DNA of 59,545 nucleotides, filler included. It is 5 parts of 5 records of this genome, joined end to end, with 100 filler letters (N's around TTAATTAATTAA, not from the genome) between each part and the next. Parts side by side here need not be neighbours in the genome. Positions count along the whole stretch, not along the records: positions 14,969 to 32,348 come from SRR31156797_5260; 4 more parts are not named here. One strand, given 5' to 3'. Shown here piece by piece: positions 1 through 59,545 of the stretch; position 1 is the first letter of the stretch, and each line of letters begins with the position of its first letter. Both the position numbers and the translations under genes were made by a program. The notes below the pieces were generated by a model that ran no database searches, was not told where the DNA came from, and was given only the letters and a program-made list of their open reading frames with translations.

Positions 1-64
1 CAAGTGGTAAGACACCAGGTTTTGGTCCTGATATTCGGGGGTTCGAATCCTCCCGCCCCAGCCA
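1..64 (+). tRNA. tRNA-Gln(TTG), 5'-truncated by the window/contig start
   Basis: D-loop CAAGTGGTAAG, anticodon arm CCAGG-TTTTGGT-CCTGA (anticodon TTG), T-loop GGTTCGAATCC, 3' end GCCCCAGCCA; lies directly upstream of prs. Confidence 0.93.
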
Positions 65-97
65 CTTTTTTTTATAACCATAGAGGTAATTGTCATC

Positions 98-1039
98 ATG
101 CACGGTGAACTGAAGATCATCAGTGGGTCCGCAAGTCCGAAACTGGCCGACGCAATCTGTGAACATTTGGGAACCAAGGCTTCCCCGGTTCTGCGTGAGC
201 GTTTTTCAGACGGAGAAATCCGTATCGAAATCGGTGAGAACGTCCGCGGCGACGATGTGTTCGTAGTCCAACCCACCTGTTCCCCTGTCAACTTTCACCT
301 TATGGAACTCTGTCTTATGCTGGACGCACTCAAGCGTGCCAGCGCATCTCGTGTCACAGCAGTGGTGCCGTACTTTGGATACGCTCGTCAGGACCGCAAG
401 GTCGTGCCCCGCGCACCGATTTCCGCCAAAATGGTTGCTGACCTGCTTTCCACAGCAGGCATGCAACGCCTGGTAACCATTGACCTGCACGCCGGTCAGA
501 TTCAGGGCTTCTTCAACTGTCCGGTAGACAACCTGTTTGCCGCTCCAGCCCTGCTTGAACACCTGCGGGAACGCAATGATGAAGACTTTGTCATTATTTC
601 CCCCGATGCCGGTGGCGTAGAACGCGCCCGAGCCTATGCCAAACGCCTTGGCGCATCTCTGGCCATCGTGGACAAACGCCGCGATGCTCCGAATCAGGCC
701 AAGGCTATGCACATCATCGGTGATGTAAAAGACAAGGTCGCTGTGGTCATCGACGACATGATCGATACCGCAGGCACTATGTGTGCTGCGGCCAACGTTA
801 TCATGGAAAACGGTGCCAGAGACGTGTTGGCCTGTGCCACACACCCGGTTTTGTCCGGTCCGGCCATCAAACGACTGGAAGACTCCGCATTTTCCGAAGT
901 GGTTGTCACCGACACCATCCCGCTCAACGAAGAAGCCCGAGGCTGTGGCAAGATCAAACAGCGCTCCGTAGCTTCTCTGTTGGCAAAAGCCATTAATAAC
1001 GTACACACAGAATCGTCTGTGTCCGTACTCTTCGTATAA
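98..1039 (+). CDS. prs: ribose-phosphate pyrophosphokinase
   Basis: Motifs [50 protein letters not shown]. Confidence 0.98.
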
Positions 1040-1116
1040 GGGAATTATCCCACAAACCAATTGAAGCGCGAGCGTCCGTTCATAGTGAACGGCCAGGGCG
1101 TAACAGGAGAAACATC

Positions 1117-1758
1117 ATGGCTGACCTGCTGAAACTTAATGTTCAGGAACGCACAGAAATGGGCAAGGGCCCTAACCGCCGCCTCCGTACCACTGGTATG
1201 GTTCCCGGCATTTACTACGATGCCAAGGGTGCAAACATCCCCGTCAAAGTAGCAATGGTCCCCTTGCAGAAAGCATATGCCGCTCTGGGTAGCGCACAGG
1301 TCTTCGATCTGGTTCTGGAAAAAGAAGGCAAGACTGAAACCATTCCTTCTCTGTTGTGGCGCGTCCGCAACGAGCCGGTTAAAGGTGTTCCCGAGCACGT
1401 AGATTTCTTCGGCGTGGATCTGGACAACGAAATCAAGGTTTCCGTCCACTTCGAAATCATTGGAAACTCCAAGGGCGTCAAGCTCGGTGGTGTTATGGAG
1501 CTTTACCGCGACTCCATCGAAGTTGTGTGTAAACCTCTTGAAATCCCCAGTTCCATTGTCATTGATATCACTGAATTGGACATCATGGATTCCATCCACA
1601 TCGAGAACGTGGAATTCCCCGAAGGCGTCACTCCGGTATTTGATGAAAACTACGCCGTTGTTGCAGTCCAGCCTGCACGTGAGGAAGAAGAAGAGACTGA
1701 TGGCGACGAAGACGAAGCCATTGTCACCGAAGTCGTCGGCGAGGAAGACTCCGAATAA
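1117..1758 (+). CDS. rplY: 50S ribosomal protein L25/general stress protein Ctc
   Basis: GKGPNRRLR...VPGIYY, HVDF, acidic C-terminal tail; prs-rplY-pth synteny; AGGAG RBS. Confidence 0.96.
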   Translation: MADLLKLNVQERTEMGKGPNRRLRTTGMVPGIYYDAKGANIPVKVAMVPLQKAYAALGSAQVFDLVLEKEGKTETIPSLLWRVRNEPVKGVPEHVDFFGVDLDNEIKVSVHFEIIGNSKGVKLGGVMELYRDSIEVVCKPLEIPSSIVIDITELDIMDSIHIENVEFPEGVTPVFDENYAVVAVQPAREEEEETDGDEDEAIVTEVVGEEDSE

Positions 1759-1783
1759 CCTCGGCCTTCACAATACAAAGACT

Positions 1784-1819
1784 TCCCGGAGCGTGATCTC
1801 ACGCTCCGGGATTATTTTT
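1784..1819 (+). terminator. Rho-independent terminator after rplY
   Basis: Hairpin TCCCGGAGCGTGA-TC-TCACGCTCCGGGA followed by TTATTTTT. Confidence 0.75.
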
Positions 1820-1889
1820 GCCTCCACTCGACGAGCCTGATAGACTCCTGTCTGTCGTTGACTATATAAATTTCTGACACAACCCGATC

Positions 1890-2498
1890 ATGGATTATAA
1901 AAGCGCAATCATCGGTTTGGGCAACCCCGGCCCAAAGTACGAGAAAACCCGACACAACATCGGTTTTATGCTCGTAGATCATCTTTTGCGCCTTGGGGCA
2001 GACCGCAAGTCCATGCGTCTAGAGCAAATCGACGAATCCGGTGACTACGAATTGTGGCACGCCAAATTTGCCGGAGCGTATCGCCTGTTGGCCAAACCAA
2101 TGACCTTCATGAACCTCAGCGGCAAAGCCGTATCCAAGATCTGTGGTCGACATGGTCTCTCTCCGGAAAACGTCCTTATCGTTCACGATGAACTTGACCT
2201 TCCCGTTGGACGAATGAAATTAAAAAAAGGCGGCGGCAACAACGGCCACAACGGATTGGAATCGGTTCAGGAAAGACTTGGTACTTCCAATTTTTTTCGT
2301 CTCCGACTCGGCGTAGGTCGCCCAGAAGACAGATACAAACCGATTAGCGACTGGGTTCTGGAGCCGTTCCAAAAAGAAAATGTTGAATATCTTCCAGCAA
2401 TAATCACCCATGCAGCTAAAGGGTTAGACATATTCTACCGACGCGGTATGGGGTTTGCGACCCAACATATAAACTCTTTTTCTTTGAAGGAAGAGTAA
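1890..2498 (+). CDS. pth: peptidyl-tRNA hydrolase
   Basis: GLGNPG..Y..TRHNIGF, KPMTFMNLSG, VHDELDLP, GHNGL motifs. Confidence 0.97.
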   Translation: MDYKSAIIGLGNPGPKYEKTRHNIGFMLVDHLLRLGADRKSMRLEQIDESGDYELWHAKFAGAYRLLAKPMTFMNLSGKAVSKICGRHGLSPENVLIVHDELDLPVGRMKLKKGGGNNGHNGLESVQERLGTSNFFRLRLGVGRPEDRYKPISDWVLEPFQKENVEYLPAIITHAAKGLDIFYRRGMGFATQHINSFSLKEE

Positions 2499-2588
2499 AT
2501 ACAGTAACCGTGGACTCCTCCACGTATTTTCGATATGATGTCCTTCTGTCGTGTGTTTGTAAGCATTTTTCAAGGAGCTTAGGTCCCA

Positions 2589-3104
2589 GTGTTCAAGGTT
2601 AATGAATTGGTGGTGTACCCTTCTCAGGGAGTCGGACGCGTTGAGCGTATAGAATCTCAGGAGATCGGCGGCGTAAAGGCCGATTTTTACATAGTCCGCA
2701 TCCTGAGCAACAACGTGACCCTCATGGTTCCCGTGGCTAATGCCGAGAATGTTGGGCTCAGATCCGTATGCTGTAAGCGTCTGGGGCAAGAAATTTTCGA
2801 ATCCCTCAACGACCGAACTGGTTTTACCGGATACACGGGACAAAACTGGAACCGTCGCTACCGCGAATATTCTGAAAAACTAAAAAGCGGTGATCTGGCC
2901 GATGTGGCATATGTCCTCAAAGAGCTGTTTTTGATTGGCCGAGACAAAGAACTCTCTTTTGGAGAACGTCGTCTGCTGGAACAAGCCATGGGACTGGTGT
3001 CTATGGAACTGGCCTATTCTTTGGGTCGAGATCAAGAAGATATCAAAGAAGACATCAACGAGATGTTCGCCGATGTTATTGCAGCACAGGAGAAAGACGA
3101 CTAA
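2589..3104 (+). CDS. carD: CarD/CdnL-family RNA polymerase-binding regulator
   Basis: GTG start after AAGGAG; FKVNELVVYPSQGVGRV, LMVPV, NWNRRYREYSEKLKSG, LSFGERRLLEQA. Confidence 0.93.
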   Translation: MFKVNELVVYPSQGVGRVERIESQEIGGVKADFYIVRILSNNVTLMVPVANAENVGLRSVCCKRLGQEIFESLNDRTGFTGYTGQNWNRRYREYSEKLKSGDLADVAYVLKELFLIGRDKELSFGERRLLEQAMGLVSMELAYSLGRDQEDIKEDINEMFADVIAAQEKDD

Positions 3105-3385
3105 CGGGGCTTGTCAAGGTCAACCGTTTCATGTACGTCCTAAATCAGATGTCGCTTCGCGGCATAGCTATTTTCCCACTATCATTAAAGTTCCTTTGAA
3201 GACACAGAAGGCTGTTTGCGCAACTTCAACGTGAGGTATGCTTTATAGCATTACCATATAAGCCGACCGATTGAGCGACTTAATCCTAGCTCACAGACAG
3301 CCATCATCTCTACTTTTTCATATATTACAGCATGTTTAATAGATTCTTTTAATATTCATTCAACCTCAACACCAATTTTTCGATT

Positions 3386-4765
3386 ATGGCCAACACAAAA
3401 CCTGGCAATGATGGCAAAGGCAAAGGTTCCGCCCCAAAAAGAAGCCCCCGTGGCAGAAAGGCCGCGCCCAAATCCGACAAAAAAAAGAGCGGCAACGGTA
3501 ATGGTAACGGCGGTAGCCTCAACCTGACCGAGCTTAAGCTCAAATCCATGCAGGATTTGACCGAACTGTCCATGGAATTCGGTGTCGAGAATCCAAGCAC
3601 CATGCGCAAACAGGAATTAATATTCTCTCTGTTGCAGGAATGTGCTTCTCGAGACGGACAGATTTTCGGAGAAGGCGTCCTTGAAATTCTGCCTGACGGC
3701 TTCGGATTCCTGCGTTCTCCCATGTATAGCTATATGGCTGGACCGGACGACATTTACGTTTCGCCTTCCCAAATTCGCCGGTTTGGTCTCCGTAAAGGGG
3801 ACGTAGTTTCCGGTCAGATCCGACCACCCAAGGAAGGGGAACGATACTTTGCTTTACTCCGTGTTTCCGAAATTGGATTTGAAGACCCAAAGCATTCCAA
3901 AAACCTCGTTCTCTTTGACAACCTGACCCCCCTCTATCCCGAAGAACAGCTCAAGCTGGAAAACGGAGATAAAAATTATTCCGCACGCATTATTGATCTA
4001 CTGGCTCCTATCGGCAAAGGACAACGCGGTGTCATCGTGGCTCCGCCTCGCACCGGTAAGACCATCATGCTCCAGACCATCGCTAATTCCATCAATGCCA
4101 ACCATCCCGAAGTAGATCTCATTGTCCTGCTCATTGATGAAAGGCCCGAGGAAGTAACGGACATGCAACGGACGGTCAAAGCTGAAGTCGTTAGTTCCAC
4201 CTTTGACGAACCGCCGCAGCGCCACGTTCAGGTTGCTGACATGGTTATCGAAAAAGCCAAACGTCTGGTTGAACGAAAACGCGACGTGGTTATCCTTCTT
4301 GATTCCATCACCCGTCTGGGCCGTGCATATAATGCTGTGACCCCTTCCAGTGGACGCGTTCTTTCCGGTGGTATCGACGCCAATGCTCTGCAACGCCCCA
4401 AACGTTTCTTTGGTGCAGCCCGCAACATTGAAGAAGGTGGCTCACTGACCATCATATCCACCGCACTCATCGACACCGGTTCCCGTATGGATGAAGTCAT
4501 CTTTGAAGAATTCAAGGGCACCGGCAACATGGAATTGTATCTTGACCGCCATCTCTCCGACAAACGCGTATACCCCGCCATCGATATCAACCGTTCCGGC
4601 ACCCGCAAGGAAGAATTGCTGCTGGAAGATGATGTGCTCAACCGCGTCTGGATTCTCAGAAAACTTCTCTCCCCCATGAATTCCATCGACTCCATGGAAT
4701 TCCTGCGCGGCAAGATGAAGAACACCAAAAACAACCGTGACTTCCTGGATTCAATGGCAAGGTAA
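3386..4765 (+). CDS. rho: transcription termination factor Rho with a basic N-terminal extension
   Basis: [55 protein letters not shown]. Confidence 0.99.
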
Positions 4766-4785
4766 GCCACAGATAATGACATTAC

Positions 4786-4820
4786 AAAGGCGCGACCACC
4801 TGTGGCCGCGCCTTTTTTTT
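4786..4820 (+). terminator. Rho-independent terminator after rho
   Basis: AAAGGCGCGACCAC-CT-GTGGCCGCGCC followed by a T8 tract. Confidence 0.8.
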
Positions 4821-4866
4821 CGCTCACGTTGCACATAGTTGCGTTGGCTCTTCAAATGATTACAAT

Positions 4867-6336
4867 ATGTCAAACACAACAGACGGAAGGACTATGATAC
4901 GACGCCTGCTCGCTCCATTGCCCGCTTTTTTTGCGGCTTTACTTTTGATTTTCACCCCTCTGGGCAACGCCCACGCCAACTCACTGTTGGGCGACAAATT
5001 GACCCTGCGCGATGAAAATAAAATGGGGCGTGAATTCGATCAGGTAATCCGCAGCCAGATGGGCATGGTGGGCGATACGTATATCACTGATTTTGTTGCA
5101 GATGTCGTCGAACGCATTGTTGAAGGGAAGCGTCCTATGCCCTTCAAGGTCAAAAGTGCAGTCATTGCCAATCCTCTGATGAATGCCTTCGCTATTCCTG
5201 GCGGTTTCATCTATATTTTCACAGGGTTGATTCAAGAAGTGACGTCCGAATGCCAACTGGCCGGCGTTGTCTCGCACGAACTCGCACACGTATCCCAACG
5301 CCATGTGGTCCATCGCATCGAAAAGCAGAAAAAAATCGGATTGCTTTCAACGGTTGGAGTCCTCACTGGACTTCTGCTCGGCATAGCTTCCGGTAGCGGT
5401 GACGGCGCAGCCGTTGGAACCGCTCTTGCCATGGGCAGTTCCGGAGCCGCCACACAAGCCATGCTCAACTACTCACGAGAAGATGAAAACGAAGCTGACC
5501 ACGTAGGCCTCAATGCGTTAGTCAAAGCAGGGTATAATCCTCAAGGCATGCCACAGATGTTCGAAATCATGCAAAAGAACAGATGGTTTGACTCTGGTTC
5601 GCAAATGCCCGCCTACCTATCTACTCACCCCGGAACAGCTGATCGTATCACCTATTTGAATGACCGCATTGCCCGAATGCCCAAAGAATTTTCTCAACGC
5701 ACCGACGATAATACACGGTTACACAGGGTTCAGGTTCTAGTTCGCGCCAAAATGTCACCAGCCAATACAGCCTTGGCCTATTGGAATGATAAAAAAGCCA
5801 GCGGATTGACTCCCATGGAACATGCCGGACGCGGGATTGCCCTTACTCGACTAAAAAAAATGGACGAAGCCGAAAAGGCATACGAAATCGCGCTTGAGCA
5901 AGACGGTAACGATCCGCTCATATCCCGGGAAGCAGGCATTTTCTATTTCAAGACAGGCCGTGCACAAAAGGCATTCACCCTGCTGCAAAAAGCGACTATC
6001 CAAAATTCAAGGGATGCCATAGGGCTATTCTATCTTGCACGACTCCAAAGCGAGGCCAAACAATATCGGCAAGCTATTGCCAATATGAAAAAAGTCGAAA
6101 AGCTGGTTCCCGAAGACTGGGAAGTCCATCATCATCTCGGAATGATCCTTGGTGAATCAGGAGATACTTTCGGCGGAAATCTCCACCTTGCATACGCTGG
6201 TGTGTATTCCATGAATCTTCGCAAAGCCACCTCACATGCACAAAAAGCAAAGGCTCTCGCCAAGACAGACGCACAAGAGGAAGAAATAAAAAAACTGGAT
6301 GCAGTAATTGAGGAACGGGCCAAGCTCAAAAAGTAG
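4867..6336 (+). CDS. M48-family Zn metalloprotease with TPR repeats (BepA/YfgC-like), exported; start may be 4894
   Basis: Signal peptide; NAFAIPGG, HELAH, YSREDENEAD, YLSTHP; C-terminal TPR-like helices. Confidence 0.92.
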   Translation: MSNTTDGRTMIRRLLAPLPAFFAALLLIFTPLGNAHANSLLGDKLTLRDENKMGREFDQVIRSQMGMVGDTYITDFVADVVERIVEGKRPMPFKVKSAVIANPLMNAFAIPGGFIYIFTGLIQEVTSECQLAGVVSHELAHVSQRHVVHRIEKQKKIGLLSTVGVLTGLLLGIASGSGDGAAVGTALAMGSSGAATQAMLNYSREDENEADHVGLNALVKAGYNPQGMPQMFEIMQKNRWFDSGSQMPAYLSTHPGTADRITYLNDRIARMPKEFSQRTDDNTRLHRVQVLVRAKMSPANTALAYWNDKKASGLTPMEHAGRGIALTRLKKMDEAEKAYEIALEQDGNDPLISREAGIFYFKTGRAQKAFTLLQKATIQNSRDAIGLFYLARLQSEAKQYRQAIANMKKVEKLVPEDWEVHHHLGMILGESGDTFGGNLHLAYAGVYSMNLRKATSHAQKAKALAKTDAQEEEIKKLDAVIEERAKLKK

Positions 6337-6403
6337 GCAAGCCTTGTGAACCGGACCTTTTTGGCGTAGGTTGCTTTTTTTTCAAACAGGGACATTGAAT
6401 ATC

Positions 6404-7381
6404 ATGATCGTCGCAAGGACCATAGAGGAACTTCAGGACGTTGTCGGAGAGTCATGCGTGACTATCGGAAATTTCGACGGCGTTCACAGAGGTCACCAAA
6501 AACTCATCGAATTGGCATGTTTGCGTGCCAAATCACAAGGCCTCGTCAGCGTGGTCGTCACTTTTGACCCCCACCCATTACGGGTTCTGCGGGATGACAA
6601 AACTCCCCCCTTCATTACGTTGACCGAACAAAAGCTGGAACTCATCTCCCAACATGGCCCACAAGTTTGTCTGCTCTTGGAATTCTCCATGGAAATGGCC
6701 AAACTCTCACCCGAGGAATTCGTCAAAAAATACCTCGTAGATGGTCTGGGCATGAAGGAAATGATCATCGGGTATGATTATCATCTGGGTAAAGCAAGAG
6801 CCGGTAATTTTGAAATCCTGACAAACCTTGGTGAGAAACACGGTTTCTCCGTAGACCGTCTTGATCCGGTTTCCATCGATAATGCCGTGGTCAGTTCAAC
6901 CCGTATTCGCGATTTGGTCCAAGCCGGAACAGTCTGGCCTGCACGACCGCTGCTCGGCCGTTTTTATCAGATCAAAGGTGAAGTTGTGCACGGCATGAAT
7001 CGGGGTGGCAAGCTGCTCGGATTTCCGACTGCAAACCTCAAACTAGTCGATGAACTTTTCCCCAAACCCGGCGTCTACGCGATCTGGGTTGAAGTTGACA
7101 ACGTCGTCCACATGGGCGTGGCAAATATAGGGAAAAACCCGACTTTCGGAAATGATGCGCTGTCCGTGGAAGCACATATTCTCGACTTTTCGGGCGATAT
7201 ATATGGATCAGATATCCGCATACATTTTGTACAACGTATTCGTGACGAAAAGAAATTCAACGGAATAGATGAACTAAAAGACCGCATAGCCAAAGATATT
7301 GATCTGGGTCGCCAGCTCTTGTCCCAACCTGAAGCGGCCATCAAACTGACCCGACCCGACCTGGGCCGTACCAACGGATAA
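6404..7381 (+). CDS. ribF: bifunctional riboflavin kinase/FAD synthetase
   Basis: TIGNFDGVHRGH, TFDPHP, VSSTRIR, LGFPTAN, EAHILDF; ATG at 6404 preferred over the TTG at 6371. Confidence 0.97.
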   Translation: MIVARTIEELQDVVGESCVTIGNFDGVHRGHQKLIELACLRAKSQGLVSVVVTFDPHPLRVLRDDKTPPFITLTEQKLELISQHGPQVCLLLEFSMEMAKLSPEEFVKKYLVDGLGMKEMIIGYDYHLGKARAGNFEILTNLGEKHGFSVDRLDPVSIDNAVVSSTRIRDLVQAGTVWPARPLLGRFYQIKGEVVHGMNRGGKLLGFPTANLKLVDELFPKPGVYAIWVEVDNVVHMGVANIGKNPTFGNDALSVEAHILDFSGDIYGSDIRIHFVQRIRDEKKFNGIDELKDRIAKDIDLGRQLLSQPEAAIKLTRPDLGRTNG

Positions 7382-7383
7382 CC

Positions 7384-9246
7384 ATGTCTCTGCAAGTGAT
7401 AACCAAAATGATCAATTACTGGACTGATTTCGTTAAGTCCTACCGCATGGTCACCTCTTTCAGATGGCTGACTATCGGCGTATTGGTCGGCGTCATGTCC
7501 GGTCTCGTAGCTGTAGGATTTTTCTGGCTCGTCGAACTCGGCAAATTTATCATTCAAAATAATCTGGCAGGTATCGCCGCAGTGGAACCTGCCGGTGAAG
7601 GCATTTTCCACGGACATACAGGAGAGTTCCGCCCTTGGGTTATTCCTGTTTTTACCACCGGAACCGCCCTTCTTACGGGCTGGCTTGTGCAACGATTCAT
7701 CCCGGAAACCATGGATGGCGGAACAGATGGTACAGACGCCACCATCAACGCTTTCCATAACCATGGCGGGATCATTAAGGCTCGTGTAGCCATCATTAAA
7801 GGTCTGTGTTCTGTCCTGACCATCGCTTCAGGTGGTTCCGCAGGCCGCGAAGGCCCCATCACGCAGATGGGCGCAGGCGTAGGCGCATGGCTCGCCAAAA
7901 TTTTCAATCTTTCGGCCAAGGAACGCCGGTTACTTCTGCTTTCAGGAGCAGCTGGTGGTCTCGGAGCCATTTTCCGCGCCCCTCTTGGTGGCGCACTCAC
8001 AGCCGTAGAAGTCATTTACCGCGAAGACTTCGAGGCCGAAGCGATCTTGCCTTCGGTCATGAGTTCCGTAGTCTCCTATTCGATTTTCACGTTTTTCTAC
8101 GGCACGGAACCTATTTTTGGTATCCCACGTTTTTCTTTTCATGACCCGCGGGAACTCATCTTTTATGCCCTGCTTGCCTTTGTCTGCGCCGCAGTTGGCT
8201 GGATGTATATCAAGACTTTCTACGTCATCAAATACCACATCTTTTTTCCACTTCGAGAAAAAATCGGTATCATCTGGTCCATGGGTTTAGGTGGTCTCGC
8301 CATGGGTTTGCTCGGCATAGCCTACCCGTATACAGCAACTGAAGGTCTGGTCACAGGTGGCATCCTGTCCGGTGGATACGGTTGGTTGGAGCTCGCCATT
8401 CTCGGTCAAATTCCAGCCCTTGGTATGTGTTATATCATCATCGGTAAAACCGTTGCCACATCCATTACCATCGGCTCCGGCATGTCCGGCGGCATGTTTG
8501 CACCGGCCTTGTTCGTTGGAGGTATGTCCGGTGGACTTGTGGGCAAGGTAGGGCATCACTATTTCCCTGATATCGTCACCCAACCCGGTGCTTATATACT
8601 CGTTGGTATGGCTGCATTCTTCGCAGGAGTGGCCAACGCACCTATCGGACCGCTCATCATGGTCACGGAGTTGACTCAAGGCTACGGCCTGCTCGCTCCG
8701 CTCATGCTGGCGTCAGCTCTATGCATCGTACTTGGTCGCAACTACTCACTCTATGAACATCAGGTAGAAAATAAATTCGACTCGCCGGCTCATGCCGAAG
8801 ACGCGACTATCAATGTACTGGAACAAATGCATGTCTCGGATTTCTATGATCCCGGCGATGTGATCGTTCTGGAAGAAGGCACCACGCTTAAAGCGATGAC
8901 GGACATTATAGCCAACTCGGACCAACTATACTTCCCGGTACGTCGAGCAGACGGCGGTGAGTATTGCGGCATGATCTCCATCCATAACGTCCGCAACTGG
9001 ATGTTTGAAGAGGAATTACACGATCTGGTGGTAGTCCGCGATCTCATGTCGCGACCTGTTTACGTCCGGCCTGATTACGACCTATATCAAGCCTTGCTCC
9101 GATTCGTGAATACCGACTACGGACAAATTCCGGTGGTAGCTAAAACCAGTACCAGTGAAATTCTCGGATTAATCAATCGGGATGACGTGTTCCAGGCCTA
9201 CGCAGAAGCCATTGCAGAAATAAAAAGCGAAGCAGAAAGCGACTAA
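7384..9246 (+). CDS. ClC-family chloride channel/transporter with C-terminal CBS pair
   Basis: GGSAGREGP, GAIFRAPLGGA, SGGMFAP, many TM helices, CBS-like C-terminus. Confidence 0.93.
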   Translation: MSLQVITKMINYWTDFVKSYRMVTSFRWLTIGVLVGVMSGLVAVGFFWLVELGKFIIQNNLAGIAAVEPAGEGIFHGHTGEFRPWVIPVFTTGTALLTGWLVQRFIPETMDGGTDGTDATINAFHNHGGIIKARVAIIKGLCSVLTIASGGSAGREGPITQMGAGVGAWLAKIFNLSAKERRLLLLSGAAGGLGAIFRAPLGGALTAVEVIYREDFEAEAILPSVMSSVVSYSIFTFFYGTEPIFGIPRFSFHDPRELIFYALLAFVCAAVGWMYIKTFYVIKYHIFFPLREKIGIIWSMGLGGLAMGLLGIAYPYTATEGLVTGGILSGGYGWLELAILGQIPALGMCYIIIGKTVATSITIGSGMSGGMFAPALFVGGMSGGLVGKVGHHYFPDIVTQPGAYILVGMAAFFAGVANAPIGPLIMVTELTQGYGLLAPLMLASALCIVLGRNYSLYEHQVENKFDSPAHAEDATINVLEQMHVSDFYDPGDVIVLEEGTTLKAMTDIIANSDQLYFPVRRADGGEYCGMISIHNVRNWMFEEELHDLVVVRDLMSRPVYVRPDYDLYQALLRFVNTDYGQIPVVAKTSTSEILGLINRDDVFQAYAEAIAEIKSEAESD

Positions 9247-10424
9247 TCCGACTCAGTCCCTGACACAAAAACGACGGTCACTGACACGCCCTCATTCGGC
9301 AGCGACTCCACAAAGAGTTCGCCGCCCAGTTCATCGTGCAAAATACGATTCGCACGAGTCAATCCAAGCCCCACACCGGATGCCTTTGTCGTAAAAAAAG
9401 GATCGGTGGCAAATGCCAGATTCTCATCAGGGATACCGGGGCCATTGTCGGTGATACGAAGTCCATATCTTTTGTCTGCAGCATAAAACCGTTTCGTGGC
9501 CGTCATCTCGTGGGGAAAGACATCCGGCCCACCCAAAATCGACAGAACAACCGTGCTCCCTTCAGAAAACTCAATCGCATTCTGCATGATTTCAGTCAAA
9601 GCCAACACAGCCAACTCCGCATCGACCAAAACTTCACTGTCCGCCAACTCTATCGTGCAATCCAAATCCTTCTCAAGATCAACCGCAATTGTACGAACTC
9701 GCTTCACGGCGTCTTCCACTATCGTTCGTACCGAACTGCACTCCGCTTTTCCTACCGTCAACGAGACATAATCACTGATGACGCCCACCAAATGCTCCAA
9801 CCGCAAACTATTCTCACGAACTGCAACAGCATATTCAGACAACGGGCTGTTTGAAGGAACTTTTTTGAGCAACAATCCAGACATGCCGCCAAGAGCCATA
9901 ACCGGATTGCGTATCTGATGGGCCATGGCATTGGCGAAATTATTCAGTCCCTCCACCCGCTCGACCTGAGCACGAACCACTTCAGCAGTTCGCTCCTTAA
10001 CTCGCTGTTCAAGAACATCATTCTGACGCATCAGGACGCGCCTCGCATGAATCAATTGCAAATGAGCACGAACACGCGCCATAACAACAGGTGGACTTAT
10101 GGGCTTGGTAATATAATCAACAGCTCCGAGGTCAAACCCCTTGGCTTCCTTGTCTGCATCGTTTAACGCCGTAACAAAAATGACCGGAATATCACGTGTT
10201 GCTCGACCTTCTTTTAATCGGCGACACACCTCATACCCATCCATACCAGGCATCATGACATCCAGTAGGACAAGATCTGGGGGGGATTCTCCCCGAGCAC
10301 GCTCCAAGGCCGCTTCGCCGCTTGTTGCTGCCATCAGATCATACGTCGACTGCAGAGCTTCAACCATTATGTCGATGTTCTCTGGTTGATCGTCAACAAT
10401 GAGTATTTTTTCACGGGGAGACAT
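9243..10424 (-). CDS. hybrid response regulator/histidine kinase (REC-HisKA-HATPase)
   Basis: KILIVDD, DLVLLDVMMPGMDG, DYITKP; AHQIRNP H-box; DNGPGI, PFFTTK, GVGLGL; start placed at MSPREK (10424). Confidence 0.9.
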   Translation of the reverse strand: MSPREKILIVDDQPENIDIMVEALQSTYDLMAATSGEAALERARGESPPDLVLLDVMMPGMDGYEVCRRLKEGRATRDIPVIFVTALNDADKEAKGFDLGAVDYITKPISPPVVMARVRAHLQLIHARRVLMRQNDVLEQRVKERTAEVVRAQVERVEGLNNFANAMAHQIRNPVMALGGMSGLLLKKVPSNSPLSEYAVAVRENSLRLEHLVGVISDYVSLTVGKAECSSVRTIVEDAVKRVRTIAVDLEKDLDCTIELADSEVLVDAELAVLALTEIMQNAIEFSEGSTVVLSILGGPDVFPHEMTATKRFYAADKRYGLRITDNGPGIPDENLAFATDPFFTTKASGVGLGLTRANRILHDELGGELFVESLPNEGVSVTVVFVSGTESD

Positions 10425-10562
10425 ACATATACCCATACCATGCCTTTTGATGAGCTGAAAGCTCTTCGATGTGACAAATATCCAACAGATTAAAAAGAAC
10501 ACCGGACAATCCGCATGAACGGCCTTGCCTTTGCCGCTGACGGTCTTATCTTTCGAACTATC

Positions 10563-11108
10563 ATGCAGACCTGGAACATTTCCGCAGGGCGGCTCATTAT
10601 TCGCCAAGGTGACATAACCACTCTTTCTGTCGATGCTATCGTCAATGCCGCCAACAACCAGTTAGCCGGAGGCGGTGGTGTTGACGGAGCTATTCACAGA
10701 GCCGCTGGCCTTGTTAAACTTCAGACAGCCTGTCAGGATATCGTTCAAAAAAACGGTCCACTGCCAACAGGTAAAGCGGTCATTACTCCCGGCTTCGGTC
10801 TGCCATCTCACCATATTATTCATACCGTCGGCCCTGTTTGGCACGGCGGCAAAAACGACGAACCTGCGAAGCTCGGCAGTGCATATGAACACAGTCTGAA
10901 GCTCGCCCACGCACATGCTATCGGGACCATTGCATTCCCGGCCATCTCCTGCGGCGTATACGGCTATCCGGTCGAAGATGCTGCACGCATTGCACTGCCA
11001 GCCCTGAAACACGGACTGGAAGCAAACATGGTCAGGGAAATATGCATGGTCCTGCATGACGACGCGGCCTATGACATCTGGACCGCCATCGCCAAAGAAG
11101 TGCTGTAA
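10563..11108 (+). CDS. macro-domain protein (YmdB-like O-acetyl-ADP-ribose deacetylase / ADP-ribose hydrolase)
   Basis: [45 protein letters not shown]. Confidence 0.93.
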
Positions 11109-11130
11109 CGCCTCACACAAGGAGCAAAAA

Positions 11131-11670
11131 GTGGAACTCAGAGGAACAACCATCGTTGCGGTCAAGGACGACAACGGTACAGCTGTTGCCGGTGACGGTC
11201 AGGTCACCATGGGTCAGGCCATTGCCATGAAGCATACCGCCCGCAAAGTGCGCCGTATCTTCAAAGATAAGGTTACCGTAGGATTTGCGGGAGCCACAGC
11301 AGACGCCTTCACTCTATCTGAACGATTTGAAACCAAACTGGAAACATACTCCGGCAACCTGCTCAGGGCTGCCGTAGAACTGGCCAAGGATTGGCGCACC
11401 GACAAATATCTGCGCAAGCTCGAAGCAATGCTGTTGGCCGCTGATGGCGAGCACATTCTGATTATCTCCGGGACTGGAGATGTCATCGAGCCGGACGACG
11501 GCGTTGCAGCTATCGGCTCCGGTGGATCATATGCCTTGGCTGCAGCCCGCGCTCTGCAACAAAATACCGACTTGCCGGCCAAGGTCATTGCCCGCAAAGC
11601 CATGGAAATCGCGGCTGACATTTGTGTTTACACGAACAACCACATCACTCTGGAATCACAGGATAAGTAA
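11131..11670 (+). CDS. hslV: ATP-dependent protease subunit HslV
   Basis: GTG start after AGGAG; short propeptide then TTIVAV (N-terminal Thr nucleophile), [20 protein letters not shown]. Confidence 0.97.
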
Positions 11671-13068
11671 ATGAGCAATCTGACACCAAGAGAAATCGTC
11701 TCTGAACTCGACAGATATATCATCGGCCAGAACGACGCCAAACGGATGGTGGCTATCGCCATGCGCAACAGGTGGCGCAGGCAACAGATCGAACCGGAAC
11801 TTCGGGACGAAATTGCCCCAAAAAACATTATCCTCATGGGACCCACCGGCGTCGGCAAAACCGAAATCGCCCGCCGTCTGGCACGATTGACCAACTGCCC
11901 GTTCTTCAAGGTTGAAGCAACCAAATTCACCGAGGTCGGTTATGTAGGCCGCGATGTTGAATCCATGATCCGTGACCTTATGGAAATTGGTGTGGCCATG
12001 GTCCGCAAAGAAGAAACTGAAAAAGTACGTATCAAAGCGGAAAAGAATGCTGAAGAACGCCTTCTCGACCTGCTCCTCCCCGGCAAAAAACCACAGAAAC
12101 AAGAGCATATGGGCTTTTTTGCAGGGAATCAGGACGGAGCAGTCGAACCAATCGAGCCGGTCGAACCTTCTCAAAAAGACGACGGTACCCGTGAAAAATT
12201 CCGCCAAATGTTTCGTCAGGGGCAACTCGACGATCGCGAAGTGGAAATGGAAGTCACAGTTCAGTCCGGTGCACAGGTGGAGATCATGGCCATTCCAGGC
12301 ATGGAAGACATGGGCAACAACCTGCAAAATGCCTTTTCCAACATGTTCCCCGGCAAACGCAAGACACGCAAGATGAAAATCAAGGACGCGTATCAGACTC
12401 TTATCGATGAAGAAGCCGACAAGCTCATCGACCCGGATGCAGTCAATGAACTTGCTCGCGAACGCGTCGAGCAACAGGGTATTTTGTTTGTGGATGAAAT
12501 GGATAAAATCGCTTCCCGCCACGATCAGGCTGGCGGAGGCTCTGCCGATGTTTCTAGAGAGGGCGTGCAGCGCGACCTACTGCCCATCGTAGAAGGCAGT
12601 GTGGTCAACACCAAGTATGGCATGATCAAAACCGACCATATCCTGTTCATTGCAGCAGGTGCATTCCACTTTGCCAAACCGTCAGATCTCATTCCTGAAT
12701 TACAAGGCCGCTTCCCTCTGCGCGAAGAGTTGTCTTCTCTGCACAAGGAAGAATTCTACCGCATTTTGACCGAACCCAAAAACGCACTGACCGTCCAATA
12801 CAAGGCACTCCTTGCAACCGAAGGCGTGACCGTGGACTACTCTCAGGAAGCGCTTGAAGAAATCTCGGCGATGGCAGAAAAAATCAATGAGGAAACCGAA
12901 AATATCGGAGCTCGCAGACTCTACACCATCATGGAAAAGATTCTGGCGAACCTTTCATTTGAAGCCCCGGACAAATCGGGACAAAAAATTGTCATTGATC
13001 GCGACTATGTCACGGATCAACTCGACCATGTCGTGGAAGATCGAGATCTCTCACGCTACATTCTGTAA
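11671..13068 (+). CDS. hslU: ATP-dependent protease ATPase subunit HslU
   Basis: [40 protein letters not shown]-terminal DLSRYIL. Confidence 0.99.
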
Positions 13069-13090
13069 AAGACAGAAATTCTACCATAAC

Positions 13091-13133
13091 AGCCGTCTTT
13101 GCTGCCGCACACCGGGGGCAAAGACGGCTTTTT
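13091..13133 (+). terminator. Rho-independent terminator after hslU
   Basis: AGCCGTCTTTGC...GCAAAGACGGCT stem followed by a T tract. Confidence 0.75.
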
Positions 13134-13243
13134 AATTGTCATCACAATATCATATCATGGAATTCTAAACAGCTTGCCACAAACGGACCGTCTGCTATAA
13201 TCGGAATCAATACCTCCCTTTCAACCATCAGGGAAAACTGACC

Positions 13244-14602
13244 ATGAGTAATAGCCGGCTCTCGCCCAACACACGATACAGTCGCCCCTTGATCGGCCTT
13301 CTGGTGCTGGCTTTCATTACAGCTATCGGTTTGCCATTCATCACCATCAAAATCATATATCCAGCCTATTCAAAAATTCTCATTTCATCGATCATGGAAG
13401 AGACTGGACGACTGGCGAAATACGTCATTCCCCCGGCAGCCAAGCACTCCAAACTAACGCACAAAGTTCTCGAGGACACCGGGTTTTCAGCAGCCATTTA
13501 TAGAATGGAAAATGAACTCGGTCTTTTAAAAATCAAAATATACTCGGACACAGGTCTTATTCTGTACTCCACCGATTTCAGTGAAATAGGAACACGCGGT
13601 AAAGAGTCTGTTTTCTTTGACAAAACATTAAAAGGTATACCATGCGGCGATCTCAAACATGAAAAAGGAATCGACGCTCATGGCATCATACGTGAAATAG
13701 ATATCCTTGAAACCTGCGTCCCGATCATGCGTGGGGACTCCTTTCTTGGCGCATTTGAATTGGTATCCGATGTTTCGTCTCACATACAAAAGCTCAACCG
13801 TGTCAACACACTGGCCACATACGGTACAATCCTAGCCTGTTGCAGTCTGTTTGTTGTCGGCAGTATCTTGTTCCTACTCGAATCCAGTCGCATCCGTGAA
13901 CGAAAAAAGGCAGAGACACTCAAGGCAGACGTAGAGCAAATCACACGACACGACATCAAGTCACCGCTCATCGGGGCGCTCAACGGTATAGAGTACCTCC
14001 GACATTACACGACTCTCGACGAAGAGCAGCAAACCATGCTTAATGACATGCGGACTTCCGTCAGCACTGGCCTGGACCTCATCAACCGCAGTCTCGACAT
14101 CTACAAGATGGAGATTGGTATGTACCAGTATGTCCCGCAGAACGTGGATATTCTATCCATTTTGCAGCGAGTGGTTGCCGATCTCTCAAGCATGGCTGAC
14201 ATGCAAAACGTTGCCATTAGCATCTCCCAATCCGGCAAATCACTCGTAGCCGACGACTCACTGTTCATCCAGGCAGAAGGAAGCCTCTGTTACTCACTTT
14301 TCGCCAATCTGATAAAAAACGGGGTTGAAGCGTCCTTGGCCAATCAGCAAGTGACCATTGACCTGATAAAAACAGATATTGTCACAATAAGCGTGCATAA
14401 TTCTGGTCAAGTACCAGATGCTATCAAAAACACTTTCTTCGATAAATACGCCACTGCCAACAAGACGACTGGTACAGGTTTGGGGACGTATTCCGCCAAG
14501 CTCATGACTGAAGCCATGGGGGGGACTATTTCATTAACCACATCCGAAGAAACAGGTACCACCATCACTGTGACTTTACCGTGCAGCACTCCATCAAAAT
14601 AA
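13244..14602 (+). CDS. membrane sensor histidine kinase
   Basis: Two TM helices flanking a periplasmic domain; RHDIKSPL H-box; NLIKNGVEA, FFDKYAT, GTGLGTYS. Confidence 0.9.
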   Translation: MSNSRLSPNTRYSRPLIGLLVLAFITAIGLPFITIKIIYPAYSKILISSIMEETGRLAKYVIPPAAKHSKLTHKVLEDTGFSAAIYRMENELGLLKIKIYSDTGLILYSTDFSEIGTRGKESVFFDKTLKGIPCGDLKHEKGIDAHGIIREIDILETCVPIMRGDSFLGAFELVSDVSSHIQKLNRVNTLATYGTILACCSLFVVGSILFLLESSRIRERKKAETLKADVEQITRHDIKSPLIGALNGIEYLRHYTTLDEEQQTMLNDMRTSVSTGLDLINRSLDIYKMEIGMYQYVPQNVDILSILQRVVADLSSMADMQNVAISISQSGKSLVADDSLFIQAEGSLCYSLFANLIKNGVEASLANQQVTIDLIKTDIVTISVHNSGQVPDAIKNTFFDKYATANKTTGTGLGTYSAKLMTEAMGGTISLTTSEETGTTITVTLPCSTPSK

Positions 14603-14613
14603 AGGGGAAACCC

Positions 14614-14811
14614 ATGCCATACGTTAATATTCGCATCACCAAAGAAGGCGCAACCGCGAACCAGAAGAAACAGCTCATCAAAGGTGTTACTGACCTACTG
14701 GCTGACGTGTTGGGGAAGAATCCGAAAACCACCTTTGTTATTATAGATGAGGTGGATACCGATAATTGGGGAATTGAGGGGGAAGTTGTTACTGACATTC
14801 GGAAAAAATGA
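14614..14811 (+). CDS. 4-oxalocrotonate tautomerase family protein
   Basis: Pro1 after Met (MPYVNIRIT), QKKQLIKGVTDLL, NWGIEG; 65 aa. Confidence 0.92.
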   Translation: MPYVNIRITKEGATANQKKQLIKGVTDLLADVLGKNPKTTFVIIDEVDTDNWGIEGEVVTDIRKK

Positions 14812-14868
14812 GTCGCTTTGAAGGCGGCCTTTTCTTTGAAGATGCGCCTTTGGCGAGAGTCATTGTTG
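14810..14868. repeat. intergenic repeat arm at the end of contig A
   Basis: 14839-14868 is the exact reverse complement of 32449-32478 (30 nt); imperfect similarity extends a further ~25-30 nt. Confidence 0.85.
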
Positions 14869-14968
14869 NNNNNNNNNNNNNNNNNNNNNNNNNNNNNNNN
14901 NNNNNNNNNNNNTTAATTAATTAANNNNNNNNNNNNNNNNNNNNNNNNNNNNNNNNNNNNNNNNNNNN
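14869..14968. other. artificial contig spacer
   Basis: N44-TTAATTAATTAA-N44 all-frame stop linker. Confidence 0.99.
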
Positions 14969-15253
14969 CAGATTTCTTTTCCCATGATCTGTGATCCAAA
15001 GCGAAAACTTTATAATGCTTATGGCCTCAAGCGGATGGGTGTTCTGGATTTTCTTTCACCCTCCCTGGCCATCAAAAGCCTGTCGGCCGTTGCCCAGGGG
15101 AATCTGGCGGGGTTGCCCGAAGGGGATGTGAAACAACTGGCGGGGGTGTTTATTATTAATTCCCAGGGCATCATTCAATATGAGCATCTTTCCACCGATC
15201 CTTCGGATTTTCCGCCTGTTGAAGATGTTCTGGAAGCGCTGAAACCATTTTAA
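14969..15253 (+). CDS. peroxiredoxin-like AhpC/TSA-family protein, C-terminal part (5' end lost at the contig edge)
   Basis: ICDPKRKLYNAYGL...GDVKQLAGVFIINSQGIIQYEH..DPSDFP is typical of AhpC/TSA_2-like C-termini; the active-site region is not in the window. Confidence 0.72.
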   Translation, partial: QISFPMICDPKRKLYNAYGLKRMGVLDFLSPSLAIKSLSAVAQGNLAGLPEGDVKQLAGVFIINSQGIIQYEHLSTDPSDFPPVEDVLEALKPF

Positions 15254-15286
15254 AGTCAGGCCGTTAAATGACGGCGGGAGGTCATT

Positions 15287-17527
15287 GTGAGTGAATGGCG
15301 GAAAACAGGTTGTGTATTGTGCGCCCAGAATTGCGGGCTTGAAGTTTTTGTGGAAAACAACCGCATCACAAAGGTTAAACCGGATCGGGACAATCCCCGG
15401 AGTCAGGGCTATGTCTGCCGCAAGGGCCTCAATATAATCCATCACCAATATCCGGAAGGTCGACTGACCCAACCGCTGAAGCGGGTGGGGAAAGGTTTTG
15501 AGCCCGTGGGCTGGGGTCAGGCCATGGGGGAAATATCGGATAAGATAAAAGCGTTGGTCGGTGAGCATGGCCCCCGCAGCCTGGCCTATATGGGGGGGAG
15601 CGCTCAGGGTGGACACTTCGAGGTGGCATTCGCATTGAGCCTTCTCCGCGCCATGGGCTCCCAGTACTATTACTCTTCCGCCGGGCAGGAATTCAGCGGT
15701 TCATGGTGGGTGTTCGGAAGGATGCTCGGAAAGCAGTACAATGTGGCCATCCCGGATGAGCACGGCGCCGAAATGCTGGTGGGGTGGGGCTGGAACGGTA
15801 TGATGAGCCACCAGATGCCACGTGCCCGAAAGGTGCTGACGGGGTTCAGTAAAGACCCCGAGCGTCTTTTTGTGGTGGTGGACCCCAGGAAAAGTGAAAC
15901 CGCCGCCATCGCCGATATTCACCTGGCGGTACGCCCCGGAACCGATGCGCTTCTGGTCAAGGCCATGATTGCGCTGATTCTTCATGAGGGTTGGGAAAAC
16001 TCGGATTATATGCACGACCACGTGGCCGGCTGGGAACAGGTTGCCCCGTGGTTTGAAGACTTTCATGTAAACGCCGCCCTGAAGGTCTGTGATCTGGAAT
16101 ATGCCCGGGTGAAGGAAGTATGCCGGCTCATGACCACAAAGCGATGGTGCCTTCATCCGGACCTGGGGATCTATATGGGGCGCAACAGTACGCTCAATTC
16201 CTATTTCTTAGGTATTCTGGGCGCCGTATGTGGTCTTTTCTGCGTCTCCGGCGGCAATGTCATTCCGGGCATGGTCATGCCCATGGGATTTCACGCGGAC
16301 GAGCGAAATCCCAAGATCTGGCGCACGGTCGCAACGGATATGCCCCCGGCCGCCGCCGGTTCTTTCCCCCCCAATGTGATGCCCGAAGAGATCCTTAACG
16401 ACCATCCCGACCGATTGCGGGCGGTGATGGTGAGCGCCTGCAATCCCCTTCGCTCCTACGCCGATACCAAAAGCTTTGAAGCGGCCTTCAAACAGCTGGA
16501 CCTCCTGGTGGTCAACGACATTGTCATGAGCGAAACGGCGAGGCTGGCACACTACGTGCTGCCCTGCCGCACCTTTTACGAATCCTGGGACGGCACCTTC
16601 TTCCCCTGGACCTACCCGGAGGTGTTTTTTCAGATGCGGGGACCCGTGGTGGAACCGGAAGGCCAATGCCTGGAAGCGGCCCAAATTTTTACCATTCTGG
16701 CCGACCGGCTGGGGCTTGTTCCCGAAATTCCGGACCATCTGCACCGGGCTGCCGGAGGGGACCGCCTGGCTTTCGGGGCAAAATTCATGCAATGGGCCGC
16801 ATCGGAGCCCCGGGCCATGAAAAGCATGCCCTTCGTGCTGGCCAAGACCCTGGGCCGGGTGTGGAACAGTGCCGCGCTTCCGGCTTTGTGGGGGATGTTG
16901 ATGACCGCACCGGAAACCTTTCGAAATAATGCCGCACGGGCAGGTTTTGAGCCGGGGATGGATCAGGGGGACCGTATTTTTCAGGCCCTCATGGATAACC
17001 CTCAGGGACTCTGGGTGGGTGAGGTGGATCCGGATGAAAATTTTTCCGGGGTTAAAACCGACTCCGGAAAAATTGAAGTTTACATTCCGGAGCTGGAGGC
17101 ATCCGCCGTCCATGTCAATGCGGAAGCGGAACAAAAACATCTGGCCCCATCCCATGAATTCCCCATGATCTTGAACGCCGGCAGGCACATGGATTATAAT
17201 GCCAATACCCTCATGCGAAACCCGGAGTGGAACCGGGGTAAACGGGCGTGTACCGTTGCAATCCATGCCGACGATGCAGCGGCACTGGACCTGCCGGACG
17301 GTCATCCGGTTCGGGTGGTGACCGAAGCCGGCAAGGCGGTGGGGGAGCTACAGGTTTCCGGGCAGGTGCGACAGGGAACCGTATTGATTCCCCACGGCTT
17401 CGGTCTCAACTATGAAGGAGAAGTTTACGGCATCAACGTCAACCATCTAACCAAAAATACCCACCGGGATCCGTTGGGCACGCCGTTGCACCGTTACGTG
17501 CCCTGCCGGCTGGAGAAGGCTGACTGA
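15287..17527 (+). CDS. molybdopterin-dependent oxidoreductase, DMSO reductase superfamily catalytic subunit
   Basis: GTG start after GGGAGG; [4Fe-4S] motif C9xxC12xxxC16...C44-R-K46; VVVDPRKSETA, VRPGTDA, DIVMSETARLAHYVLP; C-terminal molybdopterin-binding domain (ILNAGRH...IHADDAAAL...PHGFG). Confidence 0.93.
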   Translation: MSEWRKTGCVLCAQNCGLEVFVENNRITKVKPDRDNPRSQGYVCRKGLNIIHHQYPEGRLTQPLKRVGKGFEPVGWGQAMGEISDKIKALVGEHGPRSLAYMGGSAQGGHFEVAFALSLLRAMGSQYYYSSAGQEFSGSWWVFGRMLGKQYNVAIPDEHGAEMLVGWGWNGMMSHQMPRARKVLTGFSKDPERLFVVVDPRKSETAAIADIHLAVRPGTDALLVKAMIALILHEGWENSDYMHDHVAGWEQVAPWFEDFHVNAALKVCDLEYARVKEVCRLMTTKRWCLHPDLGIYMGRNSTLNSYFLGILGAVCGLFCVSGGNVIPGMVMPMGFHADERNPKIWRTVATDMPPAAAGSFPPNVMPEEILNDHPDRLRAVMVSACNPLRSYADTKSFEAAFKQLDLLVVNDIVMSETARLAHYVLPCRTFYESWDGTFFPWTYPEVFFQMRGPVVEPEGQCLEAAQIFTILADRLGLVPEIPDHLHRAAGGDRLAFGAKFMQWAASEPRAMKSMPFVLAKTLGRVWNSAALPALWGMLMTAPETFRNNAARAGFEPGMDQGDRIFQALMDNPQGLWVGEVDPDENFSGVKTDSGKIEVYIPELEASAVHVNAEAEQKHLAPSHEFPMILNAGRHMDYNANTLMRNPEWNRGKRACTVAIHADDAAALDLPDGHPVRVVTEAGKAVGELQVSGQVRQGTVLIPHGFGLNYEGEVYGINVNHLTKNTHRDPLGTPLHRYVPCRLEKAD

Positions 17528-17537
17528 AGTATAAGGC

Positions 17538-18305
17538 ATGGCACCCCTTTTCAATGGCACTGATTTTGATCTCATGATTCAAAAAAGCGACCCAAAGATC
17601 ATGATCGTGGAAGACGAAATTTCCGTTTCATTGGAATTACAGGAAATGTTAACGGAAAACGGTTACCTTGTGGCGGGCGTGGCGAGTTCGGGTGAAGAGG
17701 CCATTGTCATGGCGCGAAGTCTTAAGCCTGACTTGATCCTGATGGGCATCAAGCTGCCGGGGAAACTGGACGGTGTTGATGCCGCCGCAAGGATTCGTTC
17801 CCGTCTGAGCATACCCTCCGTTTTTGTAACCGGCCACGGTGAAAAGGAATTAGTGGACCGGGCTGTAAAAGCAGAGCCATTGGGTTATATTATGAAGCCC
17901 CTAAACAACATTCAGATTTTAGCCGCCATAAAAGTGGCCCTTGCCATAAAAATTCGAGAAGCGTTAAAAAGACCACCATACACGAGCATTCCTGCCGAAC
18001 TTATCGGATTGAGTGCCCAACAATTACGGGTGGCTGATATGGTCTGTGAAGGGAAAGATACTTCGGAAATTGCAAAAAACTTAGGCATCACAACAAATAC
18101 GGTCAACTGGCATAGAAAGAAAATCAGGAAAAGATTGGGAATCAATAATAAAAAAGTCGATTTAATGGTTGCCTTAAAATCATTAAATTCATTTTCACCC
18201 CCCGAAAAAGCATCGAAACATTACGCCGAGCCCCCCTCCGTGGCTGAATTCAAAAAAAATAGAAAATTTCCCTTTTGCGCATCCCTTTTTGCCAGAAAAA
18301 TATAG
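17538..18305 (+). CDS. response regulator, REC plus LuxR-type HTH, with the phosphoacceptor Asp replaced by Gly
   Basis: KIMIVEDE, PDLILMGIKLPG, FVTG, YIMKP; C-terminal LSAQQLRVADMVCEGKDTSEIAKNLGITTNTVNWHRKKIRKRLG; true start may be 17574. Confidence 0.88.
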   Translation: MAPLFNGTDFDLMIQKSDPKIMIVEDEISVSLELQEMLTENGYLVAGVASSGEEAIVMARSLKPDLILMGIKLPGKLDGVDAAARIRSRLSIPSVFVTGHGEKELVDRAVKAEPLGYIMKPLNNIQILAAIKVALAIKIREALKRPPYTSIPAELIGLSAQQLRVADMVCEGKDTSEIAKNLGITTNTVNWHRKKIRKRLGINNKKVDLMVALKSLNSFSPPEKASKHYAEPPSVAEFKKNRKFPFCASLFARKI

Positions 18306-18567
18306 TTGTATTTCAAAATATACCTTCAGTCTTATTAGGTTATTGTATATTACGTTTGTCTATATATCGTAATTTGCATTTTTTTTAAAATTTTACACCC
18401 ACGATCCCCCCATTGTAATTATAGTCGTCATAAATTAAACTTTTCGGAAAATAGTGTCGTTGCAGGATTTGGATGAATAATCTATCCGAAAGTACATCCG
18501 AGGGAAAAAACGCAGGAAAAAGAGTAATAATATTTGGACATTGGAATATAATAGAGGATTTAATTGG

Positions 18568-18771
18568 ATGGATGTAATCTCGGTCATTTTTTTCATTGTC
18601 ATCTATTTTGCACCCAGCATCGCTGATCAGATTTTGAATGGAAATATAAGAGGCCATGTCTTTCTTGTAAATATCACGTTGGGGTGGACCATAATCGCCT
18701 GGATATACACTTTTATCTGGGTTTTTAAGGAGAGAAAAAGAAGACGTTTAAACCGGTACTATTATTTTTAA
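18568..18771 (+). CDS. superinfection immunity protein (T4 Imm-like) small membrane protein
   Basis: IYFAPSIA...VFLVNITLGWTIIAWIYTFIW resembles the Imm_superinfect pattern (YFxPxxxA...NxxxGWTxxxW); GAGGA upstream of ATG 18568. Confidence 0.72.
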   Translation: MDVISVIFFIVIYFAPSIADQILNGNIRGHVFLVNITLGWTIIAWIYTFIWVFKERKRRRLNRYYYF

Positions 18772-18822
18772 ATTTTTGATTTACAAATGATGTTCATACC
18801 CTGAATCCGTTCAAGAAAGGGG

Positions 18823-18851
18823 CCCGTTCCCACGTTGAGCGCGGGAACGGG
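18823..18851. terminator. GC-rich hairpin between convergent Imm-like gene and gltX, probable terminator
   Basis: CCCGTTCCCACG-TTGAG-CGCGGGAACGGG. Confidence 0.55.
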
Positions 18852-18884
18852 GGATAAACGAAAAATCCGGCGAGAAAACCGAAA

Positions 18885-20291
18885 TTACTTGGCGTGGATG
18901 TGATTTACAGCCTTGCGGATCCGGTTAATGACCTTTTCCTTTCCCAGAACCTGCATGATTTCAAAAATTCCGGGACTGGCGGTTTTTCCGGTCAGGGCAA
19001 CGCGCAGGGGCTGAGCGATTTTCCTTAATTTGATTTCGTTTTCGTCCAAAAACCATACAAATGTTTTTTCCAAGCTGTCCTGATCAAAGGGGTTGGTCTT
19101 TTCAAGTCCCCCGGCCAGGTTTTCCAGTAACTGGGCCACCCCCTTTTTCAAAAACTTATGGTCCCCCTTTTCTTCGTATTCCATCTCTTCCCGGAAACAA
19201 AACTTGGCCCCTTCAGCCATTTCCACCAGCGTCTTGCTCCTGGCCTTAAGGTGCGGTACGATTTCTTTCAAAATATTCTGATCCGGCTCGGAAATCCCCA
19301 GTTTCTCGAGAAAGGGGATCAACTGCTCCACCAGGAATTCATCCGAAGATTCCCGAATATACCAGGCGTTGAGATCCAAGAGCTTTTCAGTGTTAAAAAC
19401 CCCGGCCGATTTGCCCACGTGATCCAGTGAAAATTTTTCGATCATTTCTTCCAGGGTAAATTTTTCCTGGTCCCCGTAAGACCAACCCACCCGGGCAAGG
19501 GCATTGAGCAGGGCGTGGGGCAGGTAACCCATGTCCCGATAGGCCAGTACGCTCATGGCCCCGTGCCGTTTACTGAGCCGGGTTTTGTCGGGCCCCAGAA
19601 TCATGGGCAGGTGTGCGTAGTGGGGGAGGGGTTCGCCGAGCGCCTTGTAAATGAGGATCTGCCGTGGCGTGTTGTTCACATGGTCATCACCCCGGATCAC
19701 ATGGGTGATGCCCAGGTCAATATCATCGGCCACCACGGCCAGATGGTAAGTGGGGCTGCCGTTTGACCGTTTGATAATGAGATCGTCCAGTTCCTCATTT
19801 TCAAAACGGATAGGCCCCTTGACCAGGTCATCGAACGCGGTGGTTCCCGTGCCGGGGGTCTTGAGGCGAACCACCGATCCGGGGGCAGGCCCGAGTCCCA
19901 GATTCCGGCAGGTTCCGTCATACTTGGGCTTCAATCCCTTTAACTGCGCTTCTTTTCTTTTCTGCTCCAACGCCTCGGGTGAGCAATGGCAGTGGTAGGC
20001 CTGGCCCAAATCGAGCAGCCGATCGATTACGGCATTGTAAAGGTCATATCGTCTGGATTGAAAGTAGGGACCATCATCCCAGGAGAGCCCCAGCCATTTC
20101 ATGGATTCAAGGATAGCCCGGGTGGCTGCATCCGACGACCTTTCCTCGTCGGTATCTTCAATGCGCAGGATAAATTCGCCCCCCTGCTGTTTTGTAAAGA
20201 GCCAGTTGAAAAGCGCCGTTCTGGAACCGCCGATGTGAAGATAGCCCGTGGGGCTTGGTGGGAACCGGGTAATGATTTTAGGGTTTTCCAT
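18885..20291 (-). CDS. gltX: glutamate--tRNA ligase
   Basis: TRFPPSPTGYLHIGG, LRIEDTD, HVIRGDDH, RLSKRHGA, PLRVALTG. Confidence 0.98.
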   Translation of the reverse strand: MENPKIITRFPPSPTGYLHIGGSRTALFNWLFTKQQGGEFILRIEDTDEERSSDAATRAILESMKWLGLSWDDGPYFQSRRYDLYNAVIDRLLDLGQAYHCHCSPEALEQKRKEAQLKGLKPKYDGTCRNLGLGPAPGSVVRLKTPGTGTTAFDDLVKGPIRFENEELDDLIIKRSNGSPTYHLAVVADDIDLGITHVIRGDDHVNNTPRQILIYKALGEPLPHYAHLPMILGPDKTRLSKRHGAMSVLAYRDMGYLPHALLNALARVGWSYGDQEKFTLEEMIEKFSLDHVGKSAGVFNTEKLLDLNAWYIRESSDEFLVEQLIPFLEKLGISEPDQNILKEIVPHLKARSKTLVEMAEGAKFCFREEMEYEEKGDHKFLKKGVAQLLENLAGGLEKTNPFDQDSLEKTFVWFLDENEIKLRKIAQPLRVALTGKTASPGIFEIMQVLGKEKVINRIRKAVNHIHAK

Positions 20292-20361
20292 TAAATAAAG
20301 TAATACCTCCTTTGTTAAATACAGCAGTTTTTCAACCGCTTATGCGGTTCTGAATCCCTTC

Positions 20362-21447
20362 TTATCTGTCCGTGGCGTAGACCCAGCCGTAAGGGATTGG
20401 TGTTGCATGGGGGGAGGCCAGTTTGGCATGCAGGTATTCATCTGTAAGCCTTAGCCAGTTGTAGGCCGGCCTTACTTTCCTGAGTTTCCCCTCCTTGGGC
20501 GGCCGGGAATGGACCGTGTGACTGTAAGCGGCTTCAAGGATGGCAAAATAGTTTTTTTCGTCGGAATACAAGTAGTGGTGCTTCAGGAAATCCACATCGA
20601 AACCCTGGGTTTCACAAATGGGTGTGAGTTGTTCTTCCGCCAGCTGGACTAAAAAAAATTTCGAAATACCCCTTTCCGAATACCGATAGAGAATCCGCGA
20701 CTCGGAACTGGATACAAAGACGGTGCAGATGCCATCCGACTGCTTCAGGAGTTGTGCGGCGATGAGCCCCGCGGTCCGCCTGCCTCCGACGCTGTGGTGG
20801 CAGCCGTAATATTCAAACAGTTTATTCTGAAGCACACGGGCGGCCTTATCTCCCTTTTCATAAAGGTTGTTCTGGATGTATCGCAATCTTTTCGCCAGAT
20901 CTTCGGCCGCATCGGCAATGGGCCAGTCAATTTTCACGTGAAAATGCGTCAGTGAATATCGGTTTTTCTTTCGAACCGTCGGATCCTGTTGGATGAGCAG
21001 GGCGTAATCAATGTCCAGCAGTTGTTCCAGGAAATTGATGCTCTTTGGGGAATCGAAATATTTGAGATTCTTATGGAACTTATTATACAGCGTAAAATCG
21101 GCAAGATATTCCAGGTTCTTTTTGGTGACGCTGTTTTCATGGTAGAAGCGGATATAGTTTTTTAATTCATCCTTGACGACGTTTTCACAAATGATCACCA
21201 GGAACGATTTGAAAAGCTCGGACTCCTTCTCCATTTTCTTTGATTTTGGCTTCAACTCACTTTTTTCAACAAAGCGGTACTCAACATCATTCCCTTTGAA
21301 TCGGTTATAAGAATCGATGAGCGCCATTTTCAATAGACGACGTTCCATATCATCTCTGAGGTTTTCATAGATGGATCGTCTCAGTTTTCCGGAATAACTC
21401 AGTTGCTCTCGAAATTTCCACATGACAATGGCTTCTATCCCTTTCAT
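20362..21447 (-). CDS. hypothetical protein, 361 aa, no recognised domain (start may be 21423)
   Basis: Long ORF with normal composition, co-oriented with gltX, with a predicted sigma70 promoter upstream. Confidence 0.8.
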   Translation of the reverse strand: MKGIEAIVMWKFREQLSYSGKLRRSIYENLRDDMERRLLKMALIDSYNRFKGNDVEYRFVEKSELKPKSKKMEKESELFKSFLVIICENVVKDELKNYIRFYHENSVTKKNLEYLADFTLYNKFHKNLKYFDSPKSINFLEQLLDIDYALLIQQDPTVRKKNRYSLTHFHVKIDWPIADAAEDLAKRLRYIQNNLYEKGDKAARVLQNKLFEYYGCHHSVGGRRTAGLIAAQLLKQSDGICTVFVSSSESRILYRYSERGISKFFLVQLAEEQLTPICETQGFDVDFLKHHYLYSDEKNYFAILEAAYSHTVHSRPPKEGKLRKVRPAYNWLRLTDEYLHAKLASPHATPIPYGWVYATDR

Positions 21448-21533
21448 TTACCGAACTGTCGTCATCCCACCGGGACAAAAACCGCAAACAGTTGATGCAA
21501 GATGATTCAAAATAAACTATAAAAAACTTTGCA

Positions 21534-21563
21534 ATGCTAACAAAGAATAGGTATAAGTGTCAA
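21534..21563 (-). promoter_or_regulatory. putative sigma70 promoter for the hypothetical gene and gltX
   Basis: Minus strand TTGACA (21563-21558), 18-nt spacer, TAGCAT (21539-21534). Confidence 0.55.
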
Positions 21564-21647
21564 GAAAAAATAGATAATTTGGCGTTCGTGGCAGATTTGG
21601 TAAATATTCCCATCTGAGCTGGTGGTCCGCAAAACGGATAAAATTTC

Positions 21648-21675
21648 TTGACAAAACAGGGGGTTTTTATATACT
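21648..21675 (+). promoter_or_regulatory. putative sigma70 promoter for the yceD-rpmF-plsX cluster
   Basis: TTGACA (21648-21653), 16-nt spacer, TATACT (21670-21675). Confidence 0.65.
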
Positions 21676-21732
21676 CACCTCTTTTGATCCGGAGAGATCC
21701 TATTATGCTGCTTTTTTCAAGGTTTAGGCGTC

Positions 21733-22263
21733 ATGATCGTTGATCTTAAAAGCATTTCAAGAAGTCCTCGGTATTTTAATGTTACCTATCAGTCCGACTG
21801 GTGGCGAAAAAATGAAGACGATGTGCAGGTTCGGGGCCTGGCGGGTCCTCTGGTGGCAAAGATTTCAGTTTCCAGGGAAGATAACAATTATGTGGTAAAC
21901 GGCCGTTTGGCGGGAAAGCTCAGGCTTGTTTGTGATCGATGTCTGGAGACATATGCCTTTGCGGTAAGTCGTGATTTTAAGCTATCCTTATGCTTGCCCG
22001 TGTCTTCGGAATCGGTTCGGGACGAAACCGAGTTGAAAAAAGATGATCTGGCGGTTGGATTCATTGCGGCTGAGAAAATTGATCTCGACGATATCCTCAG
22101 GGAACAGATATATCTGTCGCTGCCCATGAAGCTTCTTTGTAAAGAAGGGTGTGAGGGGCTATGTGCCCGATGCGGCGTCAACCTGAATATTGAAACCTGC
22201 AAATGTTCCGAAAGGGGTGGACACCCGGCATTTTTAAAGCTGAAAGACCTCAAAATAGAGTAA
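21733..22263 (+). CDS. yceD: DUF177/YceD family protein
   Basis: CDRCL, IDLDDILREQIYLSLPMKLLCKEGCEGLCARCGVNLN; upstream of rpmF. Confidence 0.92.
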   Translation: MIVDLKSISRSPRYFNVTYQSDWWRKNEDDVQVRGLAGPLVAKISVSREDNNYVVNGRLAGKLRLVCDRCLETYAFAVSRDFKLSLCLPVSSESVRDETELKKDDLAVGFIAAEKIDLDDILREQIYLSLPMKLLCKEGCEGLCARCGVNLNIETCKCSERGGHPAFLKLKDLKIE

Positions 22264-22360
22264 GTACCTTAGTTGAAGCGTATTAACCATTAATCCTTAT
22301 GACGCCACGGGAAAATTATTTTTTTTCCATTTAAAAGGCGAAGCGGAGTAAACTTAAATT

Positions 22361-22543
22361 ATGGCTGTACCTAAGAAAAAGAAATCAAAAGCAAAGCGGG
22401 ATTCAAGGCGTACCCATGACGTCGCGAAATTGCCCAAAACAACAACCTGCCCCCAGTGTCATGAACCGGTGTTGCCTCATCACGTTTGCTCTGAGTGCGG
22501 CGCCTATAGGGGCAAAACCATCATTAAAACCGAAGAGAGTTAG
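22361..22543 (+). CDS. rpmF: 50S ribosomal protein L32
   Basis: [21 protein letters not shown]...[10 protein letters not shown]. Confidence 0.97.
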
Positions 22544-22544
22544 C

Positions 22545-23549
22545 ATGAAGATAGCCGTGGACGCCATGGGGGGAGATGACGCTCCGGCAGTGGTGGTCCA
22601 GGGGGCTTTGGAAGCCGCTTCGAAATTCGGCATCCATGTTATCCTTGTGGGACATGAGGCAGTGCTGACAGGGCTCGTTGGTTCCGGAAGGGCGGACGAC
22701 CTCGTCTCCATTCATCATTGCGAAGATGCGGTGGCAATGGACGAGTCTCCCTTGAAAGCCCTTCGAAAAAAGAGGGACAGTTCCATTAGCGTTGCGTTCG
22801 GCCTGGCGAAGGAAGGCGTTGCTGATGCAGTGATCAGCGCCGGTAATTCCGGAGCGACCCTTGCTGCGGGTGTTCTGGCTTTGGGTCGGATTCCCGGCGT
22901 GGAAAGACCGGCCATAGCAAGCATTGTCCCCACGGAGAAAGGGCCGGTTATTCTGATCGATGCAGGCGCCAATGTGGATTGCAGGCCCGGCCAGCTCTTT
23001 CAGTTCGGGGTCATGGCCCATGCGTTCGGCTGTTCCTGCCTGGATATGAAAAATCCGAAAATTGCGCTCTTGAACATTGGCGAAGAGGGTAGCAAAGGGA
23101 ATGAACTGGTTCGCTACGCGTACGATCTGTTTGAAAAAAGTACCTTAAACTTCGCGGGGAACATTGAAGGGCGAGACCTTCTTACGGGTGATGTCAAAAT
23201 TGTCGTCTGTGACGGTTTCGTGGGAAATGTGGCCCTCAAACTGACGGAAGGGACCGCGGAATCCATGGCGCGGCTCATGAAAAGGGAATTGATGCGTTCC
23301 TTCCCGGGCCGTATGGCTTTCTTTCTGGGGCGCAAGGCTTTTTCCCGGTTTGCCCGGGAATTGAGCTACGAAGAGTACGGCGGTGCACCCCTTCTGGGCG
23401 TTAAAGGCATCGGCATCATCTGCCATGGGGGTTCTTCCGCCAAAGCCATCGGGAATGCCATCAATATGGCGGCACAATACGCCCAAAACCGAACAGTTGA
23501 AAAAATGAGCCGGGAGTTGAAATCCTATAATCTTGAGCAGGCTCTTTAG
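22545..23549 (+). CDS. plsX: phosphate acyltransferase PlsX
   Basis: MKIAVDAMGGD, SAGNSGA, DAGANVD, NIGEE..KG, CDGFVGN, YGGAPLLG. Confidence 0.97.
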   Translation: MKIAVDAMGGDDAPAVVVQGALEAASKFGIHVILVGHEAVLTGLVGSGRADDLVSIHHCEDAVAMDESPLKALRKKRDSSISVAFGLAKEGVADAVISAGNSGATLAAGVLALGRIPGVERPAIASIVPTEKGPVILIDAGANVDCRPGQLFQFGVMAHAFGCSCLDMKNPKIALLNIGEEGSKGNELVRYAYDLFEKSTLNFAGNIEGRDLLTGDVKIVVCDGFVGNVALKLTEGTAESMARLMKRELMRSFPGRMAFFLGRKAFSRFARELSYEEYGGAPLLGVKGIGIICHGGSSAKAIGNAINMAAQYAQNRTVEKMSRELKSYNLEQAL

Positions 23550-23566
23550 GGAAGAGAGGAATTGTC

Positions 23567-24316
23567 ATGAGTGTTGCGGATACCAGGACCGTCGTTATTA
23601 CGGGGGGATCGAAAGGGATCGGTCGCAGTGTCGCCTACCGGTTTGCGGAAGAAAACGCCAAAATTATCATTATTCATTTTGATCCTTCCGATGATGCCTG
23701 CAATGAGACCATGGATCACCTAAAGGCGAACGGGGTAACGGCGGAGGGTTACAGGGCTGACATCTCCTCTTTCGAGGTGGCGGATTCATTATTTCGTGAA
23801 ATCCTTGAAAAACACGAAAAAATTGATGTGCTCATCAATAACGCCGGCATTACCCGGGATACCCTCCTGTTGCGCATGAGCGAAGAAATCTGGGATGAGG
23901 TGTTGAGAGTAAACTTGAAGAGTGTGTTTAATTGTACAAAAGCGGTTATTAGACCCATGAGTCAAAACCGGAGCGGCGCCATTGTGAACGTCTCTTCAGT
24001 GGTGGGGCAGATCGGAAATTTTGGTCAATCCAATTACGCCGCCTCAAAGGCCGGCATTATGGGATTCACCAAGAGTATTGCCAGGGAGGTTGCCGCCAGG
24101 GGGATCAATGTCAATGCGGTGGCGCCCGGTTTCATTGATACCGAAATGACCCAGGTGATTCCCGAAAAAGCAAAGGAAAATTTCCTGAAGCAGGTTCCCT
24201 TTGGAAAGATGGGAAAACCGGAAGATGTGGCGGAAGCGGTTTACTGGCTCTGCTCCAGCGCCGCCGGCTATATTACCGGACAGGTTCTTCACGTCAACGG
24301 CGGTATGTATATGTAA
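23567..24316 (+). CDS. fabG: 3-oxoacyl-ACP reductase
   Basis: TGGSKGIG, NNAGITRD, NYAASKAG, VAPGFIDT, VNGGMYM. Confidence 0.95.
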   Translation: MSVADTRTVVITGGSKGIGRSVAYRFAEENAKIIIIHFDPSDDACNETMDHLKANGVTAEGYRADISSFEVADSLFREILEKHEKIDVLINNAGITRDTLLLRMSEEIWDEVLRVNLKSVFNCTKAVIRPMSQNRSGAIVNVSSVVGQIGNFGQSNYAASKAGIMGFTKSIAREVAARGINVNAVAPGFIDTEMTQVIPEKAKENFLKQVPFGKMGKPEDVAEAVYWLCSSAAGYITGQVLHVNGGMYM

Positions 24317-24346
24317 AAAAACGAAAGGTCAATTTTGAGGAGGTAG

Positions 24347-24589
<243 letters not shown>

Positions 24590-24717
24590 CAGGGATTGTT
24601 CTGTGCCATTTTCAAAAGAAAGTGGCCGAATTCATATAAAAAATCTGCAAAATTTTTCCCTCTGGTGAATTCGGTACATTTGGCCGAAACCAGAATTGTA
24701 TGGGGAGGAATGATAAA

Positions 24718-25974
24718 ATGGCCAGACGGGTTGTGGTAACGGGATTGGGAATGGTGACGCCCCTTGGAACAGGGGTGGCCAAAAACTGGGAGGCGGCATG
24801 TTCCGGCAAATCGGGGATTGGAAACATCACAAAATTTGATGCGTCCGACTTTGCTTCCCGGATTGCGGGGGAAGTAACGGATTTCAACCCTCAGGATTTC
24901 ATGGCCAAGCAGCAGGTTCGACGCTTTGATATATTTATCCACTACGCCGTTGCTTCGGCAAGGATGGCCGTGGAAGATGCCGGTCTCACCATTGATCATA
25001 AAAACGCCCACCGCGTGGGCTGCGTAACGGGGTCCGGCCTGGGAGGACTGGCAACCCTGGAACATTACCATTCGGTCCTCCTTGAAAAGGGTCCCAAGCG
25101 GATCAGCCCTTTTTTTATTCCGGGTATTATCGCCAACATGGCACCGGGTCAGATCGCCATTGAATTCGGGGCAAAAGGTCCCAACATTTCAATAGAAACC
25201 GCCTGTGCCGCCAGTGCCCATGCCGTGGGAGAAGCCTTCCGGTATATTCGTGAAGGAATTTCGGACGTCATGTTTACAGGCGGCGCCGAAGCGGTGGTCA
25301 CGCCGCTGGCAGTGGGGGGGTTCTGTTCCATGCGGGCGCTCAGCACGCGTAATGATGCACCCGAAAAAGCTTCGAGACCCTTTGACCTTGATCGTGACGG
25401 ATTCGTTATCGGGGAAGGAGCGGGCATCCTTATCCTGGAAGAACTGGAACATGCCCTTGAACGGGGTGCACCCATTTATGGGGAAGTGGTCGGTTATGGC
25501 CTCAGCGGTGATGCCCATCATGTTTCCGCACCGGAACCCGAGGGCGCAGGCGCCATCAGTTGCATGAAAGGGGCACTGGACTACGCCGGTTTAAAACCGG
25601 AAGATATCGATTACATCAACGCACACGGCACATCGACCCCGCTCAACGATGCTTCGGAAAACAAGGCCATTAAGGCGGTTTTCAAGGAGCATGCATTCAA
25701 TCTCAGCATCAGTTCCACGAAATCCATGACCGGTCATCTCCTGGGCGGCGCGGGTGGAACGGAATCGATTTTCTCCGTGCTGACCATCAAGAACGGCATG
25801 ATTCCTCCCACCATGAACTATGAAACCCCTGATCCGGAATGCGACCTGGATTATGTGCCCAATGTGGCCAGAAAAGCCAAGGTGCGCACCGCCATGAGCA
25901 ATTCGTTCGGGTTTGGCGGTACCAATGCTTCTTTGATATTTGCATCTTACGAAAATCAGAGTGATAACGGGTGA
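24718..25974 (+). CDS. fabF: 3-oxoacyl-ACP synthase II
   Basis: [13 protein letters not shown] catalytic Cys, [27 protein letters not shown]. Confidence 0.97.
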
Positions 25975-25978
25975 ATTC

Positions 25979-26413
25979 ATGAACATTATCATCGGATCGG
26001 ATCACGGCGGTTTCGAACTGAAGGAAATTTGCCGGGAATATATGGGAACAAGAAGCGATTGTCTCGTCACGGATGCCGGCACATTCAGCGAAGACGCCAT
26101 GGATTATCCGAAGGTTGCACACAAAGTCGCCAGAGCCGTCTCCCGGGGAGAGTATGAACGGGGAATACTGATTTGCGGCACCGGCATCGGGATGAGCGTT
26201 ACGGCAAACCGTTACAAGGGGATCAGGGCATGTCTATGCCACAACCTTTTCACCGCCAGGCTGAGCCGGGAGCATAACGACGCCAATATCCTGGTGATGG
26301 GGGGCCGTGTCATCGGAAGGGGCCTTGCCGTTGAAATGGTGGCGCTCTTCCTGAACACCCCCTTTGACGGCGGACGACATGAACTGCGACTGAACCAGAT
26401 TGAAACGGATTAA
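25979..26413 (+). CDS. rpiB: ribose-5-phosphate isomerase B
   Basis: IGSDHGG, DYP, CGTGIGMS, REHNDAN, FDGGRH. Confidence 0.96.
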   Translation: MNIIIGSDHGGFELKEICREYMGTRSDCLVTDAGTFSEDAMDYPKVAHKVARAVSRGEYERGILICGTGIGMSVTANRYKGIRACLCHNLFTARLSREHNDANILVMGGRVIGRGLAVEMVALFLNTPFDGGRHELRLNQIETD

Positions 26414-26508
26414 ACACAAAGGGTGCAGGGGACAGGATGACAAAACAAACCTGCTGTTTCTGCCCCCTGACAACTGCACCCTGAAAACTCTTTTAAAAGA
26501 GGATTGTT

Positions 26509-27774
26509 TTGACGGAACCGACATTAAGGGAAATGGACCCCGAGGTTTACGGGGCGATTGAGGCGGAGCTTGCAAGGGAAAGAAAAAGCCTGGTCATGAT
26601 TGCTTCTGAAAATTATGCGAGCCGGGCGGTGATCGAAGCCCAAGCCAATGTCATGACCAACAAATACGCCGAAGGATACCCGGGAGCCCGTTACTACGGG
26701 GGCTGTGAGTTCGTTGACAGGGTGGAACGGCTGGCTCGAAGCCGTGCCAACAGGCTCTTTGGTTCAGAACATGCAAATGTTCAACCCCATTCCGGTTCAC
26801 AGGCCAACATGGCCGTATATCTCTCCTTCATCGAAACCGGAGATACCATCATGGGTATGGATCTTTCCCACGGTGGCCATCTCACCCATGGAAGTCCCGT
26901 AAGTTTTTCAGGTAGAATCTATAAACCCGTTTTTTACGGATTGAATCCGGAAACGGAACGGATCGATTATGATCAGGTCCGTGATGTGGCCATAAAAAAT
27001 AGACCGAAACTCATTATCGCCGGCGCCAGCGCCTATCCGCGGCGCATTGACTTTTCCCTTTTCAAGGAAATCGCTAGTGAAGTTGGCGCTTATTTCATGG
27101 TCGACATGGCCCATATTGCCGGGCTGGTTGCCACCCGTCTTCATCCATCTCCGGTGGGGCAGGCGGATTTTATCACCAGCACCACCCACAAGACCTTGCG
27201 GGGTCCAAGGGGCGGTCTGATCCTCTGTTCGGAAGAATCCGGGGCCAAACTGGACAAGAGCGTTTTCCCGGGAACCCAGGGGGGGCCTCTGATGCATATC
27301 ATCGCGGCGAAGGCCGTGGCATTTGAAGAAGCCCTTCGCCCTGATTTTACGGCGTATCAGGAGCAGGTTTTGATCAATGCCCGTGTGCTTGGGGAAGAGC
27401 TGATGGCATATGGATTTAATCTGGTTTCCGGTGGCACGGATAATCACCTGATCCTCATTGATCTCACCGAAAAAGGCATCACCGGACTCCACGCGGAGCA
27501 AGCCCTTGGAGAAGCGGGTATTGTGGCCAACAAGAATACGGTCCCCTTTGATAAAAAGGGACCCAAAATCACCAGTGGACTGAGACTGGGGACGCCGGCA
27601 CTGACCACCCGCGGCATGAAAGAGCGCGAAATTCAGCGAATAGCGGGGCTCATCAACCATATCCTCAGCGATCCTTCCAGTGAAAGTGTTTTACGGCGGG
27701 TTCAAGGGGTTGTTTCCGAAATATGTGAAGCTTTTCCCATTTATCCTTACCTGGATGAAAAAGTTAGCCCATAA
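26509..27774 (+). CDS. glyA: serine hydroxymethyltransferase
   Basis: [45 protein letters not shown] start after GAGGA. Confidence 0.98.
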
Positions 27775-27805
27775 TATCAATAAAACAAGATAACATTCTG
27801 ATAAA

Positions 27806-28258
27806 ATGGAATATGATAGGCCATCCTGGAACCAATATTTTGCATCCATTGCTCAGATGGTCGCCACCCGCTCAACATGTCTGAGACGGCATGTGGGTGC
27901 CATTCTGGTCAAGGAAAAACGGATTCTGTCCACGGGATATAACGGCGCCCCCGCCGGTCTCAAACATTGTATTGAAGTGGGTTGTCTTCGGGAGGAGGGG
28001 TCAATCCCATCCGGCACACGCCATGAATTGTGCCGTGCCCTTCACGCTGAACAAAACGCCATCGTTCAAGCAGCTTACCACGGAATCTCCATCGCGGATT
28101 CCACCCTTTACTGTACCAACAAACCATGCGTTATCTGCTCTAAAATGCTCATTAATGCCGGCATCAAACGAATTTTTTTCGGCGATGGGTATGATGACGA
28201 TCTGTCCGATGCCATTCTGGAGGAGGCCGGGATAGAAATGAAGAGGTTTGAGTTATGA
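27806..28258 (+). CDS. dCMP deaminase (ComEB-like)
   Basis: [27 protein letters not shown] Zn motifs. Confidence 0.93.
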
Positions 28259-28731
28259 AATGTCCGTATTGCACCCAGATCGACAATAAGGTGATTGATT
28301 CCAGGCTGAGCAAGGATGGTCGAACCATCCGCAGGCGCCGTGAATGCCTGGCCTGCGGCAGACGGTTTACCACCTACGAGAAACTGGAAGACGTCCTTCC
28401 CATGGTGGTTAAAAAAGACGGCAGGAGAGAGCCCTTTAATCGAAATAAGATTATTGCGGGTATCGGCAGTGCATGTCAGAAACGGCCCATCAGTGTCACC
28501 CGTATCGAAGAATTCGTTGATGCCATTGAGCTATATTTTCAGGAACTGGGGAAGAAAGAAATTGCCAGTTCGGAAGTGGGCGAGAAGGTCATCAATAAAC
28601 TCAAGGAATGGGATGAAGTGGCCTACGTACGGTTTGCATCCGTTTACCGGCAGTTTAAAGATATCAACGAATTCATGGCGGAATTGGAAGAGATCCTCAA
28701 ATCCAAGCAGGATTCTGAAAAAAATACATGA
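28255..28731 (+). CDS. nrdR: transcriptional repressor NrdR
   Basis: [31 protein letters not shown] cone, [10 protein letters not shown]. Confidence 0.98.
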
Positions 28732-29834
28732 TGGAAACCCATATCAAATACATGAAACTGGCCATCAAGGAGGCACGCAAGGGCCTCGGGCGAACCTCTC
28801 CCAATCCTGCGGTGGGTGCCGTCGTCGTCATGGAGGACAAGGTGGTTGCCCGTGGCTACCACCACCGGGCCGGGATGCCCCATGCCGAAGTTGACGCCTT
28901 TTTGAAAATCGGCAACCGCGCACCCGGAGGTACCCTTTATGTGACCCTTGAACCGTGCAACCATTTTGGGAAAACGCCCCCCTGTACCGAACTTATTTTA
29001 AAAAGCGGGGTCAAGAAAGTGGTTGTGGGAATGAGGGACCCCAATCCCCTGGTGACGGGAGGCGGTTGCGAGTATCTGGAGAAAAAGGGCCTTGAGATTG
29101 TTACCGGAATTTTAAAGGATGAATGCTTCGCCCTCAATGAGTCATTCATCAAATTCATCTCCACCGGCCGGCCCTTTGTGATGGCCAAATCAGCCATTAC
29201 CCTGGACGGTTGGACCGCCACATCCGCACAGCATTCCCAATGGATCACCAATGAAAAATCAAGGGGCTTCGTACACAGACTGAGAGATCGTGTGGATGCC
29301 GTGATGATGGGAATCGGCACGGTCCTGGCCGATGACCCGGCCATGACCGCACGGTTTAAAGTGAAGCAAGGGAAAGATCCCCTTCGAATTATTGTGGATA
29401 CAAATTTCAGAACACCGCTTGACGCAAAGGTCATGCAGAATGAGTCTGCCGCCCGTACCGTCATCGCCACCAGCGTGGATGGAAACCGTCGTTACCAGGA
29501 GTCCGGCACCCATCTTAAAGGTGTGGAGACTCTGGTCTGCCCCACTGTGGCCGGTAAGATTGATCTGCCGGCACTCATGGAAAAACTGGGTGAAATGTCC
29601 ATTTCCAGTGTTCTGCTTGAGGGGGGCTCCATGATTCTGGGCGCCATGCTCCGTGCCCGGTTGATTGATAAATTTTATGTTTTTATTGCACCCAAAATCC
29701 TGGGCGGCGGCGACGGGATTCCCATGGTGGCCGGGTGTGGACCCAAAACCATGGAAGAATCTCTCAAACTCCAAAACATCAAGGTCAGACGATTTGGGGA
29801 TGATGTGTTGATCAGCGGTTATCCAGGCCTTTAA
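28728..29834 (+). CDS. ribD: riboflavin biosynthesis deaminase/reductase RibD
   Basis: TSPNPAVGA, HAE, TLEPCNHFGKTPPC, SQWIT, LLEGG. Confidence 0.97.
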   Translation: MMETHIKYMKLAIKEARKGLGRTSPNPAVGAVVVMEDKVVARGYHHRAGMPHAEVDAFLKIGNRAPGGTLYVTLEPCNHFGKTPPCTELILKSGVKKVVVGMRDPNPLVTGGGCEYLEKKGLEIVTGILKDECFALNESFIKFISTGRPFVMAKSAITLDGWTATSAQHSQWITNEKSRGFVHRLRDRVDAVMMGIGTVLADDPAMTARFKVKQGKDPLRIIVDTNFRTPLDAKVMQNESAARTVIATSVDGNRRYQESGTHLKGVETLVCPTVAGKIDLPALMEKLGEMSISSVLLEGGSMILGAMLRARLIDKFYVFIAPKILGGGDGIPMVAGCGPKTMEESLKLQNIKVRRFGDDVLISGYPGL

Positions 29835-29874
29835 ACGACCCGCCCGCACTTTGAACGGAAATTCCGGGGACACT

Positions 29875-31062
29875 TTACTTATCTCTCTTTTTTGGTGCCG
29901 TCATCGGTTTTTGGAGCTGAAGTATCTGTTCTATGGATCTGGCATTGAAAACGGTATTGTTTATTTGACCGGAAAGATTGATGACCTGGCCCGGCTTTTG
30001 GATATTTTTAATGCCCTTGATACTCTGTGCGTTTAAATCAAGTTCATTTAAATCAATCATTTTCACACTTCTGTCATGGTAGGTATGAAAATAATATCGG
30101 CGGTTTTTCAGGTCCGAAGCGCTGGTCCATTGGGTACTCTCGGAAATGACTTTGCCTGAATGCTTTTCCCGAACAGAACCTTTGGGAATATCAAACTGAT
30201 TCAGAATATGAAAAGCAATGCCGATCCCCTCGTCTACATTCTTGCCTTCATAAGCTGCGTTTGCCAAAAACGCCGCACGGACAAACCGTGAGGGGGGCGT
30301 AAAATCCCCGGGAAGGCCAACGGCGCCCGACCCCTGGCCAAACTGAGCGAACGCTTTATTCCCAATGGTGACGGGTGGGCTATTGTACGGTTTCAACCCG
30401 ATATAGTTCCGCTGGTTTGATGTATGCCAGTGATAAACAGGACAATTTGTGATGGCATTGACTTCGTTGTCATGAATGTTCAGTTTTCCACCAGCATATT
30501 CAATAACGGCGGCGTCCCCGGTTTCATCCGTGACAAAATAATGCAGATCCATAATGGGACCCAATTCAGGCATTTTGATGGCGAAAACCACGATTTTCGG
30601 CAATTTCTCACGGATTTCAGAAACACTTGCGCAGGTACCCAACATCCATGACGTCAAATCAAAGGAGGATATTGCACGGGAATGATTGTCGTTTGTCAAG
30701 GCCTCAAATTCCGCGCATCCTGGAAAAAGGAACGATCCGCAGGCAAGGCCTTTTTCATTTAGACCGTCCGCCACAAGAGGGGCCCCAAAGGGGTTAAAAC
30801 CCACATAGGCATATTTTGTTTTCCATGCCATTCCCGGTTTTCCGGAAAGCGTATGTCCCCGGTATTGATGATTCCGGGGGACAACGATCAGGTTAAACGG
30901 CATCTGCTCCGCACTGAACTCCAGGGTACGGGCAAAAATAAAATGGCCGTCTTCTGTTTTGAGCTGAATTCCCGTACATGCACGGCCTTCGATGGAAACC
31001 AGGACAAAAGTGAGCGTCAAGGCTATCGATACAATTAAACTCATATATTTCCGCTTTCCCAT
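29875..31062 (-). CDS. exported choloylglycine hydrolase / penicillin V acylase family Ntn hydrolase
   Basis: Signal peptide ending at A-C; CT nucleophile start, ARTLEF, DGLNEKGL, TN, GLPGDFTPPSRFVRA, TQWT. Confidence 0.92.
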   Translation of the reverse strand: MGKRKYMSLIVSIALTLTFVLVSIEGRACTGIQLKTEDGHFIFARTLEFSAEQMPFNLIVVPRNHQYRGHTLSGKPGMAWKTKYAYVGFNPFGAPLVADGLNEKGLACGSFLFPGCAEFEALTNDNHSRAISSFDLTSWMLGTCASVSEIREKLPKIVVFAIKMPELGPIMDLHYFVTDETGDAAVIEYAGGKLNIHDNEVNAITNCPVYHWHTSNQRNYIGLKPYNSPPVTIGNKAFAQFGQGSGAVGLPGDFTPPSRFVRAAFLANAAYEGKNVDEGIGIAFHILNQFDIPKGSVREKHSGKVISESTQWTSASDLKNRRYYFHTYHDRSVKMIDLNELDLNAQSIKGIKNIQKPGQVINLSGQINNTVFNARSIEQILQLQKPMTAPKKRDK

Positions 31063-31139
31063 AAGTCATCTCCTTTTCAAGTGAATGAGGAACGAGCGCA
31101 GCTTTAAAAAATCCCTCTCAATTTTATTGTTAGCTGATC

Positions 31140-31690
31140 TTATTTTGCTACCTTTTTTATGTCCGGCAGTTGCCAACTTCTATCGAAATAAGGTTTGGTG
31201 GGTGCATAGAATCGGAAATACGCAAACCACCCTCTGCCCGGAACCGTCGGGATCCAGTTCTTTTCCTTCCCTTTAGGTGCTTCCGGGCCAAAGTACAGAT
31301 CCACAGATCCATCATCATTCTTGATGAGATCCTTACGTGAATCGAGACCAGCGATTTCGTGCTTATTATCGATGAAGCAACGGGTCTCGGTGTTCGTCGT
31401 ATAGGGTCATGGCCCAGAACTGCTCTACAGGAGCGTTGGCTGGGACGTGCAATGAGTAGTTCTTCTCGCCCATCAGCCAATCGTCGTCTTTGTCTTTCTG
31501 AACACTGATGTACGCCTGGCCCTCACCGGGAGTCTTGGTAGTCATGCCGTACGTAAGGGTGACAGCTTCGTAGAACCAGGCCGTGCGCTCATCCAAAGAA
31601 GTGTAATGCTCGGTCTCCTGATCGGATTCGAGCAGCACGGCGTTCTTCCACTGCGTGCCCGGCCAGAGCTTGGCCTCCTTAACATTTGAC
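31140..31690 (-). pseudogene. DUF1254/DUF1214 protein remnant, 5'-truncated and frameshifted
   Basis: First frame reads ...LDERTAWFYEA...YSLHVPANAPVEQFWAMTLYD; after a frameshift near 31395 it continues TETRCFIDN...NDDGSVDLYFGPEAPKGKEKNWIPTVPGRGWFAYFRFYAP...WQLPDIKKVAK-stop (31140). Confidence 0.85.
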
Positions 31691-31714
31691 AATGTTCGAA
31701 ATTATGCGTAAAAT
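31681..31714 (+). promoter_or_regulatory. sigma70 promoter of hicBA with an overlapping inverted repeat
   Basis: TTGACA (31686-31691), 17-nt spacer, TAAAAT (31709-31714); AACATT-TGAC-AATGTT palindrome over the -35. Confidence 0.72.
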
Positions 31715-31737
31715 AACTTAAAGTTTGGAGGTTCAAC

Positions 31738-31974
31738 ATGATCAATTATACTGCAAAATATACAAAAATCGAATCTGGCTATCTTGGACAGCTTGTTGAA
31801 TGGCCAGAAGTCGTTACCGAGGGAAAAGACCTTGAAGATTGTCGGTCAATGCTTCATGACGCTCTCAATGAGATGATGCTTGCATATAGTGAGCTTGGAA
31901 AAGAAATACCATTGGGCAACGCACTCATTGAACAACTCCCTGTAGAGGTTGAACATGTCGGTCAAACGACGTGA
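31738..31974 (+). CDS. hicB: HicB-family antitoxin (short form)
   Basis: YTAKY...GYLGQLVEWPEVVTEGKDLEDCRSMLHDAL...IP; GGAGG RBS; overlaps hicA. Confidence 0.88.
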   Translation: MINYTAKYTKIESGYLGQLVEWPEVVTEGKDLEDCRSMLHDALNEMMLAYSELGKEIPLGNALIEQLPVEVEHVGQTT

Positions 31975-32143
31975 TTTAATTCGTTACATGGAAAAAAACG
32001 GTTTCTACCTCCATAGAGAAGATGGCAAACATTCGATTTATACGAACGACAAAAAGGTAATTCCAGTCAAAAGGCATAAACAATTCGATAGAATCACCGC
32101 TAATGAACTCTGCAAGCAAGCCGGACTAAAACCGAAGTTTTAG
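31955..32143 (+). CDS. hicA: HicA-family mRNA interferase toxin
   Basis: KRRDLIRYMEKNGF...GKHSIY...PVKRH...ANELCKQAGL with the conserved G-x-H catalytic His. Confidence 0.9.
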   Translation: MSVKRRDLIRYMEKNGFYLHREDGKHSIYTNDKKVIPVKRHKQFDRITANELCKQAGLKPKF

Positions 32144-32348
32144 ACTCGCATTTCTCAAAGACCCACAAATTTTTTATCTCTTGCCCCGTTCGCGGCTCTA
32201 TCCGCTCTACCGGCATGGTTGGACGGAGTTAGCCAGCTCCATTCAGCGTATTCTGTCTGGTTGTTTTTATTATCCTTTCTCTGTTAATTTCCGTTCATCT
32301 GCCATTTTTTATCCTTGCCTTAACGAGCAAGTTAATAAGTTAAGGGCG

Positions 32349-32448
32349 NNNNNNNNNNNNNNNNNNNNNNNNNNNNNNNNNNNNNNNNNNNNTTAATTAA
32401 TTAANNNNNNNNNNNNNNNNNNNNNNNNNNNNNNNNNNNNNNNNNNNN
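32349..32448. other. artificial contig spacer
   Basis: N44-TTAATTAATTAA-N44. Confidence 0.99.
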
Positions 32449-32508
32449 CAACAATGACTCTCGCCAAAGGCGCATCTTTCAAATAAAAAGGCCGCTTCCA
32501 AAGCGGCC
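32449..32508. repeat. intergenic repeat arm at the start of contig C, including a terminator-like hairpin
   Basis: 32449-32478 is the reverse complement of 14839-14868; followed by AAAAA-GGCCGCT-TCCAA-AGCGGCC. Confidence 0.85.
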
Positions 32509-32537
32509 CTTCCTTACTTCTTAACCTCAACAAGCAA

Positions 32538-33731
32538 TTATACAGTAATCCGACCTTTACGAAGCAGATATTCCAAGGCAATGGCAACCCCAAAAGCCCA
32601 AGCCAAATTAGCGGCCAATGTAATCCCCAGCATAATGATAATAATAAAAAGATCAGTTCGCGCTTCCACATCCTGTATGGTCAAGGCAAGCTGCGTCCCC
32701 GAAAAAAACAACAACACCCCAAGCACTCCCATTGGAAGCAGATGAAGCACACTGACCGACCCCGTGCCAAGCAACACAGCCAACGCCACAAAGAATCCAC
32801 CAATAATGAGATTCGAACCGGGAGTCCGTGCGCCAAAGGCATAATGAGCAGCCAGCCCCCCTGCCCCATGACAGACCGGCATACCACCAACCAAAGCGGC
32901 AAAAACATTCGACAGCCCCATGGAAATACACAATGCACGGTCAGTGACCCGACGGCTTTCCTTGCCGAAATATTCAAAACTCAAATCCCGATTGGCGATA
33001 ACCGCATTCCCCATAGTCATGGGAATTTGAGGCAAAACCAGAGCGAACAAGGCATACGAAAAATCTACCCCCGTAGGAAATCCGAAAGGCAATATCTCCG
33101 GGAAATGCAAACCAGGTTGAATCGAAGTTAATTCCCGCCATGCTCCAAATGCAGCCCCAAAAATCGCCCCGCAGACAACGACGACCAATCCAGCCGGATA
33201 CCGATGACTCCGCAACAAAAAAAGTGTGATGATTCCAAAGATCACTCCAGACACCACAGACATAGGCACCGGACCAAGGCTTTGGATAGTCATGAACGGT
33301 TCGACTGCACCTCGCATGGTCTGGAAAGAATTGGACCCGACAACCAGAGATGCGCCTTTGGATAAAAGCAACACACCTGTTGAAAGCTGAACACCACGAA
33401 TAACGGACTTGGGAACGATTTTGGCAACAACTTTGACCAACCCAGTCGCACCGAGAATAAGCAAGAGCGCGGCCAGCAGCATGCCAGAAGCAGTAATCAC
33501 GCCGGGAGTCAGGGCCAATGCGATACCATAGGCCGAAACAACCTTCATCGGCTGCACGGCTATAGGCACCCGATAATAGGAACCGACCACGACGTACATA
33601 AGTCCCACAGTCAAAAAAAGGCCTGTAGCAGACAGACCATTAATCATGATCATACCAAAAGCCAGAGGCAATAATGTCCCCAAATCCCCCACCGAACCGG
33701 CCCATTCCATTCTGTTGAAGCTAATTTTCAT
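32538..33731 (-). CDS. putative molybdate/sulfate transporter (MOT1-like)
   Basis: EWAGSVGDLGTLLPL, PIAVQPMK, QIPMTMGNA, MPVCHGAGGLAAHYAFGART. Confidence 0.9.
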   Translation of the reverse strand: MKISFNRMEWAGSVGDLGTLLPLAFGMIMINGLSATGLFLTVGLMYVVVGSYYRVPIAVQPMKVVSAYGIALALTPGVITASGMLLAALLLILGATGLVKVVAKIVPKSVIRGVQLSTGVLLLSKGASLVVGSNSFQTMRGAVEPFMTIQSLGPVPMSVVSGVIFGIITLFLLRSHRYPAGLVVVVCGAIFGAAFGAWRELTSIQPGLHFPEILPFGFPTGVDFSYALFALVLPQIPMTMGNAVIANRDLSFEYFGKESRRVTDRALCISMGLSNVFAALVGGMPVCHGAGGLAAHYAFGARTPGSNLIIGGFFVALAVLLGTGSVSVLHLLPMGVLGVLLFFSGTQLALTIQDVEARTDLFIIIIMLGITLAANLAWAFGVAIALEYLLRKGRITV

Positions 33732-33789
33732 GGTATTATCCTGCTTATTTTTCATATGGTATGAGGAATTTACAGATTCGACACAATGA

Positions 33790-34779
<990 letters not shown>

Positions 34780-34786
34780 GATATTC

Positions 34787-36040
34787 ATGAACCACGGTTT
34801 CTTCACTATTATCAGCCGAGAAGAATTTGTCGGCCTGCTCAAAGGATTTTCTCCGCTCGCACCAGAGACAAAAAGCCTGACACGCGCTTCCGGCCGCGTG
34901 CTGGCCGACGACATCATCGCCCAACATGACTGGCCTCTGCTTGACCGGTCCTGCATGGATGGATTTGCCGTCAATGCACGGGATATATTCGGAGCCACGG
35001 AATCCAACCCGGGGTATCTGGAATGTGTGGCTGCCCTGCCCATCGACAAGATGCCGGAAATCGAACTGAATCCCGGCGAATGTGCTCGGATTGCTACAGG
35101 TGGCGTACTCCCGAGCGGCGCAGACAGCGTGGTCATGGTGGAACACACTCAGGCCATGGAAGCAGACACTGACATGGGAACCATTGAGATTCGCAAAAGT
35201 GCAGCTCCCGGCGAAAACGTCATGCAACGGGGTGAAGACGCCAAAAACGGCGCAGTGGCGCTAGCTGCCGGCACTCTCATTCGCCCACAGGAAATTGGCC
35301 TTGCGGCAGCCTTAGGCTTTGAAGAAATTTCTCTACGTCGTCGCCCTCGTGTGGGTATCTTATCCACGGGCGACGAACTCATTGAAGTCGATGAAACACC
35401 AAAGCCGGGGCAGGTCCGAGATGTCAACTCCCTGACCATTGCCGCATTGGTCAAACAAGCCAATGGCAAACCGACCCGCTATGGCATTATCAAGGATGAT
35501 CTCGAAAGCTTGAGTCGTGCATTGAAAAAAGCCATCGAAGACAATGATATGGTTCTGTTGTCCGGCGGCAGTTCCATCGGCGTCCGCGACCTGACGGTGC
35601 AGGCCATCGAATCCATGAAAGATGCAGAAATTCTGGCGCACGGTGTCGCCCTGAGTCCGGGCAAGCCAACCATTTTGGGACGTGTGGCTGAAAAACCGGT
35701 CCTGGGTCTGCCGGGACAGGTGACATCCGCCTTGGTGGTCATGCACGTTCTGATCCTGCCGCTTATTCGCCACCTTCAAGGCGATGACCGAGGATTCACG
35801 GCAATGAACCGCACAAAGCGTAAAGCTGAACTGGCCCGAAATGTGGCATCAAAACCGGGCCGGGAAGACTACATCCGTATCCGACTGGAAGAACGGGATG
35901 GGGAATTGCCTTTGGCGCACCCGGTCCTCGGCAAATCAGGTCTGCTCCGAACCATTGTCCAAGCCCAAGGATTAGCCGCCATCCCAGCGGACTCCGAAGG
36001 GTTGTACCAAGGAGAAATGATTGACGTGTGGATTATCTAA
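34787..36040 (+). CDS. moeA: molybdopterin molybdotransferase MoeA
   Basis: RSCMDGFAV, IATGGVLPSGADSVVMVE, STGDEL, SGGSSIG, PGKPT, GLPG. Confidence 0.95.
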   Translation: MNHGFFTIISREEFVGLLKGFSPLAPETKSLTRASGRVLADDIIAQHDWPLLDRSCMDGFAVNARDIFGATESNPGYLECVAALPIDKMPEIELNPGECARIATGGVLPSGADSVVMVEHTQAMEADTDMGTIEIRKSAAPGENVMQRGEDAKNGAVALAAGTLIRPQEIGLAAALGFEEISLRRRPRVGILSTGDELIEVDETPKPGQVRDVNSLTIAALVKQANGKPTRYGIIKDDLESLSRALKKAIEDNDMVLLSGGSSIGVRDLTVQAIESMKDAEILAHGVALSPGKPTILGRVAEKPVLGLPGQVTSALVVMHVLILPLIRHLQGDDRGFTAMNRTKRKAELARNVASKPGREDYIRIRLEERDGELPLAHPVLGKSGLLRTIVQAQGLAAIPADSEGLYQGEMIDVWII

Positions 36041-36064
36041 CCAGCTGATATCAAAGATTTCTGA

Positions 36065-37015
36065 TTAAAGTTCTTCCATTTGCCCATCCAGTTCGAGGAT
36101 CTTCCATCCGTCGTTCCCTTTCATCAGGGCAAACACGGAATCCTCTTCCAGATTCTGGTCAAGATCAGCCACTTGTATTCGATAGGTTCCAAAAACACGG
36201 ACCTCGGCCACGTCCTCTTGCAAATAGACAAGATCAAACCTCAATCCTGCCGGGTCCACTTGTGCAGTACGCAATATCTTATACGTTCCGCGCTGACGTT
36301 GTATTTGCTTGAACACTTCAAACTGAAAGTCAAACCGATCACGCACATGCTGTGCGAACAAAGTGTGATACTCATCAGCAAGAGAGCTTTGCATTATATA
36401 AAACGTTCGCAGCAATTCTTTAATTTCATCTGGCACTTCATTGGTCAAATCCGCTGGAGGCAACACCGGAACTCGAACGTTCTCAGCACTCTCCCCTGAA
36501 ATGCCTTCTGTAGGAGCCGCCATAAGGGTCAAATAGAATTTGATCTCGGAAACTGCTAATTTCTGCTTACCGACTGCTCCGCCCTTGGGAAACACCTCAT
36601 CCACGATCACCCTGAAGGATTTAACAGGCTTGGATCGACATTCGATAACCTGTTCGCCAGCCTCATCTCGTAGCCAAAACGGACTTTCCGATCCATCGGG
36701 ATATACAATACGCCCGGAACGAATACGCCGAAATTCCTTGAAACGCCCTTCTTCCTGATGACCATTGAAGATACCGAGCCGAGTCACCCTGACCGGTACG
36801 GGAAACGCAAAGTCCATCCACTGGCCAGTACCGGAACTGATACTTCCACCAACCCAAGCCGTCGAAGGATCTCCATCAAGAAGGTTTCCGGGAGCATATG
36901 AAAAGGCATGGTCCACCTTAAAGCTGGAAACTGAAACTTCAACCTCCAATGCAAAAGCAGGGGTGGATGCCATAGACATGAAAAAAAAGATCGAAAACAA
37001 AATAAGATAGCGCAT
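36065..37015 (-). CDS. exported protein with a discoidin/F5-8-like (NADase-type glycan-binding) domain and an NTF2-like C-terminal domain
   Basis: Signal peptide ...AFA; NLLDGDPSTAW, GQWMDFAF, IFNG, AVSEIKFY; C-terminus ends ...DGWKILELD; start uncertain (37015 or 37027). Confidence 0.7.
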   Translation of the reverse strand: MRYLILFSIFFFMSMASTPAFALEVEVSVSSFKVDHAFSYAPGNLLDGDPSTAWVGGSISSGTGQWMDFAFPVPVRVTRLGIFNGHQEEGRFKEFRRIRSGRIVYPDGSESPFWLRDEAGEQVIECRSKPVKSFRVIVDEVFPKGGAVGKQKLAVSEIKFYLTLMAAPTEGISGESAENVRVPVLPPADLTNEVPDEIKELLRTFYIMQSSLADEYHTLFAQHVRDRFDFQFEVFKQIQRQRGTYKILRTAQVDPAGLRFDLVYLQEDVAEVRVFGTYRIQVADLDQNLEEDSVFALMKGNDGWKILELDGQMEEL

Positions 37016-37163
37016 GAATATTCTCATAACACAACTCATGGCAGCCAGTCCTGCACAAAAAACACACCTGTTTGTACGAAATTTCATACAAAACCACCCA
37101 TTATAAAAATACATTGCCATGTATTCCTTTGTAAAATTGGCTCTGTTGCTATAATACATTCTC

Positions 37164-37946
37164 ATGAAGTATAGATTCCTCATACTGACTTTTGTCCTCA
37201 CCCTCTCCTTTTGGATCGGAACAGGATTTGGTGTTTCCTGTTTTTCTGTAGAAGCGGCTGAGACAACCATCACAATGTTTGTTCCTGACACAGACTGGCC
37301 ACCTTATCTGATGGATAACCCGGAATATCCTGACGGAGGCGTATTCGTTGAAATTTTACGGGCTGTCGCCGCACCACTCGGACACTCCGTAAAGACCATT
37401 CCCCTTCCCAACCAACGGGGATGGATGATGCTTGAAAACGGCTCAGTTGATGTTCATGCCAAGGCGATTGAATGGGTGCCAAATGCAGAGGACTTCCTGT
37501 GGACCGAACCTTTCATGCAAAGCGAAGACGTACTTCTTTATCCGACCGACAAACCACTGAAATATTCTTCGCCCCAAAAGCTTTATGGCAAATCAATAGC
37601 CGCAATAAAAGGGTTCATCTATCCAGTACTTGAATCACACTTCGGCCCAGATAAAATCCAGCGGATAGATGTTGCTTCACCCTATGCAATGTTGGAACTT
37701 CTCTCCCTTGGCCGAGCTGATGCGGCTCTGGTCAACCGAACTGAAACACAGTGGTTGCTGCGTAACAAACCGGAACTCAATCCAAAACGCTTCACCCTTG
37801 ACGACACGCCGTGTGACAGTGCCAGTTACCGATTCGCATTTACCCGAAAAGGACACTGGAAACCTTTCATCAAAGAGTTCAACAAGACTCTTAAAACCAT
37901 GCAAAAAGACGGAAGACTTCAAGCCATCCTAGACAAATACCGGTAG
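37164..37946 (+). CDS. substrate-binding periplasmic protein (SBP_bac_3-like), orphan
   Basis: Signal peptide, DWPPY, GVFVEIL, GRADAAL, FNKTLKTMQKDGRLQAILDKY. Confidence 0.85.
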   Translation: MKYRFLILTFVLTLSFWIGTGFGVSCFSVEAAETTITMFVPDTDWPPYLMDNPEYPDGGVFVEILRAVAAPLGHSVKTIPLPNQRGWMMLENGSVDVHAKAIEWVPNAEDFLWTEPFMQSEDVLLYPTDKPLKYSSPQKLYGKSIAAIKGFIYPVLESHFGPDKIQRIDVASPYAMLELLSLGRADAALVNRTETQWLLRNKPELNPKRFTLDDTPCDSASYRFAFTRKGHWKPFIKEFNKTLKTMQKDGRLQAILDKYR

Positions 37947-37971
37947 CCACCCTTTTTCGTCCACATACCAC

Positions 37972-38000
37972 AAAAAAAGAGGAGCCAAATGGCTCCCCTT
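37972..38000 (-). terminator. Rho-independent terminator after ahcY
   Basis: A7 tract followed by GGAGCC-AAAT-GGCTCC hairpin. Confidence 0.6.
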
Positions 38001-38023
38001 CTTATTCATTACGTCCTCAAGAA

Positions 38024-39454
38024 CTAGTAGCGGTAGTGATCCGGCTTGAACGGGCCTTCCACTTCCACGCCGATGTAATCAGCCTGCTCCTTGGACAATT
38101 TTTCAAGCTTCACACCAAGGCGTTCAAGGTGCAAACGGGCAACTTCTTCGTCCAACTTTTTGGGCAGAATCATCACCTTGGGATCGTACTCATTCTTGGC
38201 CAGATCGAGCTGCGCCAACACCTGATTGGTAAAGGAGTTGGACATCACGAAGCTGGGATGGCCTGTGGCGCAACCAAGGTTGACCAAACGGCCTTCGGCC
38301 AGAACGATGAGTGACTTGCCGGAAGGCAGGGTCCATTTGTCGACCTGCGGCTTGACCTCTTTCTTGACGCACTTGGGGTTGCCTTCAAGGTGCAGCATTT
38401 CAATCTCGGAATCGAAGTGACCGATGTTGCAAAGAATGGCCTCGTCCTTCATGGCATCCATATGTGCGCCAGTGACAACGTGGTAGTTGCCGGTGCAGGT
38501 GACAAAGACATCACCACGAGAGGCAGCGTCATCCATGGTGGTAACTTCAAAACCTTCCATGGCAGCCTGAAGTGCGCAAATGGGATCAATCTCGGTGACA
38601 AGCACACGAGCGCCAAAACCGCGCATGGACTGAGCGCAGCCCTTTCCGACATCGCCGTAACCAATAACAACGACAACCTTACCCGCGATCATGACATCGG
38701 TAGCACGCTTGATGCCGTCAGCCAGAGACTCACGGCAACCATACAGGTTGTCGAACTTGGACTTGGTCACGGAATCATTGACGTTGATGGCCGGGAAAAG
38801 CAGGTCGCCGTTGCGCTGCATCTCGTAAAGACGGTGCACACCGGTCGTGGTTTCTTCAGACACGCCTCGGATAACCTTGGCAATTCTGGTCCACTTCTGC
38901 GGATCGGCAGCGTAGGAAGCCTGCAAGCGGTCCATGACAATCTGAAATTCCTGAACATCATATTCCTTGTCGAACAGGCTGGGGTCCTTTTCGCACTTCA
39001 CGCCCTGATGGACGAGCAGAGTCGCGTCACCGCCATCATCGACGATAAGATCAGGACCGGAACCGTCAGGCCATGTCAGAGCCTGTTCGGTGCACCACCA
39101 GAACTCTTCCAAAGTCTCGCCCTTCCATGCGAAGACCTTGGCCATGCCGGACTCGGCAATGGCTGCAGCAGCGTTGTCCTGAGTGGAAAAAATATTGCAG
39201 GACGCCCAACGCAGATCAGCACCAAGTTCGTACAGGCACTTAATAAGCATGGCGGTCTGAATAGTCATGTGCAGAGAGCCCATGATTTTAAGCCCCTTAA
39301 GCGGCTTTTCCTCACCGTATTTATCAATAAGAGCCATCAGGCCGGGCATTTCACGCTCTGACAACTGCATTTCCATGAGACCCCATTCAGCCAAAGACAG
39401 GTCAGCGACCTTGTTCTCGCACTTCGGGTCAACGGGCATAACGTTCTTGGACAT
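38024..39454 (-). CDS. ahcY: adenosylhomocysteinase
   Basis: [67 protein letters not shown]. Confidence 0.99.
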
Positions 39455-39481
39455 TACTTCCTCCAAATAGAGTGTTGATTT

Positions 39482-40393
39482 TTATTTTTTCTCGGCCTCG
39501 TAGAGTACAACCACGAGTCCCATATTAACTTCAAATTCAGTGACGGATTTCACGTCAAACCGCGCCTTTTCCAACCAACCGACCATCTTCTCACGGGGGA
39601 TACCGAGTCGACGATCGCCGTATTCACTCCGCATGAGTTCATTCTCATGCTGATCGAACTCGGCAATGATCAACCGGCCACCGATCTTGAGTACACGCCC
39701 GGCTTCCTTGAGAGCATCAATAGGCCGCGCCAAATGGTGCAACACCAGAGATACAACAGTACAGTCAGCTTCCCAATCACGCAAAGGCAGATGGGTCATC
39801 TCGCCTATACGCAAGGACATGGACGCGTCTTCCGAAAAACGTTCCTCAGCCAGTTCCAACATCTTGGGAGAGTTATCAACACCGATAACAGAATCCGATG
39901 TTCTGGACAAAATTTCGAGCATATCACCCGGTCCGCAGCCAATATCGGCTGCACAGGAACATTGAGGCAATCGAGCCTGAATTTCCTTCCCAAGGTTGAG
40001 GTCGCCAAGGACCTCGGCTGTCATACGGTCCCAATCAGAAGCAATGTCGTCGAAGAACTGACGAGTAGCAGCCGTCCGCTCACGAATAACCTTGTCAGCT
40101 CGATTTTGATCACGCTGCAAATCGGATTCTTCAGCCATCAACAGGCTGATACCGTCAAGGAACATACGCCCCTGACCTTCTTCGCTGGCTCTGTAAAAAG
40201 CCCAGAGTCCATCACGACGGACGTCCACCAGACCAGACTCTGATAAAATTTTCAGATGCCGGGAAATTCGGGACTGCCCCATTTCCATAACCTGTACGAT
40301 TTCACCAACATTCAATTCGTATTCCAAAAGAACGTTGACCAGTCGCGCCCGAGTGTCGTCAGATAATGCTTTGCAATATTTAATAATTTCCAT
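39482..40393 (-). CDS. sahR: SahR: ArsR-HTH plus SAM-binding methyltransferase-like repressor
   Basis: KALSDDTRARL...QSRISRHLKIL ArsR HTH; ADIGCGPG, VDNSPKML, LVLHHL; directly upstream of ahcY. Confidence 0.92.
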   Translation of the reverse strand: MEIIKYCKALSDDTRARLVNVLLEYELNVGEIVQVMEMGQSRISRHLKILSESGLVDVRRDGLWAFYRASEEGQGRMFLDGISLLMAEESDLQRDQNRADKVIRERTAATRQFFDDIASDWDRMTAEVLGDLNLGKEIQARLPQCSCAADIGCGPGDMLEILSRTSDSVIGVDNSPKMLELAEERFSEDASMSLRIGEMTHLPLRDWEADCTVVSLVLHHLARPIDALKEAGRVLKIGGRLIIAEFDQHENELMRSEYGDRRLGIPREKMVGWLEKARFDVKSVTEFEVNMGLVVVLYEAEKK

Positions 40394-40404
40394 GTCTCTT
40401 GCTC

Positions 40405-40426
40405 TATATCAGGATATCTTGATATA
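40405..40426. promoter_or_regulatory. putative SahR operator (palindrome)
   Basis: TATATCAGGATATCTTGATATA, near-perfect inverted repeat 11 nt upstream of the sahR start codon. Confidence 0.8.
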
Positions 40427-40541
40427 CGGAATAAAGACTACCTACCCCAAGTAACGGCAACCGGTCAAGTCCTGATGAACGACTTTCCGTTGCCCTGTTC
40501 AGTGGCATAGACTATAGGGGTTCTATACTACTACCGGAGGA

Positions 40542-41318
40542 ATGATGAAAAGATACACTCGAATTGCCCTGTCCCTTACTCTGGCAGCACTTCCCCTTAT
40601 GGGTTGTGGCGTCGCAACACAAAACATCCCAGTGTCCAGCAACCCCAGTGGTGCACAGGTTTTTGCCGACGGCATGCAAACATGTACCACTCCATGTTCC
40701 GTAGAACTGGAAAAGACTCAGGCACACATCCTTACTTTGAAGAAACCCGGTTACAAACAGGCCGATGTCCAAATATCTCAAAAATACGACACAGGCGGCG
40801 TGACGCGTGATGCCGTCCAGTCTGGCATGTCCAGTTCATCCATGGGCAGTTCTGTCCAAGGTTCTATTGCAGGTGCTCTCATTACTGCAGAACAGGATGA
40901 GGCAAGCGGTAATGCATATGTCCTGACTCCAAGCTCTGTCGTCGTTTCTTTGGTCCCAGAGAACGGGACGGCTCCTGCCGCTGCTACCACACAATCTCAA
41001 CAGGCAACGGTAAAGACAACGGAACCGGCTACCATCGGTTCCGCCATTGAAGCTGACCCGGCAGGTGTTGGCGAAGAGGTCCTCAAAGAAGCCGCCATTG
41101 CTGCACCAACAGTTGGCACTGAAAAGGAAGTAAGCCATCATTCGCATACTTCCACTCATTACAACAAAGATGGATCTATGTCGCAGCATTCCTCCTCCAG
41201 TTCCACCAGCGTGGGTGTTCATGTGAACCCCGTCGCAGCCGGATTGGATGCTCTCGAATTTCTGGAAGGCGCTGAGAAGAAGCACGAAGCAGAAGAGGCT
41301 ACTGACAGCGCACAATAA
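40542..41318 (+). CDS. PEGA-domain lipoprotein with a Ser/His-rich C-terminal extension
   Basis: Lipobox LMGC; IPVSSNPSGAQVFADG..TCTTPCSVEL...LTLKKPGY. Confidence 0.82.
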   Translation: MMKRYTRIALSLTLAALPLMGCGVATQNIPVSSNPSGAQVFADGMQTCTTPCSVELEKTQAHILTLKKPGYKQADVQISQKYDTGGVTRDAVQSGMSSSSMGSSVQGSIAGALITAEQDEASGNAYVLTPSSVVVSLVPENGTAPAAATTQSQQATVKTTEPATIGSAIEADPAGVGEEVLKEAAIAAPTVGTEKEVSHHSHTSTHYNKDGSMSQHSSSSSTSVGVHVNPVAAGLDALEFLEGAEKKHEAEEATDSAQ

Positions 41319-41340
41319 AAAAAATTAATCAATATCAAGG

Positions 41341-41375
41341 GAAAGCCCTGCTTCGGCAGGGCTTTCTTTTTTTTT
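41341..41375 (+). terminator. Rho-independent terminator
   Basis: GAAAGCCCTGC-TTCG-GCAGGGCTTTC followed by a T9 tract. Confidence 0.88.
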
Positions 41376-41514
41376 GGCATCGTGGGTGACACTGGCCGCA
41401 ATCATCTGATAATGTTTGTCCTACTCCTATGGAATTGCAACAGTAACAATGGACACCGTCAAAGCCGATTGACGGTATGCAGAAACGACACCTCGGCGAC
41501 GCGATGGAGGCAAT

Positions 41515-42405
41515 ATGTTCAAGAAAATACTTTTGGCAGTGACCCCTCAGATCGATACACAAACCGCACCCAAAGCGGCCTTTGATCTTGCCCGAAAACG
41601 CGGGGCTGAATTGATTCTGTTCCACGCCCTTCCTCTGGGCAAAGACGCATGGTGTTCCTTTGAGGAAACCATCCCGGAAAAGGAACTCATTGAATCCACT
41701 CGAAACAAGATCGCCGAGTATTATGCCAAAGATCTCAAAGATATTCCCAACCACTCCATCAGGGTGGTTGCCGGCACCGTGGACGAACAGCTTCTCAAAA
41801 TCATCCATTCGGAAGGCATAGACCTTATCGTCATGGGACATCACACTTCAGGCATGCACCGACCTGATCGCATGTGGGGAGTGGTGGACACCTCCATCCG
41901 CAAGGTTTGCGCCAACGTTTTCTGCCCTGTCATGGTCGTAACCAATGAAATGCCCAAAGGGGCGGACATCAAGCGTATCCTCATGGCAACCGACTTCTCG
42001 ACACCATCGGATTCAGCACTCTGTTATGCGACACAGCTGGCGCGAACCAATGGCGCGCATTTGGACATCTTCCATGTACTTGACGTGGGTCAGACCCGCC
42101 CCACCCCGAAATACTACATGCAGAAAATGGAAATATTCATCGACAAAGCCATAGAACGCATGAAGAAACGGTACGCCAAAGCCCTTGATGGAATCAGCCA
42201 CACTTACCACTGCTGGGAAGGCGTCCCGTACACGGAGATTCTCAAACAGGCACGGTGGGATGAATCCGATATCATTATCATGGCGCAATATTCCTCCAGC
42301 GAGGAACCAGCGCAACCTTCAATCGGGTCCACAACTATTCAGGTAGCACTGTCTCCCGGATGCCCGGCCATTATCGTCAATTATCGCGCCAGAGTGTGCA
42401 TGTAA
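41515..42405 (+). CDS. tandem-domain universal stress protein
   Basis: MFKKILLAV...DLIVMG...CPVMVV; second domain IKRILMATDFS...DIIIMA...IGST..QVA...CPAIIV. Confidence 0.92.
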   Translation: MFKKILLAVTPQIDTQTAPKAAFDLARKRGAELILFHALPLGKDAWCSFEETIPEKELIESTRNKIAEYYAKDLKDIPNHSIRVVAGTVDEQLLKIIHSEGIDLIVMGHHTSGMHRPDRMWGVVDTSIRKVCANVFCPVMVVTNEMPKGADIKRILMATDFSTPSDSALCYATQLARTNGAHLDIFHVLDVGQTRPTPKYYMQKMEIFIDKAIERMKKRYAKALDGISHTYHCWEGVPYTEILKQARWDESDIIIMAQYSSSEEPAQPSIGSTTIQVALSPGCPAIIVNYRARVCM

Positions 42406-42415
42406 CGGGGAAAAG

Positions 42416-42820
42416 ATGAAAACACTTGGCATCATTTCGGCCTTGGCCTGCCTGTATATGCTGGCTGCCTGCGGCCCACCCAAACAAAAAATACCTGTCA
42501 GCACCGACCCCATCGGTGCTGACGTGTATGCCGATGGCAAAAAAACATGCACCAGTCCCTGTTCAGTCAATCTCGACAAACAAGGGGATCATCTCATCAC
42601 CATTGTCAAGGAAGGGTACGCGCAGGAAGAAATCATCATCCGCCGACAATTCAAACCGGATCGTGCCATACGTGACGGTGTAATCTCCGGCATCATTAAA
42701 GGCGGTGACCCCAAGGATGTGGCCGGAGAAACAGCCAAGGAAATTGACGAACAGGAACGATCCGGCGAGGCGTACGAGTTGAAACCGTCTATCGTCATCA
42801 TCGAGTTGCACAAAAAATAG
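42416..42820 (+). CDS. PEGA-domain lipoprotein
   Basis: Lipobox LAAC; IPVSTDPIGADVYADG..TCTSPCSVNL...ITIVKEGY. Confidence 0.85.
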   Translation: MKTLGIISALACLYMLAACGPPKQKIPVSTDPIGADVYADGKKTCTSPCSVNLDKQGDHLITIVKEGYAQEEIIIRRQFKPDRAIRDGVISGIIKGGDPKDVAGETAKEIDEQERSGEAYELKPSIVIIELHKK

Positions 42821-42884
42821 ATTTTCATATATACAACGATTAGGCTTCAACCTTTTACTGGAGGGGCATACGCCAATCGTTGTC

Positions 42885-43892
42885 ATGCATATATTCAAAA
42901 CCATAAAAGATGCATCCAAATACGACTACATAGTCACGCCTTTTCCCGAACGGATAGGCGAATGGCTCAAACTGCCTTATACAGCGGCATGGTTGCTCAT
43001 TTTTTCAGTCTTTCTCAGTATTCGACTCTTCACAATCTTCAGTAACGGGGAACCGCTCATCACGGCTATCCCGAGTACTGGTTTTATTTTTCTTCCCTGC
43101 GCCCTCGGCATTCTCATCGTCAGCTACTCGAAACTCCTTGAGCAGTTTACCCCTATCATGTCCGAATTACTCAATTGTTCAACCAAACAGGCCGCTTTGG
43201 ACTTTGAAGATGAAATCAGAAAAATTTTCAATGACAAATGGATGATCACTGCAGGCCTTGCCTTCATGCTCCTTTTCGTTCCCATCGTCAGACATGGTGG
43301 ATTTTATCCAACAGCACTGACATCTCAAATAGCCTTTCTTCTCAATATGGCATTCATGGGGTTTATGGGAGGAGCGATGCTCACCGTCATGGTAAAAATT
43401 GTCATCATGGTGTGGAAAATCGGCCATTCGGGAGTCTTGAAAATTCAACTTTTCTGCCACCCTCACGTTAGTATAAATTCTGTAGGCACACTGTTGGGGA
43501 AAATTTCAATAAGCCTGATGATAGTATATTTCTTCACTGTTCTCAGCATGATACCCGTTCATATTGACAAGCTTACATTATCAATAACAATTACATTCGC
43601 AATCGTTGTGGTCGCATTTTTCATTATTCCACAAATCAAAATTCACCAAATCATGGTCGCCAACAAATACGGCAAAGTATCCATGCTTTCGGAACTGGTT
43701 GAAAAGGCTCTCGACAAAGTAAAGGAATCACCGACTCAGGAAAACATCTCCCAAATTCAACAATTATTCGACATCCATAAAAGCCTGAATGAAATCAGAG
43801 AATGGCCGTTCAATCTGCAACTTCTGCTGTCTGTAATCGGATCGGTGATTATTCCGCTCATTGTTTGTTTCCTCACTTTTTGTAATAATTAA
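42885..43892 (+). CDS. hypothetical polytopic membrane protein
   Basis: About 7 hydrophobic segments; C-terminal EWPFN motif followed by a TM helix. Confidence 0.75.
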   Translation: MHIFKTIKDASKYDYIVTPFPERIGEWLKLPYTAAWLLIFSVFLSIRLFTIFSNGEPLITAIPSTGFIFLPCALGILIVSYSKLLEQFTPIMSELLNCSTKQAALDFEDEIRKIFNDKWMITAGLAFMLLFVPIVRHGGFYPTALTSQIAFLLNMAFMGFMGGAMLTVMVKIVIMVWKIGHSGVLKIQLFCHPHVSINSVGTLLGKISISLMIVYFFTVLSMIPVHIDKLTLSITITFAIVVVAFFIIPQIKIHQIMVANKYGKVSMLSELVEKALDKVKESPTQENISQIQQLFDIHKSLNEIREWPFNLQLLLSVIGSVIIPLIVCFLTFCNN

Positions 43893-43943
43893 TCGTTGAC
43901 CCACCAACGGGTCCCGATAAACCACAAGAAGTGAACATCACCA

Positions 43944-44435
43944 ATGCGACGCAACCGGAGAAAATACAACGAGTACACTCCCAAGGCTGGTCCGAAAAAG
44001 ACGAGCGATCTGATGCCGCGCTTTCTGGACAAGCTCGACACCACGGGTGGAGCCGCTCTGGTCAGGTTGTGGCGTGCGTGGGATGACATCATGGGAGAGA
44101 TGGCCCCCATGGCCCGCCCTCTCGGTCATCGAGGGACTAAAATCATCCTCGCAGCAGGGGACCCCATCATCATGCAGGAAGCCCAATATCTGGCTCCGAT
44201 GTTGCTCCAAAAAATAAACGCATTTCTGGGCGAAGAAGTCTTTGACAAAGTCGTATTTGAACTGCTAAACGGCAGAGTTCCTTTGGACGAAGATATTCGG
44301 CCGGAGGCTCCCGAGCCTCCGAGGAAACTTAAAAGACCTAAGAATTTAGGTCGATTAAAAGATGAGCTAGACCCGAACTCCCCTGTGGGGAGATGTTACC
44401 GGGCCTACCGGCGAATGTTTGACGATTCAGAATAA
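43944..44435 (+). CDS. DUF721 / DciA-like protein
   Basis: LVRLWRAWDDIMGEMAPMARP..., MQEAQYLAPMLLQKINAFLGEE resembles DUF721. Confidence 0.75.
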   Translation: MRRNRRKYNEYTPKAGPKKTSDLMPRFLDKLDTTGGAALVRLWRAWDDIMGEMAPMARPLGHRGTKIILAAGDPIIMQEAQYLAPMLLQKINAFLGEEVFDKVVFELLNGRVPLDEDIRPEAPEPPRKLKRPKNLGRLKDELDPNSPVGRCYRAYRRMFDDSE

Positions 44436-44469
44436 CATTTCGCCTCAGTACATTTTTAAGGAGTACACC

Positions 44470-44820
44470 ATGAGTGAAGAAGTAAAAGAAATTTCTTTTG
44501 ACGAGCTTGGCCTGACCAAGCCCCTGGAAAAAATGACCGCAAAAGAGCTGCGTGCTCTGTGCGTGGCCAAGCTTCCCATGATTACCGGCGCATCCGGTAA
44601 AGACAAGGACGCTTTGGTTCAGGAAATCAAGGATGTCTTCGGTATCGTCGAAGAAGAACAGGTTTCCCCTTACAAGAAGCAGATTGCCGAAATCAAAAAG
44701 CAGATCAGAACCCTTCGTGTTGAAAAAGAGGCCATGGAAGATCGCGCCAAACGTGATTACATTCGCCGCAAAATCAACAAGCTGAAGAAACGTACTCGCA
44801 AACTTGCCCGCGCAATCTAA
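44470..44820 (+). CDS. hypothetical protein with a Rho-N-like helical motif and a basic coiled-coil
   Basis: AAGGAG RBS; LEKMTAKELRAL...ITGASGKDKDALVQEIK; C-terminal RRKINKLKKRTRKLAR. Confidence 0.8.
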   Translation: MSEEVKEISFDELGLTKPLEKMTAKELRALCVAKLPMITGASGKDKDALVQEIKDVFGIVEEEQVSPYKKQIAEIKKQIRTLRVEKEAMEDRAKRDYIRRKINKLKKRTRKLARAI

Positions 44821-44838
44821 AAAAAAGCAAAAAAGAAG

Positions 44839-44867
44839 TTGACATTACGGGGCCTAGCTCTTAAATC
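44839..44867 (+). promoter_or_regulatory. putative sigma70 promoter of the tRNA operon
   Basis: A-rich UP-like tract, TTGACA (44839-44844), 17-nt spacer, TAAATC. Confidence 0.6.
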
Positions 44868-44880
44868 ATCTTCTCGCTGC

Positions 44881-44955
44881 TGGGCTGTCGTTCAATTGGC
44901 AGGACGACGGGTTCTGGCTCCGTTAATCAAGGTTCGAGTCCTTGCAGCCCAGCCA
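44881..44955 (+). tRNA. tRNA-Gln(CTG)
   Basis: Acceptor TGGGCTG/CAGCCCA-GCCA; anticodon arm ACGGG-TTCTGGC-TCCGT; T-loop GGTTCGAGTCC. Confidence 0.95.
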
Positions 44956-44966
44956 ATTAAATATGC

Positions 44967-44993
44967 GTCCCCATCGTCTAGCCTGGTCCAGGA
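44967..44993 (+). tRNA. 5' fragment of a tRNA, probably tRNA-Glu, cut by the contig end
   Basis: GTCCCCATCGTCTAGCCTGGTCCAGGA resembles the acceptor/D-arm of bacterial tRNA-Glu; the anticodon is not visible. Confidence 0.7.
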
Positions 44994-45093
44994 NNNNNNN
45001 NNNNNNNNNNNNNNNNNNNNNNNNNNNNNNNNNNNNNTTAATTAATTAANNNNNNNNNNNNNNNNNNNNNNNNNNNNNNNNNNNNNNNNNNNN
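44994..45093. other. artificial contig spacer
   Basis: N44-TTAATTAATTAA-N44. Confidence 0.99.
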
Positions 45094-45127
45094 CTAAGGG
45101 GGAGATTTAGAGGGGGTGGTTTTTATT

Positions 45128-46189
45128 CTAAAAATCCATTTCCAATTCTACTTCTTGATTTCCTTCATTCGTACTATTTCCTGCTTGTTCATCAACTGTT
45201 TTCTTCATAGCATTTACCATTATAGCAGTTGTTAATGCTCCCAGAACTGTTCCTATTACATAGAATATCTTACCATCAACAACCGGTAATACTATCCATC
45301 CACCCCAAGGAGCGTGATTCATTACATTCATTACAAATCCAAATATATTTCCTACAATTCCACCTAATACGATAGATGGTAATACTCTTAACGGATCTGA
45401 TGCTGCAAATGGTATTGCACCTTCACTGATTCCGATCATACCCATTAGGATAGCAGCTTTACCGGCTTCTTTCTCTTCTGACGTATATTTCTTAGGTGAT
45501 AAGAATGTTGCCAGTCCCATTCCGATTGGTGGAGTACAGATAGCTATTCCAACTCCTCCCATTAACCATGGATGTTCTCCAACTTGTGTCTGTGCAAATA
45601 GTGTTGCTACTTTGTTAATAGGTCCTCCCATATCAAATGCAGTCATTCCACCTAAAATAGCACCAAGTACAACTTTTCCACTATCCTGCATAGAATTAAG
45701 CCATGAGTTAAGGAAATTCATCATATTTGCAATAGGGATACCGATTCCCCACATAACTACTCCACAAACGATAAAAGTTCCGAATAGCGGGAATATGAAA
45801 ATAGTTGAGAGAGATCTCATGCTAGACGGCAGTTTAATCTTTTTAAGCATGTTAATTACATATCCCGCTAAGAAACCAACAATAATTGCGCCAATAAATC
45901 CGGTTTTGTAGTTCTGAACTGCAATCCATGAACCAATCATCCCAGGTGCCAATCCAGGCTTATCAGCTATTGAATAGGCAATATATCCACCTAGTACAGT
46001 TGTAAATAATGTCAATCCTGCAATTCCCATATCTGAGATATCTCTCAGGATTCCGCTTTCAGGTACGGCACCTTTTCCACTAATCATAACAGCTAATGAT
46101 AACAGTACTCCTCCAGCCACGATGAATGGTATCATGTGACTAGTTCCAAATAACAGGTTCTTTCTCAGGTCTAATAATTTTTGTTTCAT
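45128..46189 (-). CDS. PTS fructose-family EIIC component
   Basis: GTSHMIPFIVAGG, YIAYSIADKPGLAPG, AFDMGGPINK, GISEGAIPFA. Confidence 0.94.
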   Translation of the reverse strand: MKQKLLDLRKNLLFGTSHMIPFIVAGGVLLSLAVMISGKGAVPESGILRDISDMGIAGLTLFTTVLGGYIAYSIADKPGLAPGMIGSWIAVQNYKTGFIGAIIVGFLAGYVINMLKKIKLPSSMRSLSTIFIFPLFGTFIVCGVVMWGIGIPIANMMNFLNSWLNSMQDSGKVVLGAILGGMTAFDMGGPINKVATLFAQTQVGEHPWLMGGVGIAICTPPIGMGLATFLSPKKYTSEEKEAGKAAILMGMIGISEGAIPFAASDPLRVLPSIVLGGIVGNIFGFVMNVMNHAPWGGWIVLPVVDGKIFYVIGTVLGALTTAIMVNAMKKTVDEQAGNSTNEGNQEVELEMDF

Positions 46190-46220
46190 AATTCTTCAAC
46201 ACCTCTTTCTTAAATTTATT

Positions 46221-46670
46221 TTATGAGTTTATCAAACTTACAACTTCATCCTTAGTTTCTGCCATTGTTAATCTGTCCCTGAAATCATCATCTAGTATTT
46301 TTTTTGATAAATCTACTAAGACATTAATATGACCACTTCCAGCTTCACTTTCAGGGATAGCCAGCATAAACACATACTTTGCAAACTCCTCTTCATCATC
46401 GTCGTCTCCCCAAATTACACTGTTTGATAGTCTTGCAAAAGCGATAGCAGGTTTTTTTACAGCTTTACTTTTACCATGAGGTAATCCGAAATCATAACCT
46501 ACAGCTGTTGCTCCACTTTCTTCTCTGGCAAAAAGTGCTGCTTCGAAATCCTGATAGTTTTCAACCACTCCTCTGTCAGCAATTAGTCTTGCCATTTTCT
46601 TAATTACATCATCTTTGTTTTCGATAATTTCATCCAAAATTACCAATGTTTCATCAATTAGTCCTTTCAT
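46221..46670 (-). CDS. PTS fructose-family EIIA component
   Basis: ARE...TAVGYDFGLPHGKS phospho-His motif, FMLAIP, HINVL. Confidence 0.92.
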   Translation of the reverse strand: MKGLIDETLVILDEIIENKDDVIKKMARLIADRGVVENYQDFEAALFAREESGATAVGYDFGLPHGKSKAVKKPAIAFARLSNSVIWGDDDDEEEFAKYVFMLAIPESEAGSGHINVLVDLSKKILDDDFRDRLTMAETKDEVVSLINS

Positions 46671-48723
46671 ATTCCAATATCTCCTTTATAATTTTGTATA
46701 TTTCATTATTCGTATTGCAGTCTTTCATTTTTTGTATAAAATTCTCACTATCAAGTACTTCCATAAGTTCCAGTAGTCCTTCTAAGTGTTCTCTTTTGTC
46801 TTTACTTGACAGAGTAATTATTATGTTTATATTTTCATTTTCAGGAAACTCTATTGCTTCATCAAGTACAAGTAAGCTAAATCCTGTCTTATTAACGTTG
46901 GAGATATCTCGTGCATGTGCCAGAAATACTCCGTTTCTTATAGTCATATAGTTCCCGTATTTTTCTACCAAGAGATAAATTTCATCAAGATACTCTTTAT
47001 TTATATAATCATCTTGTATTAACATATGCGAGCTTAGTTTCACAGCATCTTCCCATGATTTAACTTTTTCTAGTTTTTTGATTCTTTTACTCTCAAGCAT
47101 CTGAAGTAAATCAGGGAATACTACTTGTGCAATATCATCGATAATCTCAGACCCAAACTTATCTTTGAGCATTTTAGCAAAATTTCGTTCATCTAAATCA
47201 GAACTGTTTTGCTTTGCAATCTCTAGTATTTCAGAGAGAGAGATTTTTTTATTGATAAGTTTTAATCCGTAGTTAGACAGATTTTCCAGATCAATTTTGC
47301 TCAGTATCGGTGAAACGGTGATAACTTTATGCTCCGGTATATTCTCTATTTTCTTAAGAGTTGTGATTATCAGATCTATCTGCTCACAATTTTTGTATTT
47401 AGAAAACTCATTATACGGAATTACATCAATAACATTTACAGAGAAACGCTCAACTATGTTTTTCTCCAGAAATCTGGAAGTACTATAGCCAGAGCCACAA
47501 ACGATGAGTATATTTTTTACACTTTTATTTCTCTGTCTCTCTATTGCCAGATAGAAGTGCATAGCAATATATGAAACTTCTTCATCCGGGAAGACAAGAT
47601 CAGGCTTTTCCAGAAATTTAATTCCCTTTTCTATAATATTAAGTACTTTTGGATAAGTTTTTTTAAACTCGTCATACATTAGGGTTTCGAGTGAAATATT
47701 ATTTTGAATTCTGAAAATAGCAGGTTTTATATGATTGATCAATCCGTCTATAAGTGTTTTGTCATTTTGAATTCCGTCATATTCATTCGCTACTAACTGA
47801 ATCAGTTTGGTTACAAATGCCTCTACTTCAAACCACTCTCTATACATAAATGTATTAAATTTATAGGTTCTGCTTCCAAATAGATACTCTGTTATGTTGC
47901 AAAGTTCTGAGTTAGAAAATTGGTATTTATATAAAATCTCTTTTATTATCTGAAACTCTTCACTCTCTATTAGGAATTTATTACTCTCCTGAAGCTCTAT
48001 TGCATAGTTGTCTTTTCTTTTGAGAGTTATGAGAATATAGAAAAATATATTTTTAAAGTCATCGTCTGATATTTTTCTGCTTGTTCTCTCAAGCATCATT
48101 TTTAAACTGCTAAAGATCTCTTTTGCTTCATTTTGATCAAAGAAAACATCCATTTCATCCCAGAGAAGAAAAAAACTGTTAGAGTATTGCTTTTTTATTT
48201 TTACTGATTTCTCACTATATTCCAGAGCATAATGTCTGGAAAAAAGCTCTAAAATTATTTTTCGTAAACTGGCTTCATTACCTACTATCTTTAGACCTTT
48301 ATTATTAATGTTTTCAAGTTTTAGATCAAATTCGTTTAACTTATTTTTGATTCTCTTCAGATCATTTTTCAGAGTTACATTAGTTACCTGCAAACTCTCA
48401 CTAATCTCATCTATAGTAATATTCTCATCACGAAAGAGGTAATAACTAAGGATTATTTCCTCTCGCTCCTCTTTTGAAAAAGAATATATATATAGATTTT
48501 CTCTAATCTTCTGCATCAACTCTTCAAATTGTATCGAGAAATAGAGCATCTTTTTTTTGATAAGTATCTCCGGAAACGAGAGTTGTTTAAGATAATAATT
48601 ACAATCATTTATCTTATACCTCAGGCTCCTTTCACCCACGCCGACCAGATTAGAAACTTCGCTGAGTGATATTGGATTATTCAATGTGATGTTTTTGATT
48701 AAACTCATACAATCACTATTCAT
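46654..48723 (-). CDS. BglG/MtlR-type PRD-domain transcriptional regulator with EIIB and EIIA domains
   Basis: N-terminal HTH/Mga domains; PRD (LINHIKPA...EEVSYIAMHF); EIIB-like IVCGSGYSTS; EIIA-like VFLAHAR. Confidence 0.9.
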   Translation of the reverse strand: MNSDCMSLIKNITLNNPISLSEVSNLVGVGERSLRYKINDCNYYLKQLSFPEILIKKKMLYFSIQFEELMQKIRENLYIYSFSKEEREEIILSYYLFRDENITIDEISESLQVTNVTLKNDLKRIKNKLNEFDLKLENINNKGLKIVGNEASLRKIILELFSRHYALEYSEKSVKIKKQYSNSFFLLWDEMDVFFDQNEAKEIFSSLKMMLERTSRKISDDDFKNIFFYILITLKRKDNYAIELQESNKFLIESEEFQIIKEILYKYQFSNSELCNITEYLFGSRTYKFNTFMYREWFEVEAFVTKLIQLVANEYDGIQNDKTLIDGLINHIKPAIFRIQNNISLETLMYDEFKKTYPKVLNIIEKGIKFLEKPDLVFPDEEVSYIAMHFYLAIERQRNKSVKNILIVCGSGYSTSRFLEKNIVERFSVNVIDVIPYNEFSKYKNCEQIDLIITTLKKIENIPEHKVITVSPILSKIDLENLSNYGLKLINKKISLSEILEIAKQNSSDLDERNFAKMLKDKFGSEIIDDIAQVVFPDLLQMLESKRIKKLEKVKSWEDAVKLSSHMLIQDDYINKEYLDEIYLLVEKYGNYMTIRNGVFLAHARDISNVNKTGFSLLVLDEAIEFPENENINIIITLSSKDKREHLEGLLELMEVLDSENFIQKMKDCNTNNEIYKIIKEILEYERTN

Positions 48724-48759
48724 TTAATTTACCTCTTTCTAATTAAAGCTAATTTCTAA

Positions 48760-49644
48760 TTATTTAGTGATATAATTTACATCTACTACAATTCGTTTAT
48801 CAACTTCTGCTCCTTCGATTGCTTCTATTGCTGTTTTTACCGCTATATAACCCATCTCTATGGGATTTTGCTCTATTGCTCCGTTTATTGCTCCTTCTTC
48901 AATTAGTTTTAGAATCTCCGGACTTGTATCAAATCCTATCATTTTAATTTTTCCGACAAGCCCTAATGAATCCAATATTCTAACTACTCCTATTGTAGAT
49001 GATTCATTTGGTGCAAAGATACCGTCAATATCTTGATTTTCAGTTAGAAACGATTTTAAACCTCTGAAAGCTGAGCCTACAGTTGCACCTGCATATTTAT
49101 CATATGAGATTGTAAGTCCCTTCTCTTTCATTGCTTCTTCAAATCCAGCTTCTCTTTCATCTGTAGATGAAGTTCCTTTGTTATATCTAACTAAAAATAT
49201 TTTGCTGTCTTTGTTCATTAGTTTTGCTAATTCTTTACCGGCTTGTTTACCTGCCATGTAATTATCTGTTGCAACGAAACTATCATATGTGTTACCACTA
49301 ACTGCTGAATCTATGATAATTACTTTTACTCCTTTTGCTTCAGCTAATTCCACATATTTTTTCAGTTCTTCTTTTTGTGTCGGTGCAAGAACAATCGCAT
49401 CAACTTTTTCATTTATATACTTGGTAACGATTGCGATTTGAGATTCTGTATGATCATCGTGTCTAGGACCTCTAAATATTATCTCAGCGCCGTATTCGTT
49501 TCCGGCTCTTTTCGCACCTTTACCAACTGATTTCCAATGCTCGTGACTCATTCCCTTAGGAATTACTGCTATTCGATAATTATTCGCCAAACTAAGTGTT
49601 GATACCATAATAACTAAAATAACTTTTAATAATAATTTTTTCAT
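48760..49644 (-). CDS. sugar ABC transporter substrate-binding protein (RbsB/LacI-type periplasmic fold)
   Basis: Signal peptide; IAVIPKG..HEHWKSV..GA, VATDNYMAG, ERE.GF, IGFD, QNPIEMGY. Confidence 0.9.
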   Translation of the reverse strand: MKKLLLKVILVIMVSTLSLANNYRIAVIPKGMSHEHWKSVGKGAKRAGNEYGAEIIFRGPRHDDHTESQIAIVTKYINEKVDAIVLAPTQKEELKKYVELAEAKGVKVIIIDSAVSGNTYDSFVATDNYMAGKQAGKELAKLMNKDSKIFLVRYNKGTSSTDEREAGFEEAMKEKGLTISYDKYAGATVGSAFRGLKSFLTENQDIDGIFAPNESSTIGVVRILDSLGLVGKIKMIGFDTSPEILKLIEEGAINGAIEQNPIEMGYIAVKTAIEAIEGAEVDKRIVVDVNYITK

Positions 49645-49864
49645 TTTTTTCTCCTTTTTTATTTAAAACAACTTTATCAATCAAACAATTCATCAATACG
49701 TTAATTAATATTTATGAAAGAAGATTTTAGTTGTTCGTATTTAGATAATAATTTTCTTTGCTCATCTTACAATCAAATTATACTTAATCGAGATCTTTCA
49801 TACAAGTAAAAAGCTTTTCATCTTTTTTTTGAACACATTTTTATATTCTCTTGTTTTAAAAAAA

Positions 49865-49900
49865 TAAAAGAGCAGATTGAAAAATTCAAAATGCTCTTTC
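49865..49900 (-). terminator. possible terminator after the nitroreductase gene
   Basis: AAAAGAGCA...TGCTCTTT imperfect hairpin next to an A tract. Confidence 0.45.
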
Positions 49901-49933
49901 ATAAAAATAAGTTGTAATGATTTTAGTAATTCC

Positions 49934-50434
49934 TTAATATTTTTCATAGTGCACTTTTGCAGCATTATATCGAATATCTATTTTATATTCCTGATCTGTT
50001 TTACCAAATGGAATAATCGCAAATGGCAATATATTATCCGGTAATTTAAAATAATTATTAAAAAACTCTATCCTGTTCTGTTCAGGTGCTATTCCCAGCC
50101 AGACTCCTGTTAATCCTTCATTTACTATTTGAAGTAAAATGTTTTCACAACATGCTGCCAAATCCTGCTCTATATTTTGTGGAAATCTCGCGCTATGCTG
50201 ATTCCCCAGAACGATTATAGCAGCTGGAGCGGTTTTTAGCGCCCCTGCATATGGACTCACCTCTGATAATTTTACTAATGTTTCTTTATTTTCTACTACT
50301 ATGAATTCCCATGCCTGTTGATTTCCTGCGCTTGGTGCCTGCATTGCTGCTTTTAGAATACTTTCGATATTTTCTCTGTCTACTTTCTCATTATTAAATT
50401 TTCGAATACTCTTTCTGTTAAAAATCGAATTCAA
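49934..50434 (-). CDS. nitroreductase family protein
   Basis: RKSIRKF, AAMQAPSAGNQQAWEF, QDLAACCENILL, GVWLG; TTG start after AGGAG. Confidence 0.93.
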   Translation of the reverse strand: MNSIFNRKSIRKFNNEKVDRENIESILKAAMQAPSAGNQQAWEFIVVENKETLVKLSEVSPYAGALKTAPAAIIVLGNQHSARFPQNIEQDLAACCENILLQIVNEGLTGVWLGIAPEQNRIEFFNNYFKLPDNILPFAIIPFGKTDQEYKIDIRYNAAKVHYEKY

Positions 50435-50454
50435 ATCATCATCTCCTTTTGAAA

Positions 50455-51621
50455 TTATTTTTGATAAATTTTCTCTGATATTTTAAATGGCTCATTCTTT
50501 TTTCGTTTAATTTTTTCTCTAATTAGCATAGCTGTCAAAAGCAAAAAACCAAACGAACTCCATAGAAAATAAAATTTATATACCGCAGCAACATTAAAAG
50601 TATCCATTATTTTTCCTGCAATATAGATGCATATCATTGATCCCATTCCTAAACTAACGGAGCTGTATACTGCAATCGCTGTTGAGGTTTGTGAACTTTT
50701 AGTATGAATTTTTATATATTCTATCGCTGCTGCTAAAAATGTACCTATTGATAAACCTTGTATAGCAAATGTTAGTAAAATAATAGTTGTACTTGGTTGA
50801 GTACTATAAAAAAACCATCTTAAACAAAATGTAATCGATGATATAATTAACAGATTATTTACTCCGATTTTTTTTATTATTGAATTACTACTTGCTAAGA
50901 ACGGAGCTTCACTAAGAGCAAATAGTAAAAATGCAAATCCAACTCCACTAACCTGACCTCCCAGCTCCACATATAGGAGTCCGAAAAATGTATTGTTTCC
51001 ATTAATAGTTCCACCTATAAAAAAAGCTACTAATATAAAAAACAAATAATCTTTGTTTTTCAAGAGATTTTTAACTAGATGATAATCAATCTTTTCTGAT
51101 TTATTTGTTTTGATTTCTAATTTTTTCAAAAAATATATTGAAATCAATAGTGATGTAGCCGCTATTATAAAAATAGAATATTTTGATAGATAATCAAATG
51201 AAATTGCAACAACTTGTACTGCTATTGCAAAACCAATTGCTCCCCACTGTCTTATTTTCCCATATTGAAATGAAGACCTTGCAATAATTGCATCATTTAA
51301 GGGAGCAAGTCCGCATAAAAACATATTCATTATCAAATACAAAACAACTATATATAGATGAATTTTTATAAATGGAAAAAATAAAAGCAAACAACTGCTT
51401 ACAAGCATTAAACTAATCATGATTTTTTTAGTTTTATTAGTTCTATCAGCAATAATCCCCCAAAATGGTTGAAATATGATAGCAATAAAAGTCCCCATGG
51501 AAAAAATCAATCCAATTTTACTTCCCGTAAAGCCATTGCTAACCAAGTATTTTGGTAATAACGGAAATATTGAACCTATGGAAAAAAATAGAAAAAAAGT
51601 TAAAAGGGTATAAATTCTCAT
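50455..51621 (-). CDS. MFS transporter (MFS_1_like, oligosaccharide/nucleoside:H+ symporter type)
   Basis: About 12 TM helices; QPFWGIIADR, YGKIRQWGAIGF, SEAPF, LRW. Confidence 0.88.
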   Translation of the reverse strand: MRIYTLLTFFLFFSIGSIFPLLPKYLVSNGFTGSKIGLIFSMGTFIAIIFQPFWGIIADRTNKTKKIMISLMLVSSCLLLFFPFIKIHLYIVVLYLIMNMFLCGLAPLNDAIIARSSFQYGKIRQWGAIGFAIAVQVVAISFDYLSKYSIFIIAATSLLISIYFLKKLEIKTNKSEKIDYHLVKNLLKNKDYLFFILVAFFIGGTINGNNTFFGLLYVELGGQVSGVGFAFLLFALSEAPFLASSNSIIKKIGVNNLLIISSITFCLRWFFYSTQPSTTIILLTFAIQGLSIGTFLAAAIEYIKIHTKSSQTSTAIAVYSSVSLGMGSMICIYIAGKIMDTFNVAAVYKFYFLWSSFGFLLLTAMLIREKIKRKKNEPFKISEKIYQK

Positions 51622-51636
51622 ATTGTTCCTCTCAAT

Positions 51637-52455
51637 TTAAAAAGTTAATGTGTTTAAAACAAATTTTGTTGCATCATCATATTCTTTTTCATTTGTTTGA
51701 TGTTCCAGCATAATTGGTAAATTTTTATCTAATCCGGATAATTCCTTAAATAAAACTTTATAGTCTAAATTTCCCTGCCCCGGTGCCACTTCATTCAAAT
51801 GAACCATAAATTCAGGATTCAAAGATATATCTTTCAAGTGCACACTCTTGATATGTTTTCCTAATTTAGCAACGAAATTTTTAATTAAATCTCCGTTTTT
51901 GTAGTATTTCTCTGGACTTACTATTAAATTAACCGGATCAAAATGTACAGAAAATGCTTCTCTGTCAATTGCTTTGATTAACTCTAAATATGTCTCAGCC
52001 GAGTTTGGGTACATCCATGGCATTGTTTCAAGTGTATAAAATGATCTTTTGGGATTAACACTATCGATTATCTCCCTGACAACTTCAACGATCATATCAA
52101 ATGTTTCATCTGTTAGATTTTTTTCATGAGGCCCGTCCCAGATATCTCCACGAGAACCTGAGATATTTACTACGCATTTGATATCAAGCTCATCAGCATA
52201 ATACAGTGATTTTTTACAAGCTTCTATCGCTTTTTCTCTCTCATTTTTATCACTACTTAAGGGATTATTCCACACACCAAGTTCAGAGATTACAATGTCA
52301 TTTTTTTTGGCTGTCTCAACATAAGGTGAGAACTCTTCCAGGCTGGAATTTATCCCCAGAGGACTATATACCGCCTTATAGTTTTTTTGATTAATTTTTT
52401 TCATCCACTCTTCCGGATTATTATTAAAGTTATATATTGGAGCTCCTAATCTCAT
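51637..52455 (-). CDS. sugar phosphate isomerase/epimerase (xylose isomerase-like TIM barrel)
   Basis: ELGVWNN, LETMPW, HFDPVN, VHLKD, PGQGNLDY, MLEH metal motifs. Confidence 0.88.
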   Translation of the reverse strand: MRLGAPIYNFNNNPEEWMKKINQKNYKAVYSPLGINSSLEEFSPYVETAKKNDIVISELGVWNNPLSSDKNEREKAIEACKKSLYYADELDIKCVVNISGSRGDIWDGPHEKNLTDETFDMIVEVVREIIDSVNPKRSFYTLETMPWMYPNSAETYLELIKAIDREAFSVHFDPVNLIVSPEKYYKNGDLIKNFVAKLGKHIKSVHLKDISLNPEFMVHLNEVAPGQGNLDYKVLFKELSGLDKNLPIMLEHQTNEKEYDDATKFVLNTLTF

Positions 52456-52480
52456 TTCTCCTCCTTTTTTCACTATAGAG

Positions 52481-53893
52481 TTAATACTCAGCTCTTTTGG
52501 CTCGCGAAGTATATGCTGCTTCCTGCATTCTTATGATCATTCTCTTTCTCATAAATGATAAAATCTCGCTATATTCATCATTTTCAGATAGATCTCTTAA
52601 CTCATTTTTATCAATCTTTAGATCAAAGAGCAACTCTTCATCATTTGAGTTACAATAATATTTATATCTTTTATTTCGTATAGTAGTTTCTTTTAAGCCA
52701 TCAAAAGGTAAAAATCTCTCTATCAAAATATCTTCTTTATGCTGATCTGTTTTTTTAGACAATAGATTTTTCAGAGATTTCCCTTGAACTTCTTTTGGTA
52801 TTTGAACTCCGCAATAATCCAAAATCGTCGGTAAAATATCCACTGCTTCAACCAGCTCATCAACTACAAACTTTTGATCTATTTTATTGGGATAAGATAT
52901 CAGGCAGGGAACTCTGTTTATTACATCATTGCCGGGCATTCCTTTTTGTACCTTTCCAAAATCACCCAGATATTCACCATGATCAGTGGTAAAAATAATC
53001 AGGGTATCTTCTAACATCTTTTTTTCTTTTAACTTATTAATAATCTCTCCAACCGCTTCATCTACCATGCTAACCATTGCCATATAATAGGCTTTTATTT
53101 CTTTCCACTCCTCAACTGTGATATCTTTCAGAAAATCAAAAGCCTGAGTTGTATCAAAATTTGGAATCGGCATATCAGAACTCTTATATAAATCTATAAA
53201 TTTTTGCGGTGGATTAATCGGAGGATGAGGTGCATAAAAACCAGCTGTCAAAAAAAACGGTTTAGTACTATTCCTACTCTCCAAATAATTACAAACTTCG
53301 GAGCATACAAATGAAGTATGCGTTAAATCATCATCACCTTCGAAAACATATGGCTCATGTGTATTTCCCGGTTTATCATAATAGTTCTCATGTCCATATT
53401 TATACGCTTCCGGTGGCAGAATAGTTCTTATTTTTTTTAGCATATCAGGTGCTATTCCCTCAACCCATTTAGTATATGCATCATCATAACAACCCGGCTC
53501 ATCTGAGATGATAAATGTATCAAAACCATAATCAGGATATGGATTTTTATGATCTCTGTCTGCATGTGTTTGAAAGTGAATTTTCCCTATATATGCAGTG
53601 TCATAATTATACGGCTTTAAGTACTCATTAATTAAAGTTGCATCCTCTCTTTCTAATGGAATGCCGTTATCGCCTATGTTAAGAGAACTGCAATACCTAC
53701 CTGTAAATAGGGACATTCTGCTAGGCATGCAGATCGGCGATTGTGTATAAAAATGATTAAATCTGCTACCATTTTCTGCTAATTTATCCAGATTAGGTGT
53801 AACTGCATATTCACTGCCGTAACATCTCAGACTATCCAGTCTTTGCTGATCAGTATATATCATTAGCACATTTGGTCTTTTAAAACTTCTCAT
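52481..53893 (-). CDS. Cys-type sulfatase (formylglycine-dependent), cytoplasmic
   Basis: RPNVLMIYTDQQR, TPNLD, CMPSRMSLFTGRY (CxPxR), GKIH, PHPP, TDHGE; no signal peptide. Confidence 0.94.
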   Translation of the reverse strand: MRSFKRPNVLMIYTDQQRLDSLRCYGSEYAVTPNLDKLAENGSRFNHFYTQSPICMPSRMSLFTGRYCSSLNIGDNGIPLEREDATLINEYLKPYNYDTAYIGKIHFQTHADRDHKNPYPDYGFDTFIISDEPGCYDDAYTKWVEGIAPDMLKKIRTILPPEAYKYGHENYYDKPGNTHEPYVFEGDDDLTHTSFVCSEVCNYLESRNSTKPFFLTAGFYAPHPPINPPQKFIDLYKSSDMPIPNFDTTQAFDFLKDITVEEWKEIKAYYMAMVSMVDEAVGEIINKLKEKKMLEDTLIIFTTDHGEYLGDFGKVQKGMPGNDVINRVPCLISYPNKIDQKFVVDELVEAVDILPTILDYCGVQIPKEVQGKSLKNLLSKKTDQHKEDILIERFLPFDGLKETTIRNKRYKYYCNSNDEELLFDLKIDKNELRDLSENDEYSEILSFMRKRMIIRMQEAAYTSRAKRAEY

Positions 53894-53942
53894 ATTTTTA
53901 CCAACTTTCTATTTAACTATATAAATTTTAATTAGTTTCTTA

Positions 53943-54042
53943 NNNNNNNNNNNNNNNNNNNNNNNNNNNNNNNNNNNNNNNNNNNNTTAATTAATTAANN
54001 NNNNNNNNNNNNNNNNNNNNNNNNNNNNNNNNNNNNNNNNNN
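53943..54042. other. artificial contig spacer
   Basis: N44-TTAATTAATTAA-N44. Confidence 0.99.
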
Positions 54043-54140
54043 ATTGGAAAATACTTTTGAGAACCACTATACGTGACAGCCTTTTATTATCATTGAAAGA
54101 CAATAAAGGAATTAAGCAACACGACAACAAAAGAGGCTTG

Positions 54141-55103
54141 TTAGTAGCCAATAAATTCTGCGACATATTTAAGAGCGGTAAAGATGATAATGCCGGCCAG
54201 AAGCCATTTGATGGCCTTGGCCGGTACGTATTTCTGGCAACGGGCGCCGAGATACATGCCGGCCATGCCGCCGATTCCGAACAGCACCCCCAACTGCCAA
54301 TCGGGCGCGACCGACATGTCGGGATAATAAGGCGCGATGGACTGGTAGAAAATGACGCCGGCCGCCGAGGTGACGAATGTGCCCATCAGGGCGGCGCCAG
54401 CAATAGTATAGACTGAAAGCCCGAAGAAGGAAACAAAAAACGGCGCGATAATGGCGCCGCCGCCAATGCCGTAAATGCCGCCCGCGATGCCGACAATAAA
54501 ACTAAGGGCGGCTATCCCCCAAAAAGACACGTCGAATGATTCATCATAAAAGGTGTATATCAAGCGCTTGAAATTGAACTGGGTGACTTTGACCGGAGAG
54601 TTATTTTCATTACCCGGGCGGCTCCGATCCAGGCTTGCTTCGTTATGACGATGGATCTTTTCCCTGAGCCCTTTTTCTTTATTGTCATTATCCGGCGCGT
54701 TGGAATTATTCCGGGTAATGTCGCGTAATATCCGGATTCCGATATATAACAGGATTACGGCTGCAAAGGCTTTGAAATTTTTCGGATCCGGCAGCCAGGC
54801 GACGCGAATGAACGCGCCCATGAAAACCCCCGGCAATGTTCCGATAATGACAATCCAGGTCAGGGGCCACACCATGCGGCCTTCCTTGTAATAGCGGTAC
54901 ACGCCGCTTGGTATGGCCACGACATTAAACAGTTGATTCGTGGCGCTGACCGAGGGGTGGGTGTATCCGAGGAATGACATTTGAAACGGGAGAAGTAGAA
55001 AGGCCCCGGACACTCCGCCAATGGAAGTGATGAAAGAAATAACGAATGCGACCAGGGGCGGTATCCAGGGTGCGGTTTCAATTCCGGCGGTTTGAAATAG
55101 CAT
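54141..55103 (-). CDS. sulfite exporter TauE/SafE family membrane protein
   Basis: GGVSGAFLLLP and GIYGIGGGAIIAP repeats, GMYLGARCQKYVP. Confidence 0.9.
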   Translation of the reverse strand: MLFQTAGIETAPWIPPLVAFVISFITSIGGVSGAFLLLPFQMSFLGYTHPSVSATNQLFNVVAIPSGVYRYYKEGRMVWPLTWIVIIGTLPGVFMGAFIRVAWLPDPKNFKAFAAVILLYIGIRILRDITRNNSNAPDNDNKEKGLREKIHRHNEASLDRSRPGNENNSPVKVTQFNFKRLIYTFYDESFDVSFWGIAALSFIVGIAGGIYGIGGGAIIAPFFVSFFGLSVYTIAGAALMGTFVTSAAGVIFYQSIAPYYPDMSVAPDWQLGVLFGIGGMAGMYLGARCQKYVPAKAIKWLLAGIIIFTALKYVAEFIGY

Positions 55104-55234
55104 GATACATTTCCTGGAAAACGGCAGCCGGGTTCAGGCCCTGTTCAACTGGTTTCCCGTTGTCCTGCATGTTTGATAATTGTGTTCTTAATATTACTTT
55201 ATATCCAATATTAGGCTTGAATTAAAAAAACGGA

Positions 55235-55801
55235 TCAGGAAGCCAATTTTTTTCCAAGCTCTCTCGACCGGGCCATGAGATCGGCGTCTTTTTCTATTTC
55301 TCCCGGGGCGTCGGCGCTGCCGTAGACCATGCCAATCATGTCCATGCCTACATACTTTGAAGCGTCCTGAAATGTTCGCAGGGCATTGACGCAGCCTGAG
55401 ACAAAAGCGTCCGCATCACCGTAACTCATGGCCGCCGCCGCCTTTTTTCCGGCCAGGGCCTTGTACCCGTCAGATCCATAAGCATAACAGCGATCCATGA
55501 CCGATTTGAGTTGTGCGGACACGGTGAACCAGTACACAGGGCTGGCATATACTATTGCATTTGCGGATTCGATTAGAGGGTATATGGACTGCATATCGTC
55601 GTCCACTATGCATCGGCCTTCCTTGCGCCGGCATCCGTCGCAGGCCTGGCAAGGCGCGATATCCATGGAGTTCAGGTATACGGAAATGACCTTGGCGCCA
55701 GCGTCTTCAGCGCCTTGAGCTATAGCGTCTGCCAGAGCGGCGCTGTTCCCTTTTTTCCTGGGGCTGCCTAGAAGAATTAGTACGTTTGATTTGTGGTCCA
55801 T
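55235..55801 (-). CDS. iron-sulfur flavoprotein / NADPH-dependent FMN reductase family
   Basis: GSPRKKGNS, CQACDGC......C [4Fe-4S] motif, DDM, ASPVYW, KSVMDR. Confidence 0.92.
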   Translation of the reverse strand: MDHKSNVLILLGSPRKKGNSAALADAIAQGAEDAGAKVISVYLNSMDIAPCQACDGCRRKEGRCIVDDDMQSIYPLIESANAIVYASPVYWFTVSAQLKSVMDRCYAYGSDGYKALAGKKAAAAMSYGDADAFVSGCVNALRTFQDASKYVGMDMIGMVYGSADAPGEIEKDADLMARSRELGKKLAS

Positions 55802-56050
55802 GATATTTATTCCTTTTATAACTAGAGCCCGGGGATTAGATTGCCACGACCGGGGCCGGGCTTCGGCATTATTATTCCGCCAATCAGCCGTATTGTAATA
55901 TTATCCTTAAATAATACAAAATGTTTGTCAGGGCATAATAATCCGCCAATGATTTCATTGTCAAAGGGATTCCCCCGACCGGTCAGCGCTAAAGAATTTA
56001 CCGGAGAAGACGCCGGCGGTTTTATTACTTATCCGGCGCTTGTCCATGGG

Positions 56051-56080
56051 TTGACAGTATGGAATTACATGGATTAGTAT
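56051..56080 (+). promoter_or_regulatory. possible sigma70 promoter upstream of the hybrid kinase
   Basis: TTGACA (56051-56056), 18-nt spacer, TAGTAT (56075-56080). Confidence 0.4.
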
Positions 56081-56380
56081 TTAACCTAGCGGGGACAGAA
56101 ATCGATTTCCAAATAGAATATATAAGTTAAATTCCGTTCACCTGGCGCCGGCTGCACTATCCGGCTTAATTCCTGTTTAAGATATTTGTATCAGCTCGGT
56201 ATGACGGCATGGGGTCATCGGCCGGCATTATGAACCAATTGCTAATCCGTCCGGTCTAACTGATATAATAAACAGTATAATTTAGGGGGCGCTTTAGTGT
56301 TTTCAGACTCATAAAACAGCTAAATCAATAATACTTTACCGGCCGAGTTTCGAAAACAATTAAGGCCTTTTGGCAGGCTT

Positions 56381-58858
56381 ATGAAAATTTGTATAAAATC
56401 AAACTGTTATCGCCTGGCTGTAATAGTCTTGTTTGTTTTAATTACCTTGGCCTGGGGCTTTGTTAATCCATCAACAGTTGAAGCGCGTGATGAAAACAAA
56501 GTATTGGTTGATGCTTCATCGAATAATTTTCCACCTGTTAATTTTTTGGACGAGGAAGGAAACCTGACAGGATTCGGGCTTGAGTTGGCTGACGCCGTTG
56601 CCAGGGAGGCCGGCATAGAAATAACTCACATTCACTCAAACCGCTGGGTGGATGTATTAAAGTGGCTCGAATCGGGAAAGGCGGATTTTATCCACGATAC
56701 CGGCTACACCAAAGACCGCGACCGTTTTCTTGATTACAGCAACCCCATTATCGAAATGCCGGAAGTTATTTTTGTTGGACAAAACAGATGGGATATCAAT
56801 GGACTTGATTCATTGCAGGGCATGAAAGTCGCCTGCGTGCGAAAACATATTACTCATTTGTATTTACAGAATTTTCCAAAAATTAAATGCCAACTGGTTG
56901 AAACGCCCATTCAGGGAATATATGAATTGGCGGCCGGCAAGGTGGATGCTTTCATTTATCCCAAGCAAATCGCCATGTACATGATTCAAAATTTGAGATT
57001 GAGCGACAAAATAAAAATAGTAGGTTCTCCTTTAAGAACCTTGAAGTGGTCCATGGTTGTAAAGGAAGGCAACAAGGAAGTTTTGTCGCTTTTGAACGAA
57101 GGATTGCAAAAGGTTCGCGCCAGCGGAGAATACGATCGTATATACAATAAGTGGTGGGGGAAAAAGCTTTTCGCCGGATATACAAAGGGAGAGCTTCAAA
57201 CGATTTCCGGATTGGCCGCTGTGCTTTCCGCCATTTTTGTTTTATCTCTGACACTTTTGTATTTTAATTTCAAACTCCGCAAGGATAAAGCCCATTTAAA
57301 AAATACGGTTTCAGAGCTTTTCCTGAAGGATGAGGCGCTTAAGGAAAGTGAAGAGAAATACAGGCAGCTTTTCCAAATGGAGTCCGATGCCATATTCATT
57401 GTTGAGAACGCAACCGGGTTTATCCTTGAAGTCAATACAGCCGCATCCGAGATTTATGGATATACAAGAGAGGAGTTCCGTGAGAGAAAAAACATCGATA
57501 TTTCAGCGGAGCCGGATAAAACCAGAAAATCGGCGGAATCCGGCGAAGAATTAATTCCGGTTCGTTATCATAGAAAAAAGGATGGAACGGTATTCCCGGT
57601 GGAAATAACGGCGACCCACATGACCTGGCAAGGCAGGGAAGTGCATATAGCGGCTGTCAGGGACATTACCTTTCGAATAAAGGCGGAAGAGGAAAAGGCC
57701 AAAATTGAGGAGCAATATCAGCAGGCTCAGAAAATGGAGGCTGTTGGCACCCTGGCCGGCGGCGTCGCCCATGACTTTAACAACCTGTTGCAAGCGATCA
57801 ATGGTTATTCGGAAATTCTCTTGTTGGAAAAAACTGAAAGTGATCCCGAGTATGAAACCGTGTTGAATATACGGAAAGCCGGAGCGAGAGCGGCGCAACT
57901 GGTCAAGCAGCTCCTTCTTTTCAGCCGTAAAATGGAAATAGAACGGCGGCCTATCAACCTTAACCTGGAAGTCGAAAACGCCCGGAAACTGCTGGAACGG
58001 ACCATACCCAAAATGGTTGATATTAAGGTTCGCTCGGGGAATGGTTTATGGGTGGTGAAAGCCGATCCCGTTCAGATGGAACAGATATTGTTGAATCTCG
58101 GAATAAATGCTTCCGACGCCATGCCGGACGGCGGCGAGCTTGTCATTGAAACGGAAAACGTGGTTTTGGATGAAAGCAATGCTAAAAATCATATTGGGGC
58201 CGAACCCGGCCGTTATGTTCTTTTAACCGTTTCCGACACTGGACACGGTATGGACAAACACATGGTGGAGCACATCTTCGAACCTTTTTACACAACCAAG
58301 GAAATAGGCAAGGGAACGGGGCTCGGCCTGGCGTCGACCTACGGCATTGTCAGGAGTCACGGCGGCTGTATTACCTGCTATAGTGAAGTTGGTCAGGGAA
58401 CCGTGTTCAGGGTGTATCTGCCCGCAATTATCCAGGCGGACGCTGATGAGAGAGAGGTTATCCCGGCCGCTCAACCTAAAGGCGGCGACGAAACAATACT
58501 GGTCGTGGACGACGAGAAGCCAATCAGGGATTTTGCGTCGCAGGCTTTAAAAAAATTCGGCTATACTGTCGCAACCGCTTCCAGCGGCGAGGAAGCCATT
58601 GAAATCTATACCGACCATTCAAAGGAAATTGAGTTAATAATAATGGACATCGGCATGCCGGGCATCGGCGGGTACAAGTGTCTAAAGGAAATCTTGAAAA
58701 TTGATTCGGAGGCGAAAATCATCATAGCCAGCGGTTATTCCGTCAATGGGCAGGTAGGAAAAAGCTTGGAAGCGGGCGCCGCCGGCTATGTGGGTAAACC
58801 GTATCAATTGAAAGATTTACTGGAAAAGGTTCGGAGTGTGTTAGACGCGCATATTTGA
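56381..58858 (+). CDS. hybrid sensor kinase (periplasmic SBP_bac_3, TM, PAS, HisKA, HATPase, REC)
   Basis: NFPPVNF..GFGLEL; PAS (RKKDGTVFPVEI); GGVAHDFNNLL; GKGTGLGL; ILVVDDE...MDIGMPG...KP. Confidence 0.95.
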   Translation: MKICIKSNCYRLAVIVLFVLITLAWGFVNPSTVEARDENKVLVDASSNNFPPVNFLDEEGNLTGFGLELADAVAREAGIEITHIHSNRWVDVLKWLESGKADFIHDTGYTKDRDRFLDYSNPIIEMPEVIFVGQNRWDINGLDSLQGMKVACVRKHITHLYLQNFPKIKCQLVETPIQGIYELAAGKVDAFIYPKQIAMYMIQNLRLSDKIKIVGSPLRTLKWSMVVKEGNKEVLSLLNEGLQKVRASGEYDRIYNKWWGKKLFAGYTKGELQTISGLAAVLSAIFVLSLTLLYFNFKLRKDKAHLKNTVSELFLKDEALKESEEKYRQLFQMESDAIFIVENATGFILEVNTAASEIYGYTREEFRERKNIDISAEPDKTRKSAESGEELIPVRYHRKKDGTVFPVEITATHMTWQGREVHIAAVRDITFRIKAEEEKAKIEEQYQQAQKMEAVGTLAGGVAHDFNNLLQAINGYSEILLLEKTESDPEYETVLNIRKAGARAAQLVKQLLLFSRKMEIERRPINLNLEVENARKLLERTIPKMVDIKVRSGNGLWVVKADPVQMEQILLNLGINASDAMPDGGELVIETENVVLDESNAKNHIGAEPGRYVLLTVSDTGHGMDKHMVEHIFEPFYTTKEIGKGTGLGLASTYGIVRSHGGCITCYSEVGQGTVFRVYLPAIIQADADEREVIPAAQPKGGDETILVVDDEKPIRDFASQALKKFGYTVATASSGEEAIEIYTDHSKEIELIIMDIGMPGIGGYKCLKEILKIDSEAKIIIASGYSVNGQVGKSLEAGAAGYVGKPYQLKDLLEKVRSVLDAHI

Positions 58859-59545
58859 TCCATAACCTTCATATCGGATTGTTCCAAAACAGAGGGCCTG
58901 GTTGCGGTCTTCCACTCTAAGGGCCGCCTCCAGACCGGCGGCGTCCAGATTGATATTAATGGCTTCCTTGGTCAGCCTAAGGCCCAACGGGTTCTTGGCC
59001 GCCAGTTTTTCAGCCAGCCCGATCGCGGTTGGTAAAAGATCGTCGCGGGCGACGACCCGGCTGAGCATGCCCAGGTCGAAAGCGGCTTGAGCGTCCATGA
59101 AATCCCCGGTCAAAAGGAATTCATAAGCCCTTCCCGAACCTATCAATCGAGGCAGAAAGTAGCTGGAAGCCATGTCGGCGCCGCCGTAACCTATGTTGAT
59201 GTACGCGGCTGTAAAGCGGGCGTTTTCATCTGCGATCCTGATATCGGAGGCCATGGCCAGGCTGAAGCCCAACCCCGCCGCAGCCCCGTGGACCGCAACG
59301 ATTATTGGCTGGGGTATCTGTCTCATGGTCAGCAGGAGGCGGGAGCATCTGGATTGAAACCGATAAAATACATCGGTGTTGCTATTGGCTACTTCGGGAA
59401 GAGTATCCTTGATATCCAGGCCGCTGCAAAAACCTTTTTCACCGGCGCCGGTTAGAATCAAAACCCGGACTTCTTTATCGTTACGCCTTTCCTCAAGCAA
59501 CCCTTCCAATTCGGTCATCATTTCCATATTGACGGCGTTTATTTT
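58841..59545 (-). CDS. enoyl-CoA hydratase/isomerase (crotonase) family protein, 5'-truncated by the window end
   Basis: VRVLILTGAGEKGFCSGLD, PQPIIVAVHGAAAGLG, LPRLIG, LRLTKEAIN; the frame is open to the window edge. Confidence 0.92.
   Translation of the reverse strand, partial: KINAVNMEMMTELEGLLEERRNDKEVRVLILTGAGEKGFCSGLDIKDTLPEVANSNTDVFYRFQSRCSRLLLTMRQIPQPIIVAVHGAAAGLGFSLAMASDIRIADENARFTAAYINIGYGGADMASSYFLPRLIGSGRAYEFLLTGDFMDAQAAFDLGMLSRVVARDDLLPTAIGLAEKLAAKNPLGLRLTKEAININLDAAGLEAALRVEDRNQALCFGTIRYEGYGSNMRV

Follow-up and report, generated by a model that had tools for sequence, protein, structure and literature searches.

In enzymes of the DMSO reductase (MopB) superfamily, the protein residue that holds the molybdenum or tungsten is both the basis of classification and a main determinant of chemistry. 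Reviews from 2019 to 2026 give this ligand as Ser, Cys, Sec, Asp, or none (PMC13653126 and PMC10100899, the latter of which also tabulates the ligand residue types of FdhF, NapA, and PhsA enzymes). Here, we describe a protein whose predicted ligand slot holds Glu, a residue outside that list, and ask whether this Glu binds the metal, how widely it is conserved, and what reaction such an enzyme might catalyze.

The enzyme and its genomic setting

The gene lies at positions 15287..17527 (+ strand) of the window, the whole stretch of 59,545 nucleotides that was analyzed. It starts with a GTG codon, has GGAGG upstream, and encodes 746 amino acids with Pfam matches to Molybdop_Fe4S4 (residues 3-55), Molybdopterin (59-473), and Molydop_binding (627-730). 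The protein has the four-domain MopB fold that goes with the latter two domains and, judged by its sequence, is a MopB catalytic subunit with its [4Fe-4S] and bis-MGD motifs intact. Alignments place the FS0 [4Fe-4S] motif, C9-C12-C16-C44 plus K46, at 15311..15424 (+), and Glu135, the predicted Mo/W ligand, at 15689..15691 (GAA, +). These residues, and G124, sit where a first-pass annotation had put them. Motifs that contact bis-MGD are conserved at K46, G168/N170, D199-P-R, G218-x-D220, N386-P387, D411, E416, E432, G632, N640, and N719. Together with cofactor genes near family members, these motifs point indirectly to Mo/W-bis-MGD binding.

The superfamily does include cofactor-less scaffolds or electron conduits of the NuoG, ActB, and FhcB type (PMC10100899), in which case Glu135 would have a purely structural role. 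We regard this as extremely improbable here: the protein keeps every bis-MGD-contact motif as well as domain IV, and members have cofactor-biosynthesis genes beside them, both of which support retention of the cofactor.

None of the 417 family proteins of at least 660 amino acids carries a Tat motif, which agrees with the initial observation that the window protein lacks a Tat signal, and the enzyme is predicted to be cytoplasmic.

The window is made of five contigs joined by artificial N44-TTAATTAATTAA-N44 linkers (unstranded; 14869..14968, 32349-32448, 44994-45093, and 53943-54042). It mixes organisms, since the GC content of contig 4 is 32%, against some 50% in the others, and contig 1 matches genome G001 at 98% identity while contig 2 is absent from it. 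This genome also has no orthologue of the 746-amino-acid enzyme. On contig 2 (14969-32348), 318 bp separate the left end from the start of the enzyme gene, and the DNA to the left of the first linker belongs to another organism and is not part of its context. At the end of contig 1 (14615-14811), a small tautomerase-family gene is followed by a short repeat that is frequent in G001; both are unrelated to the enzyme.

On contig 2, the enzyme gene is preceded by the 3' half of a gene for a SelL-related AhpC/TSA redox protein (14969..15253, +; Pfam and NCBIfam matches), which is truncated at the contig boundary and probably shares a transcript with the enzyme gene. Directly downstream is a LuxR-type response regulator (17538..18305, +; Pfam) that does not recur as a neighbor in related loci, and beyond it lie housekeeping genes. 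The enzyme had been described as stand-alone, with no adjacent Fe-S subunit. Downstream this is the case. Upstream, however, the contig ends after 318 bp, so the absence can be judged on one side only, and 21 of 80 related Desulfobacterota loci carry a gene for a 356-amino-acid Fe-S protein.

Position and conservation of Glu135

With the A1 profile, Glu135 lines up with the Cys/Sec ligand in each of the five PDB alignments among the matches listed. The register is free of gaps for 7qv7 (HDCR FdhF), 2e7z (acetylene hydratase, Cys141), 9t1s (F420-FDH, Sec), and 7bkb (FDH); in 2vpw (polysulfide reductase) the ligand matches once a one-residue insertion upstream of it is allowed. An HMM trained solely on family members gives the same picture, placing U140 of E. 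coli FdhF, C179 of NapA, and C174 of PhsA, all established metal ligands, in the Glu135 column. Pairwise phmmer sets Cys141 of acetylene hydratase one residue off, on Phe136.

More distant enzymes align less well. The ligand Ser of BisC falls on Ser130 (hhalign), the ligand Asp of NarG on Ser131, and the ligand Ser of DmsA in a gap, all in gapped alignments, and the family HMM failed to place the ligands of distant Ser/Asp enzymes. By plain count, the NarG, DmsA, and BisC ligands lie 10-12 residues past the equivalent Gly; NarG Asp223 is 11 residues past Gly212, in a loop that is gapped when aligned. We thus read the register as exact only for the structurally closest Cys/Sec enzymes, because these gapped alignments put the ligands elsewhere, and as ambiguous for the distant Ser/Asp enzymes. 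The original by-eye placement of Glu135 in the ligand slot therefore holds against FdhF-type enzymes, NapA, acetylene hydratase, and polysulfide reductase, and is ambiguous for NarG, DmsA, and BisC.

Glu135 is the sole invariant residue of its loop. It is present in all 121 close rows (the query and 120 matches at 71-88% identity), in 118 of 118 new matches from the actinobacterial branch and 101 of 101 from the mycobacterial branch, and in 79 of 80 soil-metagenome loci, where the 80th sequence begins beyond the site. Conservation in homologues, on which the initial proposal depended, is thus borne out. We also assembled a diverse set, in which the best 150 representatives at 50% identity yielded 77 proteins of at least 660 amino acids that, with the query, make 78 rows. 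The ligand column of this set holds Glu in 36 rows, Asp in 36, Cys in 5, and a gap in 1. Since the close rows are uniform and 77 of the 78 diverse rows hold only Glu, Asp, or Cys, Glu at this position is not a matter of chance.

Could a neighboring Ser hold the metal instead, as in BisC, DmsA, and TorA? Among 51 Glu rows the loop contains no invariant Ser: Ser occurs at position 130 in 16 rows, at 131 in 11, and at 137 in 7, and position 130 is Asn in 25. The first-pass annotation had named these three serines as possible competitors of Glu135, and none of them is conserved. These counts also bear on whether the enzyme could be a BisC-like cytoplasmic S- or N-oxide reductase, possibly Ser130-ligated, that serves repair or detoxification. 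Such an enzyme would suit the hhalign placement of the BisC Ser and the many members that appear to be single-gene and regulator-linked. BisC, however, lacks the FS0 motif, and the window protein reaches only 85 with the BisC model, whose cut-off is 1018. We consider this reading very unlikely; reductase function without a Ser ligand already falls within our best explanation.

In a predicted model, Glu135 closes a short helix (131-135) and is followed by a longer one (137-147). The FdhF ligand has the same placing, at the end of a short helix with a longer helix next. Around the slot, the second sphere of the Glu branch is distinctive: Gln134 and Trp141 each occur in 35 of 42 rows, Asp or Glu at 292 in 41, and Arg644 in 37. 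Rows with Asp in the slot instead favor Glu13 (29/38), Arg292 (22/38), and His644 (29/38). In the window protein, alignment rows mark two residues as characteristic of the Glu branch: Asp292 (16160..16162, +), a second carboxylate, and Arg644 (17216..17218, +), in the domain IV cofactor loop. Asp292 aligns with FdhF G296, which lies next to cofactor contacts, and is a candidate general acid/base.

Taken together, we consider it likely that Glu135 binds Mo/W. It might instead be a second-sphere base that activates bound water or hydroxide, at a metal with no protein ligand. Ligand-free sites do exist, in arsenite oxidase (AioA) and IdrA (PMC10100899), a conserved Glu acts as a base in xanthine oxidase (PMC13653126), and because Glu is longer than Cys or Asp, it could presumably act as a ligand only with the helix displaced or its side chain folded. 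Even so, the residues that replace one another in the column are Cys, Asp, and Glu alone, as one would expect at a ligand position; the FS0 motif has four Cys, unlike the [3Fe-4S] type of AioA (PMC10100899); and a separate conserved carboxylate, Asp292, is available for the role of base. We therefore judge a second-sphere role for Glu135 unlikely.

Distribution and relationships of the Glu branch

The enzyme had been called an orphan, a description that is not borne out. Three protein searches gave 5800, 7941, and 8000 matches, each capped at 8000 scored candidates, although these totals take in more distant MopB proteins and the Glu was checked only among the matches listed. The Glu branch itself spans several phyla, with members in Desulfobacterota, mycobacteria, Acinetobacter, and Bradyrhizobium.

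Placement in a superfamily tree, which had been proposed as a check, sets the Glu branch inside a supported Asp/Glu group. With FastTree (100 rows), 48 rows form a branch made up of Glu alone (0.997), which lies within an Asp/Glu group of 89 rows (0.957). A quick IQ-TREE run (LG+G4) on 50 of these rows, with the ligand column removed, gave SH-aLRT values of 99 for the Asp/Glu group, 91 for a 21-row Glu branch, and 99 for its 19-row core, in a tree with flags for long branches (NapA and PhsA) and biased composition, and with a poor alignment of NarG. We thus read the Glu branch as nested in an Asp/Glu group to which neither FdhF nor NapA belongs. The main branch leaves out three Glu rows, and the starred branches force at least two changes.

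The outlying rows (P0188, P0164, and P0170) have Glu in the slot and Arg or Lys at position 292, as in Asp rows, which suggests separate Asp-to-Glu changes. The Asp rows themselves (P0181-P0271, with L104 and L105) form a diverse group of similar cytoplasmic enzymes. Their Asp would, we infer, be a metal ligand, and since most have Glu13 (29 of 38 rows, as above) they are candidates for hydratase-like chemistry. These sister lineages resemble the Glu branch in belonging to the same group and in size, motifs, and predicted location; they differ in having Asp in the slot with Glu13, Arg292, and His644, where the Glu branch has a variable position 13, Asp292, and Arg644. Presumably these uncharacterized Asp-type sisters, and the family, overlap with CDD MopB_1 (cd02762), a name for which a search of the literature turned up nothing relevant.

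Known systems do not accommodate the protein. No NCBIfam family exceeds its cut-off among the best 25 of 26 matched, the best match being Fdh-alpha, at 225 bits versus 666. A formate dehydrogenase of the FdhF/FdhA type is rejected on this score and on its Glu135-Phe136 in place of Sec/Cys-His. The cytoplasmic FDHs (E. coli FdhF, 1aa6/1fdi; HDCR FdhF, 7qv7; M. extorquens FDH1, 8j83/7vw6) share 20-25% structural identity with the window protein, which has Glu for Sec/Cys and Phe/Lys for the His after the ligand. NapA and NasC nitrate reductases are rejected because Glu135 is not Cys and the scores are 92 versus 904 and 171 versus 1100 bits, and acetylene hydratase (2e7z) because Glu135 and Ala13 replace its ligand Cys141 and essential Asp13.

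The type II enzymes NarG, EbdA, PcrA, SerA, DdhA, and S25dA share with the window protein a carboxylate in the ligand loop. Unlike it, they have an Asp ligand, are multi-subunit and mostly exported, and stand far down the hit lists. The type II model scores 101 against 985 bits, none of 160 related loci has a beta/gamma subunit operon of the NarG/EbdA/PcrA type, and this class is likewise rejected. NarG, moreover, has a His-type FS0. Searches of the literature (main texts, few subscription journals) and of the PDB found neither a Glu ligand nor a characterized member of the clade, the latter a finding that could have overturned the initial proposal; the supplementary sequence sets of PMC10100899 may include family members.

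Among the mycobacterial members of the Glu branch are proteins of M. kansasii, M. decipiens, and M. shinjukuense. Four reference residues are tabulated for Rv0197 of M. tuberculosis in PMC10916221. All four occur in five of eight mycobacterial proteins, including those of the three species named, and three of four in the other three, compared with zero to two in three non-mycobacterial controls. Because these residues are shared at the same positions, Rv0197 is probably the mycobacterial orthologue in the Glu branch, at the level of about 34% identity that separates its branch from that of the window protein. PMC2936551 describes Rv0197 as an "uncharacterized oxidoreductase" for which a Moco site is predicted. 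p-Hydroxybenzaldehyde induces Rv0196, the regulator of Rv0197, 16-fold, and Rv0197 itself 5-fold (PMC10470581, Table 3), although this induction may reflect general stress.

Neighboring genes and the possible reaction

We counted neighbors in 80 Desulfobacterota and 80 soil loci, which include related genomes and are not independent. No neighbor is universal across the two sets. Eight Desulfobacterota loci encode proteins at least 80% identical to the window protein, and seven of these (L001, L002, L003, L005, L008, L023, and L025) have the AhpC/TSA gene directly upstream. All seven upstream genes carry an in-frame TGA within the RHFG-*-PF motif, followed by F-C in L005 and L025 (giving UxxC) and, in the five that remain, by F-A. 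The SelL-related protein of these close relatives is thus a probable selenoprotein. Rubrerythrin-like genes also occur in seven of the eight. This peroxiredoxin-like and rubrerythrin company, found in the sub-branch of the window protein, favors reductive repair or detoxification, the role that a BisC-like enzyme would have.

The 356-amino-acid protein (L009:4900-5970 and 20 other loci) has a C-terminal 2x[4Fe-4S] region plus invariant CxCR, C, C, and CxCCGxCC motifs, and its Pfam and PDB matches are limited to the ferredoxin part. Its gene lies within 350 bp on the same strand in 15 of the 80 Desulfobacterota loci and occurs in none of the eight closest loci and in none of the 80 soil loci. 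We consider the protein a candidate redox partner. Other Desulfobacterota neighbors include OYE-type flavoenzymes (15/80), FmdE or FmdE-MoCF (13/80), GlxA/AraC (14), TetR (13), and MarR (7) regulators, acyl-CoA ligases (9/80), and a small Rieske protein (6/80). Soil loci have an enoyl-CoA hydratase directly upstream in 15 cases, TetR in 15, and MarR in 13.

Elsewhere, the Bradyrhizobium member is part of a cluster for acyl-CoA catabolism that also encodes a TetR and an NADH:flavin oxidoreductase, and the Tsukamurella member adjoins a TetR gene, while those of Streptomyces and Moraxella stand alone. The Acinetobacter member sits amid nitrate-assimilation genes, between a MobA-like gene and moaA-moaE-moaC-moeA. 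The enoyl-CoA hydratase, the TetR and MarR genes, the Bradyrhizobium cluster, and the induction of Rv0197 hint at an organic substrate.

Our best explanation, which we place only a little above even, is a soluble Mo/W-bis-MGD enzyme with a Glu135-ligated metal, which would add an oxygen atom to a small organic substrate or remove one from it. Such an enzyme would be cytoplasmic and carry one proximal [4Fe-4S] cluster. The Glu135 carboxylate, one methylene longer than the Asp of the sister lineages, would hold the metal, and this oxygen-donor ligand would give an oxo/hydroxo site by analogy with Asp-ligated enzymes. Oxygen would then pass from water to substrate, or the reverse, as the metal goes through a two-electron Mo/W(IV)-(VI) cycle, with Asp292 handling protons. 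Electrons would pass via the pterin, Lys46, and FS0 to or from a soluble partner, which in one Desulfobacterota sub-branch may be the 356-amino-acid protein with a flavoenzyme, and elsewhere general cellular carriers. The substrate would be sensed by TetR, MarR, or GlxA regulators. Known Asp-ligated members comprise oxyanion or sulfoxide reductases, DMS dehydrogenase, and hydroxylases (Table 1 of PMC10100899). Given the catabolic neighbors and the aldehyde induction, water-dependent oxidation or hydroxylation feeding acyl-CoA catabolism seems slightly more likely than S- or N-oxide reduction.

A Glu-ligated but non-redox hydratase or isomerase, resembling acetylene hydratase, would account for the absence of an electron-transfer partner from most members. 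Yet the Asp13Ala exchange abolishes acetylene hydratase activity (PMC12096430), and the window protein has Ala in this slot. Position 13 varies across the Glu branch (Glu 12, Ala 12, and Ser 9 of 42 rows), and a dedicated Fe-S gene adjoins the enzyme gene at the 15 loci noted above. A non-redox role is thus quite unlikely, and we retain oxygen-atom transfer as the preferred reading.

On balance, we find it reasonably probable that Glu is a fifth protein ligand type for Mo/W-bis-MGD, and that it defines a large, uncharacterized cytoplasmic branch across phyla: Desulfobacterota, mycobacteria (probably including Rv0197), Acinetobacter, rhizobia, and streptomycetes. In this joint proposal, Glu would have arisen at least twice from an Asp-ligated group unrelated to NarG, with a second sphere remodeled at Asp292 and Arg644, and the branch would catalyze an undescribed oxygen-transfer reaction. 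If so, a natural Glu-ligated site would add a new ligand class, and Cys, Asp, and Glu on one scaffold would offer a natural series in which to examine the influence of the ligand on Mo/W reactivity. A very large gene family would also have its annotation corrected; some of the matches listed go by the names of formate dehydrogenase H or assimilatory nitrate reductase yet lack the ligands of those enzymes. A mycobacterial molybdoenzyme that has long gone unexplained is probably among the members of the branch.

Several further genes recur beside members. A 342-amino-acid protein with no Pfam match, which by eye resembles the catalytic domain of methionine synthase (MetE-like), is encoded upstream of the probable selenoprotein gene in close relatives (L002:4225-5253; also L005, L008, L023, L025, and L027). 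Directly upstream of the enzyme at L006:1623-2906 and L052:4490-5701 is a gene for a Cys-rich protein of ~400 amino acids, also without a Pfam match. Fusions of FmdE, a treble-clef zinc finger, and MoCF_biosynth lie just downstream of the enzyme at L032:8254-9969, L039:8693-10444, and L045:8180-9979, and are possible cofactor-insertion helpers.
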